Source of the DNA: Pristiophorus japonicus
Taxonomy: Eukaryota
DNA: 64,000 nucleotides
Assembly: GCF_044704955.1 (NCBI RefSeq)
Contig: NC_091999.1
Location: 5,456,001-5,520,000 of the forward strand
Reading direction: 5' to 3'
Of this stretch, positions 1 through 64,000 are shown in pieces. Made by a program: the position numbers and the translations under genes. The notes beneath the pieces were generated by a model. That model was not told the origin of the DNA, made no database searches, and saw nothing but the letters and a program-made list of their open reading frames with translations. The number at the start of each line of letters is the position of its first letter. The first letter of the stretch is position 1.

Positions 1-667
1 CCTGTCCAGTCCCGTCAGAATTTTATGTGTTTCTATGAGATCTCCTCTCATCCTTCTAAACTCCAGTGAATACAGGCCCAGTCGATCCAGTCTCTCTTCA
101 TATGTCAGTCCAGCCATCCCGGGAATCAGTCTGGTGAACCTTCGCTGCACTCCCTCAATAGCAAGAACGTCCTTCCTCAGATTAGGAGACCAAAACTGTA
201 CACAATATTCAAGGTGAGGCCTCACCGAGGCCCTGTACAACAGCAAGACCTCCCTGTTTCTATACTCAAATCCCCTAGCTATGAAGGCCAACATACCATT
301 TGCCTTCTTCACCGCCTGCTGTACCTGCATGCCAACCTTCAATGACTGATGTACCATGACACCCAGGTCTCGTTGCACCTCCCCTTTTCCTAATCTTCCG
401 CCATTCAGATAATATTCTGCCCTCGTGTTTTTGCCCCCAAAGTGGATAACCTCACATTTATCTACATTATACTGCGTCTGCCATGCATTTTCCCACTCAC
501 CGAACCTGTCCAAGTCACCCTGCAGCCTCTTAGCATCCTCCTCACAGCTCACACCGACACCCAGTTTAGTGTCATCTGCAAACTGGGAGATATTACACTC
601 AATTCCTTCGTCTAAATCATTGATGTATATTGTAAATAGCTGGGGTCCCAGCACTGAGCCCTGCGGA
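1..667 (-). mobile_element. CR1 LINE ORF2 fragment
   Basis: Reverse complement matches the other CR1 copies from the GSVLGP...ADD region through RPHLEYCVQFWSP. Confidence 0.9.
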
Positions 668-3400
668 CGCAGACTTGCACTCATTGCCGAGCCTCTTCAA
701 ATAGCCACTTACGAACCCTTCGTTGCTTTGCAGTCCAAGGAGGCGCACAACTGTGCCGACCAAGAAGCCACAAGTGATGGGGAATGGCAGAATGTGGAGC
801 TCACCGATCTTAAGCAGTGGGTGCGCACGTTGGCATCCCTGTGGCTGCTGATTCTTCCGATATCGCTGTGGGCAGCATGGGTGCGTGAAGGGCTTTGTGC
901 ATTGCTATCTCTCCCTCACACTGCAATGGCTGACCGGGCTCTTGCTTAAGCTTCTCACCCTCAAGTCCGCCCCCCTTCTCCCTTTTATGAACGCAGGTCA
1001 GACTCCGAGTGTCATAGTGAGCGACACAGACACACTTGACGTGACTGGCAGCCACAGTGAGGACGAAACACTTGACACCCTCAATGATGTTGGTGGAATC
1101 TCGGAGAAGGGAGACGGAGAGCGGGCGGGGTGGGGGGGGGGGGTGGTGGGGAGGGAGCTCTGCCAGCAACAGTGCGTCACTGCTTCCTAAAGTCCCACGC
1201 ACCGGCTGAGATACCGGGAATCCGCAGTTGGCTAAGCTAGGTTGAGGAGAGGGGTTTGCACTGGGTGCAGCACCGGGATCGAGAGGGCTGCAGCATGGTT
1301 AAGGGCCAAGGGAACCTCAGCTAACCTCTCTCCTGGGGTGGGGGGGGTGCAGGGGCGAGTGCGCAGCAGAGTCCTGCTGAGGATGACTCAGATGAGACCA
1401 TCGATGTTGGGGCATACAAACAAATGGAGACGCCATGCAAGCGGAACTCTTGGCAGCAATGCAAGGGGTACCCGAGAGGCTGCCGTAAGTGGTAAGGAGT
1501 GTGGAGGAGTCCGAATCCCACATTGTGGACAGCTCTGCGCACACCATGGGGACCATGATTGGCAGATGGAGTATAATGTTGGAAAGTGTGAGGTCATGCA
1601 CTTTGGCAGAACAAAATGTGAGAGCAAGTTATTATTTCAATGGAGAAAAATTGCAAAGTGCCGCAGTACAGCGGGACCTGGGGGTCCTTGTGCATGAAGC
1701 ATAAAAGGATAGTATGTAGGTACAGCAAGTGATCAGGAAGGCCAATGGTATTGCAAAGGGGGTGGGGTATAAAAGCAGGGAAGTCTTACTACAGCTATAT
1801 AAGGTATTGGTGAGGCCACACCTGGAGTACTGCGTGCAGTTTTGGTTTCCATATTTACGAAAGGATATACTTGCTTTGGAGGCAGTTCAGAGATGGTTCA
1901 CTCGGTTGATTCCGGAGACGAGGGGGTTGACTTATGAGGAAAGGTTGAGTAGATTGGGCCTCTACTCATTGGAATTCAGAAGAATGAGAGGTGATCTTAT
2001 CGAGACGCATAAGATTATGAGCGGGCTTGACAGGGTCGATGCAGAGAGGATGTTTCCACTGATGGGGGAGACTCGAACTAGAGGGCATGATCTTAGAATA
2101 AGGGGCCGTCCATTTAAAACAGAGATGAGGAGAAATTTCTTCTCTCAGAGGGTTGTAAATCTGTGGAATTCTCTGCCCCAGAGAGCTGTGGAGGCTGGGT
2201 CATTGAATATATTTAAGGCGGAGATAGATAGATTTTTGAACGATAAGGGAGTGAAGGGTTATGGGGAAGTGGAGCTGAGACCATGATCAGATCAGCCATG
2301 ATCTTATTGAATGGCGAAGCAGGCTCAAGGGGCCATATGGTCTACTCCTGTTCCTATTTCTTATGTTCTTATGTTCTTATGATTGCCACTGTGCAGTCAT
2401 TGGTGGAATCCCAGAGTGATCACGTGGATCCAGCTGCAATGACGCATCTTGAGGGAGGTGACGCCTATGATTGTAGCACAGGCGCGAGGGAGCGAGCATT
2501 GCTGTGACTCATTGGACAGGCTGGCCGCTGCCCTGGAAGCTCGGAATGCTCTCTTGCACTGTAGGCAACAGACCATCTGGCTGCTGTCGTCTCTGATGGC
2601 TTCCAGGATGTGACTGCTCTCATGCAGTCTCAGCTGGAGGCTACGTGAGATCGGACTGCTGCCAATGCGGCTGGGTCCATCAGGGTCCACCGGGGGGGCC
2701 TAACAGTCCCGCCCCACCGACCTTTGTGCTCCAGGAGCTTTGTGGGGGAGGTGGGATTCTGCCCCGGGGCGGGGTGGGGGAGGGGAGAGGGGGGGAGATG
2801 TGGCGATGGCCCCTCGGAGCAGGAGACTGACGTGGGCTCTCCGGTTCACAGCAGCCCTGAGCCACGACCGGCCACTCCGCAATTGCTGCCAAGCATGGCA
2901 TCACCCCAGCCACTTCCGACTGCGGGTGCACAGGAAGATGCGGCCCAGTCTGCAGCTGGCCCTTCCAGGCCCAGAAACTGGTCGTGGGCGTCCGAGAAGG
3001 ACATCTGTAGCTTGCTCCACAGAAGCACGGCAGCCTTCCCAAAGCCACGATGCAGCCACAGAGGAGGCGTAGTAGGTGTACTAAGGAATTGCACACAAGT
3101 GTGAAAATGAATTATGTTGATGATTTGCACACCCATTTTTGGGGATCTAATAAATCGTTATGTTGTGTTTGCAGTTTGTAATGAGCTGTCTCGTTCGATT
3201 GGGCGGCAATTATGCGTGAGAAGGCTCACTGCGTTGCCCATGGGCACGGCCAGATGCAGGCACAGCTGGGAATTCAGTTATGTGAACCGCACAGCTACCA
3301 GGCGGCTTTTGTGCTTCCGTTGCAGGGTCACAATAATGTCGCCGCCTCCTGCACAGCTGGCCATCCGCATTCTGCTCCTCCTCCTCCTCCTCATGCATCG
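668..3400. mobile_element. Degenerate Harbinger-type DNA transposon remnant, split by a CR1
   Basis: GC-rich decayed coding-like sequence flanks the CR1 at 1556-2381. An acidic MHEEEEEE segment (minus strand) resembles the transposase end at ~11340. Confidence 0.4.
1556..2381 (+). mobile_element. CR1 LINE 3' fragment
   Basis: LVRPHLEYCVQFW, RRMRGDLIE, FFSQRVVNLWNSLP and a (TTATGTTC)n tail. Confidence 0.93.
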
Positions 3401-3402
3401 CA

Positions 3403-3629
3403 CAAGAACATAAGATAATAAATAAGAAATCGGAGCAGGAGTAGGCCATACGCGCCTCGAGGCTGCTCCGCCATTCAATAAGATCATGGCTGATCCGATC
3501 TTCGCCTCAACGCCACTTCACCGCCCCATAACCCTTGACTCCCTCATCGTTCAACAATCTGTCCATCTCCACCTGAAACATATTCAATGACCCAGCCTCC
3601 ACAGCTCTCTGGGGAAGAGAATTGCAAAG
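3403..3629 (-). mobile_element. CR1 3' end (host element, continues at 6376)
   Basis: Reverse-complement CR1 tail and 3' UTR. The sequence resumes collinearly at 6376. Confidence 0.8.
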
Positions 3630-6375
3630 GGGTATTCAACATTTAGGAAGGATAGACAGAAAGGAAAAGGAGGCGGGGTGGCGTTGCTGGTTAAAGAGGA
3701 AATTAATGCAATAGTAAGAAGGGACATTAGCCTGGATGATGTGAAATCGGTATGGGTGGAGCTGCGGAATACCAAAGGGCAGAAAACGCTAGTGCGAGTT
3801 GTGTACAGACCACCAAACAGTAGTAGTGAGGTTGGGGACAGCATCAAACAAGAAATTAGGCAATAAAGGTACAGCAGTTATCATGGGTGACTTTAATCGA
3901 CATATAGATTGGGCTAACCAAACTGGTAGCAATGCAGTGGAGGAGGATTTCCTGGAATGTATTAGGGATGGTTTTCTAGACCAATATGTCGAGGAACCAA
4001 CCAGGGAGCTGGCCATCCTAGACTGGATGATGTGTAATGAGAAAGGACTAATTAGCAATCTTGTTGTGCGAGGCCCCTTGGGGAAGAGTGACCATAATAT
4101 GGTAGAATTCTTTGTTAGGATGGAGAGTGACACAGTTAATTCAGAAACTAGGGTCCTGAACTTAAGGAAAGGTAACTTCGATGGTATGAGACGTGAATTG
4201 GCTAGAATAGACTGGCGAGTGATACTTAAAGGGTTGATGGTGGATAGGCATTGGCAAACATTTAAAGATCACATGGATGAACTTCAACAATTGTACATCC
4301 CTGTCTGGAGTAAAAATAAAACGGAGAAGGTGGCTCAACCGTGGCTATCAAGGGAAATTAAGGATAGTGTTAAATCCAAAGAAGAGGCATATAAATTGGC
4401 CAGAAAAAGCAGCAAACCTGAGGACTGGGAGAAATTTAGAATTCAGCAGAGGAGGACAAAGGGTTTAATTAAGAGGGGGAAAATAGAGTACGAGAAGAAG
4501 CTTGCCGGGAACATAAAAACTGACTGCAAAAGCTTCGATAGATATGTGAAGAGAAAAAGATGAGTGAAAACAAACGTAGGTCCCTTGCAGTCGGATTCAG
4601 GTGAATTTATAATGGGGAACAAAGAAATGGCAGACCAATTGAACAAATACTTTGGTTCTGTCTTCATGAAGGAAGACACAAATAACCTTCCAGAAATACT
4701 AGGGGATCGAGGGTCTAGTGAGAAGGAGGAACTGAAGGATATCCTTATTAGGCAGGAAATTGTGTTAGGGAAATTGATGGGATTGAAGGCCGATAAATCC
4801 CCGGGGCCTGATAGTCTGCATCCCAGAGTACTTAAGGAAGTGGCCCTAGAAATAGTGGATGGATTGGTGATCATTTTCCAACAGTCTATCGACTCTGGAT
4901 CAGTTCCTATGGACTGGAGGGTAGCTAATGTAACACCATTTTTAAAAAGGGAGGGAGAGAAAAAGCGGGTAGTTATAGACCGGTTAGCCTGACATCAGTG
5001 GTGGGGAAAATGTTGGAATCAATTATTAAGGATGAAATAGCAGCGCATTTGGAAAGCAGTGACAGGATCGGTCCAAGTCAGCATGGATTTATGAAGGGGA
5101 AATCATGCTTGACAAATCTTCTGGAATTTTTTGAGGATGTAACTAATAGAGTGGACAAGGGAGAACCAGTGGATGTGGTGTATTTGGACTTTCAAAAGGC
5201 TTTTGACAAGGACCCATACAAGACTTTGGTGTGCAAAATCAAAGCACATGGCATTGGGGGTAATGTACTGACGTGGATAGAGAACTGGTTAGCGGACAGG
5301 AAGCAGAGAGTCGGGATCAACGGGTCCTTTTCAGAATGGCAGGCAGTGACTAGTGGAGTGCCGCAGGGCTCAGTGCTGGGACCGCAGCTCTTTACAATAT
5401 ACATCAATGATTTGGATGAAGGAATTGAGTGTAATATCTCCAAGTTTGCAGATGACACTAAGCTGGGTGGCAGTGTGAGCTGTGAGGGGACGCTAAGACG
5501 CTGCAGGGTGACTTGGATAGGTTAAGTGAGTGGGCAATTGCATGGCAGATGCAGTATAATGTGGATAAATGTGAGGTTATCCACTTTGGGGGCAAAAACG
5601 CAAAGACAGAATATTATCTGAATGGTGGCAGATTCGGAAAAGGGGAGGTGCAACGAGACCTGGGTGTCATTGTTGATCAGTCACTGAAAGTTGCCATGCA
5701 GGTACAGCAGGTGGTAAAGAAGGCAAATGGTATGTTGGCCTTCATAGCTAGGGGATTTGAGTATAGGAGCAGGGAGATCTTACTGCAGTTGTACAGGGCC
5801 TTGGTGAGGCCTCACCTGGAATATTGTGTTCAGTTTTGGTCTCCTAATCTGAGGAAGGACGTTCTTGCTATTGAGGGAGTGCAGCGAAGGTTCACCAGAC
5901 TGATTCCCGTGATTGCTGGACTGACATATGAGGAGAAACTGGATCAACTGAGCTTTTATATATTGGAGCTTAGAAGAATGAGAGGGGATCTCTTAGAAAC
6001 ATACAAGATGGGATGGTACGGGTTAGATGCGGGTAGATTGTTCCCGATGTTGGGGAAGTCCAGAACCAGGGGACACAGTCTTAGGATAAGGGATAGGCCA
6101 TTTAGGACTGAGATGAGGAGAAACTTCTTCACTCAGAGAGTTGTTAACCTGAGGAATTCCCTGCCGCAGAGAGTTGTTGATACCAGTTCATTGGATATAT
6201 TCAAGAGGGAGTTAGATGTGGCCCTTACGGCTAAGGGGATCAAGGGGTATGGAGAGAAAACAGGAAAGGGGTACAGAGGGAATGATCAGCCATGATCTTA
6301 TCGAATGGTGGTGCAGGCTCGAATGGCCGAATGGCCTACTCCTGCACCTATTTTCTGTGTTTCTATGTTTCTATG
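3630..6375 (+). mobile_element. CR1 LINE ORF2 (APE endonuclease plus RT), frameshifted
   Basis: [46 protein letters not shown] and FADD occur across successive ORFs. (TTCTATGT)n tail. Confidence 0.95.
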
Positions 6376-6931
6376 ATTCACGACCCTCTGAGAGAAGAAA
6401 TTCCTACTCATCTCCGTTTCAAATGGGTGACCCCTCATTCTGAAACTCTGCCCCTATTTTCTAGATTCCCCGATGAGGGGAAACATCTTCTCTGTATCTA
6501 CCTTGTCGAGCCCCCTCAGAATAATATAGATTTCAATACGATTGCCTCTCATTCTTCTAAACTCCAAGGAGTAGAGGCCCAACCTGCTCAACCTTTCTTC
6601 ATAAGTCAACCCCCTCATCTCAGGAATCAACCTAGTGAACCTTCAATGCAAATTTATCCCTCCTTAAATAAGGAGATCAAAATTGTACACCATACTCCAG
6701 CTGTGGTCTTACCTACGTCCTTCACAGTTAGAGCAGGAGTTCCACATTTTTATACTCCACGTCCTTTGCAATAAAGGCAAAAATTCAATTTGCTTTCCGA
6801 ATTACTTGCTGTACCTGCATGCTAATTTTTTTGTTTCATGTCCCAGATCCCTCTGCACAGCTGCATTTTGTCATCTCTCCCAATTTAAATAATTATTTGC
6901 TTTTTTATTTTTCCTACCAAAGTGCATAACT
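6376..6931 (-). mobile_element. CR1 fragment (host element)
   Basis: Reverse-complement CR1 ORF2 C-terminal region. Confidence 0.8.
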
Positions 6932-9231
6932 TATGTCATATACCTACGGCTAAATACTTTATAATCTTTGGAGGAATATAGAAAGTTAAGAGGCAAAATT
7001 AAAAAGGACATTAGGAATGCACGAGAAGAGAGAGCACGAGAAAATCTTGGCCAGTAAAATTAAGGATAACCGTAAGATGCTCTGTAAATATCGCAAGAGA
7101 AGAGGGTAATTAAAGAAAGGGTAGGGCTTATTAGAAACCATGAGAGTATTCTTTGTGTAGAGGCAGAAGATGTTGGTAGGGTTCTTAACGAATACTTTGC
7201 ATCTGTTTTCACAAAGTAAAGGGGTAATGCAGTTACTGCTAGCGAGGAGGAATGTGATATTCTGGATGAAATAAATATAGTGAGGGAGGAAGTATTAAGG
7301 GGTTTAGCAGCTTTGAAAGTAGATAAGTCCCCAGGCCCAGATGAAATGCATCCTAGGCTGTTGAGCGAAGTAAAAGATGAAATAGCAGAGGTCTTGACCA
7401 TCATTTTCCAGTCCTCTTTGGATCTGGGCCTGGTGCCGGAGGACTGGAGGACTGCTAATATAGTACCCTTGTTTAAGAAGGGAAAAATAATATAGGCCGA
7501 GTAATTACAGGCCTGTCAGCCTAATCTCAATGTTGGGAAAATTATTGGAAAAAATCTTGAAAGACAGGATAAATCTGCATTTGGAAAGGCAAGGATTAAT
7601 TTGGGACTGTCAACATGGATTTGTTAAGGGAAGAACGTGTTTGACTAACCTGATTGAATTTTTTGGGGAGGTAACTAAGAAGGTCGATGAGGGTAGTGCA
7701 TACGATGTAGTATATTTGGACTTTAGCAAAGCTTTTGATAAGGTCCCACATGGTAGACTGGTCATGAAGGTCAAAGCCCATGGGATCCAGGGCAGTGAAA
7801 GTTGGATCAAAAATTGGCTTGGAGGTAGGAAGCAAAGGGTAATGATTGATGGATGCTTTTGTGACTGGAAGGATATTTCCAGTGGGGTTCCGCAGGGCTC
7901 AGTACTGGGTCCCTTGCTTTTTGTGGTATATATCAACAATTTAGATTTGAATATAGGGAGTATGATTAGGAAGTTTGTAGACGAAACTAAAACTGGCTGT
8001 GTCGTTGATAATGAAGATAAAGTCATGGGCTGCAGGAGCATATCAATCTACTGGTCAGATAGGCAGAGCAGTGGCAAATGGAATTTAATTCAGAGAAGTG
8101 TGAGGTGATGCACTTTGGGAGGTCTAATAAGGAAAGAATATACACATTAAGCAGTAGGACACTTAATAGTGTAGATGAACAAAGGGACCTTGGAGTGCTT
8201 GTCCACAGATCCCTGAAAGTAGCAGGCCAGGTGGATAAGGTGATTAAGAGGCATACGGAATGCTTGCCTTTATTGGCCGAGGCATTAAATATAAGAGTAT
8301 GGATGTTATGCTTAAATTGTATAATACTTTGTTTAGGCCACAGCTGGAATACTGCGTGCAGTTCTGGTCGCCGTAGTGTAGGAATGACGTGATTGCACTC
8401 GAGAGGGTGCAGAGGAGATTTGCAAGGATGCTGCCTGGAATGGAAAATCTTAGTTATGAGGACAGATTGGATAGGCTGGGTTTGTTCTCATTGGAATAGA
8501 GGAGGTTGAGAGGAGACCTCATCGAGGTGTACAAAATATTGAAGGGCCTGGACACAGTGGATTGTAAGGGTCTATTTCCATTGGTGGATGGGTCTATTAC
8601 GAGGGGGCATAGTTTTAAGGTGGTTGGTGGAAGGTTTAGAGGGGATTTGAGGGGTGGGCTTCTTTACGCAGAGGGTTGTGGGTATCTGGAACTCACTGCC
8701 TGGAAGAGTGGTGGATGCAGAAACCCTCACCACTTTTAAGAGATGGTTGGATGGGCAATTAAAGTGCAGTAACGTGCAGGGTTACCGATAGAGCTGGTAA
8801 TTGGGATTAGACTGGATAACCTTTTGTTGGGCGGTGCAGATATAATGATAAGTACTGCAGGGAATAGAATACAGCCAGGATGATCTCCTAGATTAGTTTT
8901 GATCGCTTGGATGAGTCGGAGAGGAATTTTCCCAGATTATTTCTCCCTAAATTGGCCTGGGTTTTTATCTGGTTTTTGCCTCTCCCAGGAGATCACATGG
9001 CTCCGGTTGGTGTGGAGTGTTGATGTTTTCAGTATAAGGGGTGTCACAGTTGTATGAGGCGGACTGGTTGGGTTGGGTGCTCTTTGCCTTTCTGTCATTG
9101 TTCATAGGTTTATACATAACCTTTAGCGCTGTTGACCGAGGGCCGTGTGGCTCTTTCTCGGCTGGCACAGACACGATGGGTCGAAATGGCCTCCTTCTGC
9201 GCTGTAAATTTCTATGTTTCTATGTTTCTAT
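6932..9231 (+). mobile_element. CR1 LINE, different subfamily with longer 3' UTR
   Basis: [42 protein letters not shown] and a TTCTATGT tail. Confidence 0.92.
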
Positions 9232-11300
9232 CAGCAATTTGCCTACATCAGACTCGCTCCCTACATCCAAATCATTAATATAAATAGTAAATAGTTGAGG
9301 CCCCAGCACTGATCCATGTGGCACCACACTGGTTACCTTTTGCCAACTTGAAGATGACCCATTTATCCCAACTCTCTGTTTTCTGTTAGTTAGCCAATCC
9401 TCTAGCCATGGTAATATAATTTCCCTAACCCCGTGAGCTCTTACCTTGTTTTTAATGTGGCACCTTATCGAATGATTTCTGGAAATCCAAATTCACGACA
9501 TTTAACGGTTCCATTTTATCCACCCAGCTCGTTACATCCTCAAGGAACTGCAGCACATTAGTCAAATATGATTTCCCTTTCATAAAACCATGCTGACTCT
9601 GCTTGACTGCATTATGATTTTCTAAATGTCCTGCTACTGTTTCCTTAATGATGGACTCCAGCATTTTCCCAATGGTAGCTGTTAGACTAACTGTACTATG
9701 CTTTCGGTCTGCCTCCTTTCTTAAATGGGGGCGTTACATTTGCGGTTTTCCGGTCCACTGGGACCTCTCCAGAATCCAGGGAATGTTGGTAAATTACAAC
9801 CAATGCATCCCCTATCTCTGCAGCCACTCTTAAGACCCGAGGATGCAGGCCATCTGGTCTAGGGCACCTGTCCACCTTTAGTCCCATTAGTTTGCCTAGT
9901 ATGTTTCTCTCGTGATAGTGATTGTTTTAGAGCCCACTCCCCAATGGCCTTTTGATGATCAATTATTGGGATGCTTTTAGTGTCTTCTACAGTGAAGAAT
10001 GTTACAAATTATTTGTTGACTTTCTCTGCCATTTCCGTTTCCCATTGTTAATTCCTCAATCTCATTCTCTAAGTGACCAACCTCTACTTTAGCAACCCTC
10101 TTCCTTTTTTTTTTTACCTGTAGAAGCTCTTACTGTCTGTTTTTATATTTTTTGCTAGTTTGCTCTCCTAAGTTATCTTCTCTCTCTTTATCATTTTTTT
10201 AGTCGACCTTTGCTGGTTTCTAAAAAGTTCCCAATCCTCTGGCCTTGCACTGTTCTTTGCAACATTGTATGCCTTTGTTTTCAATGTGATATCATCCATT
10301 ACTTCCTTAGTTAGGTAGGGATGATTCACCCTTCTCTTAGAACCTATCTTTCGCACTGGAATATATCTTTGCTGAGAGTTATGGAATATCTCCATAAATG
10401 TTTGCCACTATTTTTCAACAGTTTTAACCCTTTAATATATTTTCCCAGTCCACTTTAACTAACTCCACCTTTATACCTTTGTAATTACCTTTATTTAAGT
10501 TCAGGACACTAGTTTGAGACCTAGCCTTCTCACCCTCAAACTGAATTTGAAATTCTACCATGCTATGATCACTCTTCCCAAGAGGATTCTTCACTATGTG
10601 ATCATTCATTAATCCTGGCCCATTACACACTACCAGATCTAAAATAGCCTGCTCCTTGGTTGGTTCTGAAATGTATTGTTCCAAGAAACCATCCCACATA
10701 CACTCTATGAAATCCTCCTCAAGGCTACGTTTGCCAATTTGATTTGTCCAATCTATATGAAGATTAAAATTGCCCATGATTATTGCCGTACCTTTCTTAC
10801 AAGCCTCCATTATTTCTTGATTTATACTGTGTCCTACAGTGTGGCTAATGTTTGGGGCCTGAAGACCACTCACACCAGTGTCTTCTTCCCCTTATGATCT
10901 CTTATCTCCACCCAAACTTATTCCACATCTTGATCTTCTGAGCCAATATCATTTCTCACTACTGCACTGACCTCATCCCTTATTAACAGAGCGACCCCAT
11001 CTCCTTTTCCTTTCTGCCTATCCTTTCGAAATGGCAAATACCCCTGAATATTCAATTTCTGTCCTTGGTCACCTTGCAACTACATCTCTGCAATAGCAAT
11101 CAGATTATTTCCATTTATTTCTGCTTGTGCCGTCAAGTCATCTGTTTTGTTATGAATGCTACGTGCATTCAGATATGGAGCTTTAAATTTTGCCTTGGGT
11201 GTATCCGCTCTGTCCCTTCCTGTCACACTCTGGTTATCATTACCCCTGTCGCTACGCTGCACTTTTGCCTTCTCCTTTTTCTTTGAACTTTTTAATTTCC
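9232..11300 (-). mobile_element. CR1 LINE ORF2 5' part (host element), degenerate
   Basis: [28 protein letters not shown] and LDFQKSFDKVPH on the minus strand. Confidence 0.9.
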
Positions 11301-11334
11301 GCTCACCCTATCACCCCCCCCCCCCCCCCCCCAT

Positions 11335-13250
11335 GCCTACTTCTCCTCCTCCTCCTCCACAGGTGACACTGTTGCCTCGTCCTTCACTGGCTGCGCCCCC
11401 GTGATGGCCAGGTTGTGGAACGTGACGCACACCACCACGAGTAAGGAGACACGCTCAGACGAGTGTTGTGGCACACGTCCTGAGTAGTCCAGGCAGCAAA
11501 ACCTCTGTTTAGAATGCCAATTGTGCGCTCGATGATGGTCCTAGTGGCCGGCAGACTGTTGTTGTAAGCGAGCTGGCCAGCAGATCTAGGGTTGCACAGA
11601 GGATCATGAGCCAAGTGGTCAGCGTGTACCCTTTTATCACCAAGGAGCCAGCCGCAATCTTCATTGGCCCCAGTGAATAGGAATGGTGCTGGTGCGGTTG
11701 ATAAAGGATGGAATCACTGCCATAGTAATGAGAAACGATATTGGCTCAAATGATCAGGATGTTGAAACAGTTTGGGTGGAGATAAGGAATAATAAGGGGA
11801 AAAAAATCACTGGTGGGTGTAGTCTATAGGCCCCCTAACAGTAGCAACTCTGTCGGTCGGAGTGTAAACCAAGAAATAGTGGGGGTTTGTAAAAAGAAAC
11901 AGCAATAATCATGGGTGATTTTAACCTCTATATTGTTTGGACAAATCAAATTGGTAAGGGTAGCCTTGATGAAGAGTTCATAGAGTGCATAAGGGACAGG
12001 TTCCTTGAGCAGTATGTAACGAAACCAACCAGTGGGCTGGCTATCTTCGATCTGGTCCTGTGTAATGAGACAGGATTAATAAACAATCTCCTCGTAAAGC
12101 ATCCCCTTGGAATGAGTGACCATAGCATGGTTGAATTTCAAATTCAGATGGAGGGCATGAAAGTTGGATCTCAAACTCATTAGAATTCAGTAGAATGAGA
12201 GGTGATCGTATCGAAACATATAAGATTATGAGGGGGTTTGACAAGATGGAAGCAGAGAAGATGTTTTCACTGATAGAGGAGACTAGAACTTGGGGCATAA
12301 TCTTACACTAAGGGCCCGGCCATTTAAAAATAAGATGAGGAGGAATTTATTTTCTCTGAGGGTTGTAAATCTGTGGAATTCGCTGCCTCAGAGAGCTGTG
12401 GGGGCTGGGTCATTGAATAAATTTAAGGCACAGATAGACAGTTTCTTAACCGATAAGGGAATAAGGGATTATGGGGAGCAGGCAGGGAAGTGGAGCTGAG
12501 TCCATGATCGGATCAGCCATGATCGTATTAAATGGCGGAGCAGGCTCGAGGGGCCGTATGGCCTACTCCTGTCCCTATTTCGTGTGTTCTTACGTTCTTA
12601 TGAAAGAGTTGGTGCTGCTGTCAGAAAAGCGGGCATCCACTTCCATAATTTTGCAGTTGGTGATCGCACACAAACTGCACATTCAAGGAGAGGACTGCCT
12701 TGTGGTTTCTGAATTGCTCGGGAGTATGTTGGGGTGCCCTGAGAGCAACATGTGTGCAGTCAATGATCCCCCTGGACCCTGGGGAAGCCCGCGATGTGCA
12801 GAAGTGCAGTCTGAAGCTCCAATTGCTTCTCCCTTGCCGTGGAGAATGAGATGTAGTCGGCCCTCATCCCATACAGAGCATCCTGTATTGATGTGTAGGC
12901 TGCAACCTGCGTGATGTTGCACATGTCCGCGGGGTCACCTTGGAGGGACCCTGTTGCATAAACGTTCAGGGCAAATATTAACTTTAGATGCCACGCTGAG
13001 GGCTCTCCTCACCCGTGTTTGTGGCTCCAGTTCTGCCTGCGGGAGATTGCAATGCTCCGTCATGATGTCCTTTTGGAATCTCAGTCTACGCGGGCACTGA
13101 TCATCATTCATATCCCTGTATGAGAATTTGTGGCGGAAGACCCTTTCTCGATATGGCCCAGTGCCTCCACATCTGTGTGGCCATCTTCTTCTGTGAATTG
13201 GCTCACTGGCCTCTCCCTGCTGTTCTGTTGCCTCCTCCACCTCTGCAGGT
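11335..13250 (-). mobile_element. PIF/Harbinger (HARBI1-like DDE) transposase pseudogene, interrupted by a CR1
   Basis: Frameshifted motifs RRLRF, ALSVASKV, GFPRVQGIIDCTHVALRAP, SLNVQFVCDH, GWLLGDK/GY..WLM and ATRTIIERTIGIL. Confidence 0.8.
11720..12603 (+). mobile_element. Internally deleted CR1 (endonuclease joined to 3' end)
   Basis: MGDFN..SDHS runs into RMRGD..IETYKI near 12180, then a CR1 tail. Confidence 0.85.
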
Positions 13251-14275
13251 TGCTGCCTCCCAACACCTGCCCCCGCTGCAGGCTGCCTCCTCTCCTGCTG
13301 GCCCGATATCTGGTGTGGGGAGGTCTGCGTACCTCAACCTCCTCCCGAGGGGACGCGCTTTCAGAGGGCCTTCCTGTGGCCTCTCCCCTGTCACCATCAC
13401 CCCGGCCCTTGCCCGCTGTCTCTGCGGCTGGTGCCCTCCCCAGTGCCGCCTTCGCCTCCGTGCCTCGGTGGCACGCACAATGAGCGGGAGGCTTTGGCCT
13501 GCCAACACTGACCTCATTTCAGCAGCCTCCATAAGCCCAGCCACCTCCAAGCGGCCTCCCTGTTCTGCAGGTGGAAGGCGCCTTCAGCACGCGCAAAGTA
13601 GTGCGCACCGTATCCTTGCACTGCTCGTGAAACAACGGGAAAATGTTGCTGACACAAAACAAGGCAACACACCTTTAAGGCACTCCGGCGGTGTGCATGA
13701 GGAACTATGCAACACCCGAAAAAAAGACAACTCTTGGCACCGACGAGCGGTGGGAAGACTTTTATGGGGCAATGTGCTACTCTACTCAACAGCTTGGCTG
13801 CCAATTTGCGACGGTAACAGGCCTTAACAGAGGGGCAATTTCTCTCGACTTTCTTTATTTCATCCTTCATTATCGTGGCCAACCCATCTCCTTTTCCAGT
13901 CTTTTCGAAAGTTCAAGTAGCCTGGAATAATTAGCTACTGACCCTGGTCACCTTGCAAACACGTCTCTGAAATTGCTGTGAGAGCAAACCCAATTGTTTC
14001 GGGTAATTACAGCCTCGAATTCATCTATCTTGCTCCAAATGCTTTAGGCATTCAGGTAAAGAGTCTTTCGTTTAAATATTTTACTATTATTCTCTACGTT
14101 CACCTTATTCGTTGAATTTAATGGCACAATACCTGCTGGACAAACATTCTGCTCTGAAAAAGTCTGTTTTTATATTTGTGGAATGTGAAACTTCTCCATT
14201 ATGACAGAAAATTACTAGATTTTTCAAATAATTAAGGTTTTGTAAAATTTTGTTCATGGAATTTCAGCTTCTACC

Positions 14276-15360
14276 TTAAGCCGATGTGTAAGGCCCAGTC
14301 CGAATTATGCTTAAAAATTGACTTAAGTGACACTTGTGTGTTTGAGCCAAAGTTTTTGTTAATGTGGTGCCAAACATTGAAACCTTTATTTTCAACACTT
14401 TCGCGTTCTTGGACATATCTGTGTGCACCTTTGGAAGTGGCTCAGTGAGTTGCAGTGGAAGGTGAGACATAACGGTGCCCCCTGTAGTGGTGATGAGTGT
14501 GAATGGAATGGCTTTAGCATTGTAAGGGTGTATTATGGCGTTCATGGGCGTGGCCTACTGCATTAAGTGACAGCCAGGGTGTACAGCATACAGCGTCCAG
14601 TGAAGTAAAACTGGCCATGGTAAGTCCATCGCAGGTCTCCCGGGCAGCAACATAGTCGGGTGCTGATGCCCCGTGCGCTGTTCCGCATCAGTTGATTGTG
14701 GAGAAGGCTGGTGTTGTTGCTGATGCTGCTGGTGTGCCTGGTGCTGCTGGTGTGCCCGCTGATGCTGGTGTTGGGGCTGATCATGGTGCGATTCTAATGA
14801 CCAAGGCGAGAGAGCTTGAACGGCAGCCATGCTGATGGAATAGATGGCAGGTGAGTTAGAGATGACAGAAGCGATCTGTCAATGGTGGGAGAGTCAATGA
14901 GATCAGGCTGGGTGCAGAGCTGTGGAAAGACTTGCAGCATACTGAAACTGTCGCGGAAATGCAGTTTAGAGAAGCTCGTGGTTAAGGGGACATTTCTCAA
15001 TCAGCTGGGAGCTGCGACTTGACATTTGAAGCTATCAACTAATCAGCTGATTGAATGGCCAGTGACTTCCCGCTTAAGCTTGACCGACGAGGGCTTAAAC
15101 ACGGTGGGAAACCGGTGTTTGACCTTACACATTAACAAAGCTGGAGGAAAAAAAAAACCTTCGTACAGTGGGCGTGATTTCAATTGCCTGCCCCACCGCT
15201 GCCTGTCGGGTGTGCTCAGTGCTGACAGACCCGACATATCTTAAAGGCGCTTGGCGGCGGGTTGACAGCGGGGTCCCGACCCGCTGGGGAAAACTAACAC
15301 TGTCCCACCCGATCCGCCATCGACCGCGCCCGCTGACTGCCCCGCAAAATCCAGCCAGTG
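14276..15360. mobile_element. Interspersed repeat (probably non-autonomous Harbinger-type), copy 1
   Basis: Clear homology to 22060-22405 and 23413-24050, for example the shared ATCTGTGTGCACC..GGAAGTGG..CAGTGAGTTGCAGTG and GATGACAGA.GCGATCTGTCAATGGTG. Confidence 0.6.
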
Positions 15361-15609
15361 TGCGTGTGTGAGAGAGATAGAGATGGGAAAAATATCAGCG
15401 ATCTCTTACACACTTATTTTGGGTTTTGTGCAATAGACCAGTGAGTTTACTAAGCTGAGAGAGACCGAACGTGTTTGCTCATCATAATTTAGTTCATTGA
15501 TTCAAAATTCCAGTTGGATGTTGAAGATCGGTGACGAATCTAATTAGCTAACAACTGTTTTATCGGCAGCTAGAATATGTGAAGACTTCACTTTCTGATT
15601 CTATTAGTT

Positions 15610-16877
15610 AGAAACATAGAAACATGGAAACAGAGAAAGTAGGTGCAGGAGCAGGCCATTCGGCCCTTCAAGCCTGCACCACCTTTCAATATGATCATGG
15701 CTGATCATGCAACTTCAGTACCCCATTCCTGCTTTGTCTCCATACACCTTGATTCCTTTGCTGTAAGAGCCACATCTAACTCCCTTTTGAATATATCTAA
15801 CAAACTGGCCTCAACAACTTTCTGTGGTAGAGAAATCCACAGCTTCACAATTCTCTGAGCGAAGAAGTTTCTCCTCATCTCGGTCCTAAATGGCTTACCC
15901 CTTATCCTTAGACTGTGACCACTGGTTCTGGACTTCCCCAAAATCAGGAACATTCTTCCTGCATCTAACCTGTCCAATCCCGTCAGAATTTTATATGTTT
16001 CTATGAGATCCCCTCTCATTCTTCTAAATTCCAGTGAATAAATGTCTAGTCGGTCCAGTCTCTCCTTATATGTCAGTCCTGCGATCCCGGGAATCAGTCT
16101 GGTGAACCTTCGCTGCACTCCCTCAATAGCAAGAATGTCCTTCTTCAGATTAGGAGACCAAAACTGCACACAATACTCAAGGTATGGTCTCACCAAGGCC
16201 CTGTACAACTGCAGTAAGACCTCCCTGCTCCTATACTGAAAACCCCTCGCTATGAGGGCCAGCATGCTATTTGCTTTCTTTACTGCCTGCTGTACCTGCA
16301 TGCCTACCTTCAATGACTGGTGTACAATGACACCCTGGTCTCGTTGCATCTCCCCTTTTATTAAGCTGTCACCATTCAGATAATAATCTGTTTTCCTGCT
16401 TTTGCTACTTAAGTGGATAACCTCGCACATCCACATTATACTGCATCTGCCATGAATTTGCGCATTCAACTAACCTGTCCAACTCCCCCTGCAGCCTCCT
16501 AGCATTCTCCTCGCAGCTCGCACTGCCATCCAGCTTAATGTCATCAGCAAACTTGGAGATATTACATTCAATTCCTTCGTCTAAATCATTAATGTATATT
16601 GTAAATAGCTGGTGTCCCAGCACTGAACCCTGCGGCATCACACGAGTCACTGCCTGCCATTCTGAAAAGGATCCGTTTATCTCGACTCTCTGCTTCCTGT
16701 CTGCCAACCAGTTCTCTATCCACGTCAGTACATTACCTCCAATACCATGTGCTTTAATTTTGCACACTAATCTCTTGTGTGCGACCTTGTCAAAAGCCTT
16801 TTTGAAAGTCCAAGTACACCACATCCACTGGTTCTCCCTTGTCCACACTACTAGTTACATCCTCAAAAAACTCGAGA
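15610..16877 (-). mobile_element. CR1 LINE 3' half
   Basis: RT and C-terminal motifs in ORFs 15705-16469 and 16405-16848. AGAAACAT tail repeats. Confidence 0.94.
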
Positions 16878-17410
16878 AGGTTTCTCAGAGAGTGATAGGA
16901 AGCACTGGTGCAAAAAAGAGCTCCTGATCCACCATGCCATATTCTGCAATACTGTAACTTCAGTAAATGATGATGCCAATCCACCTGTCTCAATCAATGA
17001 GATAGTCAAACTACCGGGAGGGTCTAAAATAGGTATCGACTCCTGGTGTGCACGTGACTGGCACTGCGCTTATAATACACAGTTCCTTCCCCTTTCAGCA
17101 TCCTTGAACACAAGTGACTGTCCCTATAATACCCAAGGCGCCTCAGCTTTAGCACACACCCTGCCTGATGCACACGACACTGGCATTAGTCCTACCCATG
17201 CACTTTACACTACATTTATTGATATTTATTTACATCTGCCAGACTGATACCCAGCTCTTTATCCTAGGCCAGGCAATGCAACCCGGTGCACACGTGACTG
17301 GCATTGGTCCTATAACACAGCAGGTCCATGTGCTGCAGCACACAGCCTGGTGCCTGGTGGACATGTGACCGGCGTTGGCCCTACCCACGAGATTCACTCT
17401 GTACGTATCG

Positions 17411-17650
17411 AAGAACAGGAAGGCAGATTATTATCTGAATGGTGACAGATTAGTAAAAGGGGAGGTGCAACGAGACCTGGGTGTCATGGTACATCAGTCA
17501 TTGAAAGTAGGCATGCAGGTGCAGCAGACAGCAGAGAGAGCAAATGGCATGCTGGCCTTCATAGCGAGCGGATTTGAGTATAGGAGCAGGGAGGTCTTAC
17601 TGCAGCTGTACAGGGCCTTGGTGAGACCATACCTTGAGTACTGTGTACAG
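17411..17650 (+). mobile_element. CR1 internal fragment
   Basis: YYLNG..RDLGV..LVRPYLEYCVQ. Confidence 0.85.
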
Positions 17651-18273
17651 ACGTGGGCGCATTCCCCCACCACATCGAGATCAGCCTGTAATTTAGTATT
17701 CTCATCTGAATTCCGAACATACATTCACACACGTTATTCCTTGTATCATCTCGGAGTTTGTGTGCAGTTGACAACGATGGTGAAGATTAACCGCTCATCA
17801 CTGACTTCCCCAACATTGGGAACATTCTTCCTGTATCTAACCTGTCCAGGCAGCCTCGGGGTTGGCAGTAAATGCGGTCTTGTCAGATAGGCACACATTA
17901 TGGAAATGAATATAAAATAAAACCTAATAATTAAAAAGGGAATAAGAACAAGTAAACAGACATCCTACTTTGTGAATAAGTGTTAACAAACTAGTATTGT
18001 GCTGTTGGGCGGTTTCACTTTAAACCTATGTAACATTAATTTAATATGCACAGTGGAAAAACAGCAGCGTGAAACCAAACGGCATAATCTGTTTGTTTAG
18101 TGGCTGTGTTTGACATTAATGATTATGTAACCTAATCTCTTTGTCCCTGGGGTGATGAGGTCTAATTGTCGTACTGGGAGTTTCCAACAATTATAACTAT
18201 GGAGCCTCTGAATATTGCGCGGTGACAAACAGTTGTCAGCAGCTCGAGCAGGGACCAGAATTTCGGATAGAAG

Positions 18274-20153
18274 ATGCATGGACAAGTGACGGGTCTAGCG
18301 TACGCCATTTGCTATCCTCTTCTGGCAGCTTTTGGTGTTCCAGGTAAGGCCCTGCGATAAGTCCTTCGTTGCACAGATCAGTCCATCAGTCTGAGCTGTC
18401 TCGGTTCTCTACCTGTGTAATTGTCCGCAGAACATTTCTCTGTGTTTCTTTCCTGCAGAGTAAACACTTCGGTGAAATCGGTTCCATCCACACTGTCTGT
18501 TATCATTCCCCTGGCTGTTCAATACCATATTTTACAAAGGTTAAAGGAGAGTTTCAGTCTGGATCTCGCGATTTGAGTTCTCAGTACAGGCTGACCCGGC
18601 ATAACGATAGGATGATGGTGAAAATACATTGTAATGTGTATATTCAGAGAGTAGAATCTCAGTCTGGTCTCCGGGATTTGAGTTCTCAATCAAGGCTGCC
18701 TGGACAGGTTAGATACAGGAAGAATGTTCCCAATGTTGGGGAAGTCCAGAACCAGGGGACACAGTCTTAGGATAAGAGGTAGGCCATTTAGGACCGAGAT
18801 GAGGAGAAACTTCTTCACTCAGAGAGTTGTTAACCTGTGGAATTCCCTACCGCAGAGAGTTGTTGAGGCCAGTTCATTGGATATATTCAAGAGGGAGTTA
18901 GATATGGCCCTTACGGCTAAGGGGATCAAGGGGTATGGAGAGAAAGCAGGAAAGGGGTACTGAGGTGAATGATCAGCCATGATCTTATTGAATGGCGGTG
19001 CAGGCTCGAAGGGCCGAATGGCCTACTCCTGCACCTATTTTCTATGTGTCTGTGTTTCAGTGCAGTATTTTGAGAGCACGGCATTGTCAGAGCTGCCCTT
19101 CTTCTGATGAGGTGTTAATCCTCAACCGTGCGCCCCTATCCTGTTGGGTTAGGTGCCCCATTAAAAATCCAAGAAACCTGGATCCCTCTTTGGAGCAGTC
19201 TGCACAATCATTAATGTGGCTCTTTGCTTCTATTTTTGTCAGGCAACTTGGCGACCATTGTGATCCTGTCCCGAGGAAGGTGCGGTCTCTCCAGATGTAT
19301 CACCCGGTACCTGGTGGGGATGGCGGTGACGGACCTCCTGGTCCTCATCACGGCAGTGATATTGAACCGTATCAGCGTCATCTATTTCCCGGTTCTCTTC
19401 CTCTCCACCACTCCCGTCTGTAGCCTCAAAATCGCTCTGATCTATGTAGCCAGGGACTGCTCGGTCTGGTTAACGGTCGCTTTCACCTTCGATCGATTTG
19501 TGGCTATTTGCTGCCCAAAGTTGAAAGCAAAATATTGCACCGAGAGAACGGCTGCCATTGTAATGGGAACGCTTTGTGCCGTGAGCTGTGTCAAAAACTT
19601 CCCCTGGTACTTTGTGTACGAGCCTTTGTATATTATTGACGGTGTACCCTGGTACTGCAACATTAAGTTAAAGTTTTACACTGAACTTTTTTGGACAGCG
19701 TTTGACTCGATTGACCGTATTTTAAACCCCTGTGCCCCGTTCGTCCTGATGTTACTGTTCAACGCTGTGACCGTCAGAAACATTCTGGTGGCCAACAGAG
19801 CCCGCAAGAGACTCCGGGCCCACAGCAGCGGGGAGAATCAGAGTGACCGAGAGATGGAGAGCCGGAGAAAATCCATCGTTTTACTCTTCACCATCTCGGG
19901 CAGTTTCCTCGTGTTATGGACCACCTATGTTGTAAATTTCTTATACGTGCGATTTTCAAGCAGCAGTTATTCGACAGGCTCTAGCGGCAACGACCCAAGG
20001 TTTATTTTGCAGGAAAGTGGGAATATGCTGCAGCTCCTGAGCTGTTGCACTAACACGTGTATTTATGCGGGGACCCAGAGGAAATTCAGAGAGGAATTTT
20101 GCAACGGGTTGAAATACCCGCTCAATCTCCTCATTAAAATCGTAAAGTCGTGA
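18274..20153 (+). CDS. GPR139-like: GPR139-like class A GPCR, two exons (18274-18343, 19243-20153), 326 aa
   Basis: Exon 1 MHGQVTGLAYAICYPLLAAFGVP G|gtaag splices in phase 1 to gtcag|GC AAC. Seven-TM pattern with MAVTDLL, FTFDRFVAIC, CTERTA and TNTCIY. No stops. Confidence 0.9.
18701..19058 (+). mobile_element. CR1 3' fragment in the GPCR intron
   Basis: MFPMLGKSRTRGH..WNSLP plus 3' UTR. Confidence 0.9.
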
Positions 20154-21344
20154 AAACAAATGAATTATTACCATTTTTCGAGACTGTTCCGTTTCATGGT
20201 CCAACCTGTACTCTTACTCCCGACTCCCCGGACTATCCTGCATTTCCTTCCCAGATCGAATCGAGGGCTCTCTCCCTCTCTAAGATCCTTCGAGTCGCCG
20301 GTGTTCCCTAAAATAACATGCAACCAGGAGGAGAATTGCAAAAGCACGATTTTACAACCATTTAGAGAGTCGTTAATAACCGTATTCAATTTACCAGGTC
20401 ACAGCTGCTTTGCTGAAATGTTCATTGAGATTTTATCCAGTTCTCGTGGCCTGAGCCCTGGGGCAAGTCTGGGTTCAGACGTCAAACGACAGCCAGAGAT
20501 TTGATTTGTTTTACATGTTGTTAAACATTTAATCATTGTGAAGAACGTCAGGCCCGGGGGTGGTTTATAAAACACACGCGAATGTAAGCGGAGGAATCCT
20601 TAACAGAGGGGCATGTCATTAACTTTAGAGCCAGGCTATTCAGGATTCAAATCAGAAAATACTTTTTCTCGTAAAGTTACTAGAAATCTGGAATAGTCCC
20701 CCTCAAAATGTTATGGATGCTGGAGGACAAATGAAAATTTCACAACTGAGATCGACAAAGTTTGGTTAGGTAATGATATTAATGGATTATGAAGCCACGG
20801 CGAGAAATTGAGTTGAGGTACGAGTCAGTCGTGATCGAATTGAAAGGTGGGACAGACCTGAGGGGTTCAATGGCTGAATTCTGTCCCTATCGGTTTATTG
20901 CCAGAAGCCAAAACTGAAATATTGCCCCGAAGAAACGGCTGCTGCCGTTCGAGGAACAATTGAGTGTGCTGTCCTGTAAAGAACACTTTCTAGTAGTTCA
21001 TGTACAAAGTGAACATTGAATTTCAAATAATCCATGGTTTTGTCATTGTAACACGAGATATTGTTTATTCACAGGTATGGATATAAATTAAATTCCTTCA
21101 TTATATTTTAACACCGTTTATTCCATTTGATTTGATTCTGCTGCTCAATGCAGTAACTGTCAGGCATTTTTTGGCCATTTTACTGTTGGTTATATCTGGA
21201 AATGTTACCCTGTTATGCGCATTAATTATTTACTATTCTGTCTGTCAACGAAAGTACATTTTAGTCTTTATACCTGTGTCTCTACATCACTTTGTGCAAA
21301 AATTCGGATAAAGGCTTCACCCTCGTGAATCGCCTATTTATTCA

Positions 21345-24060
21345 GTGAGCCAGACGATAACTGGGCTGTATTTTCCCCACCTTGGCGTCATTGGCGGGTC
21401 CCGGCCCCACTGCTGGCTCCAGCCCACTGTTCAAAATCAATTTCCCTTCATGGGGCTTCTGAAGCCCCGCCCAGCGCGTTTGCCGGCCAATTGAAGGAAG
21501 CGGGATTGATGACGCCATTTTGCTGGTCGCAGCCAGTTTCCCTAAAGGGACCTTGCAGAAATTAACTTTGACAGTTGTTCTGTTCCAGCGCAAAAACTGA
21601 CAAGCCTTGGCTCTCCATGAATCCCTCGATATGCTTAGAAAGGGAGCCACAGCAAGCAAGGAGGCTCTCTTGCCTTCCACTGGGCCAAAGAGCCCTCCCC
21701 AGAACATGAACGCATCGAGGTTGCACATTGCACGAGTGGATACAAGCAGGCATGTGGTCAGGAGGATCTGCCTGGACTGGCACAAACCTTTCAATTATTG
21801 CAGTAGGTCACGAAGCGTTACTGCAAAGCCACACTCATCCTCATCCTGCTGTGGCACTGATCACATCCCCATCAGTCTGCCTCATCTAACCCAGTCCGAC
21901 ACATCCTGACCAGCATCAACTTGTCTTGCACCTCCGCCCTTCCCTCCCTATCAAAACTATCACTTCCCCTATCACTAGTTACTCCTCACGCTCACCTTCA
22001 TCGTAGTCCAATCATAGCAATGGACAACACCCAAGGGTAGACACTTGAGGGTATTATGCAATGTTCATGTGATGTTTCTATTAATCTGGTATCCAACATT
22101 AAAACCTTTATTTTGAACACTTTGCCTTCATCTGTGTGCACCATTGGAAGTGGGTCAGTGAGTTGCAGTGAATGGTGAGGCATAATTGTATCCCCGTAAT
22201 GTTGACGAGTGTGAAATGATTGGATTGGGCATTGTAGGGGTGCTTTATGCTGTTGGTGTGGGGTGGTGCCAACCAGGCGCATTATGTGGCAGCCAGGTTT
22301 ACAGCATCAAGTGAACTCAATCTGGCCATGGTGTGGCCATCCCTGGCCTCGCGGACAGCAATGTGGTCGAGGGCCAATGCCGTCTGTCCTGTGCAGCATC
22401 AGCTAATTAGAATAGAAACATAGAAAATAGGTGCAGGAGTAGGCCATTTGGCCCTTCGAGCCTGCACCGCCATTCAATGAGTTCATGACTGAACATGCAA
22501 CTTCAGTACCCCTTTCCTGCTTTCTCGCCATACCTCTTGATCCCCCGAGTAGTAAGGACTACATCTAACTCCTTTTTGAATATATTTAGTGAATTGGCCT
22601 CAACAACTTTCTGTGGTAGAGAATTCCACAGGTTCACCACTCTCCGGGTGAAGAAGTTTCTCCTCATCTCGGTCCTAAATGGCTTACCCCTTATCCTTAG
22701 ACTGTGATCCCTGGTTCTGGACTTCCTCAACATTGGGAACATTCTTCCTGCATCTAACCTGTCTAAACCCGTCAGAATTTTAAACGTTTCTATGAGATCC
22801 CCTCTCATTCTTCTGAACTCCAGTGAATACAAGCCCAGTTGATCCAGTCTTTCTTGATATGTCAGTCCCGCCATCCCAGAAATCAGTCTGGTGAATCTTC
22901 GCTGCACTCCCTCAATAGCAAGAATGTCCTTCCTCAAGTTAGGAGACCAAAACTGTACACAATACTCCAGGTGTGGCCTCACCAAGGCCCTGTACAACTG
23001 TAGCAACACCACCCTACCCCTGTACTCAAATCCCCTCGCTATGAAGGCCAACATGCCATTTGCTTTCTTAACCGCCTGCTGTACCTGCATGCCAACCTTC
23101 AATGACTGATGTACCATGGCACCCAGGTCTCGTTGCCCCTCCCCTTTTCCTAATCTGTCACCATTCAGATAATAGTCTGTCTCTCTGTTTTTACCACCAA
23201 AATGGATAACCTCACATTTATCCACATTATACTTCATCTGCCACGCATTTGTCCACTCACCTAACCTATCCAAGTCGCTCTGCAGCCTCATAACATCCTC
23301 CTCGCAGCTCACACTGCCACCCAACTTAGTGTCATCCGCAAATTTGGAGATACTACATGTAATCCCCTCGTCTAAATCATTAATGTACAATTTAAACAGC
23401 TGGGGAAAAGGAATTGCCGGAGAAGGTTGTTTTTTTGGGTGCTGTGTCAGTATTGGTGCAATTGATGTTGGAGATGATACTGGTGTGATTATGAGGACCA
23501 AGGTAAGATAGTTTCAAAGGCAACGATGCTGATATAATAGATGGCAGATGACCTTAAGATGACAGAGGCGATCTGTCAATGGTGAGAGAGGTTGTTCCAA
23601 TGAGGTGACACTAGATACAATGTTTACTACAAGCACCTGCTGAACGCTTAAACGGTCTGCCAAATGCAGTAAGCTCACGTTTCTGAGCTTGGGAAGGGAA
23701 CAGCTATTAGATAGAAGCTGTTATACCACATTTGCAGCTGTCAAGTAAATAAATCAATTCTTGCGAACACAGCTGCCCACGTGATCCCCGAGCAGCATAG
23801 ACCCCGTGGGCGACCTTGTAAGCACTGGTGGTGAGCTAAAAATAATTCTGAATGGTCCGTTCACGGAGGTCATAATGACCTAAGTTACCTCCCCAACCGC
23901 TCTGTGTCCGGTCTGCTCAGCATTGATAGACCAGATTTGGGAAAGGTGCGTGGTGACGGGTTGACTGCGGTGGGCCAATGCGCTGGCAAAAACAACACAT
24001 TTTTCCCACCCGGCCTGCAACCCCGACCTGACTCCCAAAAACATCCCCTACAGTTTGGAG
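21345..24060. mobile_element. Interspersed repeat copy 2 (homologue of 14276-15360), split by a CR1
   Basis: Homology stops at ~22405 and resumes at ~23413 on the other side of the CR1. The left boundary is approximate. Confidence 0.55.
22410..23403 (-). mobile_element. CR1 LINE 3' fragment, young
   Basis: Open ORF 22503-23501 with FADD and C-terminal motifs, nearly identical to the 3' part of the copy at 37.5-40 kb. Confidence 0.95.
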
Positions 24061-24149
24061 AGGAGTGAATGAATATGGCGAGATATCCCTTCATTTAATT
24101 GTAAATGTAATTACATATTGTGAGCTGAAGCATTTCCATCGTTACAAAG

Positions 24150-24346
24150 CAATTCACTAAATATATTCAAAGAGGAGTTAGATGTAGTCCTTACGACTAC
24201 GGGGATCAAGGGGTATGGTGAGAAAGCAGGAATGGGGTACTGAAGTTGCATGTTCAGCCATGAGCTCATTGAATGGCGGTGCAGGTTGGAAGGGCCGAAT
24301 GGCCTACTCCTGCACCATATTTTCTATGTTTCTATGTTTCTATGTT
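24150..24346 (+). mobile_element. CR1 3' tail fragment
   Basis: GIKGYGEKAG, 3' UTR and (TTCTATGT)n. Confidence 0.85.
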
Positions 24347-25664
24347 CCGGACTCTGCCCAAACGCGCCCCACCCCGATACAGAGGGTCCCATTTTAACCC
24401 ACATATAAGGTCGGTTTGGAGTCTGGCGTTGTGAAATTGTTAAAAAAAAATCTCCGCCTATATTTCGCGATATTCGGTTTTTTAACTGAGGCGGGAAAAG
24501 AGGCTGGACTTAGCCGAGCAGCCAATCCGCTCCCAGTAGACGAGGGGTAAATATAAATATTATAATTAGGCTGGAAGTCTCTTTTTTTTTACAAAAGTCC
24601 GTAAAACCTGGGGCAGGTACATAAGCAAGGGACTGCGGGATCCAGGAGGTCAGTGCAATTTACACGTACCTCCTGGTTTCAAGGGGCCCTGCCTAACCCA
24701 ATCCGCCCGGATTGCGCACACATCCCAGGCCTTCGATTGGCTCCCTATGGCCACCAATCCTCCCCAGGCACCACCCCCCCCCCCCCCACACACCCCGATA
24801 CCTGCATAAGTCAGTCCACATGCTGATCCCGGCCCAAGATCTTCTGCAGATTTCCCCAGCTCCTCCCTACCCACGATCTTGGTGAGAACACTCCACCCCC
24901 CCCCCAACGCCATTCTGTGCATCTGAGGCCACTTACAAGCCCCCAACCCCCACGATCCGTTGCTCTACCCACTCTTCAACCTCGAGTGGTAGGCCTACCG
25001 CCCCCAACGTCTGTCCCCAGCCAGCCTCTCCATCCGTCTGGCAGAGGATGGGAACCGAGGCCTTCCATTCAAATCAGGCCCTGTCGTTAAGTTGGGTGGG
25101 GACCCAATTTCACGGTTTTCCCGACAACCTCTACCCGCCCCCTCTCGCACTCAACATCACCCGTTAAAATTCAGCCCAGAGAGTCTATTCTGTGCCCTCT
25201 ACTGTACACCTTACCACTTAATGTTAATATTAAAGATGTCGCGTGGAGCGTCTTAGCTTTGGGTGCAATCGCCAATCCAGCCGCAGAATGACACCAAACA
25301 TTGCAATAGATTTGAGATTAGTTTCCCTCAAGTTTCCACACAAATTAAATTGCACATCGCCGAAGTTAAAATCTGCCACGAACCAGCACAACCGTGCAGC
25401 ATTTTAGAATGTAATTTTTTAAAAATTGCACTCAAAAAAAAAATCCTTCATATTTTTCAGAGTGGTAACTTGGTGCAGTTAGAGATATGCAGCTGCAAAT
25501 GGGTTGAAGCACAGCAATAAATATTTTGATCAGCATGTCTAGTTCACCAGCTGTGAGTAACCGGATTTTAAATAACCTGAAAAGGACGTAAAAATAAAAA
25601 GAGCCATTTGTTCGTTATATTTGTGCACAGAAGTCAGTTTGTTAGTAAATTTAAAATACATGCG

Positions 25665-25845
25665 TATAGAAACTCGTCTTGAGCGGTGGCGCACGTCGGG
25701 GCGGTAACGGAAGGGCCGCCGCTCATAGGCAGCGCCTGATATTTAGTTTCATTGACTGTAATGGACTGAATATCAGGCGTTGCCTGTAACGGGCGGCCAA
25801 GCCGATAGCGCTCGATTTGCCCCACCGTCCGAGATGAATTTTTAT
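25665..25845. mobile_element. Palindromic MITE-like element
   Basis: Imperfect inverted arms around CATTGACTGTAATG (GGCAGCGCCTGATATTTAGT vs ACTGAATATCAGGCGTTGCC) that extend to TATA at both ends. Confidence 0.65.
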
Positions 25846-26016
25846 ATCTAAAGCTTTGAAAACGTGCCTATTAGTGTCCTTGTGATCAATTTTAATTTTA
25901 GGGCCTCGGCGAGGACCCGTAAATGAGTACAGTTAGCAGAAACAGCCAATGGAGATGATAGGATCTGCATTTCAGCGCAATGTTTTTTAACTAGTGTAAA
26001 CTATCACGGAAACTGA

Positions 26017-29000
26017 GTTCCCGCTCACTGGGCAATGGAGATCCGGCACTGTCCCCACACATTGTTCCTCACTCACTGGGCAATGGGAGCCCGCACTGTC
26101 CCCACACATTGTTCCTCACTCACTGGGCAATGGGAGCCCGCACTGTCACCACACATTGTTCACACTCACTGGGCAATGGGAGCTCGCACTGTCACCACAC
26201 ATTGTTCACACTCACTGGGCAATGGGAGCTCGCACTGTCCCCACACATTGCTCACACTCACTGGGCAATGGGAGCTCGCACTGTCCCCACACATTGTTCA
26301 CACTCACTGGGCAATGGGAGCTCGCACTGTCCCCACACATTGTTCACACTCACTGGGCAATGGGAGCTCGCACTGTCCCCACACATTGTTCACACTCACT
26401 GGGCAATGGGAGCTCGCACTGTCCCCACACATTGTTCACACTCACTGGGCAATGGAGACCCGCACTGTCCCCACACATTGTTCACACTCACTGGGCAATG
26501 GGAACCCGCACTGTCCCCATACATTGTTCACACTCACTGGGCAATGGGAGCCCGCACTGTCCCCACACATTGTTCACACTCACTGAGCAATGGAGATCCG
26601 CATTGTCCCCACACACTGTTCACACTCACTGGGCAATGGGAACACGCACTGTCCCCACACATTGTTCACACTCACTGGGCAATGGGAGCTCGCACTGTCC
26701 CCACACATTGTTCACACTCACTGGGCAATGGGAGCTCGCACTGTCCCCACACATTGTTCACACTCACTGGGCAATGGAGACCCGCACTGTCCCCACACAT
26801 TGTTCACACTCACTGGGCAATGGGAACCCGCACTGTCCCCATACATTGTTCACACTCACTGGGCAATGGGAGCTCGCACTGTCCCCACACATTGTTCACA
26901 CTCACTGGGCAATGGGAACCTGCACTGTCCCCACACATTGTTCACACTCACTGGGCAATGGGAGCTCGCACTGTCCCCACACGTTGTTCACACTCACTGG
27001 GCAATGGGAGCTCGCACTGTCCCCACACATTGTTCACACTCACTGGGCAATGGGAGCTCGCACTGTCCCCACACATTGTTCACACTCACTGGGCAATGGG
27101 AGCTCGCACTGTCCCCACACATTGTTCACACTCACTGGGCAATGGGAACCCGCACTGTCCCCACACATTGTTCCTCACTCACTGGGCAATGGGAGCTCGC
27201 ACTGTCCCCACACATTGTTCACACTCACTGGGCAATGTAAGCCCGCACTGACCCCACACACTGTTCACACTCACTGGGCAATGGAGATCCGCACTGTCCC
27301 CACACATTGTTGACACTCACTGGGCAATGTAAGCCCGCACTGTCACCACACATTGCTCACACTCACTGGGCAATGTAAGCCCGCACTGTCCCCACACATT
27401 GTTCCTCACTCACTGGGCAATGTAAGCCCGCACTGTCACCACACATTGTTCACACTCACTGGGCAATGGGAGCCCGCACTGTCCCCACACATTGTTCACA
27501 CTCACTGGGCAATGGGAGCCCGCACTGTCACCACACATTGTTCACACTCACTGGGCAATGGAGATCCGCACTGTCCCCACACGTTGTTCACACTCACTGG
27601 GCAATGACCGCACTGTCCCCACACATTGTTCACACTCACTGGGCAATGACCGCACTGTCCCCACACATTGTTCACACTCACTGGGCAATGGGAGCCCGCA
27701 CTGTCCCCACACATTGTTCACACTCACTGGGCAATGACCGCACTGTCCCCACACATTGTTCACACTCACTGGGCAATGGGAGCCCGCACTGTCCCCACAC
27801 ATTGTTCACACTCACTGGGCAATGGAGATCCGCACTGTCCCCACACATTGTTCACACTCACTGGGCAATGGAGATCCGCATTGTCCCCACACATTGTTCA
27901 CACTCACTGGGCAATGGAGACCCGCACTGTCCCCATACATTGTTCACACTCGCTGGGCAATGGGAGCTCGCACTGTCCCCACACGTTGTTCACACTCACT
28001 GGGCAATGGGAGCTCGCACTGTCCCCACACATTGTTCACACTCACTGGGCAATGGAGATCCGCACTGTCCCCGTACATTGTTCACACTCACTGGGCAATG
28101 GGAGCTCGCACTGTCCCCACACATTGTTCACACTCACTGGGCAATGGGAGCTCGCACTGTCCCCACACATTGTTCACACTCACTGGGCAATGGGAGCTCG
28201 CACTGTCCCCACACATTGTTCACACTCACTGGGCAATGGAGATCCGCACTGTCCCCACACATTGTTCACACTCACTGGGCAATGACCGCACTGTCCCCAC
28301 ACATTGTTCACACTCACTGGGCAATGGGAGCCCGCACTGTCCCCACACATTGTTCACACTCACTGGGCAATGACCGCACTGTCCCCACACATTGTTCACA
28401 CTCACTGGGCAATGGGAGCCCGCACTGTCCCCACACATTGTTCACACTCACTGGGCAATGGAGATCCGCACTGTCCCCACACATTGTTCACACTCACTGG
28501 GCAATGGAGATCCGCATTGTCCCCACACATTGTTCACACTCACTGGGCAATGGAGACCCGCACTGTCCCCATACATTGTTCACACTCGCTGGGCAATGGG
28601 AGCTCGCACTGTCCCCACACGTTGTTCACACTCACTGGGCAATGGGAGCTCGCACTGTCCCCACACATTGTTCACACTCACTGGGCAATGGAGATCCGCA
28701 CTGTCCCCGTACATTGTTCACACTCACTGGGCAATGGGAGCTCGCACTGTCCCCACACATTGTTCACACTCACTGGGCAATGGGAGCTCGCACTGTCCCC
28801 ACACATTGTTCACACTCACTGGGCAATGGGAGCTCGCACTGTCCCCACACATTGTTCACACTCACTGGGCAATGGAGATCCGCACTGTCCCCACACATTG
28901 TTCACACTCACTGGGCAATGGGAGCTCGCACTGTCCCCACACATTGTTCACACTCACTGGGCAATGGGAGCTCGCACTGTCCCCACACATTGTTCACACT

Positions 29001-32000
29001 CACTGGGCAATGGAGATCCGCACTGACCCCACACATTGTTCACACTCACTGGGCAATGGGAGCTCGCACTGTCCCCACACATTGTTCACACTCACTGGGC
29101 AATGGGAGCTCGCACTGTCCCCACACATTGTTCACACTCACTGGGCAATGGGAGCCCGCACTGTCCCCACACACTGTTCACACTCATCGGGGAATGTAAG
29201 CCCGCACTGTCCCCACACATTGTTCACACTCACTGGGCAATGGAGATCCGCACTGTCCCCACACATTGTTCACACTCACTGGGCAATGACCGCACTGTTC
29301 CCACACATTGTTCACACTCACTGGGCAATGGAGATCCGCACTGTCCCCACACATTGTTCACACTCACTGGGCAATGGGAGTTCGCACTGTCCCCACACAC
29401 TGTTCACACTCACTGGGCAATGTAAGCCCGCACTGTCACCACACACTGTTCACACTCACTGGGCAATGTAAGCCCGCACTGTCCCCACATATTGTTCACA
29501 CTCATTGGGTAATGGGAACCGCACTGTCCTCACACATTGTTCCCACTCACTGGGCAATGTGAGCCCGCAATGTCCCCACATTGTTCACACTCACTGGGCA
29601 ATGGGAGCCCGCACTGTTCCCACACATTGTTCCCACTCACTGGGCAATGGGAGCTCGCACTGTCCCCACACATTGTTCACACTCACTGGGCAATGGAGAT
29701 CCGCACTGTCCCCACACATTGTTCACACTCACTGGGCAATGGGAGCTCGCACTGTCCTCACACATTGTTCCCACTCACTGGGCAATGTGAGCCCGCAATG
29801 TCCCCACATTGTTCACACTCATTGGGCAATGGGAGCCCGCACTGTCCTCACACATTGTTCACACTCACTGGGCAATGGGAGCCCGCACTGTCCTCACACA
29901 TTGTTCACACTCACTGGGCAATGACCGCACTGTCCCCACACATTGTTCACACTCACTGGGCAATGACCGCACTGTCCCCACACATTGTTCACACTCACTG
30001 GGCAATGACCGCACTGTCCTCACACATTGTTCACACTCACTGGGCAATGACCGCACTGTCCCCACACATTGTTCACACTCACTGGGCAATGGAGATCCGC
30101 ACTGTCCCCACACATTGTTCACACTCATTGGGCAATGGAGATCCGCACTGTCCCCACACACTGTTCACACTCACTGGGCAATGGGAGCCCGCACTGACCC
30201 CACACATTGTTCACACTCACTGGGCAATGGAGATCCGTACTTTCCCCACACACTGTTCACACTCACTGGGCAATGGGAGCCCGCACTGACGCCACACATT
30301 GTTCACACTCACTGGGCAATGGAGACCCGCACTGTCCCCACACATTGTTCACACTCACTGGGCAATGGGAGCCCGCACTGACCCCACACATTGTTCACAC
30401 TCACTGGGCAATGGAGACCCGCACTGTCCCCACACATTGTTCACACTCACTGGGCAATGGAGATCCGCACTGTCCCCACACATTGTTCACACTCACTGGG
30501 CAATGGGAGCTCGCACTGACCCCACACATTGTTCACACTCACTGGGCAATGGAGATCCGCACTGTCCCCACACATTGTTCACACTCACTGGGCAATGGGA
30601 GCCCGCACTGTCCCCATACATTGTTCACACTCACTGAGCAATGGAGATCCGCACTGTCCCCATAAATTTTTCACACTCACTGGGCAATGGGAGCCCGCAC
30701 TGTCCCCACACATTGTTCACACTCACTGGGCAATGGGAGCCCGCACTGACCCCACACATTGTTCACACTCACTGGGCAATGGGAACCCGCACTGTCCCCA
30801 TACATTGTTCACACTCACTGGGCAATGGAGATCCGCACTGTCCCCACACATTGTTCCTCACTCACTGGGCAATGACGGCACTGTCCACATACATTGTTCA
30901 CACTCACTGGGCAATGGGAGCCCGCACTGTCCCCACACATTGTTCACACTCACTGGGCAATGGGAGCCCGCACTGTCCCCACACATTGTTCACACTCACT
31001 GGGCAATGGAGATCCGTACTTTCCCCACACACTGTTCACACTCACTGGGCTATGGGAGCCCGCACTGACCCCACACATTGTTCACATTCACTGGGCAATG
31101 GAGACCCGCACTGTCCCCACACATTGTTCACACTCACTGGGCAATGGGAGCTCGCACTGTCCCCATACATTGTTCACACTCACTGGGCAATGGGAACCCG
31201 CACTGTCCTCACACATTGTTCACACTCACTGGGCAATGGGAGCCCGCACTGTCCCCACACATTGTTCACACTCACTGGGCAATGGAGATCCGCACTGTCC
31301 CCATACATTGTTCACACTCACTGGGCAATGGGAGCCCGCACTGACCCCACACATTGTTCACACTCACTGGGCAATGGAGATCCGCACTGTCCCCATAAAT
31401 GTTTCACACTCACTGGGCAATGGGAGCCCGCACTGTCCCCACACATTGTTCACACTCACTGGGCAATGGGAGCTCGCACTGTCCCCACACATTGTTCACA
31501 CTCACTGGGCAATGGGAACCCGCACTGTCCCCACACATTGTTCACACTCACTGGGCAATGGGAGCTCGCACTGTCCCCACACGTTGTTCACACTCACTGG
31601 GCAATGGGAGCTCGCACTGTCCCCACACATTGTTCACACTCACTGGGCAATGGGAGCTCGCACTGTCCCCACACATTGTTCACACTCACTGGGCAATGGG
31701 AGCTCGCACTGTCCCCACACATTGTTCACACTCACTGGGCAATGGGAACCCGCACTGTCCCCACACATTGTTCCTCACTCACTGGGCAATGGGAGCTCGC
31801 ACTGTCCCCACACATTGTTCACACTCACTGGGCAATGTAAGCCCGCACTGACCCCACACACTGTTCACACTCACTGGGCAATGGAGATCCGCACTGTCCC
31901 CACACATTGTTGACACTCACTGGGCAATGTAAGCCCGCACTGTCACCACACATTGCTCACACTCACTGAGCAATGTAAGCCCGCACTGTCCCCACACATT

Positions 32001-34974
32001 GTTCCTCACTCACTGGGCAATGTAAGCCCGCACTGTCACCACACATTGTTCACACTCACTGGGCAATGGGAGCCCGCACTGTCCCCACACATTGTTCACA
32101 CTCACTGGGCAATGGGAGCCCGCACTGTCACCACACATTGTTCACACTCACTGGGCAATGGAGATCCGCACTGTCCCCACACGTTGTTCACACTCACTGG
32201 GCAATGACCGCACTGTCCCCACACATTGTTCACACTCACTGGGCAATGACCGCACTGTCCCCACACATTGTTCACACTCACTGGGCAATGGGAGCCCGCA
32301 CTGTCCCCACACATTGTTCACACTCACTGGGCAATGACCGCACTGTCCCCACACATTGTTCACACTCACTGGGCAATGGGAGCCCGCACTGTCCCCACAC
32401 ATTGTTCACACTCACTGGGCAATGGAGATCCGCACTGTCCCCACACATTGTTCACACTCACTGGGCAATGGAGATCCGCATTGTCCCCACACATTGTTCA
32501 CACTCACTGGGCAATGGAGACCCGCACTGTCCCCATACATTGTTCACACTCGCTGGGCAATGGGAGCTCGCACTGTCCCCACACGTTGTTCACACTCACT
32601 GGGCAATGGGAGCTCGCACTGTCCCCACACATTGTTCACACTCACTGGGCAATGGAGATCCGCACTGTCCCCATACATTGTTCACACTCACTGGGCAATG
32701 GGAGCTCGCACTGTCCCCACACATTGTTCACACTCACTGGGCAATGGGAGCTCGCACTGTCCCCACACATTGTTCACACTCACTGGGCAATGGGAGCTCG
32801 CACTGTCCCCACACATTGTTCACACTCACTGGGCAATGGAGATCCGCACTGTCCCCACACATTGTTCACACTCACTGGGCAATGGGAGCTCGCACTGTCC
32901 CCACACATTGTTCACACTCACTGGGCAATGGGAGCTCGCACTGTCCCCACACATTGTTCACACTCACTGGGCAATGGAGATCCGCACTGACCCCACACAT
33001 TGTTCACACTCACTGGGCAATGGGAGCTCGCACTGTCCCCACACATTGTTCACACTCACTGGGCAATGGGAGCTCGCACTGTCCCCACACATTGTTCACA
33101 CTCACTGGGCAATGGGAGCCCGCACTGTCCCCACACACTGTTCACACTCATCGGGGAATGTAAGCCCGCACTGTCCCCACACATTGTTCACACTCACTGG
33201 GCAATGGAGATCCGCACTGTCCCCACACATTGTTCACACTCACTGGGCAATGACCGCACTGTTCCCACACATTGTTCACACTCACTGGGCAATGGAGATC
33301 CGCACTGTCCCCACACATTGTTCACACTCACTGGGCAATGGGAGCTCGCACTGTCCCCACACACTGTTCACACTCACTGGGCAATGTAAGCCCGCACTGT
33401 CACCACACACTGTTCACACTCACTGGGCAATGTAAGCCCGCACTGTCCCCACATATTGTTCACACTCATTGGGTAATGGGAACCGCACTGTCCTCACACA
33501 TTGTTCCCACTCACTGGGCAATGTGAGCCCGCAATGTCCCCACATTGTTCACACTCACTGGGCAATGGGAGCCCGCACTGTTCCCACACATTGTTCCCAC
33601 TCACTGGGCAATGGGAGCTCGCACTGTCCCCACACATTGTTCACACTCACTGGGCAATGGAGATCCGCACTGTCCCCACACATTGTTCACACTCACTGGG
33701 CAATGGGAGCTCGCACTGTCCTCACACATTGTTCCCACTCACTGGGCAATGTGAGCCCGCAATGTCCCCACATTGTTCACACTCATTGGGCAATGGGAGC
33801 CCGCACTGTCCTCACACATTGTTCACACTCACTGGGCAATGGGAGCCCGCACTGTCCTCACACATTGTTCACACTCACTGGGCAATGACCGCACTGTCCC
33901 CACACATTGTTCACACTCACTGGGCAATGGGAGCCCGCACTGACCCCACACATTGTTCACACTCACTGGGCAATGGGAACCCGCACTGTCCCCATACATT
34001 GTTCACACTCACTGGGCAATGGAGATCCGCACTGTCCCCACACATTGTTCCTCACTCACTGGGCAATGACGGCACTGTCCACATACATTGTTCACACTCA
34101 CTGGGCAATGGGAGCCCGCACTGTCCCCACACATTGTTCACACTCACTGGGCAATGGGAGCCCGCACTGTCCCCACACATTGTTCACACTCACTGGGCAA
34201 TGGAGATCCGTACTTTCCCCACACACTGTTCACACTCACTGGGCTATGGGAGCCCGCACTGACCCCACACATTGTTCACATTCACTGGGCAATGGAGACC
34301 CGCACTGTCCCCACACATTGTTCACACTCACTGGGCAATGGGAGCTCGCACTGTCCCCATACATTGTTCACACTCACTGGGCAATGGGAACCCGCACTGT
34401 CCTCACACATTGTTCACACTCACTGGGCAATGGGAGCCCGCACTGTCCCCACACATTGTTCACACTCACTGGGCAATGGAGATCCGCACTGTCCCCATAC
34501 ATTGTTCACACTCACTGGGCAATGGGAGCCCGCACTGACCCCACACATTGTTCACACTCACTGGGCAATGGAGATCCGCACTGTCCCCATAAATGTTTCA
34601 CACTCACTGGGCAATGGGAGCCCGCACTGTCCCCACACATTGTTCACACTCACTTGGCAATGGGAACCCGCACTGTCCTCACACACTGTTCACACTCACT
34701 GGGCAATGGGAACCCGCACTGTCCCCATACATTGTTCCCACTCACTGGGCAATGGAGATCCGCACTGTCCCCACACATTGTTCCTCACTCACTGGGCAAT
34801 GACGGCACTGTCCCCACACATTGTTCCCACTCACTGGGCAATGGGAGCCCGCACTGTCCCCACACATTGTTCACACTCACTGGGCAATGGGAACCCGCAC
34901 TGTCCTCACACACTGTTCACACTCACTGGGCAATGGGAGCCCGCACTGTCCCCACACACTGTTCCCCACTCACA
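26017..34974. repeat. 46-bp tandem satellite (~195 units, with 42- to 47-bp variants)
   Basis: Consensus CACTCACTGGGCAATGGGAGCTCGCACTGTCCCCACACATTGTTCA repeated head to tail. Variation is concentrated in the GGAGCTC/GAGATCC/TAAGCCC/ACC core. Confidence 0.98.
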
Positions 34975-34978
34975 GTGG

Positions 34979-36020
34979 ATTAGGATAAAATTAGATGAAT
35001 AGCTTGTCAGAGCTCAAAATAGAAAAGTCACTTGTTCCTGATGGGATGCATCCTAGCTTAGTGAGGGGGACAAGGATGGAAATAGCGGCGGATCTGATCA
35101 AAGTTTTTGAAACTTTTTGGATAAAGGAGAGTTTGTGAAAACTGGAGGATTGCAAATGTCACACACTCTTCAAAAGAGGACATTGCGTTTACCCGTTAAC
35201 TGCAGGCCAGTCAGCCTAACATCGATGGCAGGAAAGTTTCTTGTGAACAAAATCCCGGACAACCTTAATTGTCACTTGGAAGAACATGGGTTACTAAATG
35301 ACAGCCAACACGGATTTGTAAAAGTCAAATCGTGTCTGACAAACTTGATTAAGTACCTCGATGAAATCATGGAGAATGCTGATCAAGATAACGCGCTTGA
35401 TGTGAATGTGGACTTTGAAAAGCTGTTGAATAAAATGCCGTGCAATAGACTTGTTTGAAAAATGCAAGTCCATGGTCTTAAAGAGTCAGTGGCAGAATGG
35501 CTACAAACTTAGCCAATGACAGAAGGCAGAGAGTAGCGGCGAACAGTTATTTTTCAGATTGGGGCACATTTACAGCGGTGTCCCAGGTGGCGGTATTAGC
35601 ATCACTACTTTTTTGGTGGACAGTAATCAACTGTACTTAGCTGTAGGGAGATAATTTGAAAGTTTGCAGATGAGACAAAACTTGGAAATATAGCAAAATG
35701 TGAAGCAGACGCCTGGAGGACATAGACGACTGGTGACTTGGGCAGACACATGGCAAATGGAATTTAGTGCAGGGAAGCATGAAGTGATGCTTATTGGTTG
35801 AAGCATTAGGAGACACAGTATTATCTAAATGGTAAAATTTTAAAGGAACTGCAGGAACAGAGACCACAGCGTAAAGGTACACATATCTTTGAAGGAGGCA
35901 AGACAAGTTGATAAGGCTGTTAAAAAAGCATACAGTAATCTGGGCTTTACAAATAGAGGCACCGTGTAAGAGAACAAGGAAGTTATGCAAACCTTTTCTA
36001 AATCAGTGATTAGGCCTTGC
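34979..36020 (+). mobile_element. Old degenerate CR1 fragment
   Basis: RPVSLTS, SQHGFVK and SCLTNLI with multiple stops. Confidence 0.8.
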
Positions 36021-36334
36021 AATGCCAAGCTTGGACCTGACCCATTATCATTTTCTTTGTTTGAACGTTATCCAGAATATTACACTGTCCTGGGTATGTT
36101 TACAAACAGCAGAATTCAACCCCTGCAGTCAACTGTAAACTCGTGGTGTATCAACAATTGGCATGAATGAATAAATCCCACGTCACCATAGAACATTTCA
36201 TTAGTTTCTATCCCTTATGAAGATACTGATGTGTGAGCACATGGGAGGACTAGTTAAAACATTTCCCCCATATGGAGCAGGTGAACAGCCTTTCCCCATC
36301 GTGAGTTTGCTGCAGGGATGGGTAATTGAATCCC

Positions 36335-36660
36335 TTCCACCCTTTCTCCTCCCCTGAGTATTGTGACTCTGGCTGGATTGAGTTCTACACTCACTGGTGC
36401 CCCTGTCTTGCCTCCCCCCTGAAGTTTATGACTCTGGTTGGGTTCAGTGCTACACGACTGGTTCCCATCTCTCTCCTCCCCTGAAGGTGCTTATTCTGGC
36501 TGGGTTCAGTTCTACACTCACTGGTTCCCCTCCCTCTTAACCCCTAGATTTTATGACTCTGGTTGGATTCAGTTCTCCACTCACTGGTTCCCCTCCTTCT
36601 TCTCCCCTGAAGGTGTTGACTCTGCCTGGGTTCAGTTCGACACTCACCGGTTTCTCTCCA
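36335..36660. repeat. Minisatellite, ~63-bp unit, ~5 copies
   Basis: Recurring CCCCTGAAG..GACTCTGG.TGG.TTCAGTTCTACACTCACTGGTTCCC. Confidence 0.8.
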
Positions 36661-36949
36661 ATATGTGACCATGTGGCCAATCTCCATGTGTGAACCTCGA
36701 CAGTGAGTGTTGACAGGCTTCTGTCCTCACCTGATGCCTCACATGTGCATTTTACAGCAGGGTCACTGGGCCCTCCTCGCAATGGCTCAGTCGGTAGAGG
36801 CACCGCTACTGAGTCATAGAAACAGGTGTGGGCCATTCAACTCCGAGTGTTGGTTCCATCACTCAATTTGATGAGGGCCAATGTGTAGCTCAAGTCCAAT
36901 TAACTGTATTTGCTCCATATCCCTTGATGCCCTTACCTAATTATGTATC

Positions 36950-37388
36950 GCAGTGGCTCAGTGGGAATCACTCTTGCCTCTGCGTCAGAAGGTTGTGGAT
37001 TCAAGTCCCATTCCAGAGACTTATGTGCAAATATATAGGCTGACAATCCAGGCTGAAGGAGTGCTGCACTGTAGCAAGGACTGACTTTCAACGGAGATGT
37101 GAAACCAAGGACCCGTCTGCTCTTTCAGGTGGATTTGAAATTTACCATGGCATCATTTGAAGAAGGGCAAGGGAGTTATCCTTGGTGTACTGGTCAATAT
37201 TTATCCCTCAATCAACATCAGATTAAGAGATTATCTGCTCATTGTCAGATTGCTGTTTGTGGGAGTTTGCTGTGTGCAATTTCGCTGCTGCATTTCCTAC
37301 ATTACTACAGTCACTACACTTCAAAAGTACTTCATTGGCTGTAGAGCCTTTTGGCGCGTCCTGAGGTCGTGAAAAGCACCATATAAAT
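36950..37388 (+). mobile_element. tRNA-derived SINE (SacSINE1/DeuSINE-like)
   Basis: A-box GTGGCTCAGTGG and B-box-like GATTCAAGTCC. Body is homologous to copies near 44.8, 48.3-48.8, 51.3-51.7 and 56.6 kb. Confidence 0.75.
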
Positions 37389-37530
37389 TAATTTCTTTCC
37401 ACTTGTAATAAAAAATTTCGTCTCAATCTCGGAAGCTCCAATTGACCCCGAGCATTTGCAGCCATTTGGGGGAGTAAGTTCAGAGATTCACTACCCATTG
37501 TGAGAAAAGTGCTTCCTGATTTCACTCCCG

Positions 37531-40056
37531 AACATAGAAACATAGAAACATAGAAAATAGGTGCAGGAGCAGGCCATTCAGCCCTTCTAGCCTGCACCGC
37601 CATTCAATGAGTTCATGGCTGAACATGCAACTTCAGTACCTCCTTCCTGCTTTCACGCCATACCCCTTGATCCCCCGAGTTGTAAGGACTTCATCTAACT
37701 CCCTTTTGAATATATTTAGTGAATTGGCCTCAACTACTTTCTGTGGTAGAGAATTCCACAGGTTCACCACTCTCTGGGTGAAGAAGTTTCTCCTTATCTC
37801 CATCCTAAATGGCTTACCCCTTATCCTTAGACTGTGACCTCTGGTTCTGGACTTCCCCAACATTGGGAACATTCTTCCTGCATCCAACCTGTCCAAACCC
37901 GTCAGAATTTTAAACGTTTCTATGAGATCCCCTCTCATTCTTCTGAACTCCAGTGAATACAAGCCCAGTTGATCCAGTCTTTCTTGATAGGTCAGTCCCA
38001 CCATCCCGGGAATCAGTCTGGTGAATCTTCGCTGCACTCCCTCAATAGCAAGAATGTCCTTCCTCAAGTTAGGAGACCAAAACTGCACACAATACTCCAG
38101 GTGTGGCCTCACCAAGGCCCTGTACAACTGTAGCAACACCTCCCTGCCCCTGTACTCAAATCCCCTCGCTATGAAGGCCAACATGCCATTTGCTTTCTTA
38201 ACCGCCTGCTGTACCTGCATGCCAACCTTCAATGACTGATGTACCATGACACCCAGGTCTCGTTGCACCTTCCCTTTTCCTAATCTGTCACCATTCAGAT
38301 AATAGTCTGTCTCTCTGTTTTTATGACCAAAGTGGATAATCTCACATTTATCCACATTATACTTCATCTGCCACGCATTTGCCCACTCACCTAACCTATC
38401 CAAGTCACTCTGCAGCCTCATAGCATCCTCCTCGCAGCTCACACTGCCACCCAACTTAGTGTCATCCGCAAATTTGGAGATACTACATTTAATCCCCTCG
38501 TCTAAATCATTAATGTACAATGTAAACAACTGGGGCACCAGCACAGAACCCTGCGGTACCCCACTAGTCACTGCCTGCCATTCCGAAAAGTACCCATTTA
38601 CTCCTACTCTTTGCTTCCTGTCTGACAACCAGTTCTCAATCCACGTCAGCACACTACCCCCAATCCCATGTGCTTTAACTTTGCACATTAATCTCCTGTG
38701 TGGGACCTTGTCGAAAGCCTTCTGAAAGTCCAAATATACCACATCAACTGGTACTCCTTTGTTCACTTTATTGGAAACATCCTCAAAAAATTCCAGAAGA
38801 TTTGTCAAGCATGATCTCCCTTTTACAAATCCATGCTGACTTGGACCTATCATGTCACCATTTTCCAAATGCGCTGCTATGACATCCTTAATAATTGATT
38901 CCATCATTTTACCCACTACTGAGGTCAGGCTGACCGGTCTATAATTCCCTGCTTTCTCTCTCCCTCCTTTTTTAAAAAGTGGGGTTACATTGGCTACCCT
39001 CCACTCCATAGGAACTGATCCAGAGTCAATGGAATGTTGGAAAATGACTGTCAATGCATCCGCTATTTCCAAGGCCACCTCCTTAAGTACTCTGGGATGC
39101 AGTCCATCAGGCCCTGGGGATTTATCGGCCTTCAATCCCATCAATTTCCCCAACACAATTTCCCGACTAATAAAGATTTCCCTCAGTTCCTCCTCCTTAC
39201 TAGACCCTCTGATCACTTTTATATCCGAAAGGTTGTTTGTGTCCTCCTTAGTGAATACTGAACCAAAGTACTTGTTCAATTGGTCTGCCATTTCTTTGTT
39301 CCCCGTTATGACTTCCCCTGATTCTGACTGCAGGGGATCTACGTTTGTCTTTACTAACCTTTTTCTCTTTACATACCTATAGAAACTTTTGCAATCCGCT
39401 TTAATGTTCCCTGCAAGCTTCTTCTCGTACTCCATTTTCCCTGCCCTAATCAAACCCTTTGTCCTCCTCTGCTGAGTTCTAAATTTCTCCCAGTCCCCAG
39501 GTTCGCTGCTATTTCTGGCCAATTTGTATGCCACTTCCTTGGCTTTAATACTGTCCCTGATTTCCCTTGATAGCCACGGTTGAGCCACCTTCCCTTTTTT
39601 ATTTTTACGCCAGACAGGAATGTACAATTGTTGTAATTCATCCATGCGGTCTCTAAATGTCTGCCATTGCCCATCCACAGTCAACCCCTTAAGTATCATT
39701 AGCCAATCTATCTTGGCCAATTCATGCCTCATACCTTCAAAGTTACCCTTCTTTAAGTTCTGGACCATGGTCTCTGAATTAACTGTTTCATTCTCCATCC
39801 TAATGCAGAATTCCACCATATTATGGTCACTCTTCCCCAAGGGGCCTCGCACAATGAGATTGCTAATTAATCCTCTCTCATTACACAACACCCAGTCTAA
39901 GATGGCCTCCCCCCTAGTTGGTTCCTCGACATATTGGTCTAGAAAACCATCCCTTATGCACTCCAGGAAATCCTCCTCCATCGTATTGCTTCCAGTTTGG
40001 CTGGTCCAATCTATGTGCATATTAAAGTCACCCATTATAACTGCTGCACCTTTATT
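37531..40056 (-). mobile_element. CR1 LINE, 5'-truncated, with an uninterrupted 800-aa ORF2
   Basis: ORF 37633-40035 runs from MGDFN through RT (FADD) to the C-terminus without stops. Tail is (CATAGAAA)n on the + strand. Confidence 0.97.
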
Positions 40057-40589
40057 GAACCACCTAGATCTTATTTTAATATGGTGATCGTTTGTTCAGG
40101 ATTCATCAGGAAATAGTTTATTTTATTTGTCCCCGATCGAAGCCCTTTATAACTTAAACACTTCGATTAGATTCCAACCCTCAACCCCCCTAACCTCAAA
40201 GGTCAGTGGATGTCTGTGAGTGACTGGCCCGCTGTGGCAACTGAACCAGTTGGCACATGAAGGGTCTGAAGTCAATACCCACGCCCCCTGTAGGGGCTGG
40301 AACACCGGTTCCTGTGGGCGCTGGACTCACGGACACTGCAGGGACTGGAGCCATGATCCCTGTTGGGATTGGATCCATAAACTCTCTTGGAACTGGACCC
40401 CTGACACCTGTTGGTACTGCAATCTTGATCCCTGTTGGGAATGGACACCGACCCATGTTCGGACTGGAGCCCTGATCCCTGTTGAGACTGGACTCCCGGG
40501 TGCTGCTGGGACTGGACCACCAAGGCCCTGTTGGGACTGGAGCCCCGGCCACTTTTGGAAATGGACCCCTTTTCCTCTTCTTTTCTATG

Positions 40590-41150
40590 GTCGTAACAAA
40601 GCAACTTAAAAGTCTTGTACGCTGCCTGCAAACGTCCTCTGAGGGCAATGCACAATTATGTACTCAAAAATCTGATTAGGAGCTCCAAAATGGCATGATG
40701 GGGATGCTTTAATCTTTCACCTATGGAGACGTTGTCAGCATCTACCGCGACCAGTTCTGAGGCGCTTGATGCTTGTCCGCTGTTTGTGAGGAAAGTTTGA
40801 ATCTGTGAGGTTGTATGGTGGGGTCCTCTTTACGGAAACCAATTCCGTATATCACAGTTCTTCCCAGCATTTTGCCGTCGTTCATTATGGCTGAAGGTTG
40901 ATCGCTGAAGGGCTTCGACGACGGTGTCGAAATTTGAGGTGGGTTGCTGGTAGGTTGCTCAAGTCGGCCTGGACCGGCATGCCTTTGCTGGTGTAATGGT
41001 TATATTCTCTGAAGATTGCATATTCGCGGTGTAGTTGTGGTGGTGCGAAGATGACAGCCTTCACAACTAATGGCGTCTCACAGGACACAAAACTGGTCAT
41101 TAAATTGACGATCCAGTGACGGTAGCAATCCAAACAAATCAGACGGTCCC
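40590..41150 (-). mobile_element. Non-CR1 LINE 3' fragment (RTE-X-like), degenerate
   Basis: Minus strand reads APPQLHRE..., IKRLRTGRGRC, KIKASPSC..G.PNQ and HCP, resembling the Cys/His-rich C-terminus of a LINE ORF2. Confidence 0.5.
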
Positions 41151-41521
41151 CTCCAAAAAAAATCTACTCCTTGCTCTACTGTAAATACTGATGCAAAATA
41201 ATTACTCTACATGTCGGCCATTTCCTTATTTTCGTCTTCAATATCACCGTTATCAATTTACAAGGGAACCACACTGCTCCTGAACAATTCTTTTTCCGAA
41301 TATAATTGTATAAAAATGGTGTTGATTTTGATATCTCGAATGTTAATTTTCTTATTCCTTTGTTGACCTTCTTACTATCTGCATTGGCACCCTTTGCTCT
41401 TCTTTGTACTTTTACCATTCACCAGGATATGTGCCTTTTTTTTCATTTGGGTATGACTTTTCTTCTAGTTGTATGTTATCTCTTACCTCTGTAGTCGTCT
41501 GTGGCTGTTTTTTTTAAGCAA

Positions 41522-44012
41522 ATACAGCTCTCATTGAAACATATAGGATTCTGATGGGGCTTGACACGGTAGAGGCTGAGAGGATGTTGCCCTCGTCGGA
41601 GAACCTAGAACTAGGGGGAGTAATTCGGAACAAGGAATCGCCCATTGAGGATTGAGATGAGGAGGAATTTCCCCTCCCAGAGGGTCGTGAATCTTTGGAA
41701 GTCTCTACCCCAGATAGCTGCGGAGGCTGAGTCATTGAATATATTCAAGGCTGCCATAGACAAATTCTTGAACTATAGGGGAGTCACGGATTATGGGGAA
41801 CAGCCAGGAAAGTGGAGTTGAGGCCAAGATCAGATCAGTCATGATCTTATCAAATGGCGGAGCATGTTCAAGGCAGCGCATAGCCGACTATTGCTACTAT
41901 TTCTTGTGTTATTTTGTTCTTATGTCCCTTAGGAGTGTAAACTTATTTTGTATCACGTTAAATTATTTTTGTATCTACATCGACTGATCTTCTGTCGTTT
42001 CACGTCTTAAAAGGTTATCCCAGTTTAGTATGGACAGTGTATGTCTCATTACAGTGAAGTCAGTCTTCACTAAATCTACAATCTTAGCAATTGCTTTGCG
42101 TTTCTGCCTTTCAAACACTACGATGAACTCGATGATATTAAGCTCGCTATTATTTAAATGTTCATTAAGTCTGGTTCATTACTCATTGCTAAATCTAACG
42201 TGACATGTCCCCTTAGAAGGATGAGAGGGGATCTTATAGAAACATATAAAATTCTGGCGGGATTGGACAGGTTAGATGCAGGAAGAATGTTCCTGATGTT
42301 GGGGCAGTCCAGAACCAGGGGTCACAGTCTAAGGATAAGGGGTAAGCCATGTAGGACTGAGATGAGGAGAAACTTCTTCACTCAGAGAGTTGTTAACCTG
42401 TGGAATTCCCTACTGCAGAGAGTTGTTGATGCCAGTTCATTGGATACATTCAAGAGGGAGTTAGATATGGCCCTTGTGGCTAAAGGGATAAAGGGATATG
42501 GAGAGAAAGCAGGAAAGGGGTACTGAGGGAATGATCAGCCATGATCTTATTGAATGGTGGTGCAGGCTCGAAGGGTCGGATGGCCTACTCCTGCACCTAT
42601 TTGCTATGTTTCTATGTTGGGGATATTATTGCAGAAAACTATCCTGAACACATTCAAGAAATTCACTTACGTTCTGACATGAGCTAGTCTGCTTCTTCTA
42701 GATGAAGTCCTTACTACTAGGGGAATCAAGGGGTATGGTGAGAAAGCAGGAATGGGGTACTGAAGTTGCATGTTCAGCCATGAACTCATTGAATGGCGGT
42801 GCAGGCTAGAAGGGCCGAATGGCCGACTCCTGCACCTATTTTCTATGTTTCTATGTTTCTATGTTTCTAATCTATATGAAAATTAAAATCTCCCATTAAA
42901 ACCACTCCTTCTTCGCTATATATTACTTTTGTCTCTGTATGTATATATTCTACAACTTCACAGATGCATCCGGGGGGGGGGGGGCTATACACAACTACCA
43001 CTACAGACTAAAATCCATTTTTATTTCTTAATTCTACCCATTACATCTGCACTCCCTGCTTCCCTGTCATTATATCCTCTCTTATTATTGAAGTGATTTC
43101 ATCCTCATTCGTTGAGACTACTTTACCTCCTCCAGCATTTTCTCTACTCTGTGCCTCTCTTCCTTAAATCCACTGAGTCACATTCTGAGTGATGCGGTTG
43201 TATGACGTAGAAGGAATTAGAGAAAGTACATCTGACGAGGGACCAAATGGCCTACTCCTGCTCCTATTTCTTATGTTCTTATTTTAAAATGCTGTTACCC
43301 AATTATTGTATTGGGTAGTTTTACCAGAAACAGAATTGCACGAGATACAGGAAGGCGAATGGAATGTTGGCCTTCATTGCGAGAGGGATGGAGTACAAAA
43401 GCAGGGAGGTCCTGCTGCAACTGTACAGGGTATTGGTGAGGCCGCACCTGGAGTACTGCGTGCAGTTTTGGTCACCTTACTTAAGGAAGGATATACTAGC
43501 TTTGGAGGGGGTACAGAGACGATTCACTCGGCTGATTCCGGAGATGAGGGGGTTACCTTATGATGATAGATTGAGTAGACTGGGTCTTTACTCGTTGAGA
43601 GTTCAGAAGGATGAGGGGTGATCTTATAGAAACATTTAAAATAATGAAAGGGATAGACAAGATGGAGGCAGAGAGGTTGTTTCCACTGGTCGGGGAGACT
43701 AGAACTAGGGGGCACAGCCTCAAAATACGGGGGAGCCAATTTAAAACCGAGTTGAGAAGGAATTTCTTCTCCCAGAGGGTTGTGAATCTGTGGAATTCTC
43801 TGCCCAAGGAAGCAGTTGAGGCTGGCTCATTGAATGTATTCAAGTCACAGATAGATAGATTTTTAACCAATAAGGGAATTAAGGGTTACGGGGAGCGGGC
43901 GGGTAAGCGGAGCTGAGTCCACGGCCAGATCAGCCATGATCTTGTTGAATGGCGGAGCAGGCTCGAGGGGCTAGATGGCCTATTCCTGTTCCTAATTCTT
44001 CCGTTCTTATGT
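41522..44012 (+). mobile_element. Cluster of CR1 3' fragments (41522-41925, 42212-42617, 42703-42868, 43350-44012)
   Basis: RGDLIET/WNSLP motifs in most fragments, and CR1 3' UTR or tail in each. Confidence 0.88.
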
Positions 44013-44135
44013 ACTTTCGCACCTTCTGTTATACCTTCCAGTTGAACACTTGCTCACTTTACTCCGAATAACATATTGCAGCAGGAAATAGAACGGTTAT
44101 TCCAAGGGACTGATGGTGAAGACAGAATAGAGCCC

Positions 44136-44582
44136 ATGTCGTACGGTCACCTCGTTATATTATGCCTGGTGTTCGGTCGATCTTGCCAAGCCTTGTATCT
44201 GTTTGCACCACTGTGAAGCTATGAGACTTTCTAAGTTATTAAACTCAGTGGTGTATTCAAATTTGACGTTTAGTTCACGGCAGATTCAGGCAGATTTTAT
44301 GTCACAGCCTCAGACCGCGCTGAATGTCACTGACGGAGATGGTGTGAAAATAGCCTGTGGTTACACAACAAGTTACGATAAACCCCATCTGTACTGGCAC
44401 CAGCAGCACACGAACTCGGCTCCGCATTTTATTGTGTACCGGGATAACAGCATTAAAGAGGAGGCAGATTTTGTCAGGGGAAGATTGGAGGCCGGCTAGG
44501 CAAACGCAGAAGAGACGTTTGCTTTAACGATCGCTCGAGCGGAAATCCAGGATACCGCCGTATATTTCTGCGGGTTGAGCTT
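44136..44582 (+). pseudogene. TCR alpha/delta-type V gene segment pseudogene
   Basis: Leader-like MSYGHLVILCLVF (44136-44175, weak donor). V exon reads DFMSQPQ..VKIAC..LYWHQQ..APHFIVYR..DFVRGRLEAG*..FALTIARAEIQDTAVYFCGLS, with an in-frame TAG at 44497-44499. Confidence 0.85.
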
Positions 44583-44620
44583 CACAGTGTTTTAAACTCA
44601 TCTTTGGCTGTTCAAAATCA
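44583..44620 (+). promoter_or_regulatory. Recombination signal sequence (two-turn, 22-bp spacer)
   Basis: Perfect CACAGTG directly after the YFC-GLS codons, 22-nt spacer, nonamer-like TCAAAATCA (6/9 to ACAAAAACC). Confidence 0.75.
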
Positions 44621-46337
44621 CAGTGAAATAAAGCTGCTGCAGACGATGCCACAACCTTCTGACTCAGAGGCGAGAGTGTGACTGACTGAGCCACGTCTGA
44701 CACTTACAGAGAGTTTAAGGCAAACCACCCTTGTCTGCGAGTGTCAGCCGTTGATCTCACTGTCTCCTTTGGATCGGAAGGTTTTCGGTTCATGTCCAGA
44801 GACTCCAGAGACTCGGGCACCATAATCCGCGGCCGACCCCCCCCCCCCCCCCCCCGATGCCAGTACTGAGGGAGTGCTACACTGTCGGAGGTGCCACCTT
44901 TCAGATGATGTGTTAAACCAAGGCCCGGTTCGCCCTCGGAGGTGGAAGTTATAGATCCCAGGGCACTGTTTCGAACAAAGCGGTGAAGCTCACCCAGGTG
45001 TCGTGTACCAACATTCATCCCAACATCACTAAAACACTTCATCACATTGCTCTTTGTGGGATCTTGCTTTGCAAATATTGGATGCCGCGTTTCCTACAGG
45101 ACGGCAGTGGCTATATTTTAAAATGACTTCTTTCGCACTTTGCGACGTGTGCGACAGTATGGATGGCCAAGAGCACCGTTTCCCATTTATTGTTGTTATA
45201 TGCCGCATATTAAATACTTCAGCTCCTGAGGCGGTCTCGTTTCCAGGCTGGCGCAGATTATGATAATTATTTGAGTGGCCCTTGCGCCTCGCCAAAAGGA
45301 GACTGCGCCTTTCAAGGGAGCGAGTTGGGGGCTCTTTGAAAGTCGCTGAGCCCAGATACTTATGGGCTCCCGACATCAGAGCGTGCAGCACCGACTGAAC
45401 CTAAAGAGCCGCTCTGTTTAAGGTTAGTAAGCATCATTCACATGCTCAATCTTTCTGTTCTATCTTCACTTTACCCACATCCTGCAAAACGGCTTTTGAT
45501 GACCTCGTTTTTATTTTGGAGGGAAAAAACAGAAAACCGCAGGATGTCAGTTGTAGTGATAAAAATAAATGCATTCCACGAAGAAATATCTTGCGGTTGG
45601 TAACCCTTAGCAACGATTTCCATTTAGTGCTGATTAATGCAAGTGGAATATGGAAGCGTAATCTTCGATTGTAGCAGTTATTTAAATTTTTTATACGACC
45701 ATTTGTGTGCTAGGTGCGTGGGCGGGTGAGAGAAGGGGCGTTGTAAAGCGGTGATGACAGTAGGAAAAAGACAGCGAGGAGACAACTCCTGGAAATATTA
45801 TAATCAGAAAGTGATTGAAATATAAGACTTGACAGTCAACATCTAAACTCATGAGAATTCAGTCCGAAAAGCAAATTATAATCACAACATATAAACCCAA
45901 AGTAGACAAAATGAGCTCAAGTCAAAAATAGTGGTTGGGTGATAAAGTTGGATTGTAAAGGTCTGTTGCTTGCAAGAAGAAGTGTGAAGGAGTTCCATGT
46001 TATAAGATCTTAGAAAAGTATGCATTGGAGTAGAAGATTGTGCAGCGAGTCTTAATGTCAACAATTGAGAATGAAGGGAGGAGGAAGAGCACATTGCATT
46101 ACACTGTTGAAGTTTTGGAGGAACAGAGAGGAACATTCACAAAGAAATAGTGCTCATAGTAACATCAATTAAAACGAAAAAGTTAAAGGTTACTGCGGGT
46201 AGAGAGAGGGATTGCACGTTGGATTACACGAGCTTTTTCTGAATTTTGTCCAGGTAAACAAAATAACCAGTTAATCTGAAGTTTTCAGACTATTTTTGCT
46301 AGTGTTTATTAAAGCTCACAATTATCTGTTATATGCC

Positions 46338-46658
46338 AGAAGAGCCGAGGGCCAAGTGACAGCACGGGGCCAGCCCACACTGTGATATGTGCGCACTAGG
46401 TCAGTGCAGCAGAGCCCGTCTCTAGCTGTCCTGGTTTACCCTTGCCACTGGATAAAGGCCTAGCTCTATCAAGCCCTTGTGGTGGCTGATGTGGAACGGT
46501 CACCACACGTTAAAAAAAAAAATCCACGCACAGGCATCTTTCACCCCTGGAGTTCAGGACTGGAATATCGGGTCCTTCATTGAAACATCTGTGAGCTCTT
46601 CCCTTTTGGTGTGGAAGCAAGTCATCCTCGTTCGACGGACCGCCTATGATGATGATGA
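46338..46658 (+). mobile_element. Short retroposon-like element with a (GAT)n tail
   Basis: About 320 bp, more GC-rich than its flanks, ending in CGCCTATGATGATGATGA. Family not identified. Confidence 0.5.
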
Positions 46659-47662
46659 AGGACAGTTCATCGCTTTACTGGGTGATCTCAACGGCCAAGA
46701 TCTTTTAAGATTCGCTAACAGACCTGCTGCTTTATTCAATCATGTTCAGATTTTCACACCTCAATGAACCCTGGTCAATATCGTCAGGTTCAATAGAAGG
46801 CAAAACTCTGATGTAAATAAAATAATTTTCAACAATTTTATATCATTTTTTTGCCCTTCAATCTCAAAAATGACTTATTTTATTCGGCATACTGTTTTTA
46901 CAATGCATTCATATATTCTCTGATAAATTTAGTGCGTTTGCTTTCACCTTAAAGCAGTATTTAGCAGCGGGGTGCCCTTAAGTCAACTTTCGCTGCCACT
47001 TTTAGTGAAGCATCAGTAACTGTTATGCGGTCGCCTTGATGATAAAATTCTCCCAATTGTACCGGATGTTTACACTAAACTGGTTGATGCAGTTTGTGGT
47101 CACACCGAGGACACAGCGGGATAATGCGAATCATCCATAGTTACAGCTACTGGGGTAAGGCTTTAGTAATCTGCATGGACATCACATGTGGGAATCGGAG
47201 AATTTAGACAGAGCGAGGCAGAGAAAATGCGTTGATTGATAAATTCTACAAAATATATGTAAACTGCGTAGAAATGCTTCTGACCAAAACAGGGAGAAAA
47301 GTCTGAAATCTAACGGGAGGCGGCAGAACAAATGATCACCTTAATTTTGAAACCGTTTTTTTTATCATTTCCAAGCCACCTGATATCACATTTCAACGTT
47401 ACTAAAATCTGAAGGATTTTACGACAGACGAAGTGAAGCAGATCATCTTTCACAGTGTTGCAGTCCAAGCAGAAATCTCTACATTCAAAGATTAAATTCA
47501 CAGTCCCGGCGCGGGAAGGAACAAGGGCTTTCGACAGAAATGTGACGGAGGAAAACGCGACACTTTCCTTCTGCAATTAAAACGATAAGTTCCGACAAAG
47601 GTTAAAACACAACGTGCTTTCTGCAGGTTGTACCACTCTGAGATTCGTGTTTCTGACAAAGA

Positions 47663-47735
47663 TTAAAACACATGGTGCTGTCTGCTGGTGGTAGCGCTCT
47701 GATATTCGCATTTTTGAGAGTCCGCCCGTGCCGTT
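47663..47735 (-). CDS. Possible terminal cytoplasmic exon (R-TARADSQKCEYQSATTSRQHHVF*)
   Basis: The TM exon has a donor TCT AG|gtaaaa overlapping its stop. A strong acceptor cttcctctgttccttctccag at 47736 gives 23 more codons. AATAAA occurs on the minus strand near 46880. Confidence 0.35.
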
Positions 47736-48295
47736 CTGGAGAAGGAACAGAGGAAGTCAGTGTAAGTGCAAAATCAGGATGCTTGGAGCGTTAATAACGA
47801 TGTTTTTGTGGTTATAGGTGAACATTCAAATTCTCCATCGCTCTCTCTCTCTGTCTCGTTCTCTATCTCACTCTCTCTCTCTCTGTTTCTGCCTCTTCTC
47901 CCTCACGGTTTCTTTGTGTGTCTGTATGTGTGCCTCTCTCTTTGCTTGTGTCTGTGTCTCTTTCTCTATATTTCGATCTCTGCTTCTCTCTCTAGTCAGC
48001 GATTATACCTCAGTTATCACTTGCTAAATTGAATTGTGCTGGGGCGTTGCACTGTCCCGCCAACCATTTCAAGTTCCCATACAGCAGCGCTCAGATGCGG
48101 GGCAAAGCTCCATTTATGCCGCATCACTAAAATCTCTGACGCCAGATATAGCGTGGGCTAAATACAATGTAAGTTCACATTTACAACATTCCACTAGACA
48201 CACAAATATTGGGTTCAGAAGCTGTTGGAAGACAGGAAATCTCCCTCTGCACTATCGCAAAAAACACTCATCTGGTGAGTATAGCACAGGTTAGA

Positions 48296-48766
48296 TAAAG
48301 AAAGAAATACTTGCATTTATATAGCGCCTTTCACGGCTACCACACGTATCAAAGCGCTTTACAGCCAATTAAGTACTTTTGGAGTATAGTCACTGTTGTA
48401 ATATGGGAAATGCAGCAGCCAATTTACACTCAGCAAGCTCCCACACACAGCAATATGACAATGACCAGATAATCTGGTTTTGTTATGTTGATTGAGGGCT
48501 AAATATCGGCCAGGTTATCGGGGATAATTCCCCTGCACGTCTTCGAAATAGTGCCATGGGATCTTTTGCAACCACGTGAGAAAGTAGACAGGGCCTCGGT
48601 TTAACGTCTCATCTGAAATACGGCACCTCAGACAGTGCAGCGCTCCCTCATCACTGCACTGGAGTGCCAGCCTGGATTTACGTGCTCAAGTCCCTGGAGG
48701 GGAATTTGAACGGACAAGATTCTGACTCTGAGGCGAGTGTGATAGCCACTGAGCCACAGCCGACAC
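48296..48766 (-). mobile_element. tRNA-derived SINE (SacSINE1/DeuSINE-like), near full length
   Basis: Reverse-complement homologue of 36950-37388, with head GTGGCTCAGTGG and TTCT-type tail. Confidence 0.78.
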
Positions 48767-48990
48767 AGAGTAAAGCTCAATTTATACTATCACATCAAAC
48801 ACTCCCAGAGCAAGTGCAGCACGGGTTAGAAACAGACTAAAGCTCCTTCTATACTTGTCCCAGCAAACACTCCCAGGGCAGGTGCAGCACTGTTTAGTTA
48901 CAGAATGAAGCTCCCTCTACACTGTCCCCATCCAGCACTCCAAGGGCAGGTGTAGCACGGGTGAGATAAAGAATAAAGCTCCCTGTACGC
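48767..48990. repeat. ~66-bp minisatellite
   Basis: Three to four copies of AAAGCTCCCTCTACACTGTCCC..AAACACTCCCAGGGCAGGTGCAGCACGGGTTAGA. Confidence 0.75.
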
Positions 48991-50433
48991 AGTAATTTCG
49001 AAGTGAAAGTCCATATTACCCGAATACTTCGCTGTGCGCTCTGTGTAGTCTGTGAAATCAGCTGAGTTAAAAGATCAAACGGCTTCCTGCTGTCCATGGC
49101 TTGTAAATTCGGTAATAGTTTCACGCAGATGGTGTGCTCACAGTAAAGGATATACTAGACATGTGAGAGTCAGTCAGCCACATTCAAATGTGTCAATTTG
49201 GTCACCGATGTGTTTTAGTAATAAATTACAATGGGAAGGGTTGATTGTGGCAATAAAGCAATTTCAGAAGAGTTGAGTGCCTGGTTGTTTAATTTACATT
49301 GTTATTCTGTTAGCATTTCTATGTACCTTTGCGGTATATTGATTTAATAATAGTATGCATGGAACATAGTGATCAAAGTCAATCTTAGTATAAGAAATGT
49401 AAGTAAAAACGGTTTTAGTAGCACACACGGGAATCAGATCGTGCATGTCTCAAAATGCAATCAGCGCTCATTGGAATTGTGAAGTGTTTCTCACTAGCTC
49501 TCATACAGGTTTTGTTAACTATGAAGTTTCAATAAATACCTGCTCCTGCAGTGCTACAACTGAGAGTGTGTGTGCAATCTGACGTTTAAAGCAACGAAAC
49601 GAAAAAGAACAATAAAGTAGTCCAACATGTGCCACTAAACACTTCCAAGGCAAGTACAGCACGGATTAGATACAGAAGAAAATGCTACAACAAACACGTC
49701 GATGTCGGCTACTGCACCAGTGAAATGAAACCCAACTTAATTTATTCTGCCCCATAAAACACCCCAATGTTGGGTTCATCATTGCTCACTTGCGGAATAT
49801 ATCTCTATCCTATTCCATCAAATACTCTAAACTCAAGTATAATATGGTTACATATGGACTAAAGATCTTTGCAAACTTTTCAATTCAGCAATCCCTGGTC
49901 AGGCACAGCTTGCTTTTGACATCATAATATTCCCCTATTGGAGCTCAATAATTGCACTCAACTCCAAACAGCAACATATTGCCAATGTATTGCCAACTGA
50001 TGAAAGCTCAAAACGTGGGACTCCCAATATTGTCCGGCCTGACATGAGCGTCATCGCCTCATGGTTATTACCACAAGAGGAAGCCAATGGCCGCAAATTG
50101 AAACTATATTAAGTCAATCTGATACATTGTGGATTGAGGATGGGAGGTAGGCTGGGGGTGTTCCTTAAAGCTGCCAGACTGTTGTATAGACCCAACTAAT
50201 ATTTTTCATTTATATCCGGGCCGCAGTTAGAATAATGAATATGGAAAATACAATTTAGAAGTGTTCTGGATTTCCAATTCCCACAGTGTATATCACCTGA
50301 AGAGTTTGCAATTCAAAGTGTCAGATATCACCGTTAGTTTATATCAGAGTGCTATGAGCGTGCAATCAGTTAGAAGTACCTCACTTAATCTCAGCTCCCC
50401 CATGACCTATTCATTTGTACATTTCAAACAATT

Positions 50434-50537
50434 TTACCTAGAGTGCCACACACGTGCAGTCATGAGCACACTGATAGCGAGAGTCTTGACCAAGAGCAGT
50501 CTGATGAAGAGAAGGGACAGTCCCATTTCAGTCATGC
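50434..50537 (-). CDS. Exon 5: TCR alpha/delta-type transmembrane exon (GMTEMGLSLLFIRLLLVKTLAISVLMTARVWHSR*)
   Basis: Polypyrimidine tract plus cag acceptor. Hydrophobic helix with R and K five residues apart, followed by LMTARVW (compare TCR-alpha FRILLLK...LMTLRLWSS). Not in the ORF track because it is under 60 aa. Confidence 0.85.
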
Positions 50538-53500
50538 CTGCCTCGCGGGGGATAGAAAAGTGAAAATAAACAATTTCACCCAATATTGAATTTGCAACGT
50601 ATCAACACAGTGTGTTATTTAAAGAACGATTCAGCATAATAGCATATATTTACACACGTATGTGTCCATCTGCATGTGTCCGTAGGTGTATTTGTATCTG
50701 TGCACGTGTGCGTTTCTATCTGTTTGTATGTGTATGTTATCTGTGTGTTGCTGTGTGCTTATATATATGTGTGTGTGTGTTTAATGTGTGAATGTGTGCG
50801 TGTGTCTATCTGTTTTCTGTGCATGTGTGTGTGTAGGTCATGTGTGTGTATGTGTCTTTCCCTGTGTATATGTGTCTATTTGTTTGTTTGTGTGTCTGTG
50901 TGGTTATGTGTGTTTTGTATGTGTGTATGGTTGTGTCTATATATATGTCAGTGTGGTGAGTACCTACATGCATTTGTTCCCATTATATGTATAGAAATCC
51001 ATATGCGCTGTTTGTGTTTCCAGATCGATTATTTACAAAGCATGGTCCATTACTTTGTTGATAATAGGTACGGGCGGCGAGAAGGAAATATGAATGTTTA
51101 AACTCCTCAATATCTCAGAATATTACAATGCAGGAAGACTCAATAAATAAAAGCAGAATGCTGAGAGAAAGAGATTTCATCTGCATAGTTAGTGGACACG
51201 TTTTAAACAGTAACACTGCGACTTCGTGAGGTGGTTAATTAATATTTGATCCAGCCTAATTTTTCATGTACAATCTGAAGTGCCTTACTTGAGAAATTAT
51301 ATACCAGATTTCACGACCTCAGCTTGTCCGAAGACATTTTCCAGTCAATGTGATACTTTGCAAGTGTAATCACTGCTGTAATGTAGGGAAATATGCCAGC
51401 CAATTTTCGCACAGCAAGATCCCAGAAACAGAAATATAATAATGACCAGACATTCTGCTTTTAGGTGTTGGTTAAAGTCTCAATATTGGCCGAGGTCATC
51501 GGGGAGAACTTTCCTCTTATTCTAACTCTTGCCATGGGATATTTTATATCCACCTGAGAGGGAAGGCAAGGCCTCGGTTTAAAGTCTTATCCGAAACACG
51601 ACATCTGCGACAGTGCAGGGCTCCCTCGGTAGACCTTCTGCTGAAATCCCTGGATTGTGACGTGATACTGAACTCCTTCCATGTAGTTAGGGATCAGGTA
51701 TTACCCGTGGGGAGAAATATTGAATCAGACAATTTATTAATGTAATACAGAATAAAAATTTAACACCACCTCTGGTATGTCGCATCATTCCGGTCCGTGA
51801 ATCGATGGATTGATCCCGAGAGACCTTCTCTGAACAGTTCCGCCCCTCCGTTCCTAAACAAAAATACATAGAATACTGACATGATTCACAACTCGCTGAG
51901 ACTTCAAAGAAGAACATATTGACCTTCACAAGAGATGCAAAGAAAGACTCGCACTTTCACTTTGCTGTATTCGGTCCCCTGGACGGTTTTCATCCAGTCC
52001 CGGTTTGCAGTATATTATCTCGGCTTATTCTAACTCTTGCCGTGGGATATTTTACATCCCACCTGAGAGGGAAGGCAAGGCCTCGGTGCAGGTCGGGGCC
52101 AAGCGCTGCAATATAGATGGTATTGCCTATCGGAACGGCTAGCCGATGCCCCGCAGGTCTATTTAGGTACGGGTAAGAGGTATCACAAGGCGTCGGCAGT
52201 TGTCCCTAATACCTGACCAACAATGACCCCTCACTCAACGCATTGAAGGCAATTTCACTGGTTGCTTAACTAACTCGGCCTTTTGTGGGACCCTAAAGTG
52301 TGAAACACCGACTGCGGCAATTGCCGACTTAACAGTGACTTCACTTGGAACTTTTATGCCCTCTTTCTTCCCCCTGGTTGTCAAAAATGAAATAATTCCA
52401 TTTCTATAGCGCCTTTCGCGACGCAACAAAGCGCTTTTCAGCCATGAAGTACTTTTGAAGTGGAATTACTGTTGTAGTGTAGGAGACGAGACAGGACGAT
52501 AGCGCACAGCAAGCTCACACGAACAGCCTGGATTATGTTTTCAGGTCTCTGGAGAGTGACTCGAACCCACAACCTTCAGACTGAGAGTGTAATAACTGAG
52601 CCACTGTTATTATCTGTCCTTTGTTAATAATACACTCCAATGGATCACGGGATCGGTGAATTATTGAAACGCACCTTTTCCGTAATCTGTTTGCACGACT
52701 GTCCCATTCGGCGCCGTGGCATGATTCACCTTGCAACTGATCACATCTCCGGGTCTCCATTGGTCCATCGGTAGAAAAACAGCGGCTGTGTATCTGCCGT
52801 CTCCTCTGTACAGAGGGGCTGACCCAAACCTCTTGACTGCGGAGGACGAAGTCTTCATGGACACTGTTATTTCTTTCGGATAGAAGTCCGTCACCAAGCA
52901 AACTGCGGCTGCGACTGTGCCCTCAATCAGGGCGCCCCGTGGAGGGAACAAGAGGCGCATTTGCGGCCTGGAATGTTTGGCGATCTCTGTAATTGGAATT
53001 TAAAAACGTCACTACCTGGCGCACTATTAAAATACTCACTAATCCTCACTATCTTTCGAAAATGTACCTCTGCAAAGGACCAACCAGAAATTGCAACAGC
53101 AAAATAAATGTTAATTGAACCATTAGATTAATATCATTTTAGGAAAACATATTAGGAAAAGGGGAGGTGCAACGAGACCTGGGTGTCATGGTACACCAGT
53201 CATGAAGGTTGGCATACAGGTACAGCAGGCCGTTAAGGAAGCAAATGGCATGTTGGCCTTCATAGCGAGGGGATTTGAGTACAGGGGCAGGGAGGTGTTG
53301 CTACAGTTGTACAGAGCCTTGGTGAGGCCACACCTGGAGTATTGTGTACAGTTTTGGTCTCCTTACTTGAGGAAGGACATTCTTGCTATTGAGGGAGTGC
53401 AGCGAAGGTTCACCAGACTGAGTCCCGGGATGGCGGGACTGACATATCAAGAAAGACTGGATCAACTGGGCTTGTATTCACTGGAGTTCAGAAGAATGAG

Positions 53501-56500
53501 AGGGGATCTCATAGAAACGTTTAAAATTCTGACGGGTTTAGACAGGTTAGATGCAGGAAGAATGTTCCCAATGTTGGGGAAGTCCAGAACCAGGGGTCAC
53601 AGTCTAAGGAGAAGGGGTAAGCCATTTAGGACCGAGATGAGCAGAAACTTCTTCACCCAGAGAGTGGTGAAACTGTGGAATTCTCTACCACGAAAGTTGT
53701 TGAGGCCAATTCACTAAATATATTCAAAAAGGAATTAGATGTAGTCCTTACTACTAGGGGGATCAAGGGGTATGGCGAGAAAGCAGGAATGGGGTACTGA
53801 AGTTGCATGTTCAGTCATGAACTCATTGAATGGCGGTGCAGGCTCGAAGGGCCGAATGGCCTACGCCTGCACCTATTTTCTATGTTTCTATGTTTCAACA
53901 ATACTGCCAACGGTAGAATAAACAAGGCAGGTTAACGAGCTGCATATCTGGAAAATAACTCAGTGTAGGGACGGTGAAAAGCTTTTGTTTCCGACGCATG
54001 GAGGGTTATAGAAGTGCTGATGCACGGATAATTAAAGACCCAGGTACAAGAGTAAAGGATGACTTAAAATCGAAGAGAAAGGATTCTGCCTTAAATAGCT
54101 AACTGACGACTACAGGATGCATAAATGTGCTTTATATTCCCTTGAGTTTAGAAGATTGAGGGATGATCTAATGGAGGTGTTCCAAACAGTGAAGGGAAGC
54201 GATAGGATTTATCGAGAGAAACAGAAAATGTTTTTTTCACACAAAGGGTAAAGAAAATCAAAGAATCACAGAACGATGCCGCACAGAAGAAGGCCATTCT
54301 GCCCTTCGTGCCTGTGCCAGCTCGTTGATAGAGCCATCCCAGTCAGACCCAGCCCTCTGCTCTTTCCCCAAATACCTGTATTTTGTCTTCCAGTATTTAT
54401 CCAATTCCCTTTTGGAAGTTACTATTGAATCTGCCCCCATCACACTTTCAGGTAGTGCATTCCAGATCACGTGCTGCGTAAGAAAACTCCACGTGTTGCC
54501 TCAGGTTCTTTTGGCAATCACTTTGAATCTGTGTCCTCTGCTGACAGATCCTTCTGCCACTGGGAACCACCGCTCCTTCTTTATCAAAACTGTTCATGAT
54601 TCTGAACACCTCCACTTAACCGTCTCTGCTCTAAAGCGAGCAACCATGACGTCTCTATTCTCTCCAAATAACTGAAGTTCCTCATCCCGCGTATGATTCT
54701 GCACCCTCTCTATGGCCTTCCTGCAGTTTGGTGCCCAGAATTGAACACAATACTCCAGCATTTTGTAGAGGATTAGCTTAAACTCCTTGCTTTTGTACGC
54801 TATGCATTTATTAATAAAGAACATACGAACATAAGAATTAGGAGCAGGAGTAGGCAATTCGGCCCCTCCAGCCTGCTCCGGCATTCAATAAGATCATGGC
54901 TGATCTTCTACCTCAACTCCATTGGACCCTATCCCGCGATACATTTACCTGAAATAACAAGATCTCAAACTTGACAATTTCAATTGACCCCACGCATTCT
55001 CGATAATTTTGGGGAGAGAGTTCCAGAGAAATGCATTTTGGTAGGAAGAATGAAGGGAGGCAAACATGAACGGACTGATACAATTTTAAAGGGCTCAGGT
55101 GAACAGAAAGACCTTTGAAGGTGGCAGGACAGGTTATGAAGTCTGTTCGAAAAGCACATGGCATCCTCGGTGGGAATGTAAGTTGTGAGGGGGATGCTAA
55201 GAGGCTTCAAAGGGATATCAAGTGGCTAAGTGAGTGGGCAAGAACAGGGCAAATGGAATATAATGTGGAGAAATGTGAAGTTATCCACTCTGTTAGGAAA
55301 CATAGATCAGCAGGGTATTTTTTAAAGGGAGAGAGATTGGGATATGTTTGTGTTCAGAGGGACCTGTGTGTTCTCCTTAGCAAAGCACAAGATAAGCAGG
55401 CAGGTACAGCAACCAATTTAGAATGCAAATGGTATGCGACCTTCATTACAAGAGGATTTGAGTATAAGAGTAAGACGTCTCATTGCAATTATATCGGGCC
55501 CTGGTGAGACCACACCTGAAGTATTGTGTACAGTTTTGGTCTCCTTACCTAAAGAAGAATATAGTTGTCACAGAGGGAGTGCAACGAAGGTTCACCAGAC
55601 TGATTCCTGGGATGGGGGAATTGTCCTATGAGGAGAGATTGAGTAGACTAGGCCTATATTCTGCAGAGTTGAGAAAAATGAGAGGTGATCTCATTGAAAC
55701 ATACAGGGCTTGACAGGGGTAGATGCAGGGAGGATTTTCCCCCGGGCTCGGGAGCCTATAACCAGGGGTCACAGTCTCAGAGTAAGGGGTCGGCCATTTA
55801 GGACTGAGATGAGGAGAAACGTCTTCAATCAGAGGGTGGTGAATCTTTTGAATTCTCTACCCCAGAGGGCTGTAGAGGCTCAGTCTTTGAGTATATTCCA
55901 AACCGAGATCGATAGATTTTTGAATATTAAGTGAATCAAGGGATATGGGGCTAGTGCCCCTCTCCTGCTCCTGTGTTCCTGTGGTCCTGTGGAAAGAAAG
56001 AGCAATCGGGAAAGATCCAGGGGCCATTTGCCGCCTATGTGTTCATATTCCCAGGACATCGTCACTGGTTGGGTTTTAAGGGGGATTGGGAGGGCAGGAA
56101 GGGCATACCGCGAGAGAGAAATACAAAGAAGAAAGTGATTGACAAATGAAAATATTAGTTTTGATCCTTACTTGACTCCACTATGACCCTGACTCCGTCT
56201 CCGAACATGGGCATGTCTAAATTCGGTTCCTGTTTCTTGGAGACGCAGTAATAAATCCCGCTGTCCTTATTTACGACGTTCTGGATTCTTAAGGAGGTTT
56301 TCTTCTGATCGCGGCTGACGAGCTGATACCTTGCCTCTGTGAGTTGTTTTCGCTTGTTGCTGAGTATCAGCACCAGGGGGCCGCGCTCTATCTTCTCCTG
56401 CTTAAACCAGAACAGCAAGTTCCACTCGGCCAAAGTTGCGCTCGTCACGCACGGCAGTTCCACCGGGTTCCCTTCGGCCACTGACATATTGACCGGCGTT

Positions 56501-57664
56501 CGCCCCAATGTCCCGATCGAGTGAGCCTCTAATAAACAGGATAGTCAGAAGGTAATGATTTTTCGATGGAAACTGAATCGGTGTCACACTTATCTCGTGG
56601 AAGCACTCCGCCGTTTGGGTTCAAGTCCTGTTCGAGAGACTTGAGCCCATGATCTGGGCCGACACTCCCAGTGCCAGGGCTCAGGAAACGCTGCACTGTC
56701 GCAGGTCCCGTCTTTAAGCTGAGACATTAAACCGAGGCCCTGTCTGTCGTCTCAGGTCGACGGAAACTACCCCACCGCACAGGTTCTCAACAGTGTCTCG
56801 AGATATATTGAACCCTCAACCAACATCAACCTCGGGGTGGTACGTTCAAGCGTCAACACAGAAGACTGTGAGATTGATTTTTAATCAATCCGGCAATTGC
56901 TGGACCATCGCCAGAAAACACGCTGAAAACTGTCGAATGGTTATATAAACCCCACTGGCGCATCAAATAGTCCATGGATCAAACCTGCCGCTCTACAAGC
57001 GGCTCCTGGCCCACATCATGTGCTTGGCTCTTAACGTGCTCTGAAGTGGTTGAGCAAACAAGTAATGTGTACCGCGGGTCAACGAACCAGGACCAATAAA
57101 CATGTTCTCTGCTGGCGTTGCGAAATAGTGAATGGCCGAGTCATAGAGCACAAAAGGAGGCCACTTCGACCACCATACCTGTGCTGGCTCATTGAAAGAA
57201 CAATCCAATTAGTCCCCGTCTCTCCTACCCTTTCCACAAAGCCCTATAAATCGTCCCCTTTGAAGTAAATATCAACTTGAAGATTGAGTCTGCTTCCTCC
57301 GCCCTTTCAAGCAGTGCATTCCAGATCATAACAACTCGCTGTGTAAAAATAAACTCAGTTCCCCTCCGGTTCTTTTTCATCTCTGTGCTTTTTTTTTCTA
57401 AATTCTGTAAATATTTTGTCTTCTCAATACACAAATTCACAGTTCCAAATATTTTCAGTCGACAAATGATCACAAAGCCCTGAATCGCGATAGTCACATA
57501 ACAGAGTTGCTAATGCTGCGTCTCCATAATTCTTGCAACACTACCAATATTTTGTCTTTAAGCTGGACTTTTATTCCGTTCTACCGTTGCAGACACGCAG
57601 ACTAACCTTGCGAAAGTGACAAGAAATAAGCCCAGAGTGTCAGCGGCAAAAGCACGGTCTCCAT
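50434..57664 (-). CDS. Germline-joined, non-rearranging TCR alpha/delta-like chain (L-VJ-C1-CP-TM, ~304 aa)
   Basis: Five exons (57607-57664, 56172-56528, 52675-52986, 51770-51853, 50434-50537) join through GT-AG phase-1 introns into one open 915-nt frame. Domain order and TM motif match TCR alpha/delta. Confidence 0.85.
50660..50960. repeat. Degenerate (TG)n microsatellite
   Basis: TG-rich low-complexity tract in the CP-TM intron. Confidence 0.85.
51770..51853 (-). CDS. Exon 4: connecting peptide with a single Cys (GTEGRNCSEKVSRDQSIDSRTGMMRHTR)
   Basis: Strong acceptor tatttttgtttag|GA, in frame with exon 3. The Cys lies where TCR chains form the interchain disulfide. Donor is weak (G|gtggtg at 51770, or alternatively 51767). 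Confidence 0.65.
52675..52986 (-). CDS. Exon 3: C1-set constant domain, TCR-delta-like
   Basis: Acceptor ttacag|AG. AAVCLVTDFYPKEITV ... DGRYTA ... ISCKVNH gives the C1 signatures CLxxxFYP and CxVxH. Donor G|gtgcgt. 312 nt, phase 1-1. Confidence 0.92.
53150..55990. mobile_element. CR1 fragments filling the VJ-C intron (53150-53897 +; ~54258-55030 -; ~55030-55990 +)
   Basis: LVRPHLEYCVQFWSP, RGDLIET and CR1 tails in both orientations. Confidence 0.88.
56172..56528 (-). CDS. Exon 2: complete VJ-type Ig V domain
   Basis: Acceptor tttattag|AG. Motifs VELPC, LFWFKQ, SLRIQNV, DSGIYYC, then a 13-aa CDR3-like loop and J-like FGDGVRVIVES. Donor A|gtaagg. No heptamer between YYC and FGxG. Confidence 0.92.
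57607..57664 (-). CDS. Exon 1: signal peptide METVLLPLTLWAYFLSLSQ
   Basis: ATG at 57664, 19 mostly hydrophobic codons plus 1 nt, donor G|gttagt. Phase 1 matches the VJ exon acceptor. Confidence 0.85.
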
Positions 57665-57729
57665 TTCAAACGAGAATGTCCCGTGGGCTCCTTCACCGGA
57701 TGGGCAACGCAACTGATGGCGTCTGAAGC

Positions 57730-57800
57730 GAGAAAAATATAGCCACTCCCGAGAATTGGAATCAGCGAATCCATCTCGTCTCTACTTCCCCTACGTCAAC
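57730..57800 (-). promoter_or_regulatory. Putative promoter of the VJ-C gene
   Basis: Minus strand reads TTGACGTAGGGGAAGT (CRE half-site next to an ETS/PU.1-type GGAA core) about 120-135 bp upstream of the ATG, with a TATA-like CTATATTTTT near 57733-57742. Confidence 0.3.
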
Positions 57801-58214
57801 TCTCACGGTCTGACTCCGTGTTCTGCGCTCTTTCCAACTCCAGCGTGTTGTTGCAACATTTACAATCTAGGCCCGGATGTAAAGGAGGCCAGAAACGTGA
57901 AAGAAACAATAAAACTTAAATGAGTCTCGCTTTCCCACGGCCGGTTTGTAGTAGCCTTTCCTTAGAGGTAACAATTTCTCTTCACCCTGGAGACTTGAAC
58001 AGATAACATTGGCTGATACTTCACCGAATCAAGGCCCATTCTTTCCTCTCAGTTGTATGTAAAAGATCCCACAGAGCTATTCGAAGATGAGTAGAAGGAT
58101 TTCTGCCCGGCTCATGGCAAATATTGATTTTCCCACCGACACTAACAAAAAAAAAAATCACTTACCTGGTCATTATCACATTCATGTCTGTGGGATCTTT
58201 CTGGGCCTCTAAAA

Positions 58215-58952
58215 AGGGTAGAGGAACAAAGAGATCTTGGGGTGCAGGTCCACAGATCCCTGTATTTAGCAGACCAGGTAGATAAGGTGGTTAAGAATGT
58301 TAAGAAGACATATGGAATATTTGCCTTTATAAGTCGAGGTATGGACTACAAGAGCAAGGAGGTTATGCTTGAAATGTATAAAACACTGGTTACACCGCAG
58401 CGAGAGTACTGTCGACAGTTCTGGTCACCACATTGCACGAAAGATGTAATTGCACTGGAAATGGTGCAGAGGAGATTTACAAGGATGTTGCCTGGACTGT
58501 AGAATTTTGGCTATGGGCAAAGATTTGAGATGCTGGGTATGTTTTCTTTGGAACAGAGGAGGCTGAGGGGAGACCTGATTGAGGCGTATAAAATTATGAG
58601 GGGTCTGGATAAAGTGGATAGGAAGGACCTGTTTTCCTTGGCAGAGAGGTCAACAACCAAGGGGCATAGATTTAAAGTAATTCAAGGGGAGGCTTAGAGG
58701 AGATATGAGGGGACATTTCTTCACAGAGAGTGGTGGGGTTCTGGGACTCACTGCCTGAAAGGGTGGTAGAGGCAGAAATCCTCACCACATTTAAAAAGTA
58801 CTTGGATGTGCACTTAAAGTGCCGTAACCCACAGGGCTACAAACCAAGAACGGGAAAGTGGGATTAGGCTGGATAGTTCTTGGTCGGCCGGCATGGATAC
58901 GATGGGCCGAAATGGCCTCCTTCCGTGTTGTAAGTTTCTATGATTCTATGAT
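58215..58952 (+). mobile_element. CR1 3' fragment
   Basis: RDLGV..EYCRQFWSP..RRFTRMLPG and a TTCTATGA tail. Confidence 0.88.
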
Positions 58953-59152
58953 AGGAAGAGCTGTAGGATGTTCCGCTCCCCTAACATGCTCCGGCATATC
59001 TGTATCTTAACGACATCTATCCTCCATGGTCCCGTGACACTTAATAACGTTTCCTAACTAAAGTATTTCAATCAACCTGTGCGAGCAACCAGAAATCAGT
59101 GTCATTGCCTGTTAAACCTCTCTCTTTCTTGTTAATTCGCTGTACCTCGGCA

Positions 59153-59504
59153 TTTTTTTTTTTAAATTCGTAGCCAATCTTTCCAATTCTTTGTCAAATC
59201 ACAAACGCCAGAGGTCACCTTGCACACATCAAGGATCACTCTGCGCCAATGCTCTTAGCCAAAAGGCCTAGAGCCACTGCACCGTTCCTGGAAGTACTGC
59301 AATACCAGGTTCATGCCGTGGAGGTGGACGGGTCAGGTCCCCCACACACCTCTGTGGAGGTGGATGGGTCAAGCCACCCCACCCACCTCCTGTTTCCAAA
59401 AAAGCAAGCATATACCTTCCTGATCCAGGGAGAACCACTTTGGGGTCATGGTTACTCCCCTGTCAGGTCAGTTACGCATGATCTTAGCCAAAAGTCTGAG
59501 AAGC
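59153..59504 (-). mobile_element. U2 snRNA-derived retroposon (SINEU-like) with poly(A) tail and TSD
   Basis: Minus strand has GCTTCTCAGACTTTTGGCTAAGATCA (U2 5' end), TTTTTTGG (Sm-site-like) and ACCTGGTATTGCAGTACTTCCAGGAACGGTGCA (U2 3' end). A second GGCCTTTTGGCTAAGA, a unique tail and poly(A) follow. CTCGGCATTT is duplicated at 59146-59155 and 59504-59513. Confidence 0.85.
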
Positions 59505-61413
59505 TCGGCATTTATTGCCCAACAAAACTCTGCCCCTTTGTGGTAGGCCTTTTACTTGAACCACTGCAGAAAGTGTTCTTTTCAGTGGTTTTGTACCACT
59601 GAATGGCTTGTGAGGTCACTTGAAGGGACAGTTACGAATAAACTATAATGGTGTGGGGACTGGCGTCCCATATAGACACAGACCGGGAAAGACGACAGGT
59701 CCTAAAGGAAACTGGTGAGCCAATTGTTTTTTTTTATAAGAATCCGACCATTTCACGATCACTCTCACTGAAACCATTTTGTTTACAGATATAATGGTGA
59801 GCCTGTGTACAGTGAATGGTGCAGAGAGAAATCAATAGATGGAGGGAGATAAAGGTGAGCGTGAGCACAGTGATACCGAAAGCAACCAACAGCAGGAGTT
59901 AAGTACAGGTGAGACAGAGCGTCCAGTGATACAGAGAGACACCAACAGGGGGAGGGAGATAATGGTGAGACCGAGTACAGTGATACAGAGAGCCACCAAC
60001 AGATGGCGATAGAAAAAGACGCATGTCAGACTGTGTCGGCAGACGTCGGGATGCACAGCACCACAGGTAAGCTTGGGAATATTTGGAAATATGTGGATTG
60101 TAAAAGGAATGAGGAGATGGGGAAACAAGAGCAGAGGGCAAAGCTCTGCAGATGTGGAAAATCATCAGAACGAAAGGTAATGTGACAGAAAGATAACAGA
60201 AAAACAGCACAGGAACTTGTGAAATAGCACAATGATTTAATGAAAGGTAGATCTGAGCAATGTACCTGTGCAGGTGAGTAACCCTCTCCCCCGCCCACGC
60301 AGTGGATTAACCCAGGCTATGACTGTGCCCAGTGGTGAAAAGGTGAGCCACAGTCAGACCCGTTAGACCCTATACCTGTTTTACATGAAGCGATAAAAAA
60401 AATCACGCTGACCCTAAATAAGTCACACAACGAAACTACAACCTTCTGAGAAACATGGCATCGCATTAACCGCATCCCATCGAGAACTGACTGTACAATA
60501 CTGCTGAAAGCTGTGATTCCACTTAACGTATGTGGCGCCTTCACCGACTAAGCACTGCTTGGATGATGTACCGTGTCTACTCTAACCATCTGTCTCTATC
60601 ACAGTGAGCGTATTGCAGCAGAGTGAGCGAATCTCACTGAAGTGCACACCTTACCCCCCAAATCGTAAACAATTAATTCTGTGTATGAATTAATTGAATG
60701 GAAAGACTCTGGGTAGTGTGGTTAATGGCGTTCACGGCATTTGAACTTGCGACCACAATGTGCAATACTCACCGGATATATTTCGACTTATAATAAATAT
60801 ATGGCGATAAAGACAGTCGCAGTTCATGCTCCTTTTGTCCGTGCTGGTCCGAATGGTGTGTCTGCAACAACGTCACAGAGGAGCAGTTATTTAGTGGAAA
60901 AATATGTATCTAACGATTTGCTTTGCTTGCGATGTGATTGAAGTCATTCGGGTGAGGATTTGTTAACTTCTTTGTTGTACGTGAAAGAACCACATGTTCC
61001 AAACATTACAGGTGTCTCTTTTAAACCTAGACATGTGCTCGTTTTATATCTTGGAGAGGAAGATTTACCATCACCAAAGAGCGACCATCAGTAACCCATG
61101 GACACCTGCAGGCTTCTCTTGCTTGAAGCTCAGCTCCTTGGTTATGAATACCGTAGGGATTGAAATGACCTCCTAAAAACAGGCGGCGCCATATGGATAC
61201 TAATGTAGTAAAGGGGCTGCTTCACGATAGGAAGTGGACCATTACAAAGATGAGAATATCATACAGCGTCTTTCAGACCCATCCACCCTATCAACCAACC
61301 ATCCATCCGTTCATAGGTCTATTAATAAAATCATTCAGACATCCAACTATCCATCCAATCCAAATACATACTTCCACTTCAACGTGCCTGCTTATCAATT
61401 TGAGGATGTATGC

Positions 61414-61641
61414 NNNNNNNNNNNNNNNNNNNNNNNNNNNNNNNNNNNNNNNNNNNNNNNNNNNNNNNNNNNNNNNNNNNNNNNNNNNNNNNNNNNNNNN
61501 NNNNNNNNNNNNNNNNNNNNNNNNNNNNNNNNNNNNNNNNNNNNNNNNNNNNNNNNNNNNNNNNNNNNNNNNNNNNNNNNNNNNNNNNNNNNNNNNNNNN
61601 NNNNNNNNNNNNNNNNNNNNNNNNNNNNNNNNNNNNNNNNN
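61414..61641. other. Assembly gap (228 N)
   Basis: Run of N followed by TATC-rich low-complexity sequence. Confidence 1.
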
Positions 61642-64000
61642 TATCTCTCGATTTGTCTCTATATTTCTCACACCATCTATCTCTCCATCTATTTCTCTAT
61701 CTCTCCACTTAGATCTCTCGCGATCTATCTATATATATTTATTTATATATATTACAGGGTTAGGATTTGCTGGACAGATGCTGCGGCTGACTGCTGCTAC
61801 TGGCCGGATGTCTGAGACATTGGATATATTTCGTTTTCTGAGAGATGGAAACAGTTCACGTGGTTACACAACTAAAAATAGGAAATTAATTCCAGTACTG
61901 TTGCTGGGTAGATTTGTATATAAATAGGCCTCTTTGACCCTATGAAGGGCTTGAAGTTGGATTTCAGTCAAGCAGTCATTTTTGAGGATACACATCTTAG
62001 ATTCCCTGAACAGAACCCCCAGATGCTTCCTGTCAGTTGACCATGTGAAGGGTTTAATTTGGCTTTCATCCAATTGGTTAGTGATGAGGAAACACATCTT
62101 TGATTCACTGCACAGAACCCCCAGCTGCTTCCTGTAAATGACATATGGTATTCGAGTCTCCTTGACGGCAATTGGCTGGCTTGCTGCCGAATAATATTTG
62201 GCATGAATATTAACTTGGAACAAGGTAGGATTTAACTATGTGAACATTAAGCTATTTCGCTGCGCTCTTACAATAAAGAAGCATTTTGCATGGTCAACAT
62301 AGAAAGAAGGATTTCAGGCAAATTCCATACTCACAATATAATAAAATAGCATCACACAAAAACGTATCCATATGTTATTTAATTAGAATTATTTCCAAAT
62401 AAAGATAATTCTAGATAATTCAGCACGTTGGTTCAGTACTGCACGAAGTGTTCGAGAGAAACTTTACTGACCCCACACCCACGTTGTAATGAGATGAATG
62501 GGATTCGCAAAGTAAATACAAAATAGGTGGAATTGACTCCAACCCCTGCACTTCCTTGAATATTCTCATAGAGTTCAGTGTCTCATTTAAACTAAGGTCT
62601 CACTTACTACTGATTAGCAGCCACGCACTCTGCAGTTCAATTTGTTACTGATTTGGATCTCTGATGAATCCCTCTCATAGCCTGGCTACGAATGGGCCGA
62701 GACACGTCCAGTTTGCGATCTGTGTCAGCGTCAGATGAAGCATTTATTCTTGCGATATTCGGTAACATACCGCTAAATCCTGATACACTGCGTTCCTGAT
62801 ACTTTTGCACAGTCGTTAGTTTTAAATTAGCTGTAAGGATTTGGACGCCGCGGTTTGCTGATCGCATTATCCGGTCTAATTCACGATCATCTCTTTATAC
62901 AAAGAAAACTGATCTGAAGCGGGCGGGACGCACATGCTTATGTTTCTCTGTCAATTCACACCTTAATTATCAGGCAAGCAGAATTATTTTGCAGCAAATT
63001 TCAAACGGCTGTCTTCACGTCACAGATTTGGGGGTAGTTAGTGAAATTCCATAATATATATTTGGGTAATGTGAAGGGTTTCTCCTCATCTCCGGACCCA
63101 AATCGTGTAGTTATAGCCATCCGCATTGTGAGTCGAATCACATTAACCAGCTCCCGCATTCAGATACATAGTTCTAATGTAATTAATGAGACAGGGTGTA
63201 TTTTATTTGTACCGAGTGATGGGATAGAGAGGGGGAGATTGAGTAACACATACTGGCAAGCTCCTTAGACCCTGATAATGTAATTTCATCCTAGCGATTT
63301 ACATTTCATGTGAAGTAGTGTGGAAATAAAGGGATTTCATTGACATTCCAGATGTGAATCCATTCTGTTGTTGATGTGGAAGGTGTGACGCGGATGCAGT
63401 AACCACCTCTATCAGGGAATCAATAGGTGGCGCTGATACCCTCGTCACATTCTACCGTGTATTTAAATGCCTGAACTGCTTTCGAATGTATTGTGCAAAT
63501 TGTTATATGAATAAAGTGTATTTTGAAAAAAACAAAGTATTTAAATGCCAGTCACTGGGACTGCAATACTGAGTGAGTTCTTGTCAGAACCATTTACCAC
63601 ACATTGCCAGGAGAATGAGGTGGGCAATTTCTCTCAGTCTGCTGCTGGATTGATTATCCCGTGAGTAGTTTTTATTGTCCAAGTCGCTCACTGTTAACTT
63701 TTCAGTGTTAGTCTCTCTCTAAAATGTTGCAGAGTCAGGAATCATTTCTCCAGGAATAACACTCGTGGTTTTTGATTTTTTTATATAGGTGTCCAGTCGG
63801 ATGTCGTGTTGACTCAGCCACATGTAAAGATCAGGAGGCTCCCTGAGATTGACTGGAAAACCAGTGGTTTCAATCTTGGCAGCTATCGGATGTATTGGCT
63901 ACGACAAGTTCCCGGACAGGGGCTGGAGTGTCTGGCTCATTACTTTATTTCATCAAGCAATTACTACGCCCCAGGAATCGAGAGCCGATTTGCTGCAACC

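Follow-up and report, generated by a model that had tools for sequence, protein, structure and literature searches.

The window analysed here is a 64-kb stretch of DNA from the shark Pristiophorus japonicus. On its plus strand, an open reading frame at 19215-20153 encodes a GPR139-like GPCR of an expanded shark family, the first 25 residues of which reside in an upstream exon at 18274-18348 (tblastn). A UniRef entry carrying the label Pristiophorus japonicus matches the ORF with 100% identity across 97% of the query. The named proteins among its best 120 matches were all from sharks and rays. Short GPCR-like remnants are found at 20899-21173, and a GPCR pseudogene at approximately 62.5-63.1 kb, considered as a possible read-through source, was not confirmed by tblastn. 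A 9-kb satellite (26017-34973) comprises approximately 196 copies of a 46-bp unit with 91% matches; self-comparison revealed a higher-order periodicity, and the plus strand of the array carries long open frames. The window is also rich in CR1. Besides many fragments, it holds an uninterrupted CR1-like ORF2 segment of 820 amino acids with endonuclease and RT domains (37633-40095, minus strand), which suggests a young CR1 family, and a more distant RT remnant (35198-36017, plus strand) sharing 26 to 33% identity with the CR1 ORF.

The feature under study lies on the minus strand at 59146-59513, where 348 bases are enclosed by an exactly repeated 10-mer (59513-59504 and 59155-59146). The initial annotation had described a composite retroposon at this position, and every piece that it listed was found on the minus strand at the given place. 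Read 5' to 3' along that strand, the order of the insertion is U2, U1, U2, U2, tail and poly(A). The insertion is non-coding; the frames within it are spurious and protein searches conducted with them returned no match.

The proposed target site duplication (TSD) of 9 to 10 bp was borne out as an exact 10-bp duplication of AAATGCCGAG, with the 5' copy at 59504-59513 and the 3' copy at 59146-59155. This 10-mer occurs at just two sites in the 64-kb window, both of which flank the insertion, and the chance of such a duplication is approximately 1e-6 per position, or 1e-5 across ten positions. The 3' copy is preceded by the expected poly(A), an uninterrupted run of 11 A residues (59153-59163, minus strand) whose final three residues form part of the TSD. 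Ten runs of at least nine A residues are present in the window and only one of the ten is associated with such a duplication. A T/AAA target site had also been proposed; the site is there, but its match to the L1 endonuclease consensus is a loose one. The flank hosting the element (59504-59760, minus strand) bears a putative resemblance to the 3' end of an L2/HE1-type repeat of sharks, ancient and much eroded. No relative of this flank, and none of the empty target site, was found within the window. We conclude that the insertion is a real, LINE-mobilised U2/U1 composite in shark DNA. The TSD and the A-run support an L1/Tx1-type retrotransposition route, as originally suggested, and by analogy with known systems an L1/Tx1-clade LINE is the likely agent of mobilisation.

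Close by, the plus strand carries at 63459-63549 an inserted segment of 65 bp that has an AATAAA signal, an A-rich tail and an exact 13-bp TSD. Its end is similar to what is presumably a Tx1-type LINE 3' end. The presence of this second insertion, with its signal, A-tail and 13-bp duplication, indicates that such machinery has acted in this genome. Its TSD and the target of the U2/U1 element have in common the 8-mer TAAATGCC, which occurs at only these two sites in the window. The TSDs start out of register at the two TAAATGCC sites, and the common 8-mer possibly reflects a shared target preference or chance.

Comparison with the U2 model, a check that the initial annotation had proposed, was performed using cmscan and returned a match to Rfam RF00004 at 59507-59272 with a score of 45.1 bits (E 1.2e-7). 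The gathering score for this model is 46, and no stretch of the window reached an Rfam gathering score. A standard scan of the window is consequently blank, because the U2 match falls just short of the threshold. The element holds U2 sequence in three parts. The first is a U2 5' piece (59473-59503, minus strand; model positions 5-35) that encompasses stem-loop I, with 27 of 31 letters equal to the consensus and one broken pair in stem I. This piece stops halfway into the branch-point-pairing motif. The motif had been described as altered, and the region is indeed affected, but it is truncated after U2 position 35 at a U1 junction rather than merely altered: both the complete branch-point motif and stems IIa/IIb are absent, with U1 in their place.

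The second part is a U2 3' domain (59275-59403, minus strand), aligned to RF00004 with high posterior and comprising an Sm-like U run, a duplicated stem-loop III and stem-loop IV, the last of these being the 3' stem-loop that had been reported. This domain ends close to the natural U2 3' end. The U run of the proposed Sm-like sequence was found, but is preceded by a C where the Rfam consensus has an A. Stem III is duplicated in tandem as 2 x 36 nt (59318-59389, minus strand; TRF, 36-nt period), which accounts for the duplicated GACCC-type block of the initial annotation. The two copies are identical in 31 of 36 columns, a value equalled by none of 3000 shuffles, and the duplicated region is predicted to fold as a single nested hairpin (z -2.5, equalled by 2 of 200 shuffles). 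The third part, also anticipated, is a second U2 5' piece consisting of stem-loop I (59248-59274, minus strand; RF00004). Model positions 7-26 align at 59272-59253 with 19 of 20 letters equal to the consensus, a match that taken alone has an E value of 0.28. The two U2 5' pieces are identical at 16 of 17 letters, and both heads share a T instead of the consensus A at U2 position 30.

Between the first U2 piece and the U2 3' domain, approximately 70 nt had been set down as non-U2 sequence. This stretch is not U2, but some 45 of its nucleotides correspond to U1 positions 3-48 including stem-loop I (59428-59472, minus strand; RF00003, 20.3 bits, E 8.4e-4). The piece consists of a worn 5'-splice-site-pairing motif followed by stem-loop I, and both the splice-site motif and loop I are changed at conserved positions. 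The stem is predicted to form 11 pairs, which is not significant against shuffled sequences (z -1.5, 14 of 200 shuffles equal). The remaining spacer of approximately 24 nt (59404-59427, minus strand) falls in low-confidence columns of both the U2 and the U1 alignments and has no assigned source. Further Rfam matches on the element to SNORD94, COG3610-DE, SAM, prion and snR75 (E 0.6 to 9) were attributed to chance. Read from the alignments, the 5' module is thus a U2-bounded unit in which the U1 5' end stands in for the U2 branch-point and stem II region.

This arrangement raises the question of whether the 5' module was copied by retroposition from an expressed gene for a hybrid snRNA, one driven by a U2 promoter and with its branch-point and stem II region swapped for the U1 5' end. 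Such an origin would fit a module that opens at position 4-5 of U2 and runs nearly to the U2 3' terminus, and that has kept pairing in U1 stem I and in U2 stems III and IV. We nevertheless regard it as very improbable, given that U1 is worn at conserved positions of its splice-site motif and of loop I, that U2 stem I has a broken pair and that the Sm run lacks its leading A; additionally, no source gene was seen in the 64-kb window. It is harder still to credit that the locus itself is a functional variant snRNA gene. The near-threshold match to the U2 model over its full length would be in keeping with such a gene, but searches with consensus motifs found neither a PSE-like motif in the 150 nt upstream of the element nor an octamer in the 401 nt upstream, and no 3' box downstream of the U2 end; moreover, the TSD and poly(A) are marks of insertion. 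The copy at 59146-59513 is likely to be silent cargo with no role in splicing.

The mode of transcription was considered from the same standpoint. No match to the Pol III B box consensus is present in the element, and ARAGORN predicted 0 genes, so the element has no tRNA-derived head of the kind that marks tRNA-headed SINEs (SINE2). The start of the tail (59248-59237, minus strand) is a loose Pol III A-box-like 12-mer with one mismatch to the A-box consensus; it has no accompanying B box and is probably a chance occurrence. Internal runs of four or more T residues are located at 59493, 59403 and 59264. Transcription by Pol III is disfavoured because these runs would stop it, and transcription by Pol II from an outside promoter is likely. 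The same T-run argument against Pol III is made for the SINEU elements in the accessible text of PMC4494074.

Downstream of the second U2 5' piece, and extending to the A-run, lies an 84-nt tail (59164-59247, minus strand) that constitutes a candidate LINE-recognition region. It was earlier termed a unique tail of about 80 nt, and this description stands: no meaningful match was obtained in Rfam, Pfam, protein collections or the rest of the window. No AATAAA-type polyadenylation signal is present in the tail, which fits a templated A tail. No partner LINE for the tail was found, and no Tx1 or L1 element was identified within the window. Two candidate identities for the tail were rejected. As a LINE ORF2 C-terminus, its sole phmmer match was a 1203-aa cysteine-repeat protein, matched over 12 stretches and judged to be chance, with no match in Pfam; as a decayed U1, it was equalled in score by 2525 of 3000 shuffles, and Rfam showed no U1 in the tail. 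The 3' module, formed by the U2 head and tail together, has a predicted fold with a z of -2.45.

The element divides readily into two modules, the U2-bounded hybrid and a short U2 head with tail and A-run. This layout admits the possibility that the modules are, or derive from, separate multi-copy elements and that the present copy is a rare one-off fusion, produced at insertion by a template switch from the U2-tail module onto the U2-U1-U2 module. The 5' module stops near the natural U2 3' end, and the module after it sets in anew with U2 5' sequence. In SINEU-2, according to the accessible text of PMC4494074, 5' sequence was often added independently. The sequencing-run data described below are also close to what the 5' module alone would give. 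Nothing argues directly against a fusion of separate modules, and only the T shared by both heads at U2 position 30, a single site, hints at a common history. We consider this reading unlikely.

The state of the individual pieces bears on the age of the composite. Differences from the Rfam consensus amount to 4 of 31 letters in U2 positions 5-35. For U1, the count at strongly conserved positions (3-12 and 28-37) is 6 of 19; both counts refer to a pan-eukaryote consensus from which shark U1 and U2 may themselves differ. The stem III duplicates differ at 5 of 36 positions. The TSD copies, on the other hand, differ at 0 of 10 and a CpG is kept in both. Were all changes to have occurred after insertion, the probability of retaining an intact TSD and eight pure A residues would be 0.02 at 13% divergence, 0.002 at 20% and 0.13 at 7%, a clock that is biased because intactness is what allows a TSD to be noticed. 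The combination of worn snRNA pieces with an intact TSD indicates that this copy was likely derived from an older composite template. Together with the composite structure, it upholds the assertion of the initial annotation that the element is not a simple U2 pseudogene.

These observations also weigh on the proposal of a single-copy chimeric retropseudogene, assembled from ordinary U2 and U1 through several template switches and decayed in place. No second copy of the element was found elsewhere in the 64-kb window, and the accessible text of PMC4494074 describes known snRNA retrocopies with poly(A), TSDs and L1 template-switch chimeras. Under this proposal, the signal in the sequencing runs would have arisen through transcription or enrichment. 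A single-copy chimera would require template switching three or four times, followed by a duplication, and would leave the tail without explanation. It would also have to combine heavily worn snRNA pieces and internal duplicates with a TSD and A-run that show much less wear. We judge it improbable; if correct, the element would be an ordinary retropseudogene.

Copy number was approached through public sequence collections. Neither metagenome nor viral contigs contained a pattern spanning the U2-U1 junction (0 matches), and a pattern spanning the second head and tail gave 0 in metagenome contigs; shark DNA is not expected in these collections. Of 37 words sampled from the element, some were listed in eight sequencing runs, seven of them from organism A; the eighth (X8, organism B, 5 of 37 words) was left out of the evidence. 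The holders listed include no RNA run and have no bearing on expression. Four large runs from one sample (X1-X4) contained 28 to 29 of the 37 words (share 0.76 to 0.78) and were not counted as independent, because they may represent a duplicate deposit of the source sample. Three small runs (X5-X7), from three samples of one study and of 109 to 165 million letters, contained 18 to 21 of the 37 words; these shares of 0.49 to 0.57 denote word presence rather than alignment, in libraries that may be of RNA or targeted type. According to the accessible part of PMC12424806, Logan omits k-mers seen once.

Simulations took the letters to be sequenced bases and the DNA to be uniform; with one copy per genome, the shares of X5-X7 were reached in 0 of 3000 trials per run at assumed genome sizes of 2, 4 and 7 Gb. 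Under the same assumptions, including a genome of 2 to 7 Gb, approximately 30 to 300 copies would be needed. If the letters are instead contig letters, the X5-X7 sets have 4 to 6% of the size of the largest set. The 5' module contributes 198 of the 338 31-mers of the element (0.59), and shares of 0.49 to 0.57 cannot tell the whole composite from the 5' module, because the module alone accounts for 0.59. The X5-X7 shares are compatible with a copy number in the tens to hundreds, but also with one locus that is transcribed or with amplification of the 5' module.

Among known systems, the closest in design are the SINEU elements of crocodilians. In the accessible text of Kojima 2015 (PMC4494074), no SINEU was found outside crocodilians, and the sole SINEU source cited in the accessible parts of PMC5381603 and PMC5786205 is that same study. 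No snRNA-headed SINE in sharks was encountered in the literature searched, which was largely open-access; an existing entry for the shark element, for example in Repbase, Dfam or SINEBase, is quite possible.

The likenesses, taken from the accessible descriptions of SINEU, are extensive. As in SINEU-1 (especially 1C and 1H), -2 and -3, U1 and U2 pieces are stacked at the 5' end, and 5' addition of U1 or U2 is described as recurrent in SINEU. The shark element and SINEU also share partial internal duplication, a unique tail without a known LINE partner, poly(A), a TSD of approximately 10 bp, a length below 500 bp, T runs and the lack of an internal promoter. SINEU-3 likewise proceeds from approximately 32 nt of the U2 5' end directly to the U2 3' part, and SINEU-2 likewise joins the U1 5' end to the U2 3' part. 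On the basis of these descriptions, the shark element combines designs of SINEU-1, -2 and -3. The kinship in design with SINEU put forward by the initial annotation is borne out by the U1 and U2 heads, the TSD, the poly(A) and the short non-coding body, and is stronger than first thought because U1 sequence occupies the middle, a feature shared with SINEU-1 and SINEU-2.

There are also differences. The host is a shark rather than a crocodilian; the order U2(5')-U1(5')-U2(3', with duplicated stem III)-U2(5')-tail corresponds to no single SINEU as compared by the available text descriptions rather than by sequence; and, unlike the SINEU so described, the shark element has no evident Mariner-N4 target. 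Keno and Tx1-Mar, LINEs of the Tx1 clade, are proposed as the drivers of SINEU in the accessible portions of PMC4494074 and PMC4640811. As described there, these LINEs target or carry U2 and U1 5' pieces, the same snRNA ends that are found in the shark element; the latter, by contrast, has no ORF and is not inside a U2 gene. The snRNA retropseudogenes and chimeras made by L1 similarly have snRNA sequence, poly(A) and a TSD in common with the shark element. Whilst these are described as one-off copies of current snRNAs, the shark element consists of worn pieces and an old duplication within a fresh-looking TSD.

We favour, with a probability of roughly 0.6, a multi-copy SINEU-like family with this composite structure, of which the present element would be one recent copy. 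The lines that speak for a family are indirect: the contrast between worn pieces and intact TSD, and the word shares of X5-X7. Judging from the host lineage, such a shark family is likely to have arisen independently of crocodilian SINEU. In the scheme that we envisage, a core module comprising the short U2 5' piece, tail and A-run would have acquired the 5' module via template switching during reverse transcription, from a U2-bounded RNA with the U1 5' end in place of the branch-point and stem II region. Source copies of the composite would then have gathered base changes together with the duplication of stem III, and were likely transcribed by Pol II under an external promoter. Finally, the endonuclease and reverse transcriptase of a LINE would have primed on the A tail and inserted the copy at 59146-59513. 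The components of this scheme (target-primed reverse transcription, growth by template switching and outside Pol II promoters) are drawn from LINE biology as presented in the accessible text of PMC4494074.

A more specific version holds that the family is young and that its source copy is a hybrid U2/U1 RNA transcribed under a U2 gene promoter. The source RNA would run from the U2 cap end through the U1 5' end, in place of the branch-point region, to the U2 3' domain and the tailed module. We offer this version tentatively and think it rather unlikely in this exact form. If true, it would constitute an independent origin of the SINEU design beyond crocodilians, and the transcription of promoter-less SINEU, left as a question in the accessible text of PMC4494074, would become testable on an active family. 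In a young family, the 5' flanks of source copies could reveal the promoter. Copies of this kind score near the Rfam threshold for U2 and risk being mis-annotated as U2 genes. Should the shark family prove real, the SINEU design, including the loss of the U2 branch-point and stem II region, would recur wherever Tx1-type LINEs meet snRNAs.
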